IMG/VR virus record: IMGVR_UViG_2541047864_000006
DNA length: 46,863 nt
Direction: 5' to 3' (one strand)
Source: a virus
Lineage: Duplodnaviria > Heunggongvirae > Uroviricota > Caudoviricetes
Part shown: positions 1 to 46,863 of the stretch, one piece after another
How positions within the stretch are numbered: position 1 is the stretch's first letter
Layout of the letters: every line of letters starts with the position of its first letter
The notes under the pieces: generated by a model
What the model was told of the DNA's origin: nothing
Seen by the model: the letters and a program-made list of their open reading frames with translations, nothing else
Databases searched by the model: none
Position numbers and translations under genes: made by a program

Positions 1-319
1 TTGCCTCCCCCCCGTTGATGGGTAAAATAGCCGCAATTTTTCGTTTTCAACAAGCGCGGCGCGATGCCGCTTACTCAAGAAGAAAGAATTATGACGTTGT
101 CTCCTTATTTGCAAGAGGTGGCGAAGCGCCGCACTTTTGCCATTATTTCTCACCCCAATAATTAATCCCAAATTAAAGCTCTTTTACTCTTTCAAAATCC
201 TTTCAGTTAATTGAGGTCTGGTTATATAACTCATTTAAATACATATGGTTATGTGGCTTCTTTAATTGAAAATTCTTTCATGTAACTTTAAATCGATCAG
301 GTTGCTTTCATCAAAAATC

Positions 320-377
320 TGTACATATGCTTGTACATAATGTACAAAGCAGCAGAGGTGTTTTGCGATTTGTACAA
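320..377. promoter_or_regulatory. Cluster of four TGTACA(A) motifs in the 66 bp upstream of the integrase start; candidate repressor or Int arm-type binding sites
   Basis: TGTACA at 320-325, 332-337, 341-346, 371-376; same GTAC-centred motif as the operator half-sites at 7334-7352. Confidence 0.3.
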
Positions 378-385
378 GGTGAGTA

Positions 386-1609
386 ATGGCGCTGTCTGAT
401 GCGTGGTTGCGTTCAGTCGTTGGAAAGGAACGTGATAAGGTTTTGGTTAAATCCGATCGTGATGGTCTGTCTGTCAGAGTATCACCGAAAGGTCGCGTAG
501 TGTTCCAATATCGTTATCAATGGGCAGGGAAAGGTGAGCGTCTTGATATCGGAACTTACCCGGCAACTGGATTAAAAGAGGCCAGAGAAGAAGTTATCCG
601 TCTCCGTGGTGAACTCGAGTCAAACCGTAATCCACGATTGGTCAAGCAGGCTGAAAAACGAAAAGCTACTGAAGCCATGACGGTAGAGTCTGTGATCCGT
701 GCCTGGTATGAAGCATATTGTGTAAAAAATAAAAAGGGTTCTGAACAGATACTCCGCTCGTTTGAGCTGCACCTGTTCTCTAAAATCGGGAATATCCCTC
801 ACGATGCAGCTACATTGCATGATTGGTTAGAAGTCCTGGAGCCTCTTAGCACTAAGACTCCAGCAATAGCAGACCGATTGCTAATTAACGCAAAGCAGGC
901 CCATGTCTGGGCGTATAAGAGAAAGCTTATTGAAACTCGCCCGCTGTCGGATATCACGGGTAAAGATATGGATATCCGTAAAGGTCAGAAGAAACGGTTT
1001 CTGACACACGATGAAATTAAAATTCTTTATGCTGCGATCGATGGCTCTAGAATGGTTCCCAAATACAGGGCCTTCATTAAACTATTACTGCATTTTGGTT
1101 GCCGTAGTTCGGAGCTAATTACTGCTAGGGTGGGTGATTTTGATTTCATAAATAAGGTATGGACTGTACCACCTGAACGACATAAGACAGGGGACATAAC
1201 AGGCGAACCGCTAAAGCGGCCCATTATTGAACCGGTTGAAGAGCTTATAAAATACGTTATCTCTATGAACAACGGTTCCGATATGCTTTTTACTAAGGAA
1301 GGAAGCAGGGAGCCAGTCGGTAGGACATCATTACAGTCGCTGCCTTACAATTTAATGCAGTACGCGTGGCGGCGTTTAGGATATCAATTCCCTCATTGGT
1401 CTCTTCATGACTTGAGACGGACAGCACGAACAAATTTTTCTGATCTTACTGCGCCTCATATCGCAGAAATTATGCTTGGTCATAAGCTGCCAGGGGTATG
1501 GCAAGTTTATGATAAGAGCGATTATCTAGAAGAACAGCGTAAAGCTTACCTGGCATGGTGGAAGAGGGTTGAATCGATTGTTAATTGTACTATCTCTGAT
1601 TCAAACTGA
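386..1609 (+). CDS. int: Phage tyrosine integrase (site-specific recombinase)
   Basis: 407-aa ORF; C-terminal catalytic region with HDLRRT motif and downstream conserved Tyr region typical of tyrosine recombinases; located at prophage left end; SD-like AAGGTGAG upstream. Confidence 0.9.
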   Translation: MALSDAWLRSVVGKERDKVLVKSDRDGLSVRVSPKGRVVFQYRYQWAGKGERLDIGTYPATGLKEAREEVIRLRGELESNRNPRLVKQAEKRKATEAMTVESVIRAWYEAYCVKNKKGSEQILRSFELHLFSKIGNIPHDAATLHDWLEVLEPLSTKTPAIADRLLINAKQAHVWAYKRKLIETRPLSDITGKDMDIRKGQKKRFLTHDEIKILYAAIDGSRMVPKYRAFIKLLLHFGCRSSELITARVGDFDFINKVWTVPPERHKTGDITGEPLKRPIIEPVEELIKYVISMNNGSDMLFTKEGSREPVGRTSLQSLPYNLMQYAWRRLGYQFPHWSLHDLRRTARTNFSDLTAPHIAEIMLGHKLPGVWQVYDKSDYLEEQRKAYLAWWKRVESIVNCTISDSN

Positions 1610-1894
1610 CGGTTTGTATCACCTGAACATAACCAAATCTCCTAGCACACTTTGAGCGAGATGTGAGCGTTAAGTTTACGCCATTGTGTTGACATAAGAG
1701 GGCACGGGTATAGATATCATCACTATCCCTATGCCCCTAAATCGCTCCTGCTATTTGATAAATGCAGATGTTTACCACCAAATGTTTTTGATACTATAGG
1801 TTGATTCATGATTTACCTAGAAACTTAGTTGTAACGAAAACTTCTTAACGGACACTATCTGGATAAAGTTAGTTTTTTATTTAAGAGGGTTAAC

Positions 1895-2614
1895 ATGTCA
1901 AAGTTAAAAAATGAACCATTAGTAAGGGTATCAGAAGAAGACGGAATAGAAATAAGGAAGATCCAATATCCAGATAATACGATAGAAAGAGTTTATAAGC
2001 AGAAAGGTGTAATATTACCACGAATACCTTTAAAAGGCCGCTTTGTAGAACAATATGTGGCCTTACAGTTGCTGGATAAAGATCTTCGGAATGTTATTGG
2101 TTGGGAGAATATAATAAAAAACATTTGTAATAACATTAATAGAGAACAACACTTTATTTATCCTGATTTAGAAAAGAATCTAATATTAAAGTCTTTATTT
2201 ATATCAAAAGTTGTTACTTACGGTAAGTGTTTTACAGAGGCGAAAGGGCGTCGATTCACATTGCAGAGAAAGCATGTGCCAGAAAAATACAGAGATTTAC
2301 ATGATTCTATTATGAATGTTAGACATAACTTTGCTGCCCATAAAGGTGAATTTGAATATGATCAATGCGGCTTGGTTTTAATATTGCCTGGGACCAAGAA
2401 AAAAAGGTGCTATCATATTTTTTCAGAACTCAATCAAATAAATTACGGTAATAATGAGGAAGATGATGAACGTTTTTTTATGTTATATGATTCACTGCGT
2501 AAAGTCATTAAAGAAAAACGAGATAAATTAATTGAAAAAATATACGCTGAAAAGATTCATACTCAAACAATGGAGTATTGGTTGAGCCGAACAGGAAAAG
2601 AAACAGAGATTTAA
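1895..2614 (+). CDS. Hypothetical protein; AT-rich orphan cargo gene next to integrase (candidate exclusion/defence gene)
   Basis: 239-aa ORF with AGAGGG SD 6 nt upstream; markedly lower GC than flanking phage genes; flanked by AT-rich non-coding DNA; contains an R-x5-H (RHNFAAH) motif; no family recognised by eye. Confidence 0.6.
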   Translation: MSKLKNEPLVRVSEEDGIEIRKIQYPDNTIERVYKQKGVILPRIPLKGRFVEQYVALQLLDKDLRNVIGWENIIKNICNNINREQHFIYPDLEKNLILKSLFISKVVTYGKCFTEAKGRRFTLQRKHVPEKYRDLHDSIMNVRHNFAAHKGEFEYDQCGLVLILPGTKKKRCYHIFSELNQINYGNNEEDDERFFMLYDSLRKVIKEKRDKLIEKIYAEKIHTQTMEYWLSRTGKETEI

Positions 2615-2804
2615 TTTGTTCAGTATATAAAAGCTAATTTTTAAGGAGTAATTTTCAGATGATTAAAGCTGATTACATTGCGATAGGTACTCTACGACTA
2701 ACTTTTCAACAAGAGTAAGGGGGTAATCAATTTTATTTGTATCAATACATTTCTTGGCGATAATGTTTTGATCTTATCGATTCATGTCATATGGTCATTG
2801 GTAA

Positions 2805-2877
2805 CGTCCGCTCTTGGTAAAGAGTGGACGCTCAGATTAGGTTTGGCATCTAATCATAGATGTGTCAGCTCACATCT
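2805..2877. other. Two strong stem-loops (11-bp stem 2805-2830; 7-bp stem 2858-2877) between cargo ORF and xis; candidate bidirectional terminators/RNA processing sites
   Basis: cgtccgctctt-ggta-aagagtggacg and agatgtg-tcagct-cacatct inverted repeats read directly from sequence; no clear T-run. Confidence 0.4.
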
Positions 2878-2890
2878 AAGCTAATACATA

Positions 2891-3085
2891 TTAATCAATC
2901 ACTCCCGCAAATCTGTAAATCTTGTGTGATGCCCATTTATTTGGGCAGGATTTAATATCAGGATCTGGAAAGTCAGGCCTGTATTTCTGGCCAGTTCTCC
3001 TGTTTACGCTGTTCCAGCGAAGAACTGTCGATACTGAAACACCACAGAAATCGGCGACTTGTTTAGTTGTCATTAAGTTGTTCAT
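2891..3085 (-). CDS. Excisionase / AlpA-like HTH DNA-binding protein
   Basis: 64-aa ORF, strong SD (AGGAGGT) upstream of ATG at 3085; sequence TTKQVADFCGVSVSTVLRW is a typical Xis/AlpA helix-turn-helix; start overlaps stop of upstream gene. Confidence 0.6.
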   Translation of the reverse strand: MNNLMTTKQVADFCGVSVSTVLRWNSVNRRTGQKYRPDFPDPDIKSCPNKWASHKIYRFAGVID

Positions 3086-3705
3086 TACTTCACCTCCTGC
3101 GGCGGCTCCGGTAGCGGCATCCAGTGGGTTACTTTCGATGCCGGTTCTTCCCCATTGTCAGTAACTGCCCACCATTTGTTTCTCGAACAATCGTAATACC
3201 CTTCGAAGGTATCGCACTCAGTCCAGCCGTAAGACTTACCCCAACACCAAACATACTGTTTATCGTTCGGCATTCGCTCACTACAGCTTATCCAACCATC
3301 CGGAGTTACCGGAGAGTTGCCCGACAGCTCGTTCAACTTATAAGTCTGGCTTACAGGTTCGGCACCATTAAGCATGGAGGCGCGGCAGGCGTTCCAGCCT
3401 TCATCAAAGCCGACTATGCCATTATTTAAAGACGGACGAGCATCTGGCACCATCGGCACTGGCTTGGCTATATATAGCGGCTGAACATACCAGCCCTTTG
3501 ATAACCAACTGTCAGCAATGTTTTTACTCCTCGTTATTGCCGGAATACCTAAGCCATTTTCTGAATGCAGCCATGCCACCGGCTCCTCTTCTAGCGATGC
3601 CAGAGCAATTTCATAAGCACGGCGCTCAATATCGTCTCGAACCTCTAGGCTGCTGATTCGTTCTTTGATTTCTTTAATCAGTTCTTTATTGGTAAATGTG
3701 GTCAT
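3085..3705 (-). CDS. Phage protein, Trp-rich C-terminal region (DUF551/Ea22-like)
   Basis: 206-aa ORF translationally coupled in leftward early operon; W/C-rich C-terminus resembling DUF551 prophage proteins (recall only). Confidence 0.5.
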   Translation of the reverse strand: MTTFTNKELIKEIKERISSLEVRDDIERRAYEIALASLEEEPVAWLHSENGLGIPAITRSKNIADSWLSKGWYVQPLYIAKPVPMVPDARPSLNNGIVGFDEGWNACRASMLNGAEPVSQTYKLNELSGNSPVTPDGWISCSERMPNDKQYVWCWGKSYGWTECDTFEGYYDCSRNKWWAVTDNGEEPASKVTHWMPLPEPPQEVK

Positions 3706-4067
3706 TATGCTCCAGCCTCCGGCGCTTTTGGCATTACTGCCCAGTGAGTGATATTGAAGTTTTCAAGGTCCCCGACCTGAAATGTCCACTGCCATTCTCC
3801 GGTTTCTTTTTGTCCCCAGGTGTACCAGAGAGAACGCCAGCCAATCAGCCAGCCTTCTCCGTTAGCATCAAATAACAGAACACTTTCATTTGCTGGTGGC
3901 AGTTCAGCTGACACTGGTATTATTTTGTTTTCCAGTGCCGCACATTTAGCTTCAAGCGCGTCGAATTTACGTACCAGGTACTCAGCATTTGTTTCGTTCA
4001 CTTTCAGATCTCGCGGTACACATTTCCCGCGAAGAAACCCTTCCATTTCGAAAACATTCATGCGCAT
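3705..4067 (-). CDS. Hypothetical early protein (YfdS-like, 120 aa)
   Basis: 120-aa ORF, coupled to neighbours; size and position match CPS-53 yfdS (recall). Confidence 0.5.
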   Translation of the reverse strand: MRMNVFEMEGFLRGKCVPRDLKVNETNAEYLVRKFDALEAKCAALENKIIPVSAELPPANESVLLFDANGEGWLIGWRSLWYTWGQKETGEWQWTFQVGDLENFNITHWAVMPKAPEAGA

Positions 4068-4594
4068 TTGCGTAACTCCGATAACTCGTTAAAACGTTCC
4101 ATAAACATCCCGTAGGCATGGCTAGGTGCCAGTGGAATCACGTTGAACATCTCTGTTGCCGGGATGCCTTCCAGTACAGGCCAGAAAGAGCCATCATCAA
4201 GCCCGAGATCGCGGCGTTCGGTTGCCAGCATGATAAGATCGGCATATTTCACGGGCGTACTCATAACTGGGGGTAACCCGTATTTCTCACGGATTACGGC
4301 GTCAATTTTTTCTTCCATCCGTTTATAGTCAGGAAGAAGGCGTTTCAGTGGAGCGGGAATATCCTGGCAATACGCTTCTGTTGCATCATGCATTAACGCT
4401 TCAAAAGCAAATTCCTGCGGCACCAGCTGGCTGCAAAGCACCGCATGTTGGGCGACACTGTAGAAGTGAGAAAGATGACCGGCAAAGCGGCAGATATTTG
4501 AAAGGGAAACCGCGATATCGTTAATCACGATGTCGTCTTTATTTATCTTGTCATAATAAAAATGCTTCCCGGAAAAAGTTTTAATAAATGACAT
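4058..4594 (-). CDS. yfdR: HD-domain phosphohydrolase (5'-deoxynucleotidase, YfdR-like)
   Basis: 178 aa from ATG at 4594 with GGAG SD 8 nt upstream; H..HD-type motifs (MHDATEAY); matches my recollection of CPS-53 YfdR. Confidence 0.7.
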   Translation of the reverse strand: MSFIKTFSGKHFYYDKINKDDIVINDIAVSLSNICRFAGHLSHFYSVAQHAVLCSQLVPQEFAFEALMHDATEAYCQDIPAPLKRLLPDYKRMEEKIDAVIREKYGLPPVMSTPVKYADLIMLATERRDLGLDDGSFWPVLEGIPATEMFNVIPLAPSHAYGMFMERFNELSELRKCA

Positions 4595-4721
4595 TTTGTT
4601 CTCCACGTATATGCGCTGCACCGCGCTGAGTTTGGGTAAAAGGAAGCCCTCACCATCCGGTGATTATTGAGTTAATTACGTTTCCATAAATGCCCCCGCA
4701 GGGGCATTTGCAGTAATGAAA

Positions 4722-5546
4722 TCAGGCGGTGAAAGTACCAATAAAGGTTTCTACTTTGCTGTCTTTGAATTTCTCAACAAGCAGATCACGAAATTCGTTA
4801 GCCATATCTTCCTGCACCGCTTCCAGCTGAATAATGCGCAGAACCAGTACAGGACGATCGCCAGTGATAATGCTGAGGCGTAATTTAAACGGACGTTCTT
4901 TCAGACCTTCAAACGGAACGCATTTAAATTCAAATGCCACTGGCATAATGTCTTTGGTCTTCGCTTCGACAGATTCCATCAGGGAGCGTTTGCCGCTGAA
5001 GTCATTATCTTCAAAATCAGCGGTCTGGTTTGCTTCAATCGTGATTTTACGGACTGCCGCAGCCGCTTTTGTTGCCTGAATGGTGTCACCATTAGCATCA
5101 AAGCCCACAAGGTAGTCGGCCCAGTCTTCAATCCATTCTGCCAGTGACTTCTGGGAGTTACGCTCGCCGTTAACAGACAACAGGGCAGAGAACGGTGCTG
5201 TCTTTTTCAGTTTGAGAGTGGCGGTGTTATCTGCGTGACCTGGTTCATCAATAGTACCCAGGTTAAGTACACTGACGGCACGCATATTATCAGCATCGAT
5301 AAAGCAGCGGGTGCCTTCATCTGCAAGATCTTTAGAATAACGGGTAAAGTCATCGATGCTGGCAGTGGAAAGCGCACCACGGAAACGGAAGCGATTTAAA
5401 TTAAATTTTTCCAGATCATGAATGCGGAAATTCTCAGGCAATGCCACAGCATCGGCACCAATATTACTGATAATTTCATTAACACCCTGAGCAGAAATAA
5501 GGGCATGGATTTGATTAATTGCGGTTGCGTCTAAGTTCTGAGACAT
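4722..5546 (-). CDS. yfdQ: YfdQ-like protein (DUF2303)
   Basis: 274-aa ORF with GAGGA SD; size and N-terminus consistent with prophage YfdQ family (recall). Confidence 0.55.
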
Positions 5547-5611
5547 AATAAGTCCTCACTATATAAAGATATTCAGTGATGAGATAAATAATCAGTTAAT
5601 TAAGAACGATA

Positions 5612-5974
5612 TTAATGACCTGCTGCGCGTAGTTTTCCGTCAGGTTCACCGGCAAGAGTCAGTAATTGTCCCTGGTCTTCCTGCAGAATAGTCAGGCGAC
5701 CACCGCGATTGACATACATCGGCGTTTCGGTGGTGTCTTCTTCGGAAATTTTCCCGCGGTTAGTCGGGCGAACATATGAGAGTTTGTGTTTGATTTTCAC
5801 ACGGTTCTCATCAAATGGTTCGATTTCCAGGTTGAGTGAGACCTTACCTTTGGTTTTCGTGTTCATCACACCGGAAGCGACTTCACTGAGAACTGCGCCG
5901 ATTTTGGTTTCAAATACGCCGCCGTCCAGCTCCCCGATAAATGCCTGCACATCAGTACTGCGTTCGCTAGCCAT
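5612..5974 (-). CDS. YfdP-like hypothetical early protein
   Basis: 120 aa from ATG at 5974 preceded by AGGAG SD 7 nt upstream; the longer 197-aa track ORF is an unsupported upstream extension. Confidence 0.55.
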   Translation of the reverse strand: MASERSTDVQAFIGELDGGVFETKIGAVLSEVASGVMNTKTKGKVSLNLEIEPFDENRVKIKHKLSYVRPTNRGKISEEDTTETPMYVNRGGRLTILQEDQGQLLTLAGEPDGKLRAAGH

Positions 5975-6570
5975 TTTGCTGCTCCTCATCATATCGACCC
6001 TGCAAGGTCGGTTGGTTTCTCCACAAAACAGAGAAGAACACCTGCGGTGGCAGCCGCCCGGATGGATTGGGTTATGAGCCTGTCGTCCGGTGATGCTCTT
6101 CTCTGTTTTGTAAAAAGAGCGGTACCAGCCGGAAGCAAGTGTACAAACTGGTACCGCCAAAGCAGTGGCTGTTGTGGTGGGGTTGTCACTCAGGCGTATG
6201 GTCAACCTGACAATCCGGTGTCCTCAACGGGGAAAGAGTAACCCCGCCATACTTACCGCCGCGCCATTTCGCGGATTACCACAACGCTGAGAGCACTTAG
6301 CCAGTTACGGCACCACACTTTGTCGCGGCTCCATAAATGCCCTCATCGTTGCACCCTGGTCTCTTCCCAGGCGTCAAACCGGATCGCCACGCTGGTTAGG
6401 CGTCTTATCAGCATCATCATTGACTTGCACATTCCGGCTACCTGGTTTGTTTGCCCGAGCAAGAAGTGGATTGTCCCCTTTAACGTCCCCAGACCGCTAA
6501 CGACGCATGTGCCATACGCCGTGTTACAACCAAATTTTGTTTGAATCTTGCCTGCCTCATGTTTCTTTTG

Positions 6571-6603
6571 GATACATTATGTATCTCATGGGTACATTGT
6601 CAA
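6571..6603 (-). promoter_or_regulatory. Leftward early promoter pL (-35 TTGACA, 16-bp spacer, -10 CATAAT) overlapped by operator palindrome GATACAT-T-ATGTATC (OL)
   Basis: On minus strand: TTGACA at 6603-6598, CATAAT at 6581-6576; 15-bp palindrome 6571-6585 overlaps the -10. Confidence 0.5.
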
Positions 6604-6605
6604 GT

Positions 6606-6628
6606 ATAAAAAAACCTGCCGAAGCAGG
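6606..6628 (-). terminator. Rho-independent terminator downstream of cI
   Basis: Stem CCTGC/GCAGG with TTCG loop followed by U-run on minus strand, ~15 nt after cI stop. Confidence 0.6.
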
Positions 6629-6642
6629 TTCATAAATATTGA

Positions 6643-7317
6643 TTAGGCCTTTATTGTGTATCTTCTTGGTTTTCCCGAGAAAATCACTGTACCAATTATA
6701 GAGCAATTACCGTTAATCTTAATGTAAGGCTCAGGCCAGTTTGGGTTTAATGCTTTGAGATAACGCTGTGTTCCATCTTCTATCAATCGCTTGAAGGTGG
6801 TTTCGCCTGTATCGTGCATCAATGCAATAACGTCGTCACCGTGGCAGGCAGGGACTTCGGGATCAACAAAAATCATGTCTCCAGGGCGGTACTCATCAAT
6901 CATTGAATCACCAATCACCCGCAAGATATAAGTCATTTCGCCACAGGGTACAGGGCAGGGATACGTTTCTGCTGTGCTCAAATCAACCTCAGAATAGCCA
7001 ACTTCTTTCCATGCTCCGGCCTGTACCCATGATATGACAGGGACTAACGTTATTTGTTTGTTAGTGATTGAAACATCAGGTTTTTTTGTGATGTTCGTTG
7101 TCTGGTGTTCTTGATCAAGCCATCCGACAGGCAGGTCGAAACATTTTTCGATGTGCCGTGCCATGCTGTCACCGATATTTTTAGTAGCGCCATCCCCCAT
7201 AAACCTGCTGGTTTGGGTTGGCTCGCGATCAATCATGGTGGCAAAGGATGAATTTCCGCCAACACCATCTCTCAGTTTTCTGGCGTTAGACCGCCGGATG
7301 TCATGGATTGTTTTCAT
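6643..7317 (-). CDS. CI-type prophage repressor (N-terminal HTH, C-terminal S24 LexA-like autopeptidase)
   Basis: 224 aa; C-terminal GDSM (Ser nucleophile) and FKRL (Lys) motifs of S24 peptidases; divergent from cro. Confidence 0.85.
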   Translation of the reverse strand: MKTIHDIRRSNARKLRDGVGGNSSFATMIDREPTQTSRFMGDGATKNIGDSMARHIEKCFDLPVGWLDQEHQTTNITKKPDVSITNKQITLVPVISWVQAGAWKEVGYSEVDLSTAETYPCPVPCGEMTYILRVIGDSMIDEYRPGDMIFVDPEVPACHGDDVIALMHDTGETTFKRLIEDGTQRYLKALNPNWPEPYIKINGNCSIIGTVIFSGKPRRYTIKA

Positions 7318-7333
7318 AACGAAATTAAAACCT

Positions 7334-7352
7334 TTGTACCGATAAGGTACAA
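7334..7352. promoter_or_regulatory. Operator OR: palindrome TTGTACC-GATAA-GGTACAA
   Basis: Perfect 7-bp inverted repeat with 5-bp spacer between cI and cro. Confidence 0.55.
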
Positions 7353-7357
7353 GTATC

Positions 7358-7385
7358 TTGAAGGTTCATTTCAATCATGTAATAT
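7358..7385 (+). promoter_or_regulatory. Rightward early promoter pR (-35 TTGAAG, 16-bp spacer, -10 TAATAT)
   Basis: Hexamers at 7358-7363 and 7380-7385, ~25 nt upstream of cro. Confidence 0.5.
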
Positions 7386-7407
7386 GTATACCGGAGGTAC
7401 ATATTGT

Positions 7408-7608
7408 ATGAAAGCGTATTGGGACTCTTTAACCAAAGAACAGCAGGGCGAGTTGGCCGGAAAAGTTGGCTCAACACCTGGCTACTTACGGCTGGTTTTC
7501 AATGGTTATAAAAAAGCCAGTTTTGTGCTGGCGAAAAAACTTGAGCAATGCACGTCAGGTGCAATTACGAAATCTGACTTAAGACCGGATATCTATCCGA
7601 AAGATTAA
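7408..7608 (+). CDS. Cro/YdaS-like small HTH regulator
   Basis: 66 aa from ATG 7408 with GGAGG SD 10 nt upstream; divergent from cI; the track ORF start at 7303 would run through the operator region. Confidence 0.7.
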   Translation: MKAYWDSLTKEQQGELAGKVGSTPGYLRLVFNGYKKASFVLAKKLEQCTSGAITKSDLRPDIYPKD

Positions 7609-7639
7609 CAGAACACCTTCAATTTTTAACCACAGAACG

Positions 7640-8203
7640 ATGAGGCTAACCGTGGGTAAGTATCACTGGAAAGTAGAAAAACAGCCTGAGTGGTACGTGA
7701 AAGCTGTCAGAAAAACTATCGCAGCGTTGCCGGGTGGTTACGCTGAAGCAGCTGACTGGCTGGATGTAACAGAGAACGCATTATTTAACCGCCTTCGTGC
7801 CGATGGCGATCAGATTTTCCCGCTGGGATGGGCAATGGTTTTACAGCGCGCGGCTGGCACTCACTACATTGCGGATGCTGTCGCACAGTCTGCTGGTGGG
7901 GTGTTCGTATCGCTTCCTGAAATTGAGGAAGTAGAGAACGCCGATATAAACCAGCGCCTGCTGGAAGTCATCGAACAGATCGGGAATTACTCAAAGCAGA
8001 TTCGTTCGGCAATCGAAGATGGGGTCGTGGAGCCACACGAGCAGACAGCAATTAATGATGAGTTGTATCTGTCAATTTCGAAGCTCCAAGAGCATGCAGC
8101 ACTGGTCTACAAAATCTTTTGCGCTCCAGAAAAGAGTGACGCCCGCGAGTGTGCAGCTCCGGGCGTCGTGGCGTTTTGTGTCTGTGGAGAAACTAACGCA
8201 TGA
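7640..8203 (+). CDS. Hypothetical early regulatory protein (CII/YdaT/YmfL-like position)
   Basis: 187-aa ORF first after cro; possible alternative GTG start at 7652 with GAGG SD. Confidence 0.5.
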   Translation: MRLTVGKYHWKVEKQPEWYVKAVRKTIAALPGGYAEAADWLDVTENALFNRLRADGDQIFPLGWAMVLQRAAGTHYIADAVAQSAGGVFVSLPEIEEVENADINQRLLEVIEQIGNYSKQIRSAIEDGVVEPHEQTAINDELYLSISKLQEHAALVYKIFCAPEKSDARECAAPGVVAFCVCGETNA

Positions 8204-9036
8204 ACAGTTTAACGGCAAATAACCGTTTGTCGCAACAGCTGGTGGTCAGTGTCGCTGAACACCTGTTGTTACGGCATGAATGCAGATTACCAAATTACCT
8301 GGCTGTAAGTAACCACAGAGAACTTTACCTGACTGTGGGGGGCGAGTTGTGCGGGAACTTAACCGCTGGTTTCGTGACGGAAGAGGGCTTTATGTCCATG
8401 TTATTCGTTGGGAACCAGAAACACAGCGCGTTATCTATCTTCGCAAAGACTACCCGCATGAGTGCTTTAGTCCTTTGTGGAAATTCAGGCGTGATTTTGT
8501 TGAGTGTGAAGGACCACCAGCACATTGATTCTGCCATTCCGGGACGTTACACTGTTCAGGCACCTTATAAAGCGGGTGACGGGATTGGCGTCCTGGAAAT
8601 GTTATCGGCGATATATGACGCGCCAGCGTCTTTTTTATCGTCTGCGTCTGTGCACACCCAAATTATGGTGGGCTGGACGGGGGCACCGAAAGGTGCGCCG
8701 GTTTCCGATAACGCCGGTTACGCCAACCCCGTTCAGTTCACCACCAGCGAAATTGGCGTTTCCGGTGGTGAAGGTAATTCACTGTTATCGGAGGCTGCCA
8801 TCATGGCTACTGTCCCAGCCCTCACTCGTCTGAATGATGAAGACTTACATAAACTCAGTTATGTAACAACTGCACTACGTGCTCTGCGCAAGGTAACTCT
8901 TTCGGATCCGCAGGCGCATCAGGTTTTGGTAGAAACCCTTCTTAACTTGCAGGCTGAACGTATTCGTCTGGCGGATAAGGCTAATTTTCATATTCACCGT
9001 CTCCTGAATATCAGCGGAGGGCATCGTCATGCTTAA
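8200..9036 (+). CDS. Hypothetical protein
   Basis: 278-aa ORF, ATGA overlap with upstream gene. Confidence 0.5.
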   Translation: MNSLTANNRLSQQLVVSVAEHLLLRHECRLPNYLAVSNHRELYLTVGGELCGNLTAGFVTEEGFMSMLFVGNQKHSALSIFAKTTRMSALVLCGNSGVILLSVKDHQHIDSAIPGRYTVQAPYKAGDGIGVLEMLSAIYDAPASFLSSASVHTQIMVGWTGAPKGAPVSDNAGYANPVQFTTSEIGVSGGEGNSLLSEAAIMATVPALTRLNDEDLHKLSYVTTALRALRKVTLSDPQAHQVLVETLLNLQAERIRLADKANFHIHRLLNISGGHRHA

Positions 9037-9265
9037 TCCGTTGATCCTCAATATTTGCCGTTTGCTTCAGCGTAAAAAAACATCAATTCCTACAGTTGGG
9101 CAGTGGTACACCACGCCTGCAGGGCATGTTCTACGTGTTAGCCTGGTTGACCGTGAATGTCAGAAGGTGATTTGTGAACCGCTGGGCCGTAATTACCGCA
9201 TCAGTATGCCGCTTATAGCCTTTTGCTCCGGAAAAAACATGAAGCATCTCGGAGGTGCAGCATGA
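9029..9265 (+). CDS. Hypothetical small protein
   Basis: 78-aa ORF, start overlaps upstream stop, end overlaps downstream start. Confidence 0.4.
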   Translation: MLNPLILNICRLLQRKKTSIPTVGQWYTTPAGHVLRVSLVDRECQKVICEPLGRNYRISMPLIAFCSGKNMKHLGGAA

Positions 9266-10080
9266 GTATGGAGCTGATGGTTAAAGCGATGAAAATTCGA
9301 GTGGGTAATCCATTGCGAAAACTGGTTCTGATCAAGCTGGCTGATAATGCCAGCGATCAGGGTGAGTGCTGGCCCAGCTACCAGCATATTGCTGACCAGT
9401 GCGAGATTAGCAAACGTTCTGTGATGAATCATATTGCGGCCCTTTGTGATTCCGGGCTGGTAAAAAAAGTCACCCGGAAAGGTGAAAAAGGTAACTCAAG
9501 TAATATCTATCTCCTTCATCTTGATGGTGCAGGAGATTCACTAGGGGGTAGTGCAAATAATTCACTATCTGGTGCAGCAAATTCACCAGGTAGTGCAGGA
9601 GTTGCACCAGGGGGTGGTGCAGGAGATTCACCCAGAACCAGTCACTCTTTTGAACCAGTCAAAGAACCAGTCAATGAACCAATAGCTGTTGGTGCATCTG
9701 CTGATGAGTCTGTGCGAGTTCGTTCAAACCGACCGGAATACTCTCCGGAGTTTGAGCAGGCATGGCTGGCATACCCCAAACGTGCTGGTGGCAATTCAAA
9801 ATCTGCAGCCTTCAAAGCCTGGAAAGCCCGTTTGAATGAGGGGGTAAAACCCGAAACCATGCTGGAAGGTGTGAAACGCTACGCGGGCTGGGTATCTGCG
9901 ATGGGTAACAGCGGCACACAATTTGTGAAACAGGCTGTCACGTTCTTTGGTCCGGATCGTCATTTCGAAGAATCCTGGGAAGTTCCTGCGGTATCTGCAG
10001 CCAGACGCGAGGACCCGTACTTCAAAGCCAGTTACGACAACGTGGACTACAGCCAGATCCCGGCAGGATTCAGGGGATAA
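9262..10080 (+). CDS. Putative replication initiator (N-terminal winged-helix, internal iterons)
   Basis: 272 aa from ATG 9262 (GGAGGTG SD); N-terminal HTH-like region; gene body contains five direct repeats, analogous to lambda ori within O. Confidence 0.6.
   Translation: MSMELMVKAMKIRVGNPLRKLVLIKLADNASDQGECWPSYQHIADQCEISKRSVMNHIAALCDSGLVKKVTRKGEKGNSSNIYLLHLDGAGDSLGGSANNSLSGAANSPGSAGVAPGGGAGDSPRTSHSFEPVKEPVNEPIAVGASADESVRVRSNRPEYSPEFEQAWLAYPKRAGGNSKSAAFKAWKARLNEGVKPETMLEGVKRYAGWVSAMGNSGTQFVKQAVTFFGPDRHFEESWEVPAVSAARREDPYFKASYDNVDYSQIPAGFRG
9526..9631. repeat. Five ~16-bp iterons (GGTGCAGGAGATTCAC-like) at 21-24-bp spacing; putative origin of replication
   Basis: Iteron starts at 9526, 9550, 9571, 9592, 9616; followed by three GAACCAGTCA direct repeats at 9635-9673. 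Confidence 0.55.
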
Positions 10081-10082
10081 TC

Positions 10083-10571
10083 ATGAGTCTTTTGAATGAA
10101 GTTCAGAAATTCATTGAAGCCCATCCGGGGTGTACTTCCGGAGACATTGCGGATGCTTTTGCAGGTTACTCACGGCAGCGCGTTCTGCAGTCTGCAAGCA
10201 AGTTACGTCAGAGTGGGCGTGTGGCTCACCGTTGTGAAGGATATACACGCAGACATTTCCCGCGCCTGACTGAGAGAGCGCAGGAGCCGGAACCACAACC
10301 AGTTCGTGAAACCAGACCTGTGCGCAATTTCTATGTCGGCACTAACGATCCCCGGGTGATTTTGTGCCTGACCCGCCAGGCTGAAGAACTGGAGTCCAGG
10401 GGCTTATACCGTCGTGCTGCAACCGTGTGGATGGCGGCATTCCGTGAAAGCCACTCCCAGCCAGAACGAAACAATTTTCTGGCACGTCGTGAGCGGTGCT
10501 TACGGAAAAGCAGCAAGCGCGCTGTATCGGGTGATGAGTGGTATCTGTCAGGGAATTACGTGGGGGCTTAA
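10083..10571 (+). CDS. Putative transcriptional regulator with PerC-like C-terminal region
   Basis: 162 aa; motif AEELESRGLYRRAATVWMAAF resembles the conserved PerC/Pch core (recall). Confidence 0.45.
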   Translation: MSLLNEVQKFIEAHPGCTSGDIADAFAGYSRQRVLQSASKLRQSGRVAHRCEGYTRRHFPRLTERAQEPEPQPVRETRPVRNFYVGTNDPRVILCLTRQAEELESRGLYRRAATVWMAAFRESHSQPERNNFLARRERCLRKSSKRAVSGDEWYLSGNYVGA

Positions 10572-11224
10572 TGAGTAATAAATATTGCCAGGAGCTGGTG
10601 GAGCTGCGGAACAAACCAGCCCATGAACTGAAGGAAGTGGGCGATCAGTGGCGCACGCCGGATAACATTTTCTGGGGAATTAACACCCTGTTTGGCCCGT
10701 TTGTCCTGGATCTGTTTACTGACGGTGATAACGCCAAATGTACCGCGTATTACACGGCGGAAGACAACGCGCTGGCGCATGACTGGTCAGAACGTCTTGC
10801 GGAGCTTAAAGGTGCTGCCTTTGGTAATCCCCCATACAGCCGCGCCAGTCAGCATGAGGGGCAATACATCACCGGCATGCGTTACATCATGAAACATGCC
10901 AGTGCCATGCGTGATAAAGGCGGGCGCTATGTTTTCCTGATCAAAGCTGCCACCAGCGAAGTGTGGTGGCCGGAAGATGCAGATCATATTGCTTTTATTC
11001 GCGGGCGTATTGGTTTTGAACTGCCTGCCTGGTTTATCCCGAAAGATGAGAAGCAGGTGCCGACAGGCGCTTTCTTCGCTGGTGCTATTGCTGTTTTCGA
11101 CAAGACCTGGAAGGGACCGGCAATCAGCTACATCGGGCGCGATGAACTTGAGGCATGTGGTGAGGCGTTTCTGGCGCAGGTTCGCCAGCAGGCGGAAAAA
11201 CTGGTCAGGGAGATGGCGGCATGA
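10571..11224 (+). CDS. Phage DNA N6-adenine methyltransferase
   Basis: 217 aa from ATG 10571 (TAATG overlap); catalytic NPPY motif (AFGNPPYS). Confidence 0.8.
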   Translation: MSNKYCQELVELRNKPAHELKEVGDQWRTPDNIFWGINTLFGPFVLDLFTDGDNAKCTAYYTAEDNALAHDWSERLAELKGAAFGNPPYSRASQHEGQYITGMRYIMKHASAMRDKGGRYVFLIKAATSEVWWPEDADHIAFIRGRIGFELPAWFIPKDEKQVPTGAFFAGAIAVFDKTWKGPAISYIGRDELEACGEAFLAQVRQQAEKLVREMAA

Positions 11225-11547
11225 CGACTTTAACTCAATGCCAGCAGCAGGTGCTGGATATGCTGATTTCTTATCAGAAAGAACGTGGCTTCCCGCCAAC
11301 CAATCAGGAGGTGGCAACCATGCTGGGATACCGTTCAGTGAATGCAGCGGTGGAGCATCTTCGCGCACTGGAGAAAAAAGGCGTCATCACGATAAAGCGT
11401 GGTGTGGCCCGGGGGATCACGCTTCATACCGTGGTGAAGGACGACGACAGCGAGGCGGTCGGGATTATCCGCTCACTGCTTGCCGGTGAGGAAAACGCCA
11501 GGCTGCGTGCAGCCCACTGGTTACATGAGAGGGGCCTGAAAGTATGA
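11221..11547 (+). CDS. LexA N-terminal DNA-binding-domain paralog lacking the S24 peptidase domain
   Basis: 108 aa; clear similarity to the E. coli LexA N-terminal domain including the recognition-helix segment RSxNAAxEHL. Confidence 0.75.
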   Translation: MTTLTQCQQQVLDMLISYQKERGFPPTNQEVATMLGYRSVNAAVEHLRALEKKGVITIKRGVARGITLHTVVKDDDSEAVGIIRSLLAGEENARLRAAHWLHERGLKV

Positions 11548-11939
11548 AGCTGATCCTGCCTTTTCCGCCCAGCGTGAACACGTACTGGCGACACCCCAAC
11601 AAAGGGGCGTTTGCTGGTAAGAGCCTGATAAGCGCGGCGGGGCGAAAATTCCAGAGCGCGGCGTGTGCAGCAATAGTTGAGCAGTTACGTCGTCTGCCAA
11701 AACCAACGTCGGCACCTGCTTCAGTGGAGATCGTGTTGTTTCCTCCGGATAACCGGATCCGCGATCTGGACAACTATAACAAGGCGCTGTTTGACGCCCT
11801 GACCCACGCGGGTGTGTGGGAAGACGACAGTCAGGTGAAAAGAATGCTGGTGGAGTGGGGACCGGTTATCCCGGAGGGGAAGGTCGAGATCACTATCAGT
11901 AAGTACGAAAAAGCGAGTTGCAAATTAGCAACTCGGTAA
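11544..11939 (+). CDS. rusA: RusA Holliday-junction resolvase
   Basis: 131 aa; N-terminal LPFPPSVNTYWRH and DLDNYNKALFDALT motifs characteristic of RusA. Confidence 0.85.
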   Translation: MKLILPFPPSVNTYWRHPNKGAFAGKSLISAAGRKFQSAACAAIVEQLRRLPKPTSAPASVEIVLFPPDNRIRDLDNYNKALFDALTHAGVWEDDSQVKRMLVEWGPVIPEGKVEITISKYEKASCKLATR

Positions 11940-11984
11940 CGGAATTGAGCAACACCCTAAATTTGGGTATTACCTCGTTAAAGA

Positions 11985-12004
11985 TACTGTATTTATGAAC
12001 AGTG
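11985..12004. promoter_or_regulatory. LexA (SOS) box TACTGT-N8-ACAGTG upstream of KilA-N gene
   Basis: CTGT(11987-11990)-ATTTATGA-ACAG(11999-12002), matching CTGT-N8-ACAG consensus; ~100 nt upstream of ATG 12102. Confidence 0.6.
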
Positions 12005-12101
12005 TATCCTTGATAACTATTAAAAATCGCAGTAAGTTCATCCTGCATCAACGAAAAGGGAGTGCAGTCCCGCTCGTGGATAAAAATTTGTGGAGAAACC
12101 A

Positions 12102-12917
12102 ATGAATCAGTTGCTTGTAATTGATGGCGTTTCTGTGCGCCAGTACTTCGAATCTAACTACTGTCTTAACGACCTTCAGAAAGCTGCTCTTCTTGCCGCT
12201 GGTGAGAATCGCTCCTCCCGTTCGCTGGAAGTTCACGAGTTTATGCGTCGTCCTGAAACGAAGGCTCTTGTGGAATTATTGGAAGAAGAAACTACGGGAG
12301 ATTCCCGTAGTATTCCTGTCATCACCATTCAGGGGCGCAATGGTGGGACGTATGTCTGTAAAGAGCTGGTCTATGCATATGCAATGTGGATCAGCCCGGC
12401 ATTCAGCTTAAAAGTGATACGTACTTTTGATGCGCTTCATAATTCATCACCAGAAGAAACCACATCCGACAAAATTAAATCCGGGGTCATTCTGCTTGAA
12501 TCAGCAGCAAAGACTCTAAATCTGTCAAACTCCTCGAAACTTGGTGCATACCAGAAATTATCAAAGGTAGCTGGTCTTCCTGAACTTATGCCGATCTATG
12601 CCATTGATGCACCTGCTGATGCGCCAGATGGTTCAAGCCGCCCTACGCTGTCGCTGAGTGCACTGCTGAAGCAGTATGGTATCCGCCTGACGGCTAATCA
12701 GGCATATCACCAGATGGCGAAGCTGGGGATCGTTGAACAACGCGAACGATACAGTCGTACCGCGATTAACAACATCAAAAAATTCTGGTCGCTGACCGCG
12801 AAAGGCTGCATGTTCGGCAAGAACATCACCAGTCCTGCAAATCCGCGCGAGACGCAGCCGCATTTCTTCGAATCCCGATTCCCTGAGCTGTTAAAGCTGC
12901 TCGATACCGTTCATTGA
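12102..12917 (+). CDS. KilA-N domain protein (antirepressor-like)
   Basis: 271 aa from ATG 12102 (GGAG SD 6 nt upstream); N-terminal KilA-N/APSES-like region (GTYVCKELVYAYAMWISPAF). Confidence 0.7.
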   Translation: MNQLLVIDGVSVRQYFESNYCLNDLQKAALLAAGENRSSRSLEVHEFMRRPETKALVELLEEETTGDSRSIPVITIQGRNGGTYVCKELVYAYAMWISPAFSLKVIRTFDALHNSSPEETTSDKIKSGVILLESAAKTLNLSNSSKLGAYQKLSKVAGLPELMPIYAIDAPADAPDGSSRPTLSLSALLKQYGIRLTANQAYHQMAKLGIVEQRERYSRTAINNIKKFWSLTAKGCMFGKNITSPANPRETQPHFFESRFPELLKLLDTVH

Positions 12918-12918
12918 G

Positions 12919-13914
12919 GTGACCGTGAGAGCACTACTGACCCCTGAAATTGCCCCGCGTATGGGGATCGTATTGTTCAGACCAGGTTCAGAGCTGATGC
13001 CCTTGTTTATGCAGGGGCGTGTCCTGCTGGAGCCTGAGCCGGAACGTTATTCATCTTTCGCCAGTGGTGCCGTTCCGGCGGCATCACAACCGCTGGCGGA
13101 TGATCCTGCCGTTCGGGCCGTGTTCCGCAATGAGGCAGTGATCCGTCGTGCTGGTGGCGTGGAATGTCTTGAAAGCTGGTTACTTCGTGAAAAAGGCTGC
13201 CAGTGGCCTCATTCCGACTGGCACAGCGAGAATATGACAACAATGCGACACGCTCCGGGCGCAATCCGTCTGTGCTGGCACTGCGATAACCAGCTGCGCG
13301 ATCAGTTCACGGAACGGCTGGAATCAATGGCAACGGATAACTGTGCCCGCTGGGTGTTGTCTGTTGTGCGTCGGGATCTCGGTTTTGATGACAGTCATGT
13401 TGTGACAATGCAGGAACTGTGCTGGTGGCTGATTCGTAATGATCTGGCGGATGCCTTACCGGAAAGTGCAGCCCGTAAGGCACTGAGATTACCGAAGCCT
13501 GTTGTGCCGTCTGTTACCCGGGAAAGTGACCTTGTGCCTTCGGTTCCTGCCACCAGCATCATCCAGGATAAGGCGAAAAAGGTGCTGGCGCTGAAAGTGG
13601 ATCCGGAGTCGCCGGAGTCTTTTATGTTACGCCCAAAACGTCACCGCTGGGTTAATGAAAAGTACACGCGCTGGGTTAAGACGCAGCCGTGCGCATGTTG
13701 TGGAAAACCTGCTGATGATCCCCACCACCTGATAGGCCACGGTCAGGGGGGAATGGGTACAAAAGCGCATGACCTTTTTGTGTTGCCTTTGTGCAGAAAG
13801 CATCACGACGAGCTGCATGCGGATACCGTGGCATTTGAAGAGAAGTATGGCTCCCAGCTGGAGCTGATATTTCGTTTTATCGATCGTGCGCTGGCAATAG
13901 GCGTACTGGCGTAA
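12919..13914 (+). CDS. DUF968-like protein with C-terminal Cys/His zinc-binding (HNH-like) region
   Basis: 331 aa, GTG start; C-terminus CACCGKPADDPHHLIGH...CRKHHDELH; position just upstream of Q as in Qin ydfU (recall). Confidence 0.6.
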   Translation: MTVRALLTPEIAPRMGIVLFRPGSELMPLFMQGRVLLEPEPERYSSFASGAVPAASQPLADDPAVRAVFRNEAVIRRAGGVECLESWLLREKGCQWPHSDWHSENMTTMRHAPGAIRLCWHCDNQLRDQFTERLESMATDNCARWVLSVVRRDLGFDDSHVVTMQELCWWLIRNDLADALPESAARKALRLPKPVVPSVTRESDLVPSVPATSIIQDKAKKVLALKVDPESPESFMLRPKRHRWVNEKYTRWVKTQPCACCGKPADDPHHLIGHGQGGMGTKAHDLFVLPLCRKHHDELHADTVAFEEKYGSQLELIFRFIDRALAIGVLA

Positions 13915-13927
13915 GTGGAGAACGAGC

Positions 13928-14680
13928 ATGAACCTTGAAGCCTTACCAAAATATTACTCCCCAAAATCTCCAAAATTGAGTGATGACGCACCGGCGACAG
14001 GCTCTGGTGGTTTAACGATTACGGATGTGATGGCTGCGCAGGGGATGGTGCAATCGAAAGCACCGCTTGGGTTTGCCTTATTCCTGGCAAAAGTTGGTGT
14101 TCAGGATCCTCAGTTTGCGATTGAAGGTCTGCTCAATTACGCGATGGCACTGGATAACCCGACATTGAATAAATTGAGTGAAGAAACCCGGCTACAGATT
14201 ATTCCTTACCTTGTGAATTTTGCCTTTGCTGATTATTCCAGGTCTGCGGCAAGTAAGGCTCGTTGTGAGCATTGTGCTGGTACTGGATTTCATAATGTAT
14301 TGCGCGAAGTGGTGAAACACTCCAGAAGCGGGGAATCTGTTATCAAAGAAGAGTGGGTGAAGGAACTATGTCAGCATTGCCATGGTAAGGGAGAAGTCAG
14401 CACAGCGTGCAGAGGGTGTAAGGGTAAAGGTATTGTCCTGGATGAAAAAAGGACCCGGCTTCATGGCACACCTGTTTATAAGATTTGTGGGCGTTGCAAT
14501 GGAAAACGGTTTAGTCGTTTACCAACCACACTGGCGCGGCATCATGTCCAGAAGCTGGTACCGGACCTGAGTGATTATCAGTGGTATAAAGGATATGCAA
14601 ATGTCATTGATAAACTGGTTACAAAGTGCTGGCAGGAGGAATCTTACGCTGAAGCACAATTGAGAAAGGTGACGAGATAA
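13928..14680 (+). CDS. Late-gene antiterminator Q
   Basis: 250 aa; multiple CxxC zinc-finger motifs; immediately upstream of pR'-tR' module. Confidence 0.75.
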   Translation: MNLEALPKYYSPKSPKLSDDAPATGSGGLTITDVMAAQGMVQSKAPLGFALFLAKVGVQDPQFAIEGLLNYAMALDNPTLNKLSEETRLQIIPYLVNFAFADYSRSAASKARCEHCAGTGFHNVLREVVKHSRSGESVIKEEWVKELCQHCHGKGEVSTACRGCKGKGIVLDEKRTRLHGTPVYKICGRCNGKRFSRLPTTLARHHVQKLVPDLSDYQWYKGYANVIDKLVTKCWQEESYAEAQLRKVTR

Positions 14681-14711
14681 GTGATTTTCGCCGAAGATGG
14701 CGACGTGATGC

Positions 14712-14740
14712 TTGCATTTTTCAAAAAATATGGATAAAAT
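14712..14740 (+). promoter_or_regulatory. Late promoter pR' (-35 TTGCAT, 17-bp spacer, -10 TAAAAT)
   Basis: Hexamers 14712-14717 and 14735-14740, ~30 nt after Q stop. Confidence 0.5.
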
Positions 14741-14787
14741 TTTTTCAACGATGGGCTTTGTATACCCGAAGTTAAGAAAAAGTAGAA

Positions 14788-14812
14788 AACCCGCTGATGA
14801 GCGGGTTTTTGT
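14788..14812 (+). terminator. Rho-independent terminator (tR'-like, Q-antiterminated)
   Basis: Stem CCCGCT/AGCGGG with GATG loop then TTTTT, ~50 nt downstream of predicted pR' start. Confidence 0.65.
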
Positions 14813-15102
14813 GCTTTAAATAGGGTAATAGAGATGTTGAATCTCATTACGGGATTCATGTTAGTTTACTTATTATTTATCGGGTGACTTTGTTTTTTGC
14901 CTGATGTTTAAAATGTTTTCTTCCAGTACAATGTCCATAGATACAATGAGTTTGCTTATTACATTATTAGCAGAGCTATTAAGGTCAAAGTACAGCATAA
15001 GCTTTTAAAGCCAATCAACCAGTCATCAAGACAGACGGGTTTATTCATGAAAACTCTCCATGTTTGATTCGATGGGGCTTGAAGTTAAAGCTTTAATATA
15101 GC

Positions 15103-15315
15103 TCATGAAAGGTAAACATTGGCAGCTGATGGTCCACGCAGGCCATTTATCCGGCAAAATTCCACGCGTAATCCGGTGGTAATTTCTTCTGCATCGCGGA
15201 GATTGAGCGCTGAAACATGAAGCTGGACATCGATACGACCATTGGATGGGGTTATAAGACCTTTGCCGCTTTTGCCGTCAAAGGTTTTGAGAATTCCTGT
15301 CATTTTACGGGACAA
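15103..15315 (-). CDS. cspF: Cold-shock protein, CspF-like
   Basis: 70 aa, CSD fold; strongly resembles E. coli CspF (recall); start codon appears to be TTG with AAGGAA SD. Confidence 0.8.
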
Positions 15316-15614
15316 AAAATTCCTTAATACTGATAACTTGGCGCACTATACACACGTTCCTGAAGAAAGCTATAGTTTTTTGATGGGGTTGAAGATGGCT
15401 GGATGTCTAAAATAAACATTGCTTCATATGTTCAACTATGCGTTAATGATTGCGTCGGTTTGAAGAACAGACGATATACGAAGTAGTTTACTAAAGCAGT
15501 TCTCATTTCAGGTGTTATTCACTTATTCCTTCTTTGAGTCTCTCCAATTAAGTACGAAGTCGTTTCTGTTATACAAGCCATTTATGCCGAAAGGCTCAAG
15601 TTAAGGAATGTAGA

Positions 15615-15830
15615 ATGTCAAATAAAATGACTGGTTTAGTAAAATGGTTTAACGCTGATAAAGGTTTTGGCTTTATTTCTCCTGTTGATGGTAGTAAAGA
15701 TGTGTTTGTGCATTTTTCTGCGATTCAGAATGATAATTATCGAACCTTATTTGAAGGTCAAAAGGTTACCTTCTCTGTAGAGAGTGGTGCTAAAGGTCCT
15801 GCAGCAGCAAATGTCATAATTACTGATTAA
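15615..15830 (+). CDS. cspB: Cold-shock protein, CspB-like
   Basis: 71 aa; near-identical to E. coli CspB by recall ([21 protein letters not shown]); long AT-rich 5' leader; divergent from cspF. Confidence 0.9.
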
Positions 15831-16112
15831 AATTCATAGTTTGTCTGTATACGATAACGAAGAAGGCTGATGCCTGAGTGGAGATACAGACAGAGTGGTG
15901 AATATTGGATCTCTTTAATAAATAGTAAGGAGGTCCAATACATGAAACAATGGCCAGCATATTTGGCAATAACTTAATCAGGAAAAGTATGCTAACCATT
16001 GTGGTGAAGTGCAGGTTTGCTGCATGAATAGTTTTACAGCAGAAGCTAACTGCTGGCATAGCAAAACAAAGTGCGTAAGTGGATGACTCCCACAAAAAGT
16101 ACCACAATATTA

Positions 16113-16136
16113 AACCCGCTCAGGCGGGTTTTTTAT
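16113..16136 (+). terminator. Rho-independent terminator downstream of cspB
   Basis: Stem CCCGC/GCGGG with TCAG loop followed by TTTTTTATT. Confidence 0.6.
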
Positions 16137-16193
16137 TATCTGCTTTAAATATGTTATTAAAATATAAAAAATACTTGTTACGAATAAAATCAA

Positions 16194-16364
16194 TCAAGCT
16201 ACAGCTTTAAGATTTGTCTGGAATACTTTGTTGCAATGAGGGCAGATCAAAAGGGCACCTTTTTGTATTCTTGAAAAACTGTGTTCTGACTCTTGGGTGC
16301 AGTTTGGGCAGGAACATTTAACGAGATAATTACGGCGTGATTTTGAGTCTTTACGTTCTGACAT
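16194..16364 (-). CDS. Small zinc-ribbon protein (YnfU-like)
   Basis: 56 aa from ATG 16364; CxxC...CxxC (CPNC...CPHC); moderate SD. Confidence 0.5.
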   Translation of the reverse strand: MSERKDSKSRRNYLVKCSCPNCTQESEHSFSRIQKGALLICPHCNKVFQTNLKAVA

Positions 16365-16582
16365 AGGCTTTTCCTGTATAAATGGCCGTATACAGTACAC
16401 TAAATATGAAAACATATCTCGTATTATTATTTAACATATGATTTTCTTTTAAAATAATTACCCACATTTTTAATGTGTCTGTTTTTTAGCGCCGTTGAGA
16501 ACAACGTTTGCTATAAAAACTACCCCATAGACTCCGATCTTTTCAAACATATTGCACCATCTGTGTACATCGGGGTGAGGAT

Positions 16583-16798
16583 ATGAAATCAATGGATAAG
16601 TTAACAACAGGTATCGCCTATGGCACATCGGCTGGTAATGCTGGTTTCTGGGCATTGCAGTTACTCGATAAAGTAACTCCGTCACAGTGGGCTGCAATCG
16701 GTGTGCTGGGTAGTCTGGTATTTGGCTTGCTGACGTACCTGACAAACCTTTATTTCAAGATTAAAGAAGACAAGCGTAAGGTTGCACGGGGAGAGTAA
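16583..16798 (+). CDS. Holin (phage 21 S / EssD-EssQ-like)
   Basis: 71 aa; GAGG SD; transmembrane segments and charged C-terminus; resembles E. coli prophage holin EssD by recall. Confidence 0.85.
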
Positions 16799-16802
16799 TT
16801 CA

Positions 16803-17354
16803 ATGACACAAAACTATGAACTGATTGTGAAAGGGATCCGCAATTTTGAGAATAAAGTTGCGGTAACTGTAGCATTAAGGGACAAAAAACGCTTTGACGG
16901 TGAAATTTTTGACCTGGACATCTCGCTGGACCGTGTTGAAGGTGCCGCGCTGGAGTTTTATGAGGCAGCAGCCAGAAGGAGCATCAGACAGGTCTTCCTG
17001 GAAGTTGCAGCCGGGTTATGTGAAGGGGATGAGCAGTCGCCGGAAAAGCGCCCCATAATTTTAGAGGCGCAGAATGTGTGGATAACCTACAAAGGAAAGC
17101 TACCGGGAAGAATTACTGGTTCTCTGAAGACGCCACCGACGGCATTGCGGTCAGAAAAAGATGATATTGAATCGCCCATTGAAAAACTGGAGGGCAGCGT
17201 CGCTGATCTGAATAAAAAATTGTCGGTGCTGATTCCTTCTGAAGATGAAAAAAAACGCCGCGATGAGCAGTTTGCGGCGTTTTACGATTATTGCATTGAA
17301 GTTACTCGCAGGAATTTTGTGAAGATTTTTGAGGAGGGTAAATCTCTTCAGTAA
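16803..17354 (+). CDS. Hypothetical protein inserted between holin and endolysin
   Basis: 183 aa from ATG 16803, 5 nt after holin stop, GGAGAG SD; no TM segment; family not recognised. Confidence 0.5.
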   Translation: MTQNYELIVKGIRNFENKVAVTVALRDKKRFDGEIFDLDISLDRVEGAALEFYEAAARRSIRQVFLEVAAGLCEGDEQSPEKRPIILEAQNVWITYKGKLPGRITGSLKTPPTALRSEKDDIESPIEKLEGSVADLNKKLSVLIPSEDEKKRRDEQFAAFYDYCIEVTRRNFVKIFEEGKSLQ

Positions 17355-17562
17355 GCTTAATGGCGGACGCTGCAATTAATTCAGGAAGGTCCGCAAGGTC
17401 ATCTGTCAGTGGATATGATGAAAAATCGGCGGCAGTTCTGTTAAGAAGCGCTTTAACTAATTCCTTTTCCTTCTCCGGCAACAAGTTGATTAGGGCTACG
17501 ACTGCTTGCCTGAGTGCGATTAAATCAGCAAAAGTTTGTTTTGGTAGATTTGTGTAATCCAT
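17302..17562 (-). CDS. Hypothetical small acidic protein, antisense orientation inside lysis cassette
   Basis: 86 aa from ATG 17562 with AGAGGTG SD; 3' end overlaps 3' end of 16803-17354 by 53 bp (convergent). Confidence 0.45.
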   Translation of the reverse strand: MDYTNLPKQTFADLIALRQAVVALINLLPEKEKELVKALLNRTAADFSSYPLTDDLADLPELIAASAIKLTEEIYPPQKSSQNSCE

Positions 17563-17675
17563 AGTCACCTCTGTGTTTATCAGATTGACATCCTCCTCCC
17601 GCCAGTGCCCATCACTGGTGAGGTAAGATTTAACATATCCAGGGATTTGAAGCCGATAAATCCTGATAAATATCC

Positions 17676-18703
<1,028 letters not shown>

Positions 18704-19066
18704 ATTAATATTAAATCGGATTATTTTTAGCGCTGAATGTGAAATTTAAATAAAAAGGACTCTTCCATGAGTCAAAATCCTTGAAATCTTAAGGGTAAGA
18801 TAAAAGGTCATTAGACAGAATGACACGTTTTATTAATAAATAAAGCTATTGTTTCATTCGTGTGTTTTTCTTTACAAAAGTAATCCTTGCTATGGTTGGT
18901 TAATCATGCGTTAATGGTGTTCTGGTTTGTTACAAAATTATCTGAAGCAGTCATTGTTATAAATTTATTATTTGTACCTCTTGAGATTTCCTTGTTGGTT
19001 TTTCTCTCTGATATTTTTTTTCGGACCATTCTGCCCAAGGGCTAACTTCTTCAAAAGGTAATAATG

Positions 19067-19279
19067 ATGTCTAACAAAATGACTGGTTTAGTGAAATGGT
19101 TTAACCCTGAAAAAGGTTTTGGTTTCATCACGCCGAAAGATGGTAGCAAAGATGTGTTTGTCCATTTCTCAGCTATTCAGAGCAACGATTTCAAAACGTT
19201 AACTGAGAATCAGGAAGTCGAATTTGGTATTGAGAACGGACCTAAAGGCCCCGCGGCTGTTCATGTAGTGGCACTTTGA
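19067..19279 (+). CDS. cspI: Cold-shock protein, CspI-like
   Basis: 70 aa; matches E. coli CspI by recall ([45 protein letters not shown]). Confidence 0.9.
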
Positions 19280-19478
19280 GGTAGAAAATATTACAAACCA
19301 TATTCACTTTAGATGCCCGTGTTGCCATGGTTCTCAGTATAGAACATCATCTTTTGATGTTTCTGACAGGAATCCTTTCGGGGCAAAATGTATCTTTTGT
19401 AAATCAATGATGATTACATTTGATAATATTTCACAATACTTAAATGTTAGCCGTCTGTCGTTAGATTTAAGAAAGTGA
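19269..19478 (+). pseudogene. Zinc-ribbon ORF (CPCC...CIFC) lacking an in-frame ATG/GTG/TTG start; possible pseudogene or non-canonical start
   Basis: 69-codon open frame directly after cspI; first in-frame ATG only at 19407. Confidence 0.35.
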
Positions 19479-19484
19479 AAATGA

Positions 19485-19508
19485 AGGCTCCTTCGGGAGC
19501 TTTTTTGC
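19485..19508 (+). terminator. Rho-independent terminator
   Basis: Stem GCTCC/GGAGC, TTCG loop, then TTTTTT. Confidence 0.7.
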
Positions 19509-19550
19509 TTAGTGTCTAGTCGATGGATACTCACATATTACGGTAACATT

Positions 19551-19781
19551 ATGAAAAAAATAATAGTTTTTTTTAACTCTGAACCAGCAATGGTAGTGCC
19601 AGTGATGACCGGAGTTAACACCATCATGCGTGAATATCCAAATGGCGAAACAACACACCTCACTGTAATGGCTGCAGGGTTTCCATCTCTGACCGGAGAT
19701 CATAAAGTCATTTATGTAGCAGCGGATCGACATGTAACTTCAGAAGAAATTCTGGAAGCAGCAATGAGACTCTTGAATTGA
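19551..19781 (+). CDS. Hypothetical small protein (Qin-type moron)
   Basis: 76 aa from ATG 19551; weak SD. Confidence 0.45.
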   Translation: MKKIIVFFNSEPAMVVPVMTGVNTIMREYPNGETTHLTVMAAGFPSLTGDHKVIYVAADRHVTSEEILEAAMRLLN

Positions 19782-19953
19782 TTTGATTCTAATGCATTGA
19801 TAATAAATGATAATCATCTTTATCTGTTTGTGTGAAATTTAGACCGTCGTATGTTGATTATTGCGATGTTTCATCTTATCTTTTATACGTTTGCTCCATA
19901 TAATTGACACTACTGTGTACCAGGAAAGTCATAACAGACTAAAAGAGGAAATG

Positions 19954-20127
19954 ATGAACATTGAAGAGTTAAAAACAAAAACAGAAGCAGATATTTCTGA
20001 ATATATAACAAAAAAAATCATTGAGCTTAAGAAAAAGACCGGGAAAGAAGTTACCAGTATCCAGTTTACTGCACGGGAAAAAATGACTGGTCTTGAAAGC
20101 TATGATATCAAGATTGATTTAATCTAG
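19954..20127 (+). CDS. gnsB: GnsA/GnsB-family protein
   Basis: 57 aa; MNIEELK...FTAREKMTGLESYD matches Gns family by recall; AGAGGA SD. Confidence 0.85.
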   Translation: MNIEELKTKTEADISEYITKKIIELKKKTGKEVTSIQFTAREKMTGLESYDIKIDLI

Positions 20128-20422
20128 TATGTTTATAGTATTAGCATCAATTTCTCATCAGATGCTATTCAACAATACAAATTACCCATAAACCTCGTTT
20201 TTACGGGGTTTTGTTATATTTAAACATTACCGAATAGATATAAATCTCGATTGTCGATGGTATTGGTTGTGTGACAATACCTAGTCTTTCCGGTATGCCT
20301 GAAGAGAATACAAATGACAGATTATGTAAGGGAAACGCGCTGAAACTTTCACTCTTTCATGCTGAGTGATTTGACGTTATATTTTTAGCCGCAAGTGAAG
20401 AGCAAACGCATGGAGCGACAAA

Positions 20423-20629
20423 ATGCATAAAGATCAATACACTGATGCCCCCTCCCAGGAGCAGGTTCGTGTAAAAACTATGCTTAATAGCACCATTTCG
20501 ATGGGTTACCCGGATGTTGTAATTGCATGTATAGAACATCAAGTGTCTCTGGAAGCATTCAGGGCAATTGAGGCAGCGTTGGTGAAGCACGATAAGAATT
20601 CGAAGGATTATTCCTTGGTGGTTGACTGA
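20423..20629 (+). CDS. Hypothetical small protein
   Basis: 68-aa ORF; GGAG SD 8-12 nt upstream. Confidence 0.45.
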
Positions 20630-20879
20630 TCACCATAACTGCTAACCATTCAAACTATTTCACCTGTGACAGAGTCAATATCGCATTCTGTCACTGTCAG
20701 GCTAATACAGAACTACAATTCAACTACTGCAATGCCTCGTAATTAGGTGAATTTACAATATCGTCCTGTTCGGATGCCAACTGCATTTCTGAGGATAAGG
20801 CGTTTATGACTCACATATTTGTCCCACACGCTCGCCAGTCCTGTGCGGGGTGGGAGGGGAGGTAAAGAAACCGGGATAT

Positions 20880-21074
20880 TCATTCTTCATCACTTTTGAT
20901 TGATGTATATGCTCTCTTTTCTGACGTTAGTCTCCGACGGCAGGCTTCAATGACCCAGGCTGAGAAATTCCCGGACCCTTTTTGATCAAGAGCGATGTTA
21001 ATTTGTTCAATCATTTGGTTAGGAAAGCGGATGTTGCGGGTTGTTGTTCTGCGGGTTCTGTTCTTCGTTGACAT
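20880..21074 (-). CDS. Small ribbon-helix-helix-like protein (DUF3950/YlcI-like; lambda right-end gene homolog)
   Basis: 64 aa from ATG 21074; NIRFPNQMIEQINIAL resembles RHH N-terminus; region is collinear with my recollection of the lambda right end. Confidence 0.5.
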   Translation of the reverse strand: MSTKNRTRRTTTRNIRFPNQMIEQINIALDQKGSGNFSAWVIEACRRRLTSEKRAYTSIKSDEE

Positions 21075-21273
21075 GAGGTTGTCCCGTATTCTGTGTTGCT
21101 GATTTGTATTGTCTGAAGTTGTTTTTACGTTAAGTTGATGCGGATCAATTAATACGATACCTGCGTCATAATTGATTATTTGACGTGGTTTGATGGCGTA
21201 CACGCACGTTGTGATATGTAGATGATAATTATTATCATTTTTCGGGTCCTTTCCGGCGATCCGACAGGTTACG

Positions 21274-21285
21274 GGGCGGCGACCT
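21274..21285. other. cosN (12-nt cohesive-end sequence GGGCGGCGACCT) within a lambda-like cos region
   Basis: Exact lambda cohesive-end 12-mer; flanking sequence matches lambda left-end start from memory; lies just upstream of Nu1. Confidence 0.7.
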
Positions 21286-21501
21286 CGCGGTTTTTCGCTA
21301 TTTATGAGATTTTTTGAGGGGGTGGTTGTTGTTTAATTGTTTGGTATATCTAATTGATAAGTAAGGTGAAAATAAAATAAATACAACAACCTTACGATGT
21401 GCTTTGATGTCATTAATGTGAAAAAATTAAATGATATCAAATGGTTTTGTAAAAACACATGGTTGTTGTATCGCTTTTTATCGATGACTTATGGAGAGGA
21501 G

Positions 21502-22008
21502 ATGGCCTTTTTATTGAATAAAAGTGATATGGCCTCCTCCATCGGTATCTCTGTTCAGGCATTTGATAAATGGGGCGTTCCTCCTGTCGAGCGTCGGGGG
21601 AGGGAAGTTTTTTATGACGTTAAAACTGTACTGGAGATAGATCGCGAGCGGCGACAACACAATCATAGAACACCTGATGACGGGGGCGATCTGGAGGAAA
21701 GGCTGCTTCGGGCCAGAGCTGAACTGACAGAAGAACAGGCCGTAGCTCAAAAACTTAAAAATCAGGTAACCGAAGGTAAGCTCATCGATTCAGACTTCTG
21801 CGTTTTCGCCCTCAGCAAGCTGGCGATGGCATTGTCCAGTACGCTTGATTCTATTCCGTTATCCATGCAGCGACAGTTCCCGGATTTAACGCCACGTCAT
21901 CTTGACCATCTGAAAACCCTTATTGCGAAGGGCGCAAATCAGTGTGCGCGGGCAGGGGATAAATTACCGGATTTGCTGGATGAATATATCAGAGCAACAA
22001 CTGAATAA
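21502..22008 (+). CDS. nu1: Terminase small subunit (Nu1-like)
   Basis: 168 aa from ATG 21502 (GGAGAGGAG SD); C-terminal half resembles lambda Nu1. Confidence 0.85.
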   Translation: MAFLLNKSDMASSIGISVQAFDKWGVPPVERRGREVFYDVKTVLEIDRERRQHNHRTPDDGGDLEERLLRARAELTEEQAVAQKLKNQVTEGKLIDSDFCVFALSKLAMALSSTLDSIPLSMQRQFPDLTPRHLDHLKTLIAKGANQCARAGDKLPDLLDEYIRATTE

Positions 22009-23908
22009 TCTGATGGCTGCCGTTTCGGTTGCGCTGCAGCCTCTGGTCAGGGTTGTACCGATGACGGCAGTTGAATGGGCTGACCAGTATTATTATCTGC
22101 CGAAAGAATCCTCATACGGTGACGGCGAATGGAAAACGCTGCCGTTCCAGATCGCCATCATGAACAGTATGGGGAATGATCAGGTCCGCACTGTTAATCT
22201 GATTAAATCTGCCCGTGTTGGCTATACAAAGATGTTGCTGGGGGTGGTCGGGTATTTTATTGAGCATAAATCCCGAAACAGTCTGCTTTTTCAGCCCACG
22301 GATTCTGCCGCTGAAGATTTTATGAAGTCTCACGTGGAGACGACGATTAGGGACGTGCCATGCCTGAAAGACCTTTCCCCATGGCTGGGTCGTAAACATC
22401 GTGATAATACCCTCACGCTGAAACGCTTTTCATCGGGCGTCGGTTTCTGGTGCCTGGGCGGCGCTGCCGCCAAAAACTACCGTGAAAAATCCGTGGATGT
22501 GGTCTGCTATGACGAACTTTCCTCGTTCGAACCGGATGTTGAAAAAGAGGGTTCGCCAACCCTGCTGGGGGATAAACGTATTGAGGGCTCTGTATGGCCA
22601 AAATCCATTCGCGGCTCGACGCCTAAAATCAAAGGCTCCTGCCAGATCGAAAAAGCCGCTAACGAGTCGGCACATTTCATGCGTTTTTATGTGCCCTGCC
22701 CGCACTGTGGGGAGGCGCAGTATCTGAAATTTGGCGATGAATCCACGCCTTTTGGCCTTAAATGGGAGAAGGACAGCCCCGAAAGCGTTTTCTACCTCTG
22801 TGAACATCATGGCTGCGTGATCCATCAGTCTGAGCTTGACCAGAGCAACGGGCGGTGGATCTGTGAAAACACGGGCATGTGGACCCGTGACGGCCTGATG
22901 TTTTTCAGCGCCCGGGGTGATGAAATTCCGCCGCCGCGCTCCATCACTTTCCATATCTGGACGGCGTACAGTCCGTTCACCACCTGGGTACAGATAGTCT
23001 ATGACTGGCTGGATGCACTGAAAGATCCCAACGGCCTGAAAACCTTTGTGAACACCACGCTGGGCGAGACCTACGAAGAGGCCGTGGGCGAAAAACTCGA
23101 TCACCAGGTACTGATTGATAAGGTCGTGCATTACACGGCGGCGGTGCCAGCCCGGGTGGTTTATCTGACGGCGGGCATTGACTCGCAGCGAAACCGTTTT
23201 GAGATGTATGTCTGGGGATGGGCTCCGGGAGAGGAAGCCTTTCTGGTGGATAAAATCATCATTATGGGACGTCCCGATGAGGAAGAGACGCTGTTACGTG
23301 TGGATGCGGCGATCAACAAAAAATACCGCCATGCAGACGGAACCGAAATGACCATTTCCCGTGTCTGCTGGGACATCGGGGGTATCGATGGCGAAATCGT
23401 TTATCAGAGGTCAAAAAAACACGGTGTTTTCCGGGTGCTGCCGGTAAAAGGCGCATCTGTCTATGGCAAGCCGGTGATCACCATGCCAAAAACCCGCAAT
23501 CAGCGGGGCGTGTATCTGTGTGAAGTGGGGACAGACACCGCAAAAGAAATTCTCTATGCCCGTATGAAAGCCGAGCCCACGCCTGCGGATGAATCCACGT
23601 CGTATGCCATCCGTTTTCCTGATGATCCGGAGATTTTTTCGCAGACAGAGGCGCAGCAACTGGTCGCGGAAGAGCTTGTGGAGAAGTGGGAAAAAGGAAA
23701 GATGCGTCTGCTGTGGGATAACAAAAAGCGGCGTAACGAAGCGCTGGACTGCCTGGTGTATGCCTACGCGGCATTACGTGTGTCCGTGCAACGCTGGCAG
23801 CTTGATCTGGCTGTACTGGCAAAATCCCGGGAAGAAGAGACGACCCGGCCAACCCTTAAAGAACTGGCAGCGAAGCTGTCCGGAGGAGTGAATGGTTACA
23901 GTCGCTGA
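21980..23908 (+). CDS. A: Terminase large subunit (gpA-like)
   Basis: 642 aa from ATG 21980; extensive similarity to lambda gpA by recall (TAVEWAD..YYLPKES, GIDSQ, KRRNEALDC). Confidence 0.95.
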   Translation: MNISEQQLNNLMAAVSVALQPLVRVVPMTAVEWADQYYYLPKESSYGDGEWKTLPFQIAIMNSMGNDQVRTVNLIKSARVGYTKMLLGVVGYFIEHKSRNSLLFQPTDSAAEDFMKSHVETTIRDVPCLKDLSPWLGRKHRDNTLTLKRFSSGVGFWCLGGAAAKNYREKSVDVVCYDELSSFEPDVEKEGSPTLLGDKRIEGSVWPKSIRGSTPKIKGSCQIEKAANESAHFMRFYVPCPHCGEAQYLKFGDESTPFGLKWEKDSPESVFYLCEHHGCVIHQSELDQSNGRWICENTGMWTRDGLMFFSARGDEIPPPRSITFHIWTAYSPFTTWVQIVYDWLDALKDPNGLKTFVNTTLGETYEEAVGEKLDHQVLIDKVVHYTAAVPARVVYLTAGIDSQRNRFEMYVWGWAPGEEAFLVDKIIIMGRPDEEETLLRVDAAINKKYRHADGTEMTISRVCWDIGGIDGEIVYQRSKKHGVFRVLPVKGASVYGKPVITMPKTRNQRGVYLCEVGTDTAKEILYARMKAEPTPADESTSYAIRFPDDPEIFSQTEAQQLVAEELVEKWEKGKMRLLWDNKKRRNEALDCLVYAYAALRVSVQRWQLDLAVLAKSREEETTRPTLKELAAKLSGGVNGYSR

Positions 23909-24098
23909 ACTGCAGGCGCTGCGTCAGGCGCGCCTTGATTTATTAACCGGTAAACGGGTGGTGTCTGTCCAGAAAGATGGTCGCAGAATTGAATATACGG
24001 CGGCTTCTCTGGATGAGCTTAACCGGGCGATCAATGATGCGGAGTCGGTACTGGGGACAACCCGACGTCGCCGTCGTCCGCTGGGAGTGAGGTTATGA
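23892..24098 (+). CDS. W: Head-tail joining protein W
   Basis: 68 aa; LTGKRVVSVQKDGRRIEYTAAS resembles lambda gpW. Confidence 0.85.
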   Translation: MVTVAELQALRQARLDLLTGKRVVSVQKDGRRIEYTAASLDELNRAINDAESVLGTTRRRRRPLGVRL

Positions 24099-25687
24099 AA
24101 CGAACGCCTGTCCTGATTGATGTGAACGGTGTTCCGCTTCGTGAGAGTCTCAGCTACAACGGGGGCGGCGCAGGATTTGGCGGGCAAATGGCGGAGTGGT
24201 TGCCACCTGCGCAGAGTGCCGATGCGGCCCTGCTGCCCGCGTTGCGTCTGGGGAATGCCCGGGCAGATGATCTAGTGCGCAATAACGGAATAGCGGCTAA
24301 TGCGGTTGCCCTGCATAAGGATCACATTGTCGGGCATATGTTTCTGATCAGCTACCGTCCGAACTGGCGCTGGCTGGGGATGCGGGAGACCGCAGCAAAA
24401 AGCTTTGTCGATGAGGTGGAGGCGGCCTGGTCGGAATACGCCGAAGGGATGTTTGGCGAGATCGACGTGGAAGGAAAACGCACGTTCACGGAATTTATCC
24501 GTGAAGGTGTGGGCGTTCATGCGTTTAACGGCGAAATCTTTGTGCAGCCGGTCTGGGATACGGAAACCACGCAGTTATTCCGTACGCGTTTTAAAGCTGT
24601 GAGTCCGAAACGGGTGGACACGCCTGGACACGGTATGGGGAACCGTTTTCTGCGGGCCGGTGTGGAGGTCGATCGATATGGCCGTGCCGTCGCGTACCAT
24701 ATCTGTGAGGATGATTTTCCGTTCTCTGGTAGTGGACGATGGGAACGGATCCCGCGTGAACTTCCCACCGGGCGTCCGGCCATGCTGCATATTTTCGAGC
24801 CGGTGGAGGACGGGCAGACCCGTGGGGCTAATCAGTTTTACAGCGTCATGGAACGGCTGAAGATGCTCGATTCCCTGCAGGCAACACAGCTTCAGTCGGC
24901 CATAGTGAAGGCGATGTATGCAGCGACGATTGAAAGTGAACTTGATACCGAAAAGGCCTTTGAATATATCGCCGGCGCGCCACAGGAGCAGAAGGATAAT
25001 CCGCTTATTAATATTCTGGAGAAGTTCTCCAGCTGGTATGACACGAATAACGTGACACTGGGCGGAGTCAAAATTCCGCACCTTTTCCCTGGTGATGATC
25101 TGAAACTACAGACTGCGCAGGATTCAGACAATGGATTTTCTGCACTTGAACAGGCGCTGCTGCGGTATATCGCCGCCGGTCTTGGCGTTTCCTACGAACA
25201 GTTGTCCCGTGATTACTCGAAGGTCAGTTACTCAAGTGCCCGCGCCTCCGCCAATGAGTCGTGGCGCTATTTTATGGGGCGGCGAAAATTTATTGCGGCC
25301 CGGCTGGCCACGCAGATGTTTTCCTGCTGGCTGGAAGAGGCACTTCTTCGGGGGATTATTCGTCCGCCACGGGCACGTTTTGATTTTTATCAGGCGCGAT
25401 CAGCCTGGTCACGGGCAGAGTGGATTGGTGCCGGAAGAATGGCCATTGACGGGCTCAAGGAAGTCCAGGAATCAGTGATGCGCATTGAGGCCGGACTGAG
25501 CACGTATGAGAAAGAGCTGGCGCTGATGGGCGAGGATTATCAGGACATTTTCCGCCAGCAGGTCAGGGAATCTGCAGAGCGGCAAAAAGCCGGACTCTCA
25601 CGTCCGGTGTGGATATCGCAGGCGTATCAGCAGCAGATAGCGGAGAGTCGCAGGCCGGAAGAGGAGACAACACCACGTGAGACGTAA
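24095..25687 (+). CDS. B: Portal protein (gpB-like)
   Basis: 530-aa ORF in the lambda B position. Confidence 0.9.
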   Translation: MKRTPVLIDVNGVPLRESLSYNGGGAGFGGQMAEWLPPAQSADAALLPALRLGNARADDLVRNNGIAANAVALHKDHIVGHMFLISYRPNWRWLGMRETAAKSFVDEVEAAWSEYAEGMFGEIDVEGKRTFTEFIREGVGVHAFNGEIFVQPVWDTETTQLFRTRFKAVSPKRVDTPGHGMGNRFLRAGVEVDRYGRAVAYHICEDDFPFSGSGRWERIPRELPTGRPAMLHIFEPVEDGQTRGANQFYSVMERLKMLDSLQATQLQSAIVKAMYAATIESELDTEKAFEYIAGAPQEQKDNPLINILEKFSSWYDTNNVTLGGVKIPHLFPGDDLKLQTAQDSDNGFSALEQALLRYIAAGLGVSYEQLSRDYSKVSYSSARASANESWRYFMGRRKFIAARLATQMFSCWLEEALLRGIIRPPRARFDFYQARSAWSRAEWIGAGRMAIDGLKEVQESVMRIEAGLSTYEKELALMGEDYQDIFRQQVRESAERQKAGLSRPVWISQAYQQQIAESRRPEEETTPRET

Positions 25688-27182
25688 TCTTTCACACATT
25701 ATTGCCGCAGCATTCAATGAACCGCTGCTTCTGGAGCCCGCCTATGCGCGGGTTTTCTTTTGCGCGCTCGGGCGCGAGATGGGGGCAGCAAGTCTTTCGG
25801 TACCACAACAACAGGTACAGCTTGATGCTCCCGGAATGCTGGCTGAAACGGACGAGTATATGGCCGGAGGTAAACGACCGGCCCGTGTTTACCGGGTGGT
25901 GAACGGTATTGCTGTACTGCCGGTGACCGGCACGCTGGTGCACCGGCTGGGTGGTATGCGGCCATTTTCCGGAATGACAGGCTATGACGGCATTGTCGCC
26001 TGTCTTCAGCAGGCAATGGCGGATAGCCAGGTGCGGGGCGTACTGCTGGACATTGACAGTCCGGGCGGGCAGGCCGCCGGCGCGTTTGACTGCGCTGACA
26101 TGATTTACCGCCTCCGTCAGCAGAAGCCGGTCTGGGCACTGTGCAATGACACGGCCTGTTCTGCAGCCATGCTGCTGGCGTCGGCCTGCTCCCGACGGCT
26201 GGTTACCCAGACATCCCGTATCGGCTCCATTGGCGTGATGATGAGCCATGTCAGCTATGCCGGTCATCTGGCGCAGGCCGGTGTGGATATCACGCTGATT
26301 TACTCAGGTGCGCACAAGGTGGATGGCAATCAGTTTGAAGCGTTGCCGGCAGAGGTTCGCCAGGACATGCAGCAGCGGATTGATGCGGCGCGCCGGATGT
26401 TTGCCGAAAAAGTGGCGATGTATACCGGTCTGTCTGTTGATGCCGTCACGGGAACAGAGGCTGCCGTTTTTGAAGGTCAGTCCGGCATTGAGGCCGGGCT
26501 GGCGGATGAATTAATCAATGCGTCGGATGCCATCAGTGTGATGGCCACGGCGCTGAACAGTAATGTCAGAGGAGGCACTATGCCGCAATTAACTGCAACG
26601 GAAGCCGCCGCGCAGGAGAACCAGCGAGTGATGGGGATCCTGACATGCCAGGAAGCGAAAGGACGTGAACAGCTTGCCACGATGCTGGCAGGACAACAGG
26701 GCATGAGCGTTGAACAGGCCCGGGCGATTCTGGCCGCGGCGGCACCGCAGCAGCCGGTGGCATCCACGCAGAGTGAAGCCGATCGCATTATGGCGTGTGA
26801 AGAAGCGAACGGTCGTGAACAACTGGCGGCAACGCTGGCGGCGATGCCGGAGATGACGGTGGAAAAAGCCCGCCCGATCCTGGCTGCTTCACCGCAGGCG
26901 GATGCCGGACCATCACTCCGTGATCAGATCATGGCACTGGATGAGGCAAAAGGGGCTGAGGCGCAGGCTGAACAGCTGGCTGCCTGCCCGGGAATGACAG
27001 TGGAGAGCGCCCGGGCTGTGCTGGCTGCGGGATCAGGTAAGGCAGAACCGGTCTCTGCATCCACAACCGCCATGTTTGAACATTTCATGGCGAACCATTC
27101 ACCGGCAGCGGTACAGGGTGGCGTGCCACAGACGTCAGCAGACGGTGATGCGGACGTGAAAATGCTCATGGCCATGCCATGA
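25677..27182 (+). CDS. C: Head maturation protease / scaffold (gpC with nested Nu3-like repeat region; S49/ClpP-fold peptidase)
   Basis: 501 aa, GTG start overlapping portal stop; S49 peptidase-like N-terminal half; C-terminal three ~40-aa repeats. Confidence 0.85.
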   Translation: MRRNLSHIIAAAFNEPLLLEPAYARVFFCALGREMGAASLSVPQQQVQLDAPGMLAETDEYMAGGKRPARVYRVVNGIAVLPVTGTLVHRLGGMRPFSGMTGYDGIVACLQQAMADSQVRGVLLDIDSPGGQAAGAFDCADMIYRLRQQKPVWALCNDTACSAAMLLASACSRRLVTQTSRIGSIGVMMSHVSYAGHLAQAGVDITLIYSGAHKVDGNQFEALPAEVRQDMQQRIDAARRMFAEKVAMYTGLSVDAVTGTEAAVFEGQSGIEAGLADELINASDAISVMATALNSNVRGGTMPQLTATEAAAQENQRVMGILTCQEAKGREQLATMLAGQQGMSVEQARAILAAAAPQQPVASTQSEADRIMACEEANGREQLAATLAAMPEMTVEKARPILAASPQADAGPSLRDQIMALDEAKGAEAQAEQLAACPGMTVESARAVLAAGSGKAEPVSASTTAMFEHFMANHSPAAVQGGVPQTSADGDADVKMLMAMP

Positions 27183-27218
27183 AGTCAGTGCTGACCATCA
27201 ATAGGAGGTTTTTACAAT

Positions 27219-27566
27219 ATGGTGACGAAAACCATCACTGAACAGCGTGCGGAAGTACGTATTTTTGCCGGTAATGATCCGGCTCATACCGCCACAGGCA
27301 GCAGCGGGATTTCCTCGCCAACACCGGCACTGACGCCCCTGATGCTGGATGAAGCCACCGGGAAACTGGTGGTCTGGGACGGACAGAAAGCCGGTAGTGC
27401 GGTTGGCATACTGGTACTGCCGCTTGAAGGTACAGAGACGGCGCTGACGTATTACAAGTCGGGAACCTTTGCGACGGAGGCAATCCACTGGCCTGAAAGT
27501 GTGGATGAACACAAAAAGGCCAACGCCTTTGCCGGCAGTGCCCTGAGTCACGCGGCGCTGCCGTAA
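27219..27566 (+). CDS. D: Head decoration protein D
   Basis: 115 aa; AGGAGG SD; resembles lambda gpD. Confidence 0.9.
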   Translation: MVTKTITEQRAEVRIFAGNDPAHTATGSSGISSPTPALTPLMLDEATGKLVVWDGQKAGSAVGILVLPLEGTETALTYYKSGTFATEAIHWPESVDEHKKANAFAGSALSHAALP

Positions 27567-27574
27567 CACGTTAT

Positions 27575-27594
27575 CAGGCCACCGCGGTGGCCTG
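27575..27594. other. Perfect 20-nt palindrome CAGGCCACCGCGGTGGCCTG between D and E (RNA hairpin)
   Basis: Read directly; no T-run, so not a canonical terminator. Confidence 0.4.
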
Positions 27595-27623
27595 ACTGAT
27601 TTCTGAATGAAAGGAACTGATTT

Positions 27624-28652
27624 ATGGGATTGTTTACGACCCGCCAGTTACTCGGTTATACCGAACAAAAAGTTAAATTTCGTGCGCTGTTTCTGGAGCT
27701 GTTTTTCCGCCGTACGGTGAATTTCCATACCGAAGAGGTGATGCTGGACAAAATTACCGGAAAAACGCCGGTGGCGGCCTATGTCTCCCCGGTTGTTGAA
27801 GGAAAAGTGCTGCGTCATCGTGGTGGTGAAACCCGCGTGTTGCGTCCGGGCTACGTCAAGCCGAAACACGAATTTAATTACCAGCAGGCGGTTGAGCGCC
27901 TTCCTGGTGAAGATCCATCTCAACTGAACGATCCGGCTTACCGCCGTCTGCGTATCATTACCGATAACCTCAAACAGGAAGAGCACGCGATTGTCCAGGT
28001 GGAAGAAATGCAGGCGGTAAATGCTGTGTTGTATGGCAAATACACCATGGAAGGAGACCAGTTCGAGAAAATTGAGGTCGATTTTGGCAGGTCGACGAAG
28101 AATAACATCACACAGGGTAGCGGTAAGGAATGGTCAAAACAGGATCGTGACACGTTCGATCCTACACATGATATTGACCTTTACTGCGACCAGGCCAGCG
28201 GTCTTGTGAATATTGCCATCATGGACGGTACCGTCTGGCGTCTGCTGAATGGTTTTAAGCTGTTTCGCGAAAAACTGGATACCCGTCGCGGTTCAAATTC
28301 ACAACTCGAAACGGCAGTGAAAGATCTGGGCGCAGTGGTGTCCTTCAAGGGGTATTACGGCGATCTGGCTATTGTTGTGGCGAAAACGTCTTATATAGCA
28401 GAAGACGGTATCGAAAAACGTTATCTTCCAGATGGCATGCTGGTCCTGGGGAATACTGCTGCAGATGGGATCCGTTGTTACGGAGCCATTCAGGATGCGC
28501 AGGCGTTTTCCGAAGGTGTGGTGGCTTCTTCCCGTTATCCGAAACACTGGCTGACGGTGGGGGATCCTGCCCGTGAATTTACCATGACGCAGTCCGCACC
28601 GCTGATGGTGTTGCCGGACCCGGATGAGTTTGTGGTGGTACAGGTGAAATAA
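27624..28652 (+). CDS. E: Major capsid protein E
   Basis: 342 aa; lambda E-like by recall and position. Confidence 0.95.
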   Translation: MGLFTTRQLLGYTEQKVKFRALFLELFFRRTVNFHTEEVMLDKITGKTPVAAYVSPVVEGKVLRHRGGETRVLRPGYVKPKHEFNYQQAVERLPGEDPSQLNDPAYRRLRIITDNLKQEEHAIVQVEEMQAVNAVLYGKYTMEGDQFEKIEVDFGRSTKNNITQGSGKEWSKQDRDTFDPTHDIDLYCDQASGLVNIAIMDGTVWRLLNGFKLFREKLDTRRGSNSQLETAVKDLGAVVSFKGYYGDLAIVVAKTSYIAEDGIEKRYLPDGMLVLGNTAADGIRCYGAIQDAQAFSEGVVASSRYPKHWLTVGDPAREFTMTQSAPLMVLPDPDEFVVVQVK

Positions 28653-28660
28653 TCCGTGAG

Positions 28661-28689
28661 CGGGGGCGAAATGCCCCCGTGTCTTTTTT
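28661..28689 (+). terminator. Intra-operon rho-independent terminator/attenuator after major capsid gene
   Basis: Stem GGGGGC/GCCCCC with GAAAT loop followed by GTGTCTTTTTT; between E stop (28652) and FI start (28704). Confidence 0.6.
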
Positions 28690-28703
28690 CACAGGGGGCT
28701 GAT

Positions 28704-29078
28704 ATGGCAACGAAAGAGCAAAATCTGAAACGGCTTGATGAACTGGCCCTGATTCTGGGGCGTGAGCCGGATATATCCGGGAGTGCCGCAGAGATAGCGC
28801 AGCGGGTGGCGGAATGGGAAGAGGAAATGCAGTCATCCGGCGATGATGTACAGGTTATGAATATGGATATCCGGGAGCAGGAAACCGCGGCTCATGATGT
28901 TCGTGAGGAAACATCCGGCGCGTTAACGCGCATCAGAGTTCTGACCTGCCTCCATCTCTGTGGCATTGATGGTGAAACGGGGGAATCCGTTGAGCTTGCG
29001 GATGTTGGTCGGGTGATTCTGATTATGTCCTCAGATGCAAAAACACACGTTGATGGCGGAATGGCTGTTTATGCGTGA
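28704..29078 (+). CDS. FI: DNA-packaging protein FI
   Basis: 124 aa from ATG 28704 (AGGGGG SD); acidic protein in lambda FI position. Confidence 0.75.
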   Translation: MATKEQNLKRLDELALILGREPDISGSAAEIAQRVAEWEEEMQSSGDDVQVMNMDIREQETAAHDVREETSGALTRIRVLTCLHLCGIDGETGESVELADVGRVILIMSSDAKTHVDGGMAVYA

Positions 29079-29424
29079 TTTTCAGAATGCCTTTGATGCC
29101 GCCCTTGCCGGGGTGGACAGTACGATTGTTGAAGTGATGGGCATCAGTGCGCAGTTCACCTCCGGTGCACAGCGTGGCGGCGAGGTTCATGGCGTTTTTG
29201 ACGATCCGGAGTCGCTGGGTTTTGCCAGTAGTGGGATCCGTATTGAAGGAAGCAACCCGTCATTATTTGTGCTTACGGATACGGTTTGTGCTGTACGGCG
29301 TGGTGACACGCTGACCATTAACGGCGAGATATTCTGGGTGGATCGTGTTTCTCCGGATGACGGAGGGAGTTGTTATCTCTGGCTCAACCGGGGGCAACCA
29401 CCTGCCGTTAACCGTCGCCGCTGA
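29071..29424 (+). CDS. FII: Head completion protein FII
   Basis: 117 aa; C-terminus FWVDRVSPDDGGSCYLWLNRG...AVNRRR matches lambda FII by recall. Confidence 0.8.
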   Translation: MRDFQNAFDAALAGVDSTIVEVMGISAQFTSGAQRGGEVHGVFDDPESLGFASSGIRIEGSNPSLFVLTDTVCAVRRGDTLTINGEIFWVDRVSPDDGGSCYLWLNRGQPPAVNRRR

Positions 29425-29434
29425 AAGGGGATGT

Positions 29435-30013
29435 ATGGCCATAAAAGGTCTTGAGCAGGCCGTTGAAAACCTCAGTCGTATCAGCAAAACGGCGGTGCCG
29501 GGTGCCGCCGCAATGGCCATTAACCGCGTTGCTTCATCCGCGATATCGCAGTCGGCGTCACAGGTTGCCCGTGAGACAAAGGTACGCCGGAAACTGGTAA
29601 AGGAAAGGGCCAGGCTGAAAAGGGCCACGGTCAAAAATCCGCAGGCCAGAATCAAAGTTAACCGGGGGGATTTGCCCGTAATCAAGCTGGGTAATGCGCG
29701 GGTTGTCCTGTCCCGACGCAGGCGTCGTAAAAAGGGGCAGCGTTCAGCCCTGAAAGGTGGCGGCAGTGTGCTTGTGGTGGGAAACCGTCGTATTCCCGGC
29801 GCGTTTATTCAGCAACTGAAAAATGGCCGCTGGCATGTCATGCAGCGTGTGGCGGGGAAAAACCGTTACCCCATTGATGTGGTGAAAATCCCGATGGCGG
29901 TGCCGCTTACCACGGCGTTTAAACAGAATATTGAGCGGATACGGCGTGAGCGTCTTCCGAAAGAGCTGGGCTATGCGCTGCAGCATCAACTGAGGATGGT
30001 AATAAAGCGATGA
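29435..30013 (+). CDS. Z: Tail completion protein Z
   Basis: 192 aa from ATG 29435 (AAGGGG SD); position between FII and U. Confidence 0.8.
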   Translation: MAIKGLEQAVENLSRISKTAVPGAAAMAINRVASSAISQSASQVARETKVRRKLVKERARLKRATVKNPQARIKVNRGDLPVIKLGNARVVLSRRRRRKKGQRSALKGGGSVLVVGNRRIPGAFIQQLKNGRWHVMQRVAGKNRYPIDVVKIPMAVPLTTAFKQNIERIRRERLPKELGYALQHQLRMVIKR

Positions 30014-30405
30014 AACATACTGAACTCCGAGCAGCCGTACTGGATGCACTGGAGAAGCATGACACCGGGGCGACGCTTTTTGATGGTCGCCCCGCTGTTT
30101 TTGATGAGGAAGATTTTCCGGCAATTGCCGTTTATCTCACCAGCGCTGAATACACGGGCGAAGAGCTGGACAGCGATACCTGGCAGGCGGAGCTGCATAT
30201 TGAAGTTTTCCTGCCTGCTCAGGTGCCGGATTCAGAGCTGGATTCGTGGATGGAGTCCCGGATTTATCCGGTGATGAGCGATATCCCGGCACTGTCAGAT
30301 TTGATCACCAGTATGGTGGCCAGTGGCTATGACTACCGACGCGACGATGATGCGGGCCTGTGGAGTTCAGCCGATCTGACTTATGTCATTACCTATGAAA
30401 TGTGA
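30010..30405 (+). CDS. U: Tail terminator protein U
   Basis: 131 aa; lambda gpU-like. Confidence 0.85.
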
Positions 30406-30412
30406 GGACGAT

Positions 30413-31153
30413 ATGCCTGTACCAAATCCTACAATGCCGGTGAAAGGTGCCGGGACCACACTGTGGGTTTATAAGGGGAACGGTGACCCTTATGCGAACC
30501 CGCTTTCAGACGTTGACTGGTCGCGTCTGGCAAAAGTTAAAGACCTGACACCCGGCGAACTGACCGCTGAGTCCTATGACGACAGCTATCTCGATGATGA
30601 AGATGCGGACTGGACTGCGACCGGGCAGGGGCAGAAATCAGCCGGAGATACCAGCTTCACGCTGGCGTGGATGCCCGGAGAGCAGGGGCAGCAGGCGCTG
30701 CTGGCGTGGTTTAATGAAGGTGATACCCGTGCCTATAAAATCCGCTTCCCGAACGGCACGGTCGATGTGTTCCGTGGCTGGGTCAGCAGTATCGGTAAAG
30801 CGGTGACGGCGAAGGAAGTGATCACCCGCACGGTGAAGGTCACCAATGTTGGACGCCCGTCGATGGCTGAAGATCGCAGTACGGTGACGGCAGCAACCGG
30901 CATGACGGTAACGCCAGCCAGTGCTTCCGTAGTGAAAGGGCAGAGCACCACGCTGACCGTGGCATTCCAGCCGGAAGGTGTAACCGACAAGAGCTTCCGT
31001 GCGGTGTCTGCGGATAAAACAAAAGCCACCGTGTCGGTCAGTGGTATGACCATCACCGTGAACGGCGTTGCTGCAGGCAAGGTCAACATTCCGGTTGTAT
31101 CCGGTAATGGTGAGTTTGCTGCGGTTGCAGAAATCACCGTCACCGCCAGTTAA
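30413..31153 (+). CDS. V: Major tail protein V (with C-terminal Ig-like domain)
   Basis: 246 aa from ATG 30413; lambda gpV-like. Confidence 0.9.
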
Positions 31154-31168
31154 TCCGGAGAGTCAGCG

Positions 31169-31582
31169 ATGTTCCTGAAAACCGAATCATTTGAATATAA
31201 CGGCGTGACCGTCACGCTTTCTGAACTGTCAGCCCTGCAGCGTATTGAGCATCTCGCCCTGATGAAACAGCAGGCAGAATCCGACAGTAACCGGAAGTTT
31301 ACTGTGGAAGACGTCATCAGAACCGGCGCTTTTGTGGTGGCGATGTCTCTGTGGCATAACCATCCGAAGAAGACGCAGATGCCGTCCATGAATGAAGCCG
31401 TTAAACAGATTGAGCAGGAAGTGCTTACCACCTGGCCCACAGAGGCAATTTCTCATGCTGAAAACGTGGTGTACCGGCTGTCCGGTATGTATGAGTTTGT
31501 GGTGAATAATGCCCCTGAACAGGCAGAGGACGCCGGGCCTGCAGAGCCTGTTTCTGCGGGAAAGTGTTCGACGGTGAGCTGA
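31169..31582 (+). CDS. G: Tail assembly chaperone G
   Basis: 137 aa; lambda gpG-like; ends just after slippery heptamer. Confidence 0.85.
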   Translation: MFLKTESFEYNGVTVTLSELSALQRIEHLALMKQQAESDSNRKFTVEDVIRTGAFVVAMSLWHNHPKKTQMPSMNEAVKQIEQEVLTTWPTEAISHAENVVYRLSGMYEFVVNNAPEQAEDAGPAEPVSAGKCSTVS

Positions 31583-31998
31583 GTTTTGCCCTGAAACTGG
31601 CGCGTGAGATGGGGCGACCCGACTGGCGCGCCATGCTTGCCGGGATGTCATCCACGGAGTATGCCGACTGGCACCGTTTTTACAGTACCCATTATTTTCA
31701 TGATGTTCTGCTGGATATGCACTTTTCCGGGCTGACGTACACCGTGCTCAGCCTGTTTTTCAGCGATCCGGATATGCATCCGCTGGATTTCAGTCTGCTG
31801 AACCGGCGCGAGGCTGACGAAGAGCCTGAAGATGATGTGCTGATGCAGAAAGCGGCAGGGCTTGCCGGAGGTGTCCGCTTTGGCCCGGACGGGAATGAAG
31901 TTATCCCTACTTCCCCGGATGTGGCGGACATGACGGAGGATGACGTAATGCTGATGACAGTATCAGAAGGGATCGCAGGAGGAGTCCGGTATGGCTGA
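31169..31998 (+). CDS. T: Tail assembly chaperone G-T fusion made by programmed -1 ribosomal frameshift
   Basis: Slippery heptamer GGGAAAG at 31558-31564 near 3' end of G; T-frame ORF 31564-31998 lacks its own start. Confidence 0.7.
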
Positions 31999-34552
31999 AC
32001 CGGTAGGCGATCTGGTCGTTGATTTGAGTCTGGATGCGGCCAGATTTGACGAGCAGATGGCCAGAGTCAGGCGTCATTTTTCCGGTACGGAAAGTGATGC
32101 GAAAAAAACAGCGGCAGTCGTTGAACAGTCGCTGAGCCGACAGGCGCTGGCTGCACAGAAAGCGGGGATTTCCGTCGGGCAGTATAAAGCTGCCATGCGT
32201 ATGCTGCCTGCGCAGTTCACTGACGTGGCCACGCAGCTTGCAGGCGGGCAAAGTCCGTGGCTGATCCTGCTGCAACAGGGTGGTCAGGTGAAGGACTCCT
32301 TCGGCGGGATGATCCCCATGTTCAGGGGGCTTGCCGGTGCGCTCACCCTGCCGATGGTCGGGGCCACCTCGCTGGCGGTGGCGACCGGTGCGCTGGCGTA
32401 TGCCTGGTATCAGGGCAACTCAACCCTGTCCGATTTCAACAAAACGCTGGTCCTTTCCGGCAATCAGTCGGGGCTGACGGCAGATCGCATGCTGGTCCTG
32501 TCCAGAGCCGGGCAGGCGGCAGGGCTGACGTTTGACCAGACCAGCGAGTCACTCAGCGCACTGGTTAAGGCGGGGGTAAGCGGTGAGGCTCAGATTGCGT
32601 CCATCAGCCAGAGTGTGGCGCGTTTCTCCTCTGCATCCAGCGTGGAGGTGGACAAGGTCGCTGAAGCCTTCGGGAAGCTGACCACAGACCCGACGTCGGG
32701 GCTGACGGCGATGGCACGCCAGTTCCATAACGTGACGGCGGAGCAGATTGCGTATGTTGCTCAGTTGCAGCGTTCCGGCGATGAAGCCGGGGCATTGCAG
32801 GCGGCGAACGAGGCCGCAACGAAAGGGTTTGATGACCAGACCCGCCGCCTGAAAGAGAACATGGGCACGCTGGAGACCTGGGCAGACAGGACTGCGCGGG
32901 CCTTCAAATCCATGTGGGATGCGGTGCTGGATATTGGTCGTCCTGATACCGCGCAGGAGATGCTGATTAAGGCAGAGGCTGCGTTTAAGAAAGCAGACGA
33001 CATCTGGAATCTGCGCAAGGATGATTATTTTGTTAACGATGAAGCGCGGGCGCGTTACTGGGATGATCGTGAAAAGGCCCGTCTTGCGCTTGAAGCCGCC
33101 CGAAAGAAGGCTGAGCAGCAGACTCAACAGGACAAAAATGCGCAGCAGCAGAGCGATACCGAAGCGTCACGGCTGAAATATACCGAAGAGGCGCAGAAGG
33201 CTTACAAACGGCTGCAGACGCCGCTGGAGAAATATACCGCCCGTCAGGAAGAACTGAACAAGGCACTGAAAGACGGGAAAATCCTGCAGGCAGATTACAA
33301 CACGCTGATGGCGGCGGCGAAAAAGGATTATGAAGCGACGCTGAAAAAGCCGAAACAGTCCGGCGTGAAGGTGTCTGTGGGCGATCGTCAGGAAGACAGT
33401 GCTCATGCTGCTCTGCTGACGCTTCAGGCAGAACTCCGGACGCTGGAGAAGCATGCCGGAGCAAATGAGAAAATCAGCCAGCAGCGCCGGGATTTGTGGA
33501 AGGCAGAAAGTCAGTTCGCGGTACTGGAGGAGGCGGCACAACGTCGCCAGCTGTCCGCACAGGAGAAATCCCTGCTGGCGCATAAAGATGAGACGCTGGA
33601 GTACAAACGCCAGCTGGCTGCACTTGGCGACAAGGTTACGTATCAGGAGCGCCTGAACGCGCTGGCGCAGCAGGCGGATAAATTCGCACAGCAGCAACGG
33701 GCAAAACGGGCCGCCATTGATGCGAAAAGCCGGGGGCTGACTGACCGGCAGGCAGAACGGGAAGCCACGGAACAGCGCCTGAAGGAACAGTATGGCGATA
33801 ATCCGCTGGCGCTGAATAACGTCATGTCAGAGCAGAAAAAGACCTGGGCGGCTGAAGACCAGCTTCGCGGGAGCTGGATGGCAGGCCTGAAGTCCGGCTG
33901 GAGTGAGTGGGAAGAGAGCGCCACGGACAGTATGTCGCAGGTAAAAAGTGCAGCCACGCAGACCTTTGATGGTATTGCACAGAATATGGCAGCGATGCTG
34001 ACCGGCAGTGAGCAGAACTGGCGCAGCTTCACCCGTTCCGTGCTGTCCATGATGACAGAAATTCTGCTTAAGCAGGCAATGGTGGGGATTGTCGGGAGTA
34101 TCGGCAGCGCCATTGGCGGGGCTGTTGGTGGCGGCGCATCCGCGTCAGGCGGTACAGCCATTCAGGCCGCTGCGGCGAAATTCCATTTTGCAACCGGAGG
34201 ATTCACAGGAACCGGCGGCAAATATGAGCCAGCGGGGATTGTTCACCGTGGTGAATTTGTCTTCACGAAGGAGGCAACCAGCCGGATTGGCGTGGGGAAT
34301 CTCTACCGGCTGATGCGCGGCTATGCCACCGGTGGTTATGTCGGTACACCGGGCAGTCTGGCTGACAGCCGGTCGCAGGCGTCCGGGACGTTTGAGCAGA
34401 ATAACCATGTGGTGATTAACAACGACGGCACGAACGGGCAGATAGGTCCGGCTGCTCTGAAGGCGGTGTATGACATGGCCCGCAAGGGTGCCCGTGATGA
34501 AATTCAGACACAGATGCGTGATGGTGGCCTGTTCTCCGGAGGTGGACGATGA
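31991..34552 (+). CDS. H: Tail tape measure protein H
   Basis: 853 aa; lambda gpH-like along its length by recall. Confidence 0.95.
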   Translation: MAEPVGDLVVDLSLDAARFDEQMARVRRHFSGTESDAKKTAAVVEQSLSRQALAAQKAGISVGQYKAAMRMLPAQFTDVATQLAGGQSPWLILLQQGGQVKDSFGGMIPMFRGLAGALTLPMVGATSLAVATGALAYAWYQGNSTLSDFNKTLVLSGNQSGLTADRMLVLSRAGQAAGLTFDQTSESLSALVKAGVSGEAQIASISQSVARFSSASSVEVDKVAEAFGKLTTDPTSGLTAMARQFHNVTAEQIAYVAQLQRSGDEAGALQAANEAATKGFDDQTRRLKENMGTLETWADRTARAFKSMWDAVLDIGRPDTAQEMLIKAEAAFKKADDIWNLRKDDYFVNDEARARYWDDREKARLALEAARKKAEQQTQQDKNAQQQSDTEASRLKYTEEAQKAYKRLQTPLEKYTARQEELNKALKDGKILQADYNTLMAAAKKDYEATLKKPKQSGVKVSVGDRQEDSAHAALLTLQAELRTLEKHAGANEKISQQRRDLWKAESQFAVLEEAAQRRQLSAQEKSLLAHKDETLEYKRQLAALGDKVTYQERLNALAQQADKFAQQQRAKRAAIDAKSRGLTDRQAEREATEQRLKEQYGDNPLALNNVMSEQKKTWAAEDQLRGSWMAGLKSGWSEWEESATDSMSQVKSAATQTFDGIAQNMAAMLTGSEQNWRSFTRSVLSMMTEILLKQAMVGIVGSIGSAIGGAVGGGASASGGTAIQAAAAKFHFATGGFTGTGGKYEPAGIVHRGEFVFTKEATSRIGVGNLYRLMRGYATGGYVGTPGSLADSRSQASGTFEQNNHVVINNDGTNGQIGPAALKAVYDMARKGARDEIQTQMRDGGLFSGGGR

Positions 34553-34878
34553 AGACCTTCCGCTGGAAAGTGAAACCCGGTATGGATGTGACATCGGCTC
34601 CTTCCGTCAGGGAGGTGCGCTTTGGTGATGGCTATTCCCAGCGTGCGCCTGCCGGGCTGAACGCTGACCTGAAAACGTACAGCGTGACGCTGTCTGTCTC
34701 CCGTGAGGAGGCCACGGCGCTGGAGTCGTTTCTGGCTGAGCACGGGGGCTGGAAGGCCTTTCTGTGGACGCCGCCTTATGGTTACAGGCAGATAAAGGTG
34801 ACCTGCGCAAAATGGTCGTCGCAGGTCAGTATGTTGCGTGTTGAGTTCAGCGCAGAGTTTAAACAGGTGGTGAACTGA
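34549..34878 (+). CDS. M: Minor tail protein M
   Basis: 109 aa; lambda M position and size. Confidence 0.9.
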   Translation: MKTFRWKVKPGMDVTSAPSVREVRFGDGYSQRAPAGLNADLKTYSVTLSVSREEATALESFLAEHGGWKAFLWTPPYGYRQIKVTCAKWSSQVSMLRVEFSAEFKQVVN

Positions 34879-35576
34879 TGCAGGATATCCGGCAGGAAAC
34901 ACTGAATGAATGCACCCGTGCGGAGCAGTCGGCCAGCGTGGTGCTCTGGGAAATCGACCTGACCGAGGTAGGCGGGGATCGCTACTTTTTCTGCAATGAG
35001 CAGAACGAGAAAGGAGAGTCTGTCACCTGGCAGAGTCGGCAGTATCAGGCCTATCCCATTCAGGGGAGTGGATTTGAGATGAACGGCAAGGGCAGTGCTG
35101 CCCGTCCGACACTGACGGTTTCTAACCTGCACGGCATGGTCACGGGGATGGCGGAAGACCTGCAGAGTCTGGTCGGCGGAACGGTGGTCAGGCGTAAGGT
35201 TTACGCCCGTTTTCTGGATGCGGTGAACTTCGTCAACGGAAACAGCGACGCCGATCCGGAGCAGGAGGTGATCAGCCGCTGGCGCATCGAGCAGTGCAGC
35301 GAACTGAGTGCGGTCAGTGCCTCCTTTGTGTTGTCCACACCGACGGAAACGGACGGCGCTGTTTTTCCGGGACGTATCATGCTGGCCAACACCTGCACCT
35401 GGACCTATCGCGGCGATGAGTGCGGTTATCACGGTCCGGCGGTCGCGGATGAATATGACCAGCCAACGTCCGATATCACGAAGGATAAATGCAGCAAATG
35501 CCTGAGCGGTTGTAAGTTCCGCAATAACGTCGGCAACTTTGGCGGCTTCCTTTCCATTAACAAACTTTCGCAGTAA
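34878..35576 (+). CDS. L: Minor tail protein L
   Basis: 232 aa; lambda L-like. Confidence 0.9.
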   Translation: MQDIRQETLNECTRAEQSASVVLWEIDLTEVGGDRYFFCNEQNEKGESVTWQSRQYQAYPIQGSGFEMNGKGSAARPTLTVSNLHGMVTGMAEDLQSLVGGTVVRRKVYARFLDAVNFVNGNSDADPEQEVISRWRIEQCSELSAVSASFVLSTPTETDGAVFPGRIMLANTCTWTYRGDECGYHGPAVADEYDQPTSDITKDKCSKCLSGCKFRNNVGNFGGFLSINKLSQ

Positions 35577-35580
35577 TCCC

Positions 35581-36324
35581 ATGACAGAGACAGAATCAGC
35601 GATTCTGGCGCACGCCCGGCGATGTGCGCCAGCGGAGTCGTGCGGCTTCGTGGTAAGCACGCCGGAGGGGGAAAGATATTTCCCCTGCGTGAATATCTCC
35701 GGTGAGCCGGAGGAGTATTTCCGGATGGCTCCGGAGGACTGGCTGCAGGCAGAAATGCAGGGTGAGATTGTGGCGCTGGTCCACAGCCACCCCGGTGGTC
35801 TGCCCTGGCTGAGTGAGGCTGACCGGCGGCTGCAGGTGCAGAGTGATTTGCCGTGGTGGCTGGTTTGCCGGGGGGCGATTCATAAGTTCCGCTGTGTGCC
35901 GCATCTCACCGGGCGGCGCTTTGAGCACGGGGTGACGGACTGTTACACGCTGTTCCGGGATGCTTATCATCTGGCGGGGATTGAGATGCCGGATTTTCAT
36001 CGCGGGGATGACTGGTGGCGTCACGGTCAGAATCTCTATCTGGATAATCTGGAGGCCACAGGGCTGTATCAGGTGCCGTTGTCAGCGGCGCAGCCGGGCG
36101 ATGTGCTGCTGTGCTGTTTTGGTTCATCGGTGCCGAATCATGCCGCCATTTACTGTGGTGACGGCGAGCTGCTGCACCATATTCCTGAACAACTGAGCAA
36201 ACGAGAGAGGTATACCGACAAATGGCAGCGACGCACACACTCCCTCTGGCGTCACCGGGCATGGCACGCATCTGCCTTTACGGGGATTTACAACGATTTG
36301 GCCGCCGCATCGACCTTCGTGTGA
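35581..36324 (+). CDS. K: Tail assembly protein K (JAB/MPN + NlpC/P60-like)
   Basis: 247 aa from ATG 35581; HSHP metal-binding motif; lambda K-like. Confidence 0.9.
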   Translation: MTETESAILAHARRCAPAESCGFVVSTPEGERYFPCVNISGEPEEYFRMAPEDWLQAEMQGEIVALVHSHPGGLPWLSEADRRLQVQSDLPWWLVCRGAIHKFRCVPHLTGRRFEHGVTDCYTLFRDAYHLAGIEMPDFHRGDDWWRHGQNLYLDNLEATGLYQVPLSAAQPGDVLLCCFGSSVPNHAAIYCGDGELLHHIPEQLSKRERYTDKWQRRTHSLWRHRAWHASAFTGIYNDLAAASTFV

Positions 36325-36863
36325 AAACGGGGGCTGAAGCCATCCGGGCGCTGGCCACACAGCTCCCGGCGTTTCGTCAGAAACTGAATGAGGGCTGGTA
36401 TCAGATACGGATTGCCGGGCGTGATGCAGGTGAAACCGAATTATCAGCTCGTCTTAATGAACCGCTGGCGAATGGAGCAGTGATCCACATCGTGCCGCGT
36501 CTGGCAGGAGCCAAAAGTGGCGGTGTGTTTCAGGTAGTGCTGGGAGCTGCTGTTATGGCGGTTGCTATATGGATGCCGGGGGTAGGAATAATGGCGAGTA
36601 ATCTGCTGTTTTCTCTCGGTGCCAGTATGACACTGGGTGGTGTTGCACAGATGCTGGCACCGAAAGCCAGAACTCCCCGTACGCAGGCAACGGATAACGG
36701 TAAGCAGAACACGTATTTCTCCTCACTGGATAACATGGTTGCCCAGGGCAATGTCCTGCCCGTTCTGTACGGTGAAATGCGCGTGGGGTCGCGGGTGATT
36801 TCGCAGGAAATCAGCACGGCAGATGAGGGGGATGGTGGTCAGGTTGTGGTGATTGGCCGCTGA
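36222..36863 (+). CDS. I: Tail assembly protein I
   Basis: 213 aa overlapping K 3' end as in lambda. Confidence 0.85.
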   Translation: MAATHTLPLASPGMARICLYGDLQRFGRRIDLRVKTGAEAIRALATQLPAFRQKLNEGWYQIRIAGRDAGETELSARLNEPLANGAVIHIVPRLAGAKSGGVFQVVLGAAVMAVAIWMPGVGIMASNLLFSLGASMTLGGVAQMLAPKARTPRTQATDNGKQNTYFSSLDNMVAQGNVLPVLYGEMRVGSRVISQEISTADEGDGGQVVVIGR

Positions 36864-36920
36864 TGCAAAATGTTTTATGTGAAACCGCCTGCGGGCGGTT
36901 TTGTCGTTTATGGAGTGTGA

Positions 36921-40322
<3,402 letters not shown>

Positions 40323-40338
40323 ATTTTATAACCCAGAA

Positions 40339-40366
40339 CGGGCGTCAGAAATGACGCCTTTTTTAT
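40339..40366 (+). terminator. Rho-independent terminator after J
   Basis: Perfect stem GGCGTCA/TGACGCC with GAAA loop then TTTTTT. Confidence 0.7.
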
Positions 40367-40388
40367 TGCAGAAAAGCGAGAGGTAATT

Positions 40389-40988
40389 ATGCGTAAATTA
40401 TGTGCTGTTATTCTGTCTGCAGTAGTCTGGCTGGTCGCCGCTGGTACGCCAGCGAGTGCAGCAGAGCATCAGTCCACACTAAGCGGCGGGTATCTTCAGT
40501 CCCATACTGATATGCCCGGCAACGATGACCTGAAGGGCATTAACGTGAAATACCGTTATGAATTTACGGACACGCTGGGGCTGGTGACGTCATTCAGCTA
40601 TGCAGGAGACAAGAATCGCCAGATTACCCGTTACAGCGATACCCGCTGGCATGAAGATTCAGTGCGTAACCGCTGGTTCAGCGTGATGGCGGGGCCGTCT
40701 GTACGCGTGAATGAATGGTTCAGTGCTTATGCGATGACGGGTGTGGCTTACAGCCGTGTTTCGACGTTCTCCGGGGATTATCTCCGCGTAACTGACAACA
40801 AGGGGAAAACGCACGATGTGCTGACCGGAAGTGATGGCGGTCGCCACAGCAACACGTCTCTGGCGTGGGGGGCTGGCGTGCAGTTTAACCCGACCGAATC
40901 CGTGGCCATTGACCTTGCTTATGAAGGTTCCGGCAGTGGCGACTGGCGCACTGACGGTTTCATCGTGGGTGTCGGTTATAAATTCTGA
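40389..40988 (+). CDS. lom: Lom outer-membrane protein (Ail/Lom family beta-barrel)
   Basis: 199 aa with signal peptide; Ail/Lom-like sequence; lambda lom position. Confidence 0.85.
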
Positions 40989-41014
40989 TTAGCCAGGTAA
41001 CACAGTGTTATGAC

Positions 41015-41042
41015 AGCCCGTCGGTTCAGGCGGGCTTTTTTG
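41015..41042 (+). terminator. Putative rho-independent terminator after lom
   Basis: GC-rich stem (AGCCCG/CGGGCT) followed by TTTTTT. Confidence 0.5.
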
Positions 41043-41052
41043 TGGAGTGGAT

Positions 41053-43764
41053 ATGGCAGCAGTAAAAATCTCAGGTGTGCTGAAAGATGGTGCGGGAAAA
41101 CCAATACAGAACTGCACTATTCAACTGAAGGCAAAGCGTAACAGCACCACGGTACTGGTGAACACGGTGGCCTCTGAAAATCCGGATGAAGCCGGGCGTT
41201 ACAGCATGGACGTTGAGTATGGCCAGTACAGCGTTATCCTGCTGGTTGAAGGTTTTCCGCCTTCACATGCCGGAACCATTACCGTCTATGAAGGTTCCAG
41301 ACCAGGTACGCTGAATGATTTTCTCGGTGCCATGACGGAAGATGATGTCATGCCGGAGGCATTGCGTCGTTTTGAGGAAATGGTGGAAGAAGCGGCACGC
41401 AACGCTGAAGCCGCCTCTCAGAGCGCAGCGGCGGCAAAGAAATCCGAAACTGCAGCGGCATCATCGAAGAACGCGGCGAAAACCTCAGAAACGAATGCAG
41501 CTAACAGCGCACAGGCGGCAGCGGCCTCGCAGACTGCATCGGCAAACTCCGCAACAGCAGCTAAAAAATCAGAAACCAACGCGAAAAATAGCGAGACAGC
41601 CGCAAAGACGAGCGAAACCAACGCAAAGTCCAGCCAGACGGCAGCGAAGACCAGCGAAACGAATGCCAAAACCAGTGAAACTGCAGCAAAAAACAGCCAG
41701 GTTGCAGCAGCCCAAAGCGAGAGCGCGGCAGCCGGTTCTGCGACTTCAGCAGCTGGATCAGCAACTGCTGCGGCTAACAGCCAGAAAGCTGCGAAGACGA
41801 GTGAAACTAACGCAAAGTCCAGCCAGACGGCAGCGAAGACCAGCGAAACGAATGCCAAAGCCAGTGAAACTGCAGCAAAAAACAGCCAGGTTGCAGCAGC
41901 CCAAAGCGAGAGCGCGGCAGCCGGTTCTGCGACTTCAGCAGCTGGATCAGCAACTGCTGCGGCTAACAGCCAGAAAGCTGCGAAGACGAGTGAAACCAAC
42001 GCAAAGTCCAGCCAGACGGCAGCGAAGACCAGCGAAACGAATGCCAAAACCAGTGAAACTGCAGCAAAAAACAGCCAGGTTGCAGCAGCCCAAAGCGAGA
42101 GCGCGGCAGCCGGTTCTGCGACTTCAGCAGCTGGATCAGCAACTAACGCAAAGTCCAGCCAGACGGCAGCGAAGACCAGCGAAACGAATGCCAAAGCCAG
42201 TGAAACTGCGGCGAAAAGCAGTCAGGATGCAGCGGCCCAAAGCGAGAGTGCCGCAGCCAGTTCTGCAAGCGCGGCGGCTGCTTCTGCTACTGCATCAGCT
42301 AACAGTCAAAAAGCAGCAAAAACCAGTGAAACCAACGCAAAGGTGAGCGAAACAGCGGCTGCGAGCTCAGCGAAAGCATCGGCAGCAAGCCAGACGGCAG
42401 CTAAAGCAAGCGAAGATGCAGCCAGAGAGTACGCAAGCCAGGCTGCGGAGCCGTATAAATATGTCTTACAGCCGCTGCCTGATGTGTGGATACCATTTAA
42501 CGATTCGCTGGATATGATTACGGGCTTTTCGCCATCATATAAAAAAATTGTTATTGGTGACGATGAAATAACGATGCCTGGCGACAAGATTGTTAAGTTT
42601 AAACGTGCATCGAAAGCAACCTATATTAACAAATCTGGTGTGCTGACAGAGGCTGCCATTGACGAGCCACGATTTGAACGTGATGGCCTGCTTATTGAGG
42701 GGCAAAGAACAAACTACATGCTCAATTCGGAAAGCCCTGCCAGTTGGGGGCGATCGTCAAATATGGATGTGCCCGAAACAGGGACGGATAATTTTGGTTT
42801 TACCTATGGAAAGTTTGTCTGCAACGATTCTCTGATTGGGCAAACCTCAGCCATTAATATGGCATCAATTGCTGCAACAAAGTCAGTTGATGTCTCAGGC
42901 GATAATAAACACGTGACAACCTCATGTCGTTTTAAAACAGAACTGCAGGTAAGGTTGCGTATCCGGTTTGATAAATATGACGGTAGCGCAACAACTTTTC
43001 TTGGTGATGCGTATATTGATACACAAACGCTTGAAATTAATATGACAGGCGGTGCTGCCTCAAGAATTACAGCGAGAGTCAGAAAGGACGAAGCTACCGG
43101 ATGGATTTTTGCAGAGGCAACAATTCAGGCAATTGATGGGGAGTTAAAAATAGGCTCTCAGATACAGTATTCTCCTAAGCAGAGCGGGGCAACCGTATCT
43201 GGTGACTATATTTATCTGGCCACCCCACAAGTAGAAGATGGGCCTTGTGTATCATCTTTTATTATATCAGGAGCGACGGCGGCGACCCGCGCAAGCGATA
43301 TAGTTACAGTTCCAATTAAGAATAATCTTTATAATCTTCCTTTTACGGTTCTTTGTGAGGTACATAAGAACTGGTATAAAACGCCAAATGCAGCGCCACG
43401 TGTTTTTGATACCGGCGGTCATCAAACCGGAGCGGCTATTATTCTTGGCTTCGGTCGTTCAACAGATTACGACGGATTTCCTTATTGCGATATTGGAGGA
43501 GCTAACAGACGGGTAAACGAAAACGCATTGCTTGAAAAAATGGTTATGGGGATGCGTGTAAAGTCAGATCAGTCTACGTGCTCAGTAAGTAACGGGCGTA
43601 TATCCAGCCAAACAAAAACCACATGGTCCTATATTCAGAACACCGCAATTATCCGTATTGGAGGCCAAACTACAGCCGGGTTACGTCATTTATTTGGTCA
43701 TGTCAGGAATTTCAGAATATGGCACAAGGCATTGACTGATGCTCAGGTGGGGGAGTCAATCTAA
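41053..43764 (+). CDS. stf: Side tail fibre Stf (lambda-like N-terminus, repetitive shaft, divergent C-terminal domain)
   Basis: ~903 aa from ATG 41053; N-terminal ~130 aa close to lambda Stf by recall; 63-aa tandem shaft repeats; C-terminal ~450 aa differ from lambda and look lectin/LamG-like. Confidence 0.85.
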   Translation: MAAVKISGVLKDGAGKPIQNCTIQLKAKRNSTTVLVNTVASENPDEAGRYSMDVEYGQYSVILLVEGFPPSHAGTITVYEGSRPGTLNDFLGAMTEDDVMPEALRRFEEMVEEAARNAEAASQSAAAAKKSETAAASSKNAAKTSETNAANSAQAAAASQTASANSATAAKKSETNAKNSETAAKTSETNAKSSQTAAKTSETNAKTSETAAKNSQVAAAQSESAAAGSATSAAGSATAAANSQKAAKTSETNAKSSQTAAKTSETNAKASETAAKNSQVAAAQSESAAAGSATSAAGSATAAANSQKAAKTSETNAKSSQTAAKTSETNAKTSETAAKNSQVAAAQSESAAAGSATSAAGSATNAKSSQTAAKTSETNAKASETAAKSSQDAAAQSESAAASSASAAAASATASANSQKAAKTSETNAKVSETAAASSAKASAASQTAAKASEDAAREYASQAAEPYKYVLQPLPDVWIPFNDSLDMITGFSPSYKKIVIGDDEITMPGDKIVKFKRASKATYINKSGVLTEAAIDEPRFERDGLLIEGQRTNYMLNSESPASWGRSSNMDVPETGTDNFGFTYGKFVCNDSLIGQTSAINMASIAATKSVDVSGDNKHVTTSCRFKTELQVRLRIRFDKYDGSATTFLGDAYIDTQTLEINMTGGAASRITARVRKDEATGWIFAEATIQAIDGELKIGSQIQYSPKQSGATVSGDYIYLATPQVEDGPCVSSFIISGATAATRASDIVTVPIKNNLYNLPFTVLCEVHKNWYKTPNAAPRVFDTGGHQTGAAIILGFGRSTDYDGFPYCDIGGANRRVNENALLEKMVMGMRVKSDQSTCSVSNGRISSQTKTTWSYIQNTAIIRIGGQTTAGLRHLFGHVRNFRIWHKALTDAQVGESI
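41599..42190. repeat. Tandem 189-bp repeat (~3.2 copies) within stf
   Basis: Repeat starts at 41599, 41788, 41977 (period 189); last copy carries a 42-bp deletion. Confidence 0.7.
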
Positions 43765-44045
43765 TGAAAGATTTAACACTCAAATTTCCCGACAGGGCCG
43801 ACTTTTCGGCCTTTATGGAGAGCATTGGCTATTATGATGACGAGTTGATGCAGGATGATATTCTTATTGACGTGATAGGTAACGTGTACAAAGAAACCGG
43901 AGAACTGACTGAAGATGGCGAACCGGTATGTGTTAAGGAAGACGGATATTTTGTAAACGTGCGCATCATTAATGATTCGCAAATATCGTCATTATTCGAT
44001 GAATACGTGGTTGCTGTTGAGCATCAACTTCGTGGCTGGATGTGA
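43764..44045 (+). CDS. Hypothetical acidic small protein (possible fibre chaperone/assembly factor)
   Basis: 93 aa, TAATG coupling to stf stop, GGGGGAG SD; lower GC than the upstream structural genes. Confidence 0.5.
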   Translation: MKDLTLKFPDRADFSAFMESIGYYDDELMQDDILIDVIGNVYKETGELTEDGEPVCVKEDGYFVNVRIINDSQISSLFDEYVVAVEHQLRGWM

Positions 44046-44054
44046 GGAAGAAAA

Positions 44055-45095
44055 ATGGCTACATCGACAGTAATTCCTGATGACATCAAAACGCTAAAAT
44101 CCGACGTTAGCAAATTAAAAAACGATCAAGGAAGCTACGCAACAAAATTATATGTAGACAGCAAAGATGAAATCGTTGGTGACTGGTCTGCTTCATGGTA
44201 TCAGCAGGTATTGCCAACTAGCGGAGCTATATTTGGGAGAAAACTCCGCTCAACTCACAGGACGGCAGGTGTTGAGGATGCGTATTGCGAACTATACCTC
44301 AAAAAATGGATAGACAGTCCAGGTAACGCAATGGCGCGCCTTAACCTGAACGATAACGGGACAAACATTTGCTGGGACTTTACCAACCTTTATGGCGGTA
44401 CGATGATTTTTCCCGGTGACAGCGGATACCTCAAAATGGGTAACTGCCTTATGTCATACAGCAAGCGTGGAAGTAACGCGCTTATTAAATTTGATTACAC
44501 CGACACATTACAGATCAAATATGCCAATCATGGGTCAACCATGACATTAAACACACAGGGAACCGCTTATGCTGGTGTTACTGCTCAATTGTGGGGCAAC
44601 TCCAGCCGTCCTGTTGTTTATGAAGTCGGTGTTGATGGTGGCGCTTATATGTTCTATGCGCAAAAAAATACCGATAACACCTATATGTTAAGCGTTAATG
44701 GTGCATGTCATGCCACCGCATTTAACCAGCATTCCGACCGGGATCTGAAAGACAACATTCAGGTGATCGATAATGCAACCGACCGCATCCGTAAAATGAA
44801 CGGCTATACATACACGCTTAAAGAAAACGGTATGCCCTATGCTGGTGTCATTGCACAGGAAGCTCTGGAAGCAATCCCAGAAGTTGTAGGTTCCGCAATG
44901 AAATATCAGGACGGTGCAAGCGGATCGGAAGGTGAAGAAGGTGAACGTTATTACACAGTAGATTATTCTGGTGTTACTGGCTTGCTTGTTCAGGTAGCCA
45001 GAGAGTCAGACGACAGAATAACAGCACTGGAAGAAGAAAACGCAGAATTAAGACAAAGATTATCTGCAATTGAGGCGGCGCTTGCGTCTAAATAA
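44055..45095 (+). CDS. Second tail-fibre-like protein with C-terminal intramolecular chaperone (peptidase S74-like) domain
   Basis: 346 aa; C-terminal DRDLKDNIQVIDNA...YTVDYSGVTGLLVQ...LEEENAELRQRL typical of self-cleaving fibre chaperone domains; GAGGAAG SD. Confidence 0.65.
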   Translation: MATSTVIPDDIKTLKSDVSKLKNDQGSYATKLYVDSKDEIVGDWSASWYQQVLPTSGAIFGRKLRSTHRTAGVEDAYCELYLKKWIDSPGNAMARLNLNDNGTNICWDFTNLYGGTMIFPGDSGYLKMGNCLMSYSKRGSNALIKFDYTDTLQIKYANHGSTMTLNTQGTAYAGVTAQLWGNSSRPVVYEVGVDGGAYMFYAQKNTDNTYMLSVNGACHATAFNQHSDRDLKDNIQVIDNATDRIRKMNGYTYTLKENGMPYAGVIAQEALEAIPEVVGSAMKYQDGASGSEGEEGERYYTVDYSGVTGLLVQVARESDDRITALEEENAELRQRLSAIEAALASK

Positions 45096-45099
45096 TATC

Positions 45100-45124
45100 A
45101 AGGGGCCGAGCGCCCCGTTTTATT
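45100..45124 (+). terminator. Putative rho-independent terminator
   Basis: Stem GGGGC/GCCCC, loop CGAGC, followed by GTTTTATT. Confidence 0.5.
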
Positions 45125-45131
45125 GGGTAGG

Positions 45132-45431
45132 ATGAAAATGGATATAACACCTTTCCTTCATGCGCTTTGTGCTGTGGCTGCGCAGCTACTGGTTGGTCTT
45201 TTTACCGGGAACTGGGCTTACGGGGCGATAGCCGGTTGTACGTTCTTCATTGCGCGTGAACACACCCAGGCGGAATATCGCTGGATTGAAATGTTTGGGC
45301 ATGGCAAGAGGATTAACATGCCGTGGTGGGGCGGTTTTGATCCGCGCGTGTGGGATGTGGCAAGCCTGATGGATTTTGCTGTGCCGGTGGTGGCGTGTCT
45401 GCTGGTCTGGCTGTTGGTTAATCGTGGGTGA
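45132..45431 (+). CDS. Small inner-membrane protein (candidate superinfection-exclusion/receptor-masking factor)
   Basis: ~99 aa with at least two predicted TM helices; located after fibre genes. Confidence 0.45.
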   Translation: MKMDITPFLHALCAVAAQLLVGLFTGNWAYGAIAGCTFFIAREHTQAEYRWIEMFGHGKRINMPWWGGFDPRVWDVASLMDFAVPVVACLLVWLLVNRG

Positions 45432-45453
45432 AAAAAGGTGAGCTGTATATGCA

Positions 45454-45561
45454 ATGGAGGAAGAAACCCCGTTGCTGGAAGCCTGGAAAAAGTATCGGGT
45501 GTTGCTGAACCGTGTTGATACGTCAACTGCACAGGATATTGAATGGCCAGCACTGCCGTAG
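45454..45561 (+). pseudogene. Remnant encoding only the conserved C-terminal ~35 aa of a Tfa tail-fibre assembly protein
   Basis: Translates to [35 protein letters not shown], which I recall as the conserved Tfa C-terminus; in-frame stop immediately upstream. Confidence 0.6.
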
Positions 45562-45658
45562 GGTAAAACATATAAATTCTATAATTAGATGTATCTTTCC
45601 ATTTACGGCAAGGAAGGGGGCTTGGAAGACGTAAAGCATCTCACACCGAGATTATTTT

Positions 45659-46249
45659 TTATATGTCAGGTGTCTGAAGTTTTGCTTTGGCTCTTAAAAT
45701 GGTTTGCCGCGAGGTTTTGAATTCCCGGGCAATGGCACTTATACTTACACCTGACTTAATTCGTTCGAATACCACCTGTTTCTGTTCTTCATTTAACACA
45801 GGTGGTCGACCAAAACGTTTCCCTGCGCCCCGGGCTCTTACTATCCCGGAATGAGTGCGTTCAAGTAAAAGGTCTCGTTCAAATTCAGCGACTGCTGAAA
45901 TTACTTGCATCATCATTTTTCCTGTTGGACTGGTCAGGTCAATGCCCCCCAATGCTAAGCAATGCACTCTGATACCTGTTTCGGTCAGTTGTTCCACTGT
46001 TTTCCTGATATCCATTGCATTACAACCAAGGCGATCCAGTTTTGTCACAATCAATTGATCACCACATTTCAGGCGAGCAAGCAACCGGTTAAAACCAGGA
46101 CGCTCACTGGTTGCTGCTGAGCCGCTAATGTGTTCTTCGATTATTTGCTGAGGTTTGATTTTAAAGCCTGCACTTTCGATTTCCCGGCGTTGATTTTCGG
46201 TGGTCTGATCCAGAGTTGATATCCGACAGTAAGCAAAAATTCGAGACAT
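45659..46249 (-). CDS. pin: Serine DNA invertase (Pin/Gin/Cin/Hin family)
   Basis: 196 aa; N-terminal YCRISTLDQ catalytic-serine motif and C-terminal HTH; matches E. coli prophage Pin invertases by recall. Confidence 0.95.
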
Positions 46250-46337
46250 AGTGAGACTCTATACGAAATTGGTGTACATATCATAATGCATATCCAAAAA
46301 TTATTTCGCTTATTATTGCACATATTTGTATGTATAC

Positions 46338-46435
46338 GTTCGAAAATAAACAAATTCGGATGCAGTCCCGTAATTTTGGTGTAACCTAAAATCGATTTTT
46401 TGAAAAATGGCTTTAACTCGGTTTGTTTTTCGAAC
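46338..46435. repeat. Imperfect inverted repeat (GTTCGAAAATAAACAAA / GTTTGTTTTTCGAAC) flanking palindrome AAAATCGATTTT, upstream of pin
   Basis: Read directly; 90-190 bp upstream of pin start codon. Confidence 0.35.
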
Positions 46436-46629
46436 TCCGGGCGGACTCGAGAAAGACGAATAATAGTGTTGTATGTTGTTTTAGCCAGATTTCAATTTGT
46501 TTGGTCTTGGAAAAGTGGAGCAAAAAGTTGTTAAAGTGGAAAAATGGTAAAAAAAGTAGGTTGTTGCGGAATAACGTAGTTGTTGATATTTTTTAATGCA
46601 TTGAAAAATTATTTTTCAGGGGGTGTTTA

Positions 46630-46863
46630 TTACACTTTACCATTTAAATTTTGGTTGTCTTTAAGAACTGATATCGCTGTTTGTAATAATTCTTTGTTAT
46701 CCAGCCATGACTTTTTCTTTATGTTTCCTTCAATGTAATCAAGCAATGTTCTGGTATTGATAGGTCTTCCCTGTTTTGCCACTTCCACGACAGCATCTCC
46801 CAGGATAATTCTGACTTCAGGAAGCTGCGCGGGGAACCACTTTAGGGTGTCATTTGATTTCAT
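46630..46863 (-). CDS. ydfK: YdfK-like small protein (cold-shock-induced prophage protein family)
   Basis: 77 aa; MKSNDTLKWFPAQLPEVRIILGDAVVEVAKQGRPINTRTLLDYIEG matches E. coli YdfK/YnaE by recall; start codon at window edge. Confidence 0.8.
   Translation of the reverse strand: MKSNDTLKWFPAQLPEVRIILGDAVVEVAKQGRPINTRTLLDYIEGNIKKKSWLDNKELLQTAISVLKDNQNLNGKV

Follow-up and report, generated by a model that had tools for sequence, protein, structure and literature searches.

A pin gene beside the fibre cassette of a lambdoid prophage as a probable relic of a Tn3-family tnpR

For decades, the pinR and pinQ genes of lambdoid prophages have carried the annotation 'DNA invertase', in line with the Fis/enhancer-dependent invertases Hin, Gin, Cin and PinE. 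Members of the Hin/Gin/Cin/Pin group are about 60 to 70% identical to each other, their hix and gix sites are 26 bp long, and the group is characterized by two such sites in inverted orientation (consensus TTATCNAAAACC-NN-GGTTTTNGATAA) that bracket a segment beside the recombinase gene, and by a recombinational enhancer, bound by Fis, in the 5' part of this gene; Fis sites are so degenerate that sequence alone does not reveal them. Tn3-family transposons are recognized by terminal inverted repeats of ~38 bp starting with GGGG, a three-subsite res just upstream of the recombinase gene, and a transposase beside it. A published BLAST survey found inversions in e14 only and none in Rac or Qin (PMC12529663).

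Within the window (the whole stretch of DNA analysed here, 46,863 nucleotides), the gene of interest is pin, which shares 99% DNA identity with pinR of Escherichia coli K-12 and matches genes that RefSeq labels pinQ or pinR. This near-identity, together with its tfa >< pin - ydfK/ynaE context, places it in the PinR/PinQ orthologous group and makes it the orthologue of K-12 pinR. The pinR/pinQ object itself is therefore not new; only its reclassification as a resolvase relic appears to be, and in our literature search no paper was found that ties pinR or pinQ to Tn3 or to a resolvase.

By Pfam, the protein consists of a Resolvase domain (E 2.5e-36) and HTH_7. The sequence-only reading had called it Pin/Gin-type, a label that holds only superficially. 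The closest solved structure is indeed Gin (E 3e-29), and the plain sequence score for Gin (105 bits) slightly exceeds that for gamma-delta resolvase (83 bits), while no NCBIfam family reached its cut-off, the top one being the Mpi invertase family with 85 bits against the 272 required. Amino acid identity, however, is just 38% to PinE, 36% to Gin and 32% to gamma-delta resolvase, as against 84% to the plasmid-borne TnpR P0014 and 77% to a Shewanella TnpR (77 to 78% across the Shewanella and Erwinia relatives), so that the kinship expected of an invertase is lacking.

Fibre neighbourhood and the search for crossover sites

As the sequence-only reading had described, pin is convergent with a set of co-directional fibre genes, all of which lie on the plus strand (Table 1). 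The absence of gix- or pix-like sites and of an obvious invertible fibre segment, also reported there, was borne out by systematic searches. The pix half-site TTCTCCCAAACCAA, with up to three mismatches, matched the window 6 times where 4.8 matches were expected, and the invertase core AAACCNNGGTTT, with up to two mismatches, matched it 15 times against 23 expected, with no match beyond position 38313; neither number is above chance. A systematic inverted-repeat search, of the kind that the same reading had proposed, covered positions 40000 to 46863, the corresponding region continued up to the end of the prophage in a near-identical genome, and the stretch from pin to that end in L001 and L002. 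It gave only short or low-identity pairs, none of them bracketing a segment beside pin. A 16-nt perfect repeat pair shared by lom and the 346-aa fibre gene is unlike any recombinase site and was set aside. Two inverted 26-bp crossover sites around a segment beside the gene are thus missing, and the matching E. coli genomes are all collinear over the pin region. This is a recombinase without an invertible fibre segment in cis and without canonical crossover sites.

The fibre module has been exchanged, with a novel stf C-terminus and three ORFs standing in place of tfa except for 36 codons. The end of K-12 tfaR aligns from window position ~45450 onward, NZ_CP027579.1 lists the remnant as a partial tfa pseudogene, TfaR residues 156 to 191 were matched by tblastn at the sister locus L003, and the match to lambda and other pin-less phages ends at window position ~45551 to 45567. 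In an Rfam scan of positions 40000 to 46863, the only match was a subthreshold one to IS009, over the tfa remnant. On the other side of pin, the neighbouring gene is annotated 'cold shock protein YdfK' in NZ_CP027579.1 and ynaE in K-12 Rac, and ydfK and pin form a conserved block at the prophage right arm. The suggestion that pin was orphaned by the module swap fails on this block: in K-12 Rac, and in the viable lambdoid phages 2H10 and Turner, the same pin-ydfK module faces intact stf/tfa genes convergently, which argues that the swap did not orphan pin.

Table 1. Features of the fibre and pin region, in window coordinates
Feature	Position	Strand	Remarks
stf	41047-43764	+	fibre gene
93-aa ORF	43764-44045	+	fibre region
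346-aa fibre gene	44055-45095	+	Peptidase_S74 chaperone domain
102-aa membrane ORF	45123-45431	+	
tfa 3' remnant	~45450-45560	+	final ~36 codons and stop codon; marks where the swapped fibre module breaks off on the right
Decayed right terminal inverted repeat (IR-R)	45616-45652		37 bp; + strand GGGGGCTTGGAAGACGTAAAGCATCTCACACCGAGAT; outer end 45616
pin (pinR/pinQ orthologue)	45659-46249	-	196-aa small serine recombinase, Tn3-family tnpR descent
res subsite III-like	46260-46281	-	positional homology to the tnpR-nearest site in six transposon-borne relatives
res subsite II-like	46291-46322	-	left half degenerate; aligns with transposon res TGTCCGAAAGT.AG.GAAAT.A.TTTCGGATA
res subsite I-like 26-bp dyad	46337-46362	-	CATCCGAAT-TTGTTTAT-TTTCGAACG (pin orientation)
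Palindrome AAAATCGATTTT	46388-46399		outside the transposon-derived stretch
Distal dyad arm	46417-46436		inverted partial copy of site-I half plus spacer, AGTTCGAAAAACAAACCGAG (pin orientation)
ydfK/ynaE-type 77-aa gene	46630-46863	-	upstream of and co-directional with pin

Transposon-like sequences flanking pin

The closest relatives of pin reside in transposons. P0014 is the TnpR of a ~3.8-kb Tn3-family transposon of Escherichia plasmids (e.g., NZ_CP012500.1), with a divergent 994-aa transposase (DUF4158 and DDE_Tnp_Tn3) 160 bp away in five of six plasmid loci, and PGAP labels the two genes 'Tn3 family transposase' and 'recombinase family protein'. The Shewanella homologue likewise adjoins a TnpA (E 1e-148) that shares 84% identity with the TnpA of the plasmid element, and two further loci (L014 and L018) carry TnpA fragments next to the homologue. 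Plasmids of Escherichia and Klebsiella commonly carry the related transposon, whose TnpR has a recognition helix almost like that of pin. At both of its ends there are copies of a terminal inverted repeat of 38 to 40 bp (GGGGTCCGCTTGGAAAACGGAAAATATCCCACGCTAAGAC), a delimitation validated by flanks that differ and, in L033, by a TAATA duplication of 5 bp.

Just beyond the pin stop codon, a decayed counterpart of this repeat can be aligned gap-free with the plasmid version, at a constant distance from the stop codon and on to the C-run; 24 columns are invariant among six sequences. Only the right repeat is present. On the other side of the gene, the 130 bp upstream of pin can be aligned, again gap-free, with the res array of each of six transposon copies, the identity to the plasmid transposon being 70% for this upstream region and 83% for the ORF. 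A three-subsite res, predicted from this homology and surviving as a decayed relic, thus lies where a Tn3-family element would have it. The subsite III half-site TATACGAAA matches the consensus YRTMCGAAA exactly, the right half-site of subsite II, TATCCAAAA, has one mismatch, and subsite I stands where the relatives have their palindromic 26-bp site I (TGACCGAAACCGGTCGGTTTCGTACA), each of its half-sites lying at most one mismatch from the consensus. Four consensus half-sites fall within 103 bp (positions 46260 to 46362), as against 1.3 per kb window-wide, where the overall number (62 matches, 62.5 expected) is at chance level. Subsite III overlaps a candidate pin -10 box, TATGAT (46280 to 46285, minus strand), which was missed by a promoter and terminator scan that returned nothing above shuffled expectation.

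The alignment also clarifies the imperfect inverted repeat and the palindrome that the sequence-only reading had noticed upstream of pin. Both are real, but the proximal arm, rather than being gix- or pix-like, corresponds to the decayed res site I, and the distal arm (ACTCGAAAAACAAACCGAGT in K-12) is a lone half-site and not a full dimer site, the partner half 8 bp away failing the consensus. The palindrome is shared by the Rac copy of K-12, by L003 and L035, and by L022, a decayed copy; in L023, which is decayed as well, it has degenerated to AAAATGGATTTT. We considered it, with its flanks, as a decayed hix-like site 5' of the gene, as in Hin and Gin; the idea was dropped because the res homology puts the palindrome outside the transposon stretch and none of the transposon res regions compared has a counterpart.

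The rest of a transposon was not recovered. The window contains no second res. Neither an IR-L nor a remnant of tnpA turned up in it, the interval separating res from ydfK included; the best tblastn match had an E of 3.7. Since the relatives of 77 to 84% identity do have a transposase beside the recombinase, the window element is a relic and not a transposon. Nevertheless, at the level of sequence homology, the terminal repeat, the res array and the TnpA-linked relatives together establish a transposon ancestry for pin.

The relic, present once in the genome that matches the window at 100%, is widespread: it occurs in 2847 of 5426 complete E. coli genomes (about half), with up to 6 copies per genome. 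These figures come from a query of the relic alone; a pin query that included tfa and ydfK sequence hit 5223 of the 5426.

Catalytic residue and selection on the reading frame

The sequence-only reading described an intact recombinase gene near the fibres. This is correct for the reading frame, which runs through all 196 codons without internal stops, but not for the catalytic set. Of the residues that define it in serine recombinases (Y6, R8, S10, R68 and R71, Tn3 numbering), R71 alone is missing from pin: codon 76 (46022 to 46024) specifies cysteine in place of the conserved arginine of DRLGR, the equivalent of catalytic Arg71 of Tn3 resolvase. The codon is TGT in all 14 intact phage or prophage copies examined, including the 90%-identical L035 lineage, whereas all transposon copies have CGN, and arginine is also found in Gin, PinE and gamma-delta resolvase. 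In Tn3 resolvase, the substitutions R71A and R71K abolish resolution in vivo and slow cleavage ~10^3-fold, with site I still bound (PMC2794168). These data were obtained with alanine and lysine substitutions in an activated variant (PMC2794168). Because cysteine occupies the Arg71 position in every intact phage or prophage copy examined and arginine in the transposons, catalysis by the phage-lineage protein is probably crippled, with DNA binding kept. By this analogy, we infer that the pin protein is a very poor recombinase or none. It may still recognize the relic of res and, like the TnpR of Tn3 and gamma-delta, probably controls the promoter of its own gene.

The reading frame has nevertheless not drifted freely. 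Window pin differs from the K-12 gene by 5 synonymous and 0 nonsynonymous changes; dN/dS is about 0.3, with values of 0.13 against plasmid tnpR and 0.38 between the two prophage lineages; and among 8 alleles, the segregating codons comprise 6 synonymous and 5 nonsynonymous ones. These values indicate that the ORF is constrained, though less than on the transposon. Window-type and K-12-type res relics, in turn, are markedly different although the proteins are 99 to 100% identical, which speaks against a strongly selected operator.

Explanations for pin and comparison with known systems

We consider it likely, with a probability of roughly three in four, that window positions 45616 to 46362 are the fossil right end of a Tn3-family transposon and that pin is a tnpR relic and not a fibre invertase. 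In this scenario, a Tn3-family transposon would have landed in the lambdoid accessory 'b' region, between tfa and ydfK. Its transposase gene and left end would have been lost, leaving IR-R, tnpR (now pinR/pinQ) and the three-subsite res, the latter perhaps doubling as the promoter/operator region of pin, and the phage-borne lineage would have exchanged arginine for cysteine at the catalytic position. The location of pin beside stf/tfa would be an accident of the insertion site, unrelated to the fibre swap. Descending from a transposon resolvase, pin would never have been a fibre invertase; no invertible segment would be found there because pin is a leftover transposon end, and with no second res in the window there would be nothing to resolve or invert in cis.

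A tentative further proposal, which we hold to be considerably less probable, is that the phage-borne lineage is an exapted, catalytically disabled resolvase, kept as a DNA-binding protein under purifying selection, in keeping with a dN/dS of about 0.3 and with an ORF found intact in viable phages as well as in about half of the E. coli genomes. It might regulate the ydfK-pin region, or it might serve as a dominant-negative protein or repressor that targets the res sites of the related Tn3-family plasmid transposon or other serine recombinases, PinE for example. In the latter case, the phenotypes published for PinQ would be accounted for with no strand exchange catalysed by PinQ itself.

Those phenotypes are the basis of an alternative that we consider unlikely, in which PinR and PinQ act in trans and directly invert the pix-flanked P segment of e14 (or a similar segment elsewhere), switching chimeric tail fibres that block T2 adsorption. 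Kirigo et al. (2025 NAR, PMC12529663) reported that the P segment (1797 bp) was inverted in T2 survivors with the plasmid pCA24N-pinQ, that inversion measured by qPCR reached 88% upon PinQ overproduction compared to about 30% in the wild type, that a pinQ deletion lowered inversion and made cells more T2 sensitive, and that pinQ/pinR transcripts rose 14-fold upon T2. In the same work, the P segment was locked in a pinE deletion strain in which pinQ and pinR were still present, so that direct catalysis by PinQ or PinR is unproven, and the main text describes neither a test of PinQ in a pinE-null background nor an in vitro assay (PMC12529663). The sequence-only reading had allowed for action on diverged or distant sites, which agrees with this claim (PMC12529663); direct action is made less likely by the loss of the Arg71 equivalent and by the Tn3-family TnpR helix-turn-helix of the protein, as well as by the locked segment.

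In the PinR clade, site I (26 bp long) and the half-sites with their A-tracts loosely resemble hix and pix, and this site I may confer some invertase-like behaviour. On the other hand, the PinR recognition helix is almost identical to that of plasmid TnpR, its cognate half-site TGACCGAAACCG and that of pix, TTCTCCCAAACC, have only 5 of 12 positions in common, and the window has no pix site. Moreover, an e14-type P segment with pinE, at least 80% covered in one piece, was found in only 170 of the 5426 genomes, a count that the inverted form escapes, as against the thousands with the pin relic. Any effect of pin on distant invertible segments would seem weak or indirect.

That pin is a still-active resolvase, its res relic recombining with the res of other pin prophages or of the plasmid transposon to resolve cointegrates in trans or to cause prophage/plasmid rearrangements, seems to us quite improbable. 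The abundance of the intact ORF, its multiple copies in some genomes and the frequency of the related transposon on plasmids speak for it, as do chimeric tnpR/pin proteins and a plasmid locus (L032) in which the sequence switches exactly inside site I; the chimeras could stem from homologous recombination or assembly artefacts. Resolvases of the Tn3/gamma-delta kind require a single supercoiled molecule that carries two complete, directly repeated res sites, which counts against activity here, as do the lost arginine, the degenerate res subsites that differ between copies, and the single copy in the matching genome. The view that pin is a Gin/Pin-family fibre invertase whose segment and sites were lost by the module swap can draw on the reality of that swap, the convergent orientation, the structural match to Gin and the 'DNA invertase' label in several phage records, and is already contradicted by the pin-ydfK block beside intact stf/tfa without an invertible segment, the far closer kinship to transposon TnpR, the Tn3-type terminal repeat and res array flanking the gene, and the survey that placed inversions in e14 only.

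If pinR and pinQ are tnpR fossils, the puzzle of 'invertases' without an invertible segment disappears, and their annotation should shift from invertase to resolvase relic. Without the catalytic arginine, such a fossil also bears on the 2025 claim that P-segment inversion by PinQ/PinR serves as an antiphage defence. For the prophage analysed here, no phase-variable host-range switch would be expected.

Among known systems, the window gene is closest to PinR (Rac, b1374) and PinQ (Qin, b1545) of K-12, with the same 196 aa, Cys76, flanks and convergent orientation. It differs from them in the reduction of tfa to its last 36 codons and in a ydfK-pin spacer that is 64 bp longer, and its res relic is less decayed than that of Rac, with the half-sites CATCCGAAT and TATCCAAAA kept. 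The TnpR proteins of the plasmid transposon and of its Shewanella, Photorhabdus and Erwinia relatives likewise have 196 aa and a near-identical recognition helix, a homologous upstream res and a terminal inverted repeat right after the stop codon; the transposon copies have a divergent tnpA, both inverted repeats, clean consensus half-sites and Arg76, whereas the window copy has neither tnpA nor IR-L, decayed sites and Cys76.

With Tn3 and gamma-delta, the locus shares the organization tnpA <- res (sites I, II and III) -> tnpR, with sites overlapping promoters, and the residues Y6, R8, S10, D67 and R68 are conserved in pin, while D36 is replaced by Glu in the whole PinR clade and R71 by Cys in the phage lineage. 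Site I of gamma-delta is 28 bp long, compared to 26 bp in the PinR clade, and we take the half-site TGTCCGAAA to resemble the left half of gamma-delta site I. With Hin, Gin, Cin and PinE, finally, pin has in common the small serine recombinase fold, the C-terminal HTH_7, a location near phage tail-fibre genes and a history of being named and annotated among the invertases; it is set apart from them by accessory res subsites, another recognition helix, and DRLGC in place of DRLGR.

A probable Tn3-family origin of the pin gene

Our data are best explained if, long ago, a Tn3-family transposon entered the accessory region of lambdoid phages and its tnpR end persists there as a fossil, the "invertase" gene pin. 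The window covers the right arm of a lambdoid prophage from E. coli; in the near-identical genome NZ_CP027579.1 this prophage lies beside prfC and runs onward from ydfK through ynaM/ynfT and a dinI-like gene to the prophage end. All fibre genes are co-directional, pin is convergent with them, and a 380-bp spacer separates pin from ydfK. From the tfa remnant through ydfK, the window aligns with tfaR-pinR-ynaE of K-12 Rac; the pin ORF and K-12 pinR share 99% identity, and RefSeq names the matching genes pinQ or pinR. At the protein level, identity is 38% with PinE, 36% with Gin and 32% with gamma-delta resolvase; the motifs in the Gin and gamma-delta sequences used are consistent with those of a database alignment.

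Features of the prophage right arm and transposon relics around pin
Feature	Coordinates	Strand	Description
J	36924-40322		
lom	40389-40988		
stf	41047-43764		side tail fibre; phage_tail_N domain, Ala/Ser/Thr-rich repeats, unusual C-terminus
93-aa ORF			directly after stf
346-aa fibre protein			after 93-aa ORF; Peptidase_S74 chaperone domain (endosialidase-type)
102-aa membrane ORF			after 346-aa fibre gene
tfa remnant	~45450-45560		last ~36 codons of tail-fibre assembly gene; partial pseudogene in NZ_CP027579.1 annotation
IR-R relic	45616-45652	+ (coordinates)	alignment with transposon right IR
pin	45659-46249	minus	196 aa; Resolvase + HTH_7 domains
res site III (relic)	46260-46281		alignment with six transposon res regions
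res site II (relic)	46291-46322		alignment with six transposon res regions
res site I (relic)	46337-46362		alignment with six transposon res regions
ydfK	46630-46863	minus	upstream of pin, same direction

Relatives outside Escherichia, sought in one genome for each species, were 59-78% identical, and none adjoined fibre genes. Their upstream array comprises a 26-bp palindrome (TGACCGAAACCGGTCGGTTTCGTACA), a 32-bp site built from these half-sites set wider apart and, last, a -10 box and a third site before the ATG; their divergent neighbour is a Tn3-family transposase (DUF4158 and DDE_Tnp_Tn3, E 1e-148, in Shewanella; DUF4158 in Parasedimentitalea). A protein search yielded P0014, a 196-aa protein abundant on E. 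coli plasmids, sometimes named "resolvase" and 84% identical to the window protein, whose gene lies 160 bp from that of a divergent 994-aa Tn3-family transposase in 5/6 loci; this transposase and its Shewanella counterpart share 84% identity. The ~3.8-kb plasmid element looks like a mobile Tn3-family transposon, with terminal inverted repeats of 38-40 bp (GGGGTCCGCTTGGAAAACGGAAAATATCCCACGCTAAGAC), flanks that differ between plasmids and, in plasmid locus L033, a 5-bp target duplication (TAATA). It is present in 186 plasmids (at least 80% of its length covered), annotated as "Tn3 family transposase" and "recombinase family protein."

In this transposon, the right inverted repeat begins a few bases past the tnpR stop codon, and the 3' flank of pin aligns with it ungapped from the stop codon to the terminal C-run (transposon, TAAAAAATAGTCTTAGCGTGGGATATTTTCCGTTTTCCAAGCGGACCCC; window, TAAAAAATAATCTCGGTGTGAGATGCTTTACGTCTTCCAAGCCCCC), with 33/42 matches and 24 columns invariant in six sequences including K-12 and the diverged L035 prophage lineage. 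On the other side, the 130 bp upstream of pin can be aligned without a gap to res from six transposon copies. The window and the plasmid transposon are 70% identical in res, 83% in the ORF and 69% in the 3' flank plus IR. The half-site consensus YRTMCGAAA occurs at chance frequency in the whole window (62 found versus 62.5 expected), and four matches lie inside 46260-46362, placed and oriented as expected. Thus IR-R, tnpR and res would be what is left of the transposon, with tnpA lost. Since the window holds no tnpA remnant and the 100%-matching genome carries a single relic copy, pin has no partner site.

Several variants were observed among the relatives. Plasmid locus L032 (5880-6000) carries tnpR without tnpA, and its sequence switches at a point exactly within res site I, in the left half (CGGACGAAAACGACCGG/TTTCGGACA), which is what site-I recombination with a different res would produce. 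Erwinia oleae (L016:1268-2652) has a mirror-image res arrangement, with one central site I in common, between two divergent tnpR paralogues whose identity to PinR is 72% and 78%. Proteins P0004-P0008 join an N-terminal part of plasmid TnpR (Arg76) to a C-terminal part of PinR; plasmid tnpR and prophage pin may have recombined to give them, but those from short metagenome contigs could equally be assembly chimeras. Near-identical pin copies on contigs assigned to Alistipes, Draconibacterium and Caldithrix MAGs (L004, L007, L008) and in a Nocardioides assembly (L028) most likely entered these bins and assemblies as contaminants from E. coli or phage.

Crossover sites, the upstream dyad and the fibre module

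A tnpR-fossil origin would explain why there is neither an invertible fibre segment nor a gix/pix site, an absence noted in the sequence-only reading and borne out by our searches. Half-sites of e14 pix with up to 3 mismatches numbered 6 in the window (4.8 expected), and the invertase core AAACCNNGGTTT with up to 2 mismatches was found 15 times (23 expected), never past 38313. The inverted-repeat search proposed in that reading, run over 40000-46863 and, in two related loci, over everything between pin and the prophage end, returned no pair bracketing a pin-adjacent segment. The dyad and palindrome that it had placed upstream of pin are indeed there; the arms span 46337-46362 and 46417-46436, and AAAATCGATTTT, the palindrome, spans 46388-46399. 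By the res alignment and the half-site positions, the pin-proximal arm, a 9+8+9 dyad (CATCCGAAT-TTGTTTAT-TTTCGAACG), is res site I; the distal arm, which repeats one half-site and the spacer in inverted orientation, lies outside the transposon-derived stretch, as does the palindrome.

The further suggestion that a module swap had orphaned the recombinase did not hold. The swap is real, and homology with Rac breaks at ~45450, inside tfa; yet Rac and the lambdoid phages 2H10 and Turner, which have complete stf and tfa, share the convergent tfa><pin-ydfK layout without an invertible segment. In both phages the gene, labelled "DNA invertase," lies between tfa and dinI/int, and in lambda and other pin-less phages the match ends at the tfa end. 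The swap is therefore irrelevant to the recombinase.

The swapped module (41047-45431) pairs a lambda-type N-terminal domain of stf with a different C-terminal domain and retains ~189-bp tandem repeats (~41580-42140); the stf C-terminus and the 93-aa, 346-aa and 102-aa ORFs replace tfa except for 36 codons. A sister locus in E. ruysiae (L003) shares this module. Over the tfa remnant, Rfam IS009 (RF02111) gives a sub-threshold match (45429-45527, +; 66 bits versus a gathering score of 117). In the spacer, ~64 bp immediately behind the ydfK stop codon (46566-46628) are missing from K-12 Rac. A perfect 16-nt inverted repeat, GTGCTGTTATTCTGTC/GACAGAATAACAGCAC (40402-40417 and 45012-45027), has one arm in the lom signal-peptide region and the other in the C-terminal part of the gene for the 346-aa fibre protein; over this length of DNA the expected number of such pairs is ~0.26, and the repeat bears no likeness to a known recombinase site.

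Constraint on the ORF and the loss of Arg71

The window and K-12 pinR ORFs differ by 5 synonymous and 0 non-synonymous changes. Against plasmid tnpR, dN/dS is 0.13, and between the two prophage lineages it is 0.38; three-taxon branch arithmetic on pairwise values gives ~0.3-0.45 for prophage branches and ~0.1 for the transposon/stem branch. Eight alleles segregate at 6 synonymous and 5 non-synonymous codons. Together, these values argue that the ORF is still constrained, approximately three-fold less than on the transposon. Two copies (L022 and L023) are frameshifted. Between the window and K-12, the res relic diverges far more than the ORF, the K-12 type being more degenerate, which fits decay of the sites.

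The window protein reads KLDRLGC where the motif is otherwise invariant KLDRLGR. This Cys76 (46022-46024) is encoded by TGT in 14/14 intact phage and prophage copies examined, including K-12 pinR, phages 2H10 and Turner, Shigella and E. ruysiae copies and the L035 lineage (90% identical, likewise convergent with a tfa gene), versus CGN in all transposon-borne copies. Position 76 corresponds to Arg71 of Tn3/gamma-delta resolvase; the remaining catalytic residues are present. In Tn3 resolvase, R71A and R71K abolish resolution in vivo and slow cleavage ~10^3-fold while site I binding is kept (PMC2794168). By analogy, PinR would be a DNA binder but a very poor recombinase, and the pin protein today most likely binds its own res/promoter relic and carries out strand exchange poorly, if at all.

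Comparison with PinE and the e14 P segment

The main rival is the published view that PinQ and PinR invert the e14 P segment in trans. PinQ, described as previously uncharacterised and named from its 38% identity to PinE, is 99% identical to PinR (Kirigo et al., NAR 2025, PMC12529663). Its overproduction raised inversion of the 1797-bp P segment from ~30% to 88%; the inversion takes place at inverted repeats TTGGTTTGGGAGAAGG and yields chimeric StfE2, which blocks T2 adsorption (PMC12529663). However, the P segment was locked in a pinE deletion mutant that kept pinQ and pinR, and BLAST surveys detected inversions in e14 only, none in Rac or Qin (PMC12529663). As we found in its main text neither a PinQ test in a pinE-null background nor an in vitro assay, the phenotype is compatible with an indirect effect. 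The pin relic is, moreover, commoner than its proposed target, occurring in 2847/5426 complete E. coli genomes versus 170 with an e14-type P segment and pinE (at least 80% in one piece, an undercount as the inverted form splits the match). Inversion of e14 cannot be the general role of the gene.

Tn3 is unmentioned in PMC12529663, and our literature search found no paper tying pinR or pinQ to Tn3 resolvases. The gene itself is already known and the earlier observation on it is correct; only the reclassification and the Arg71-to-Cys observation appear to be new.
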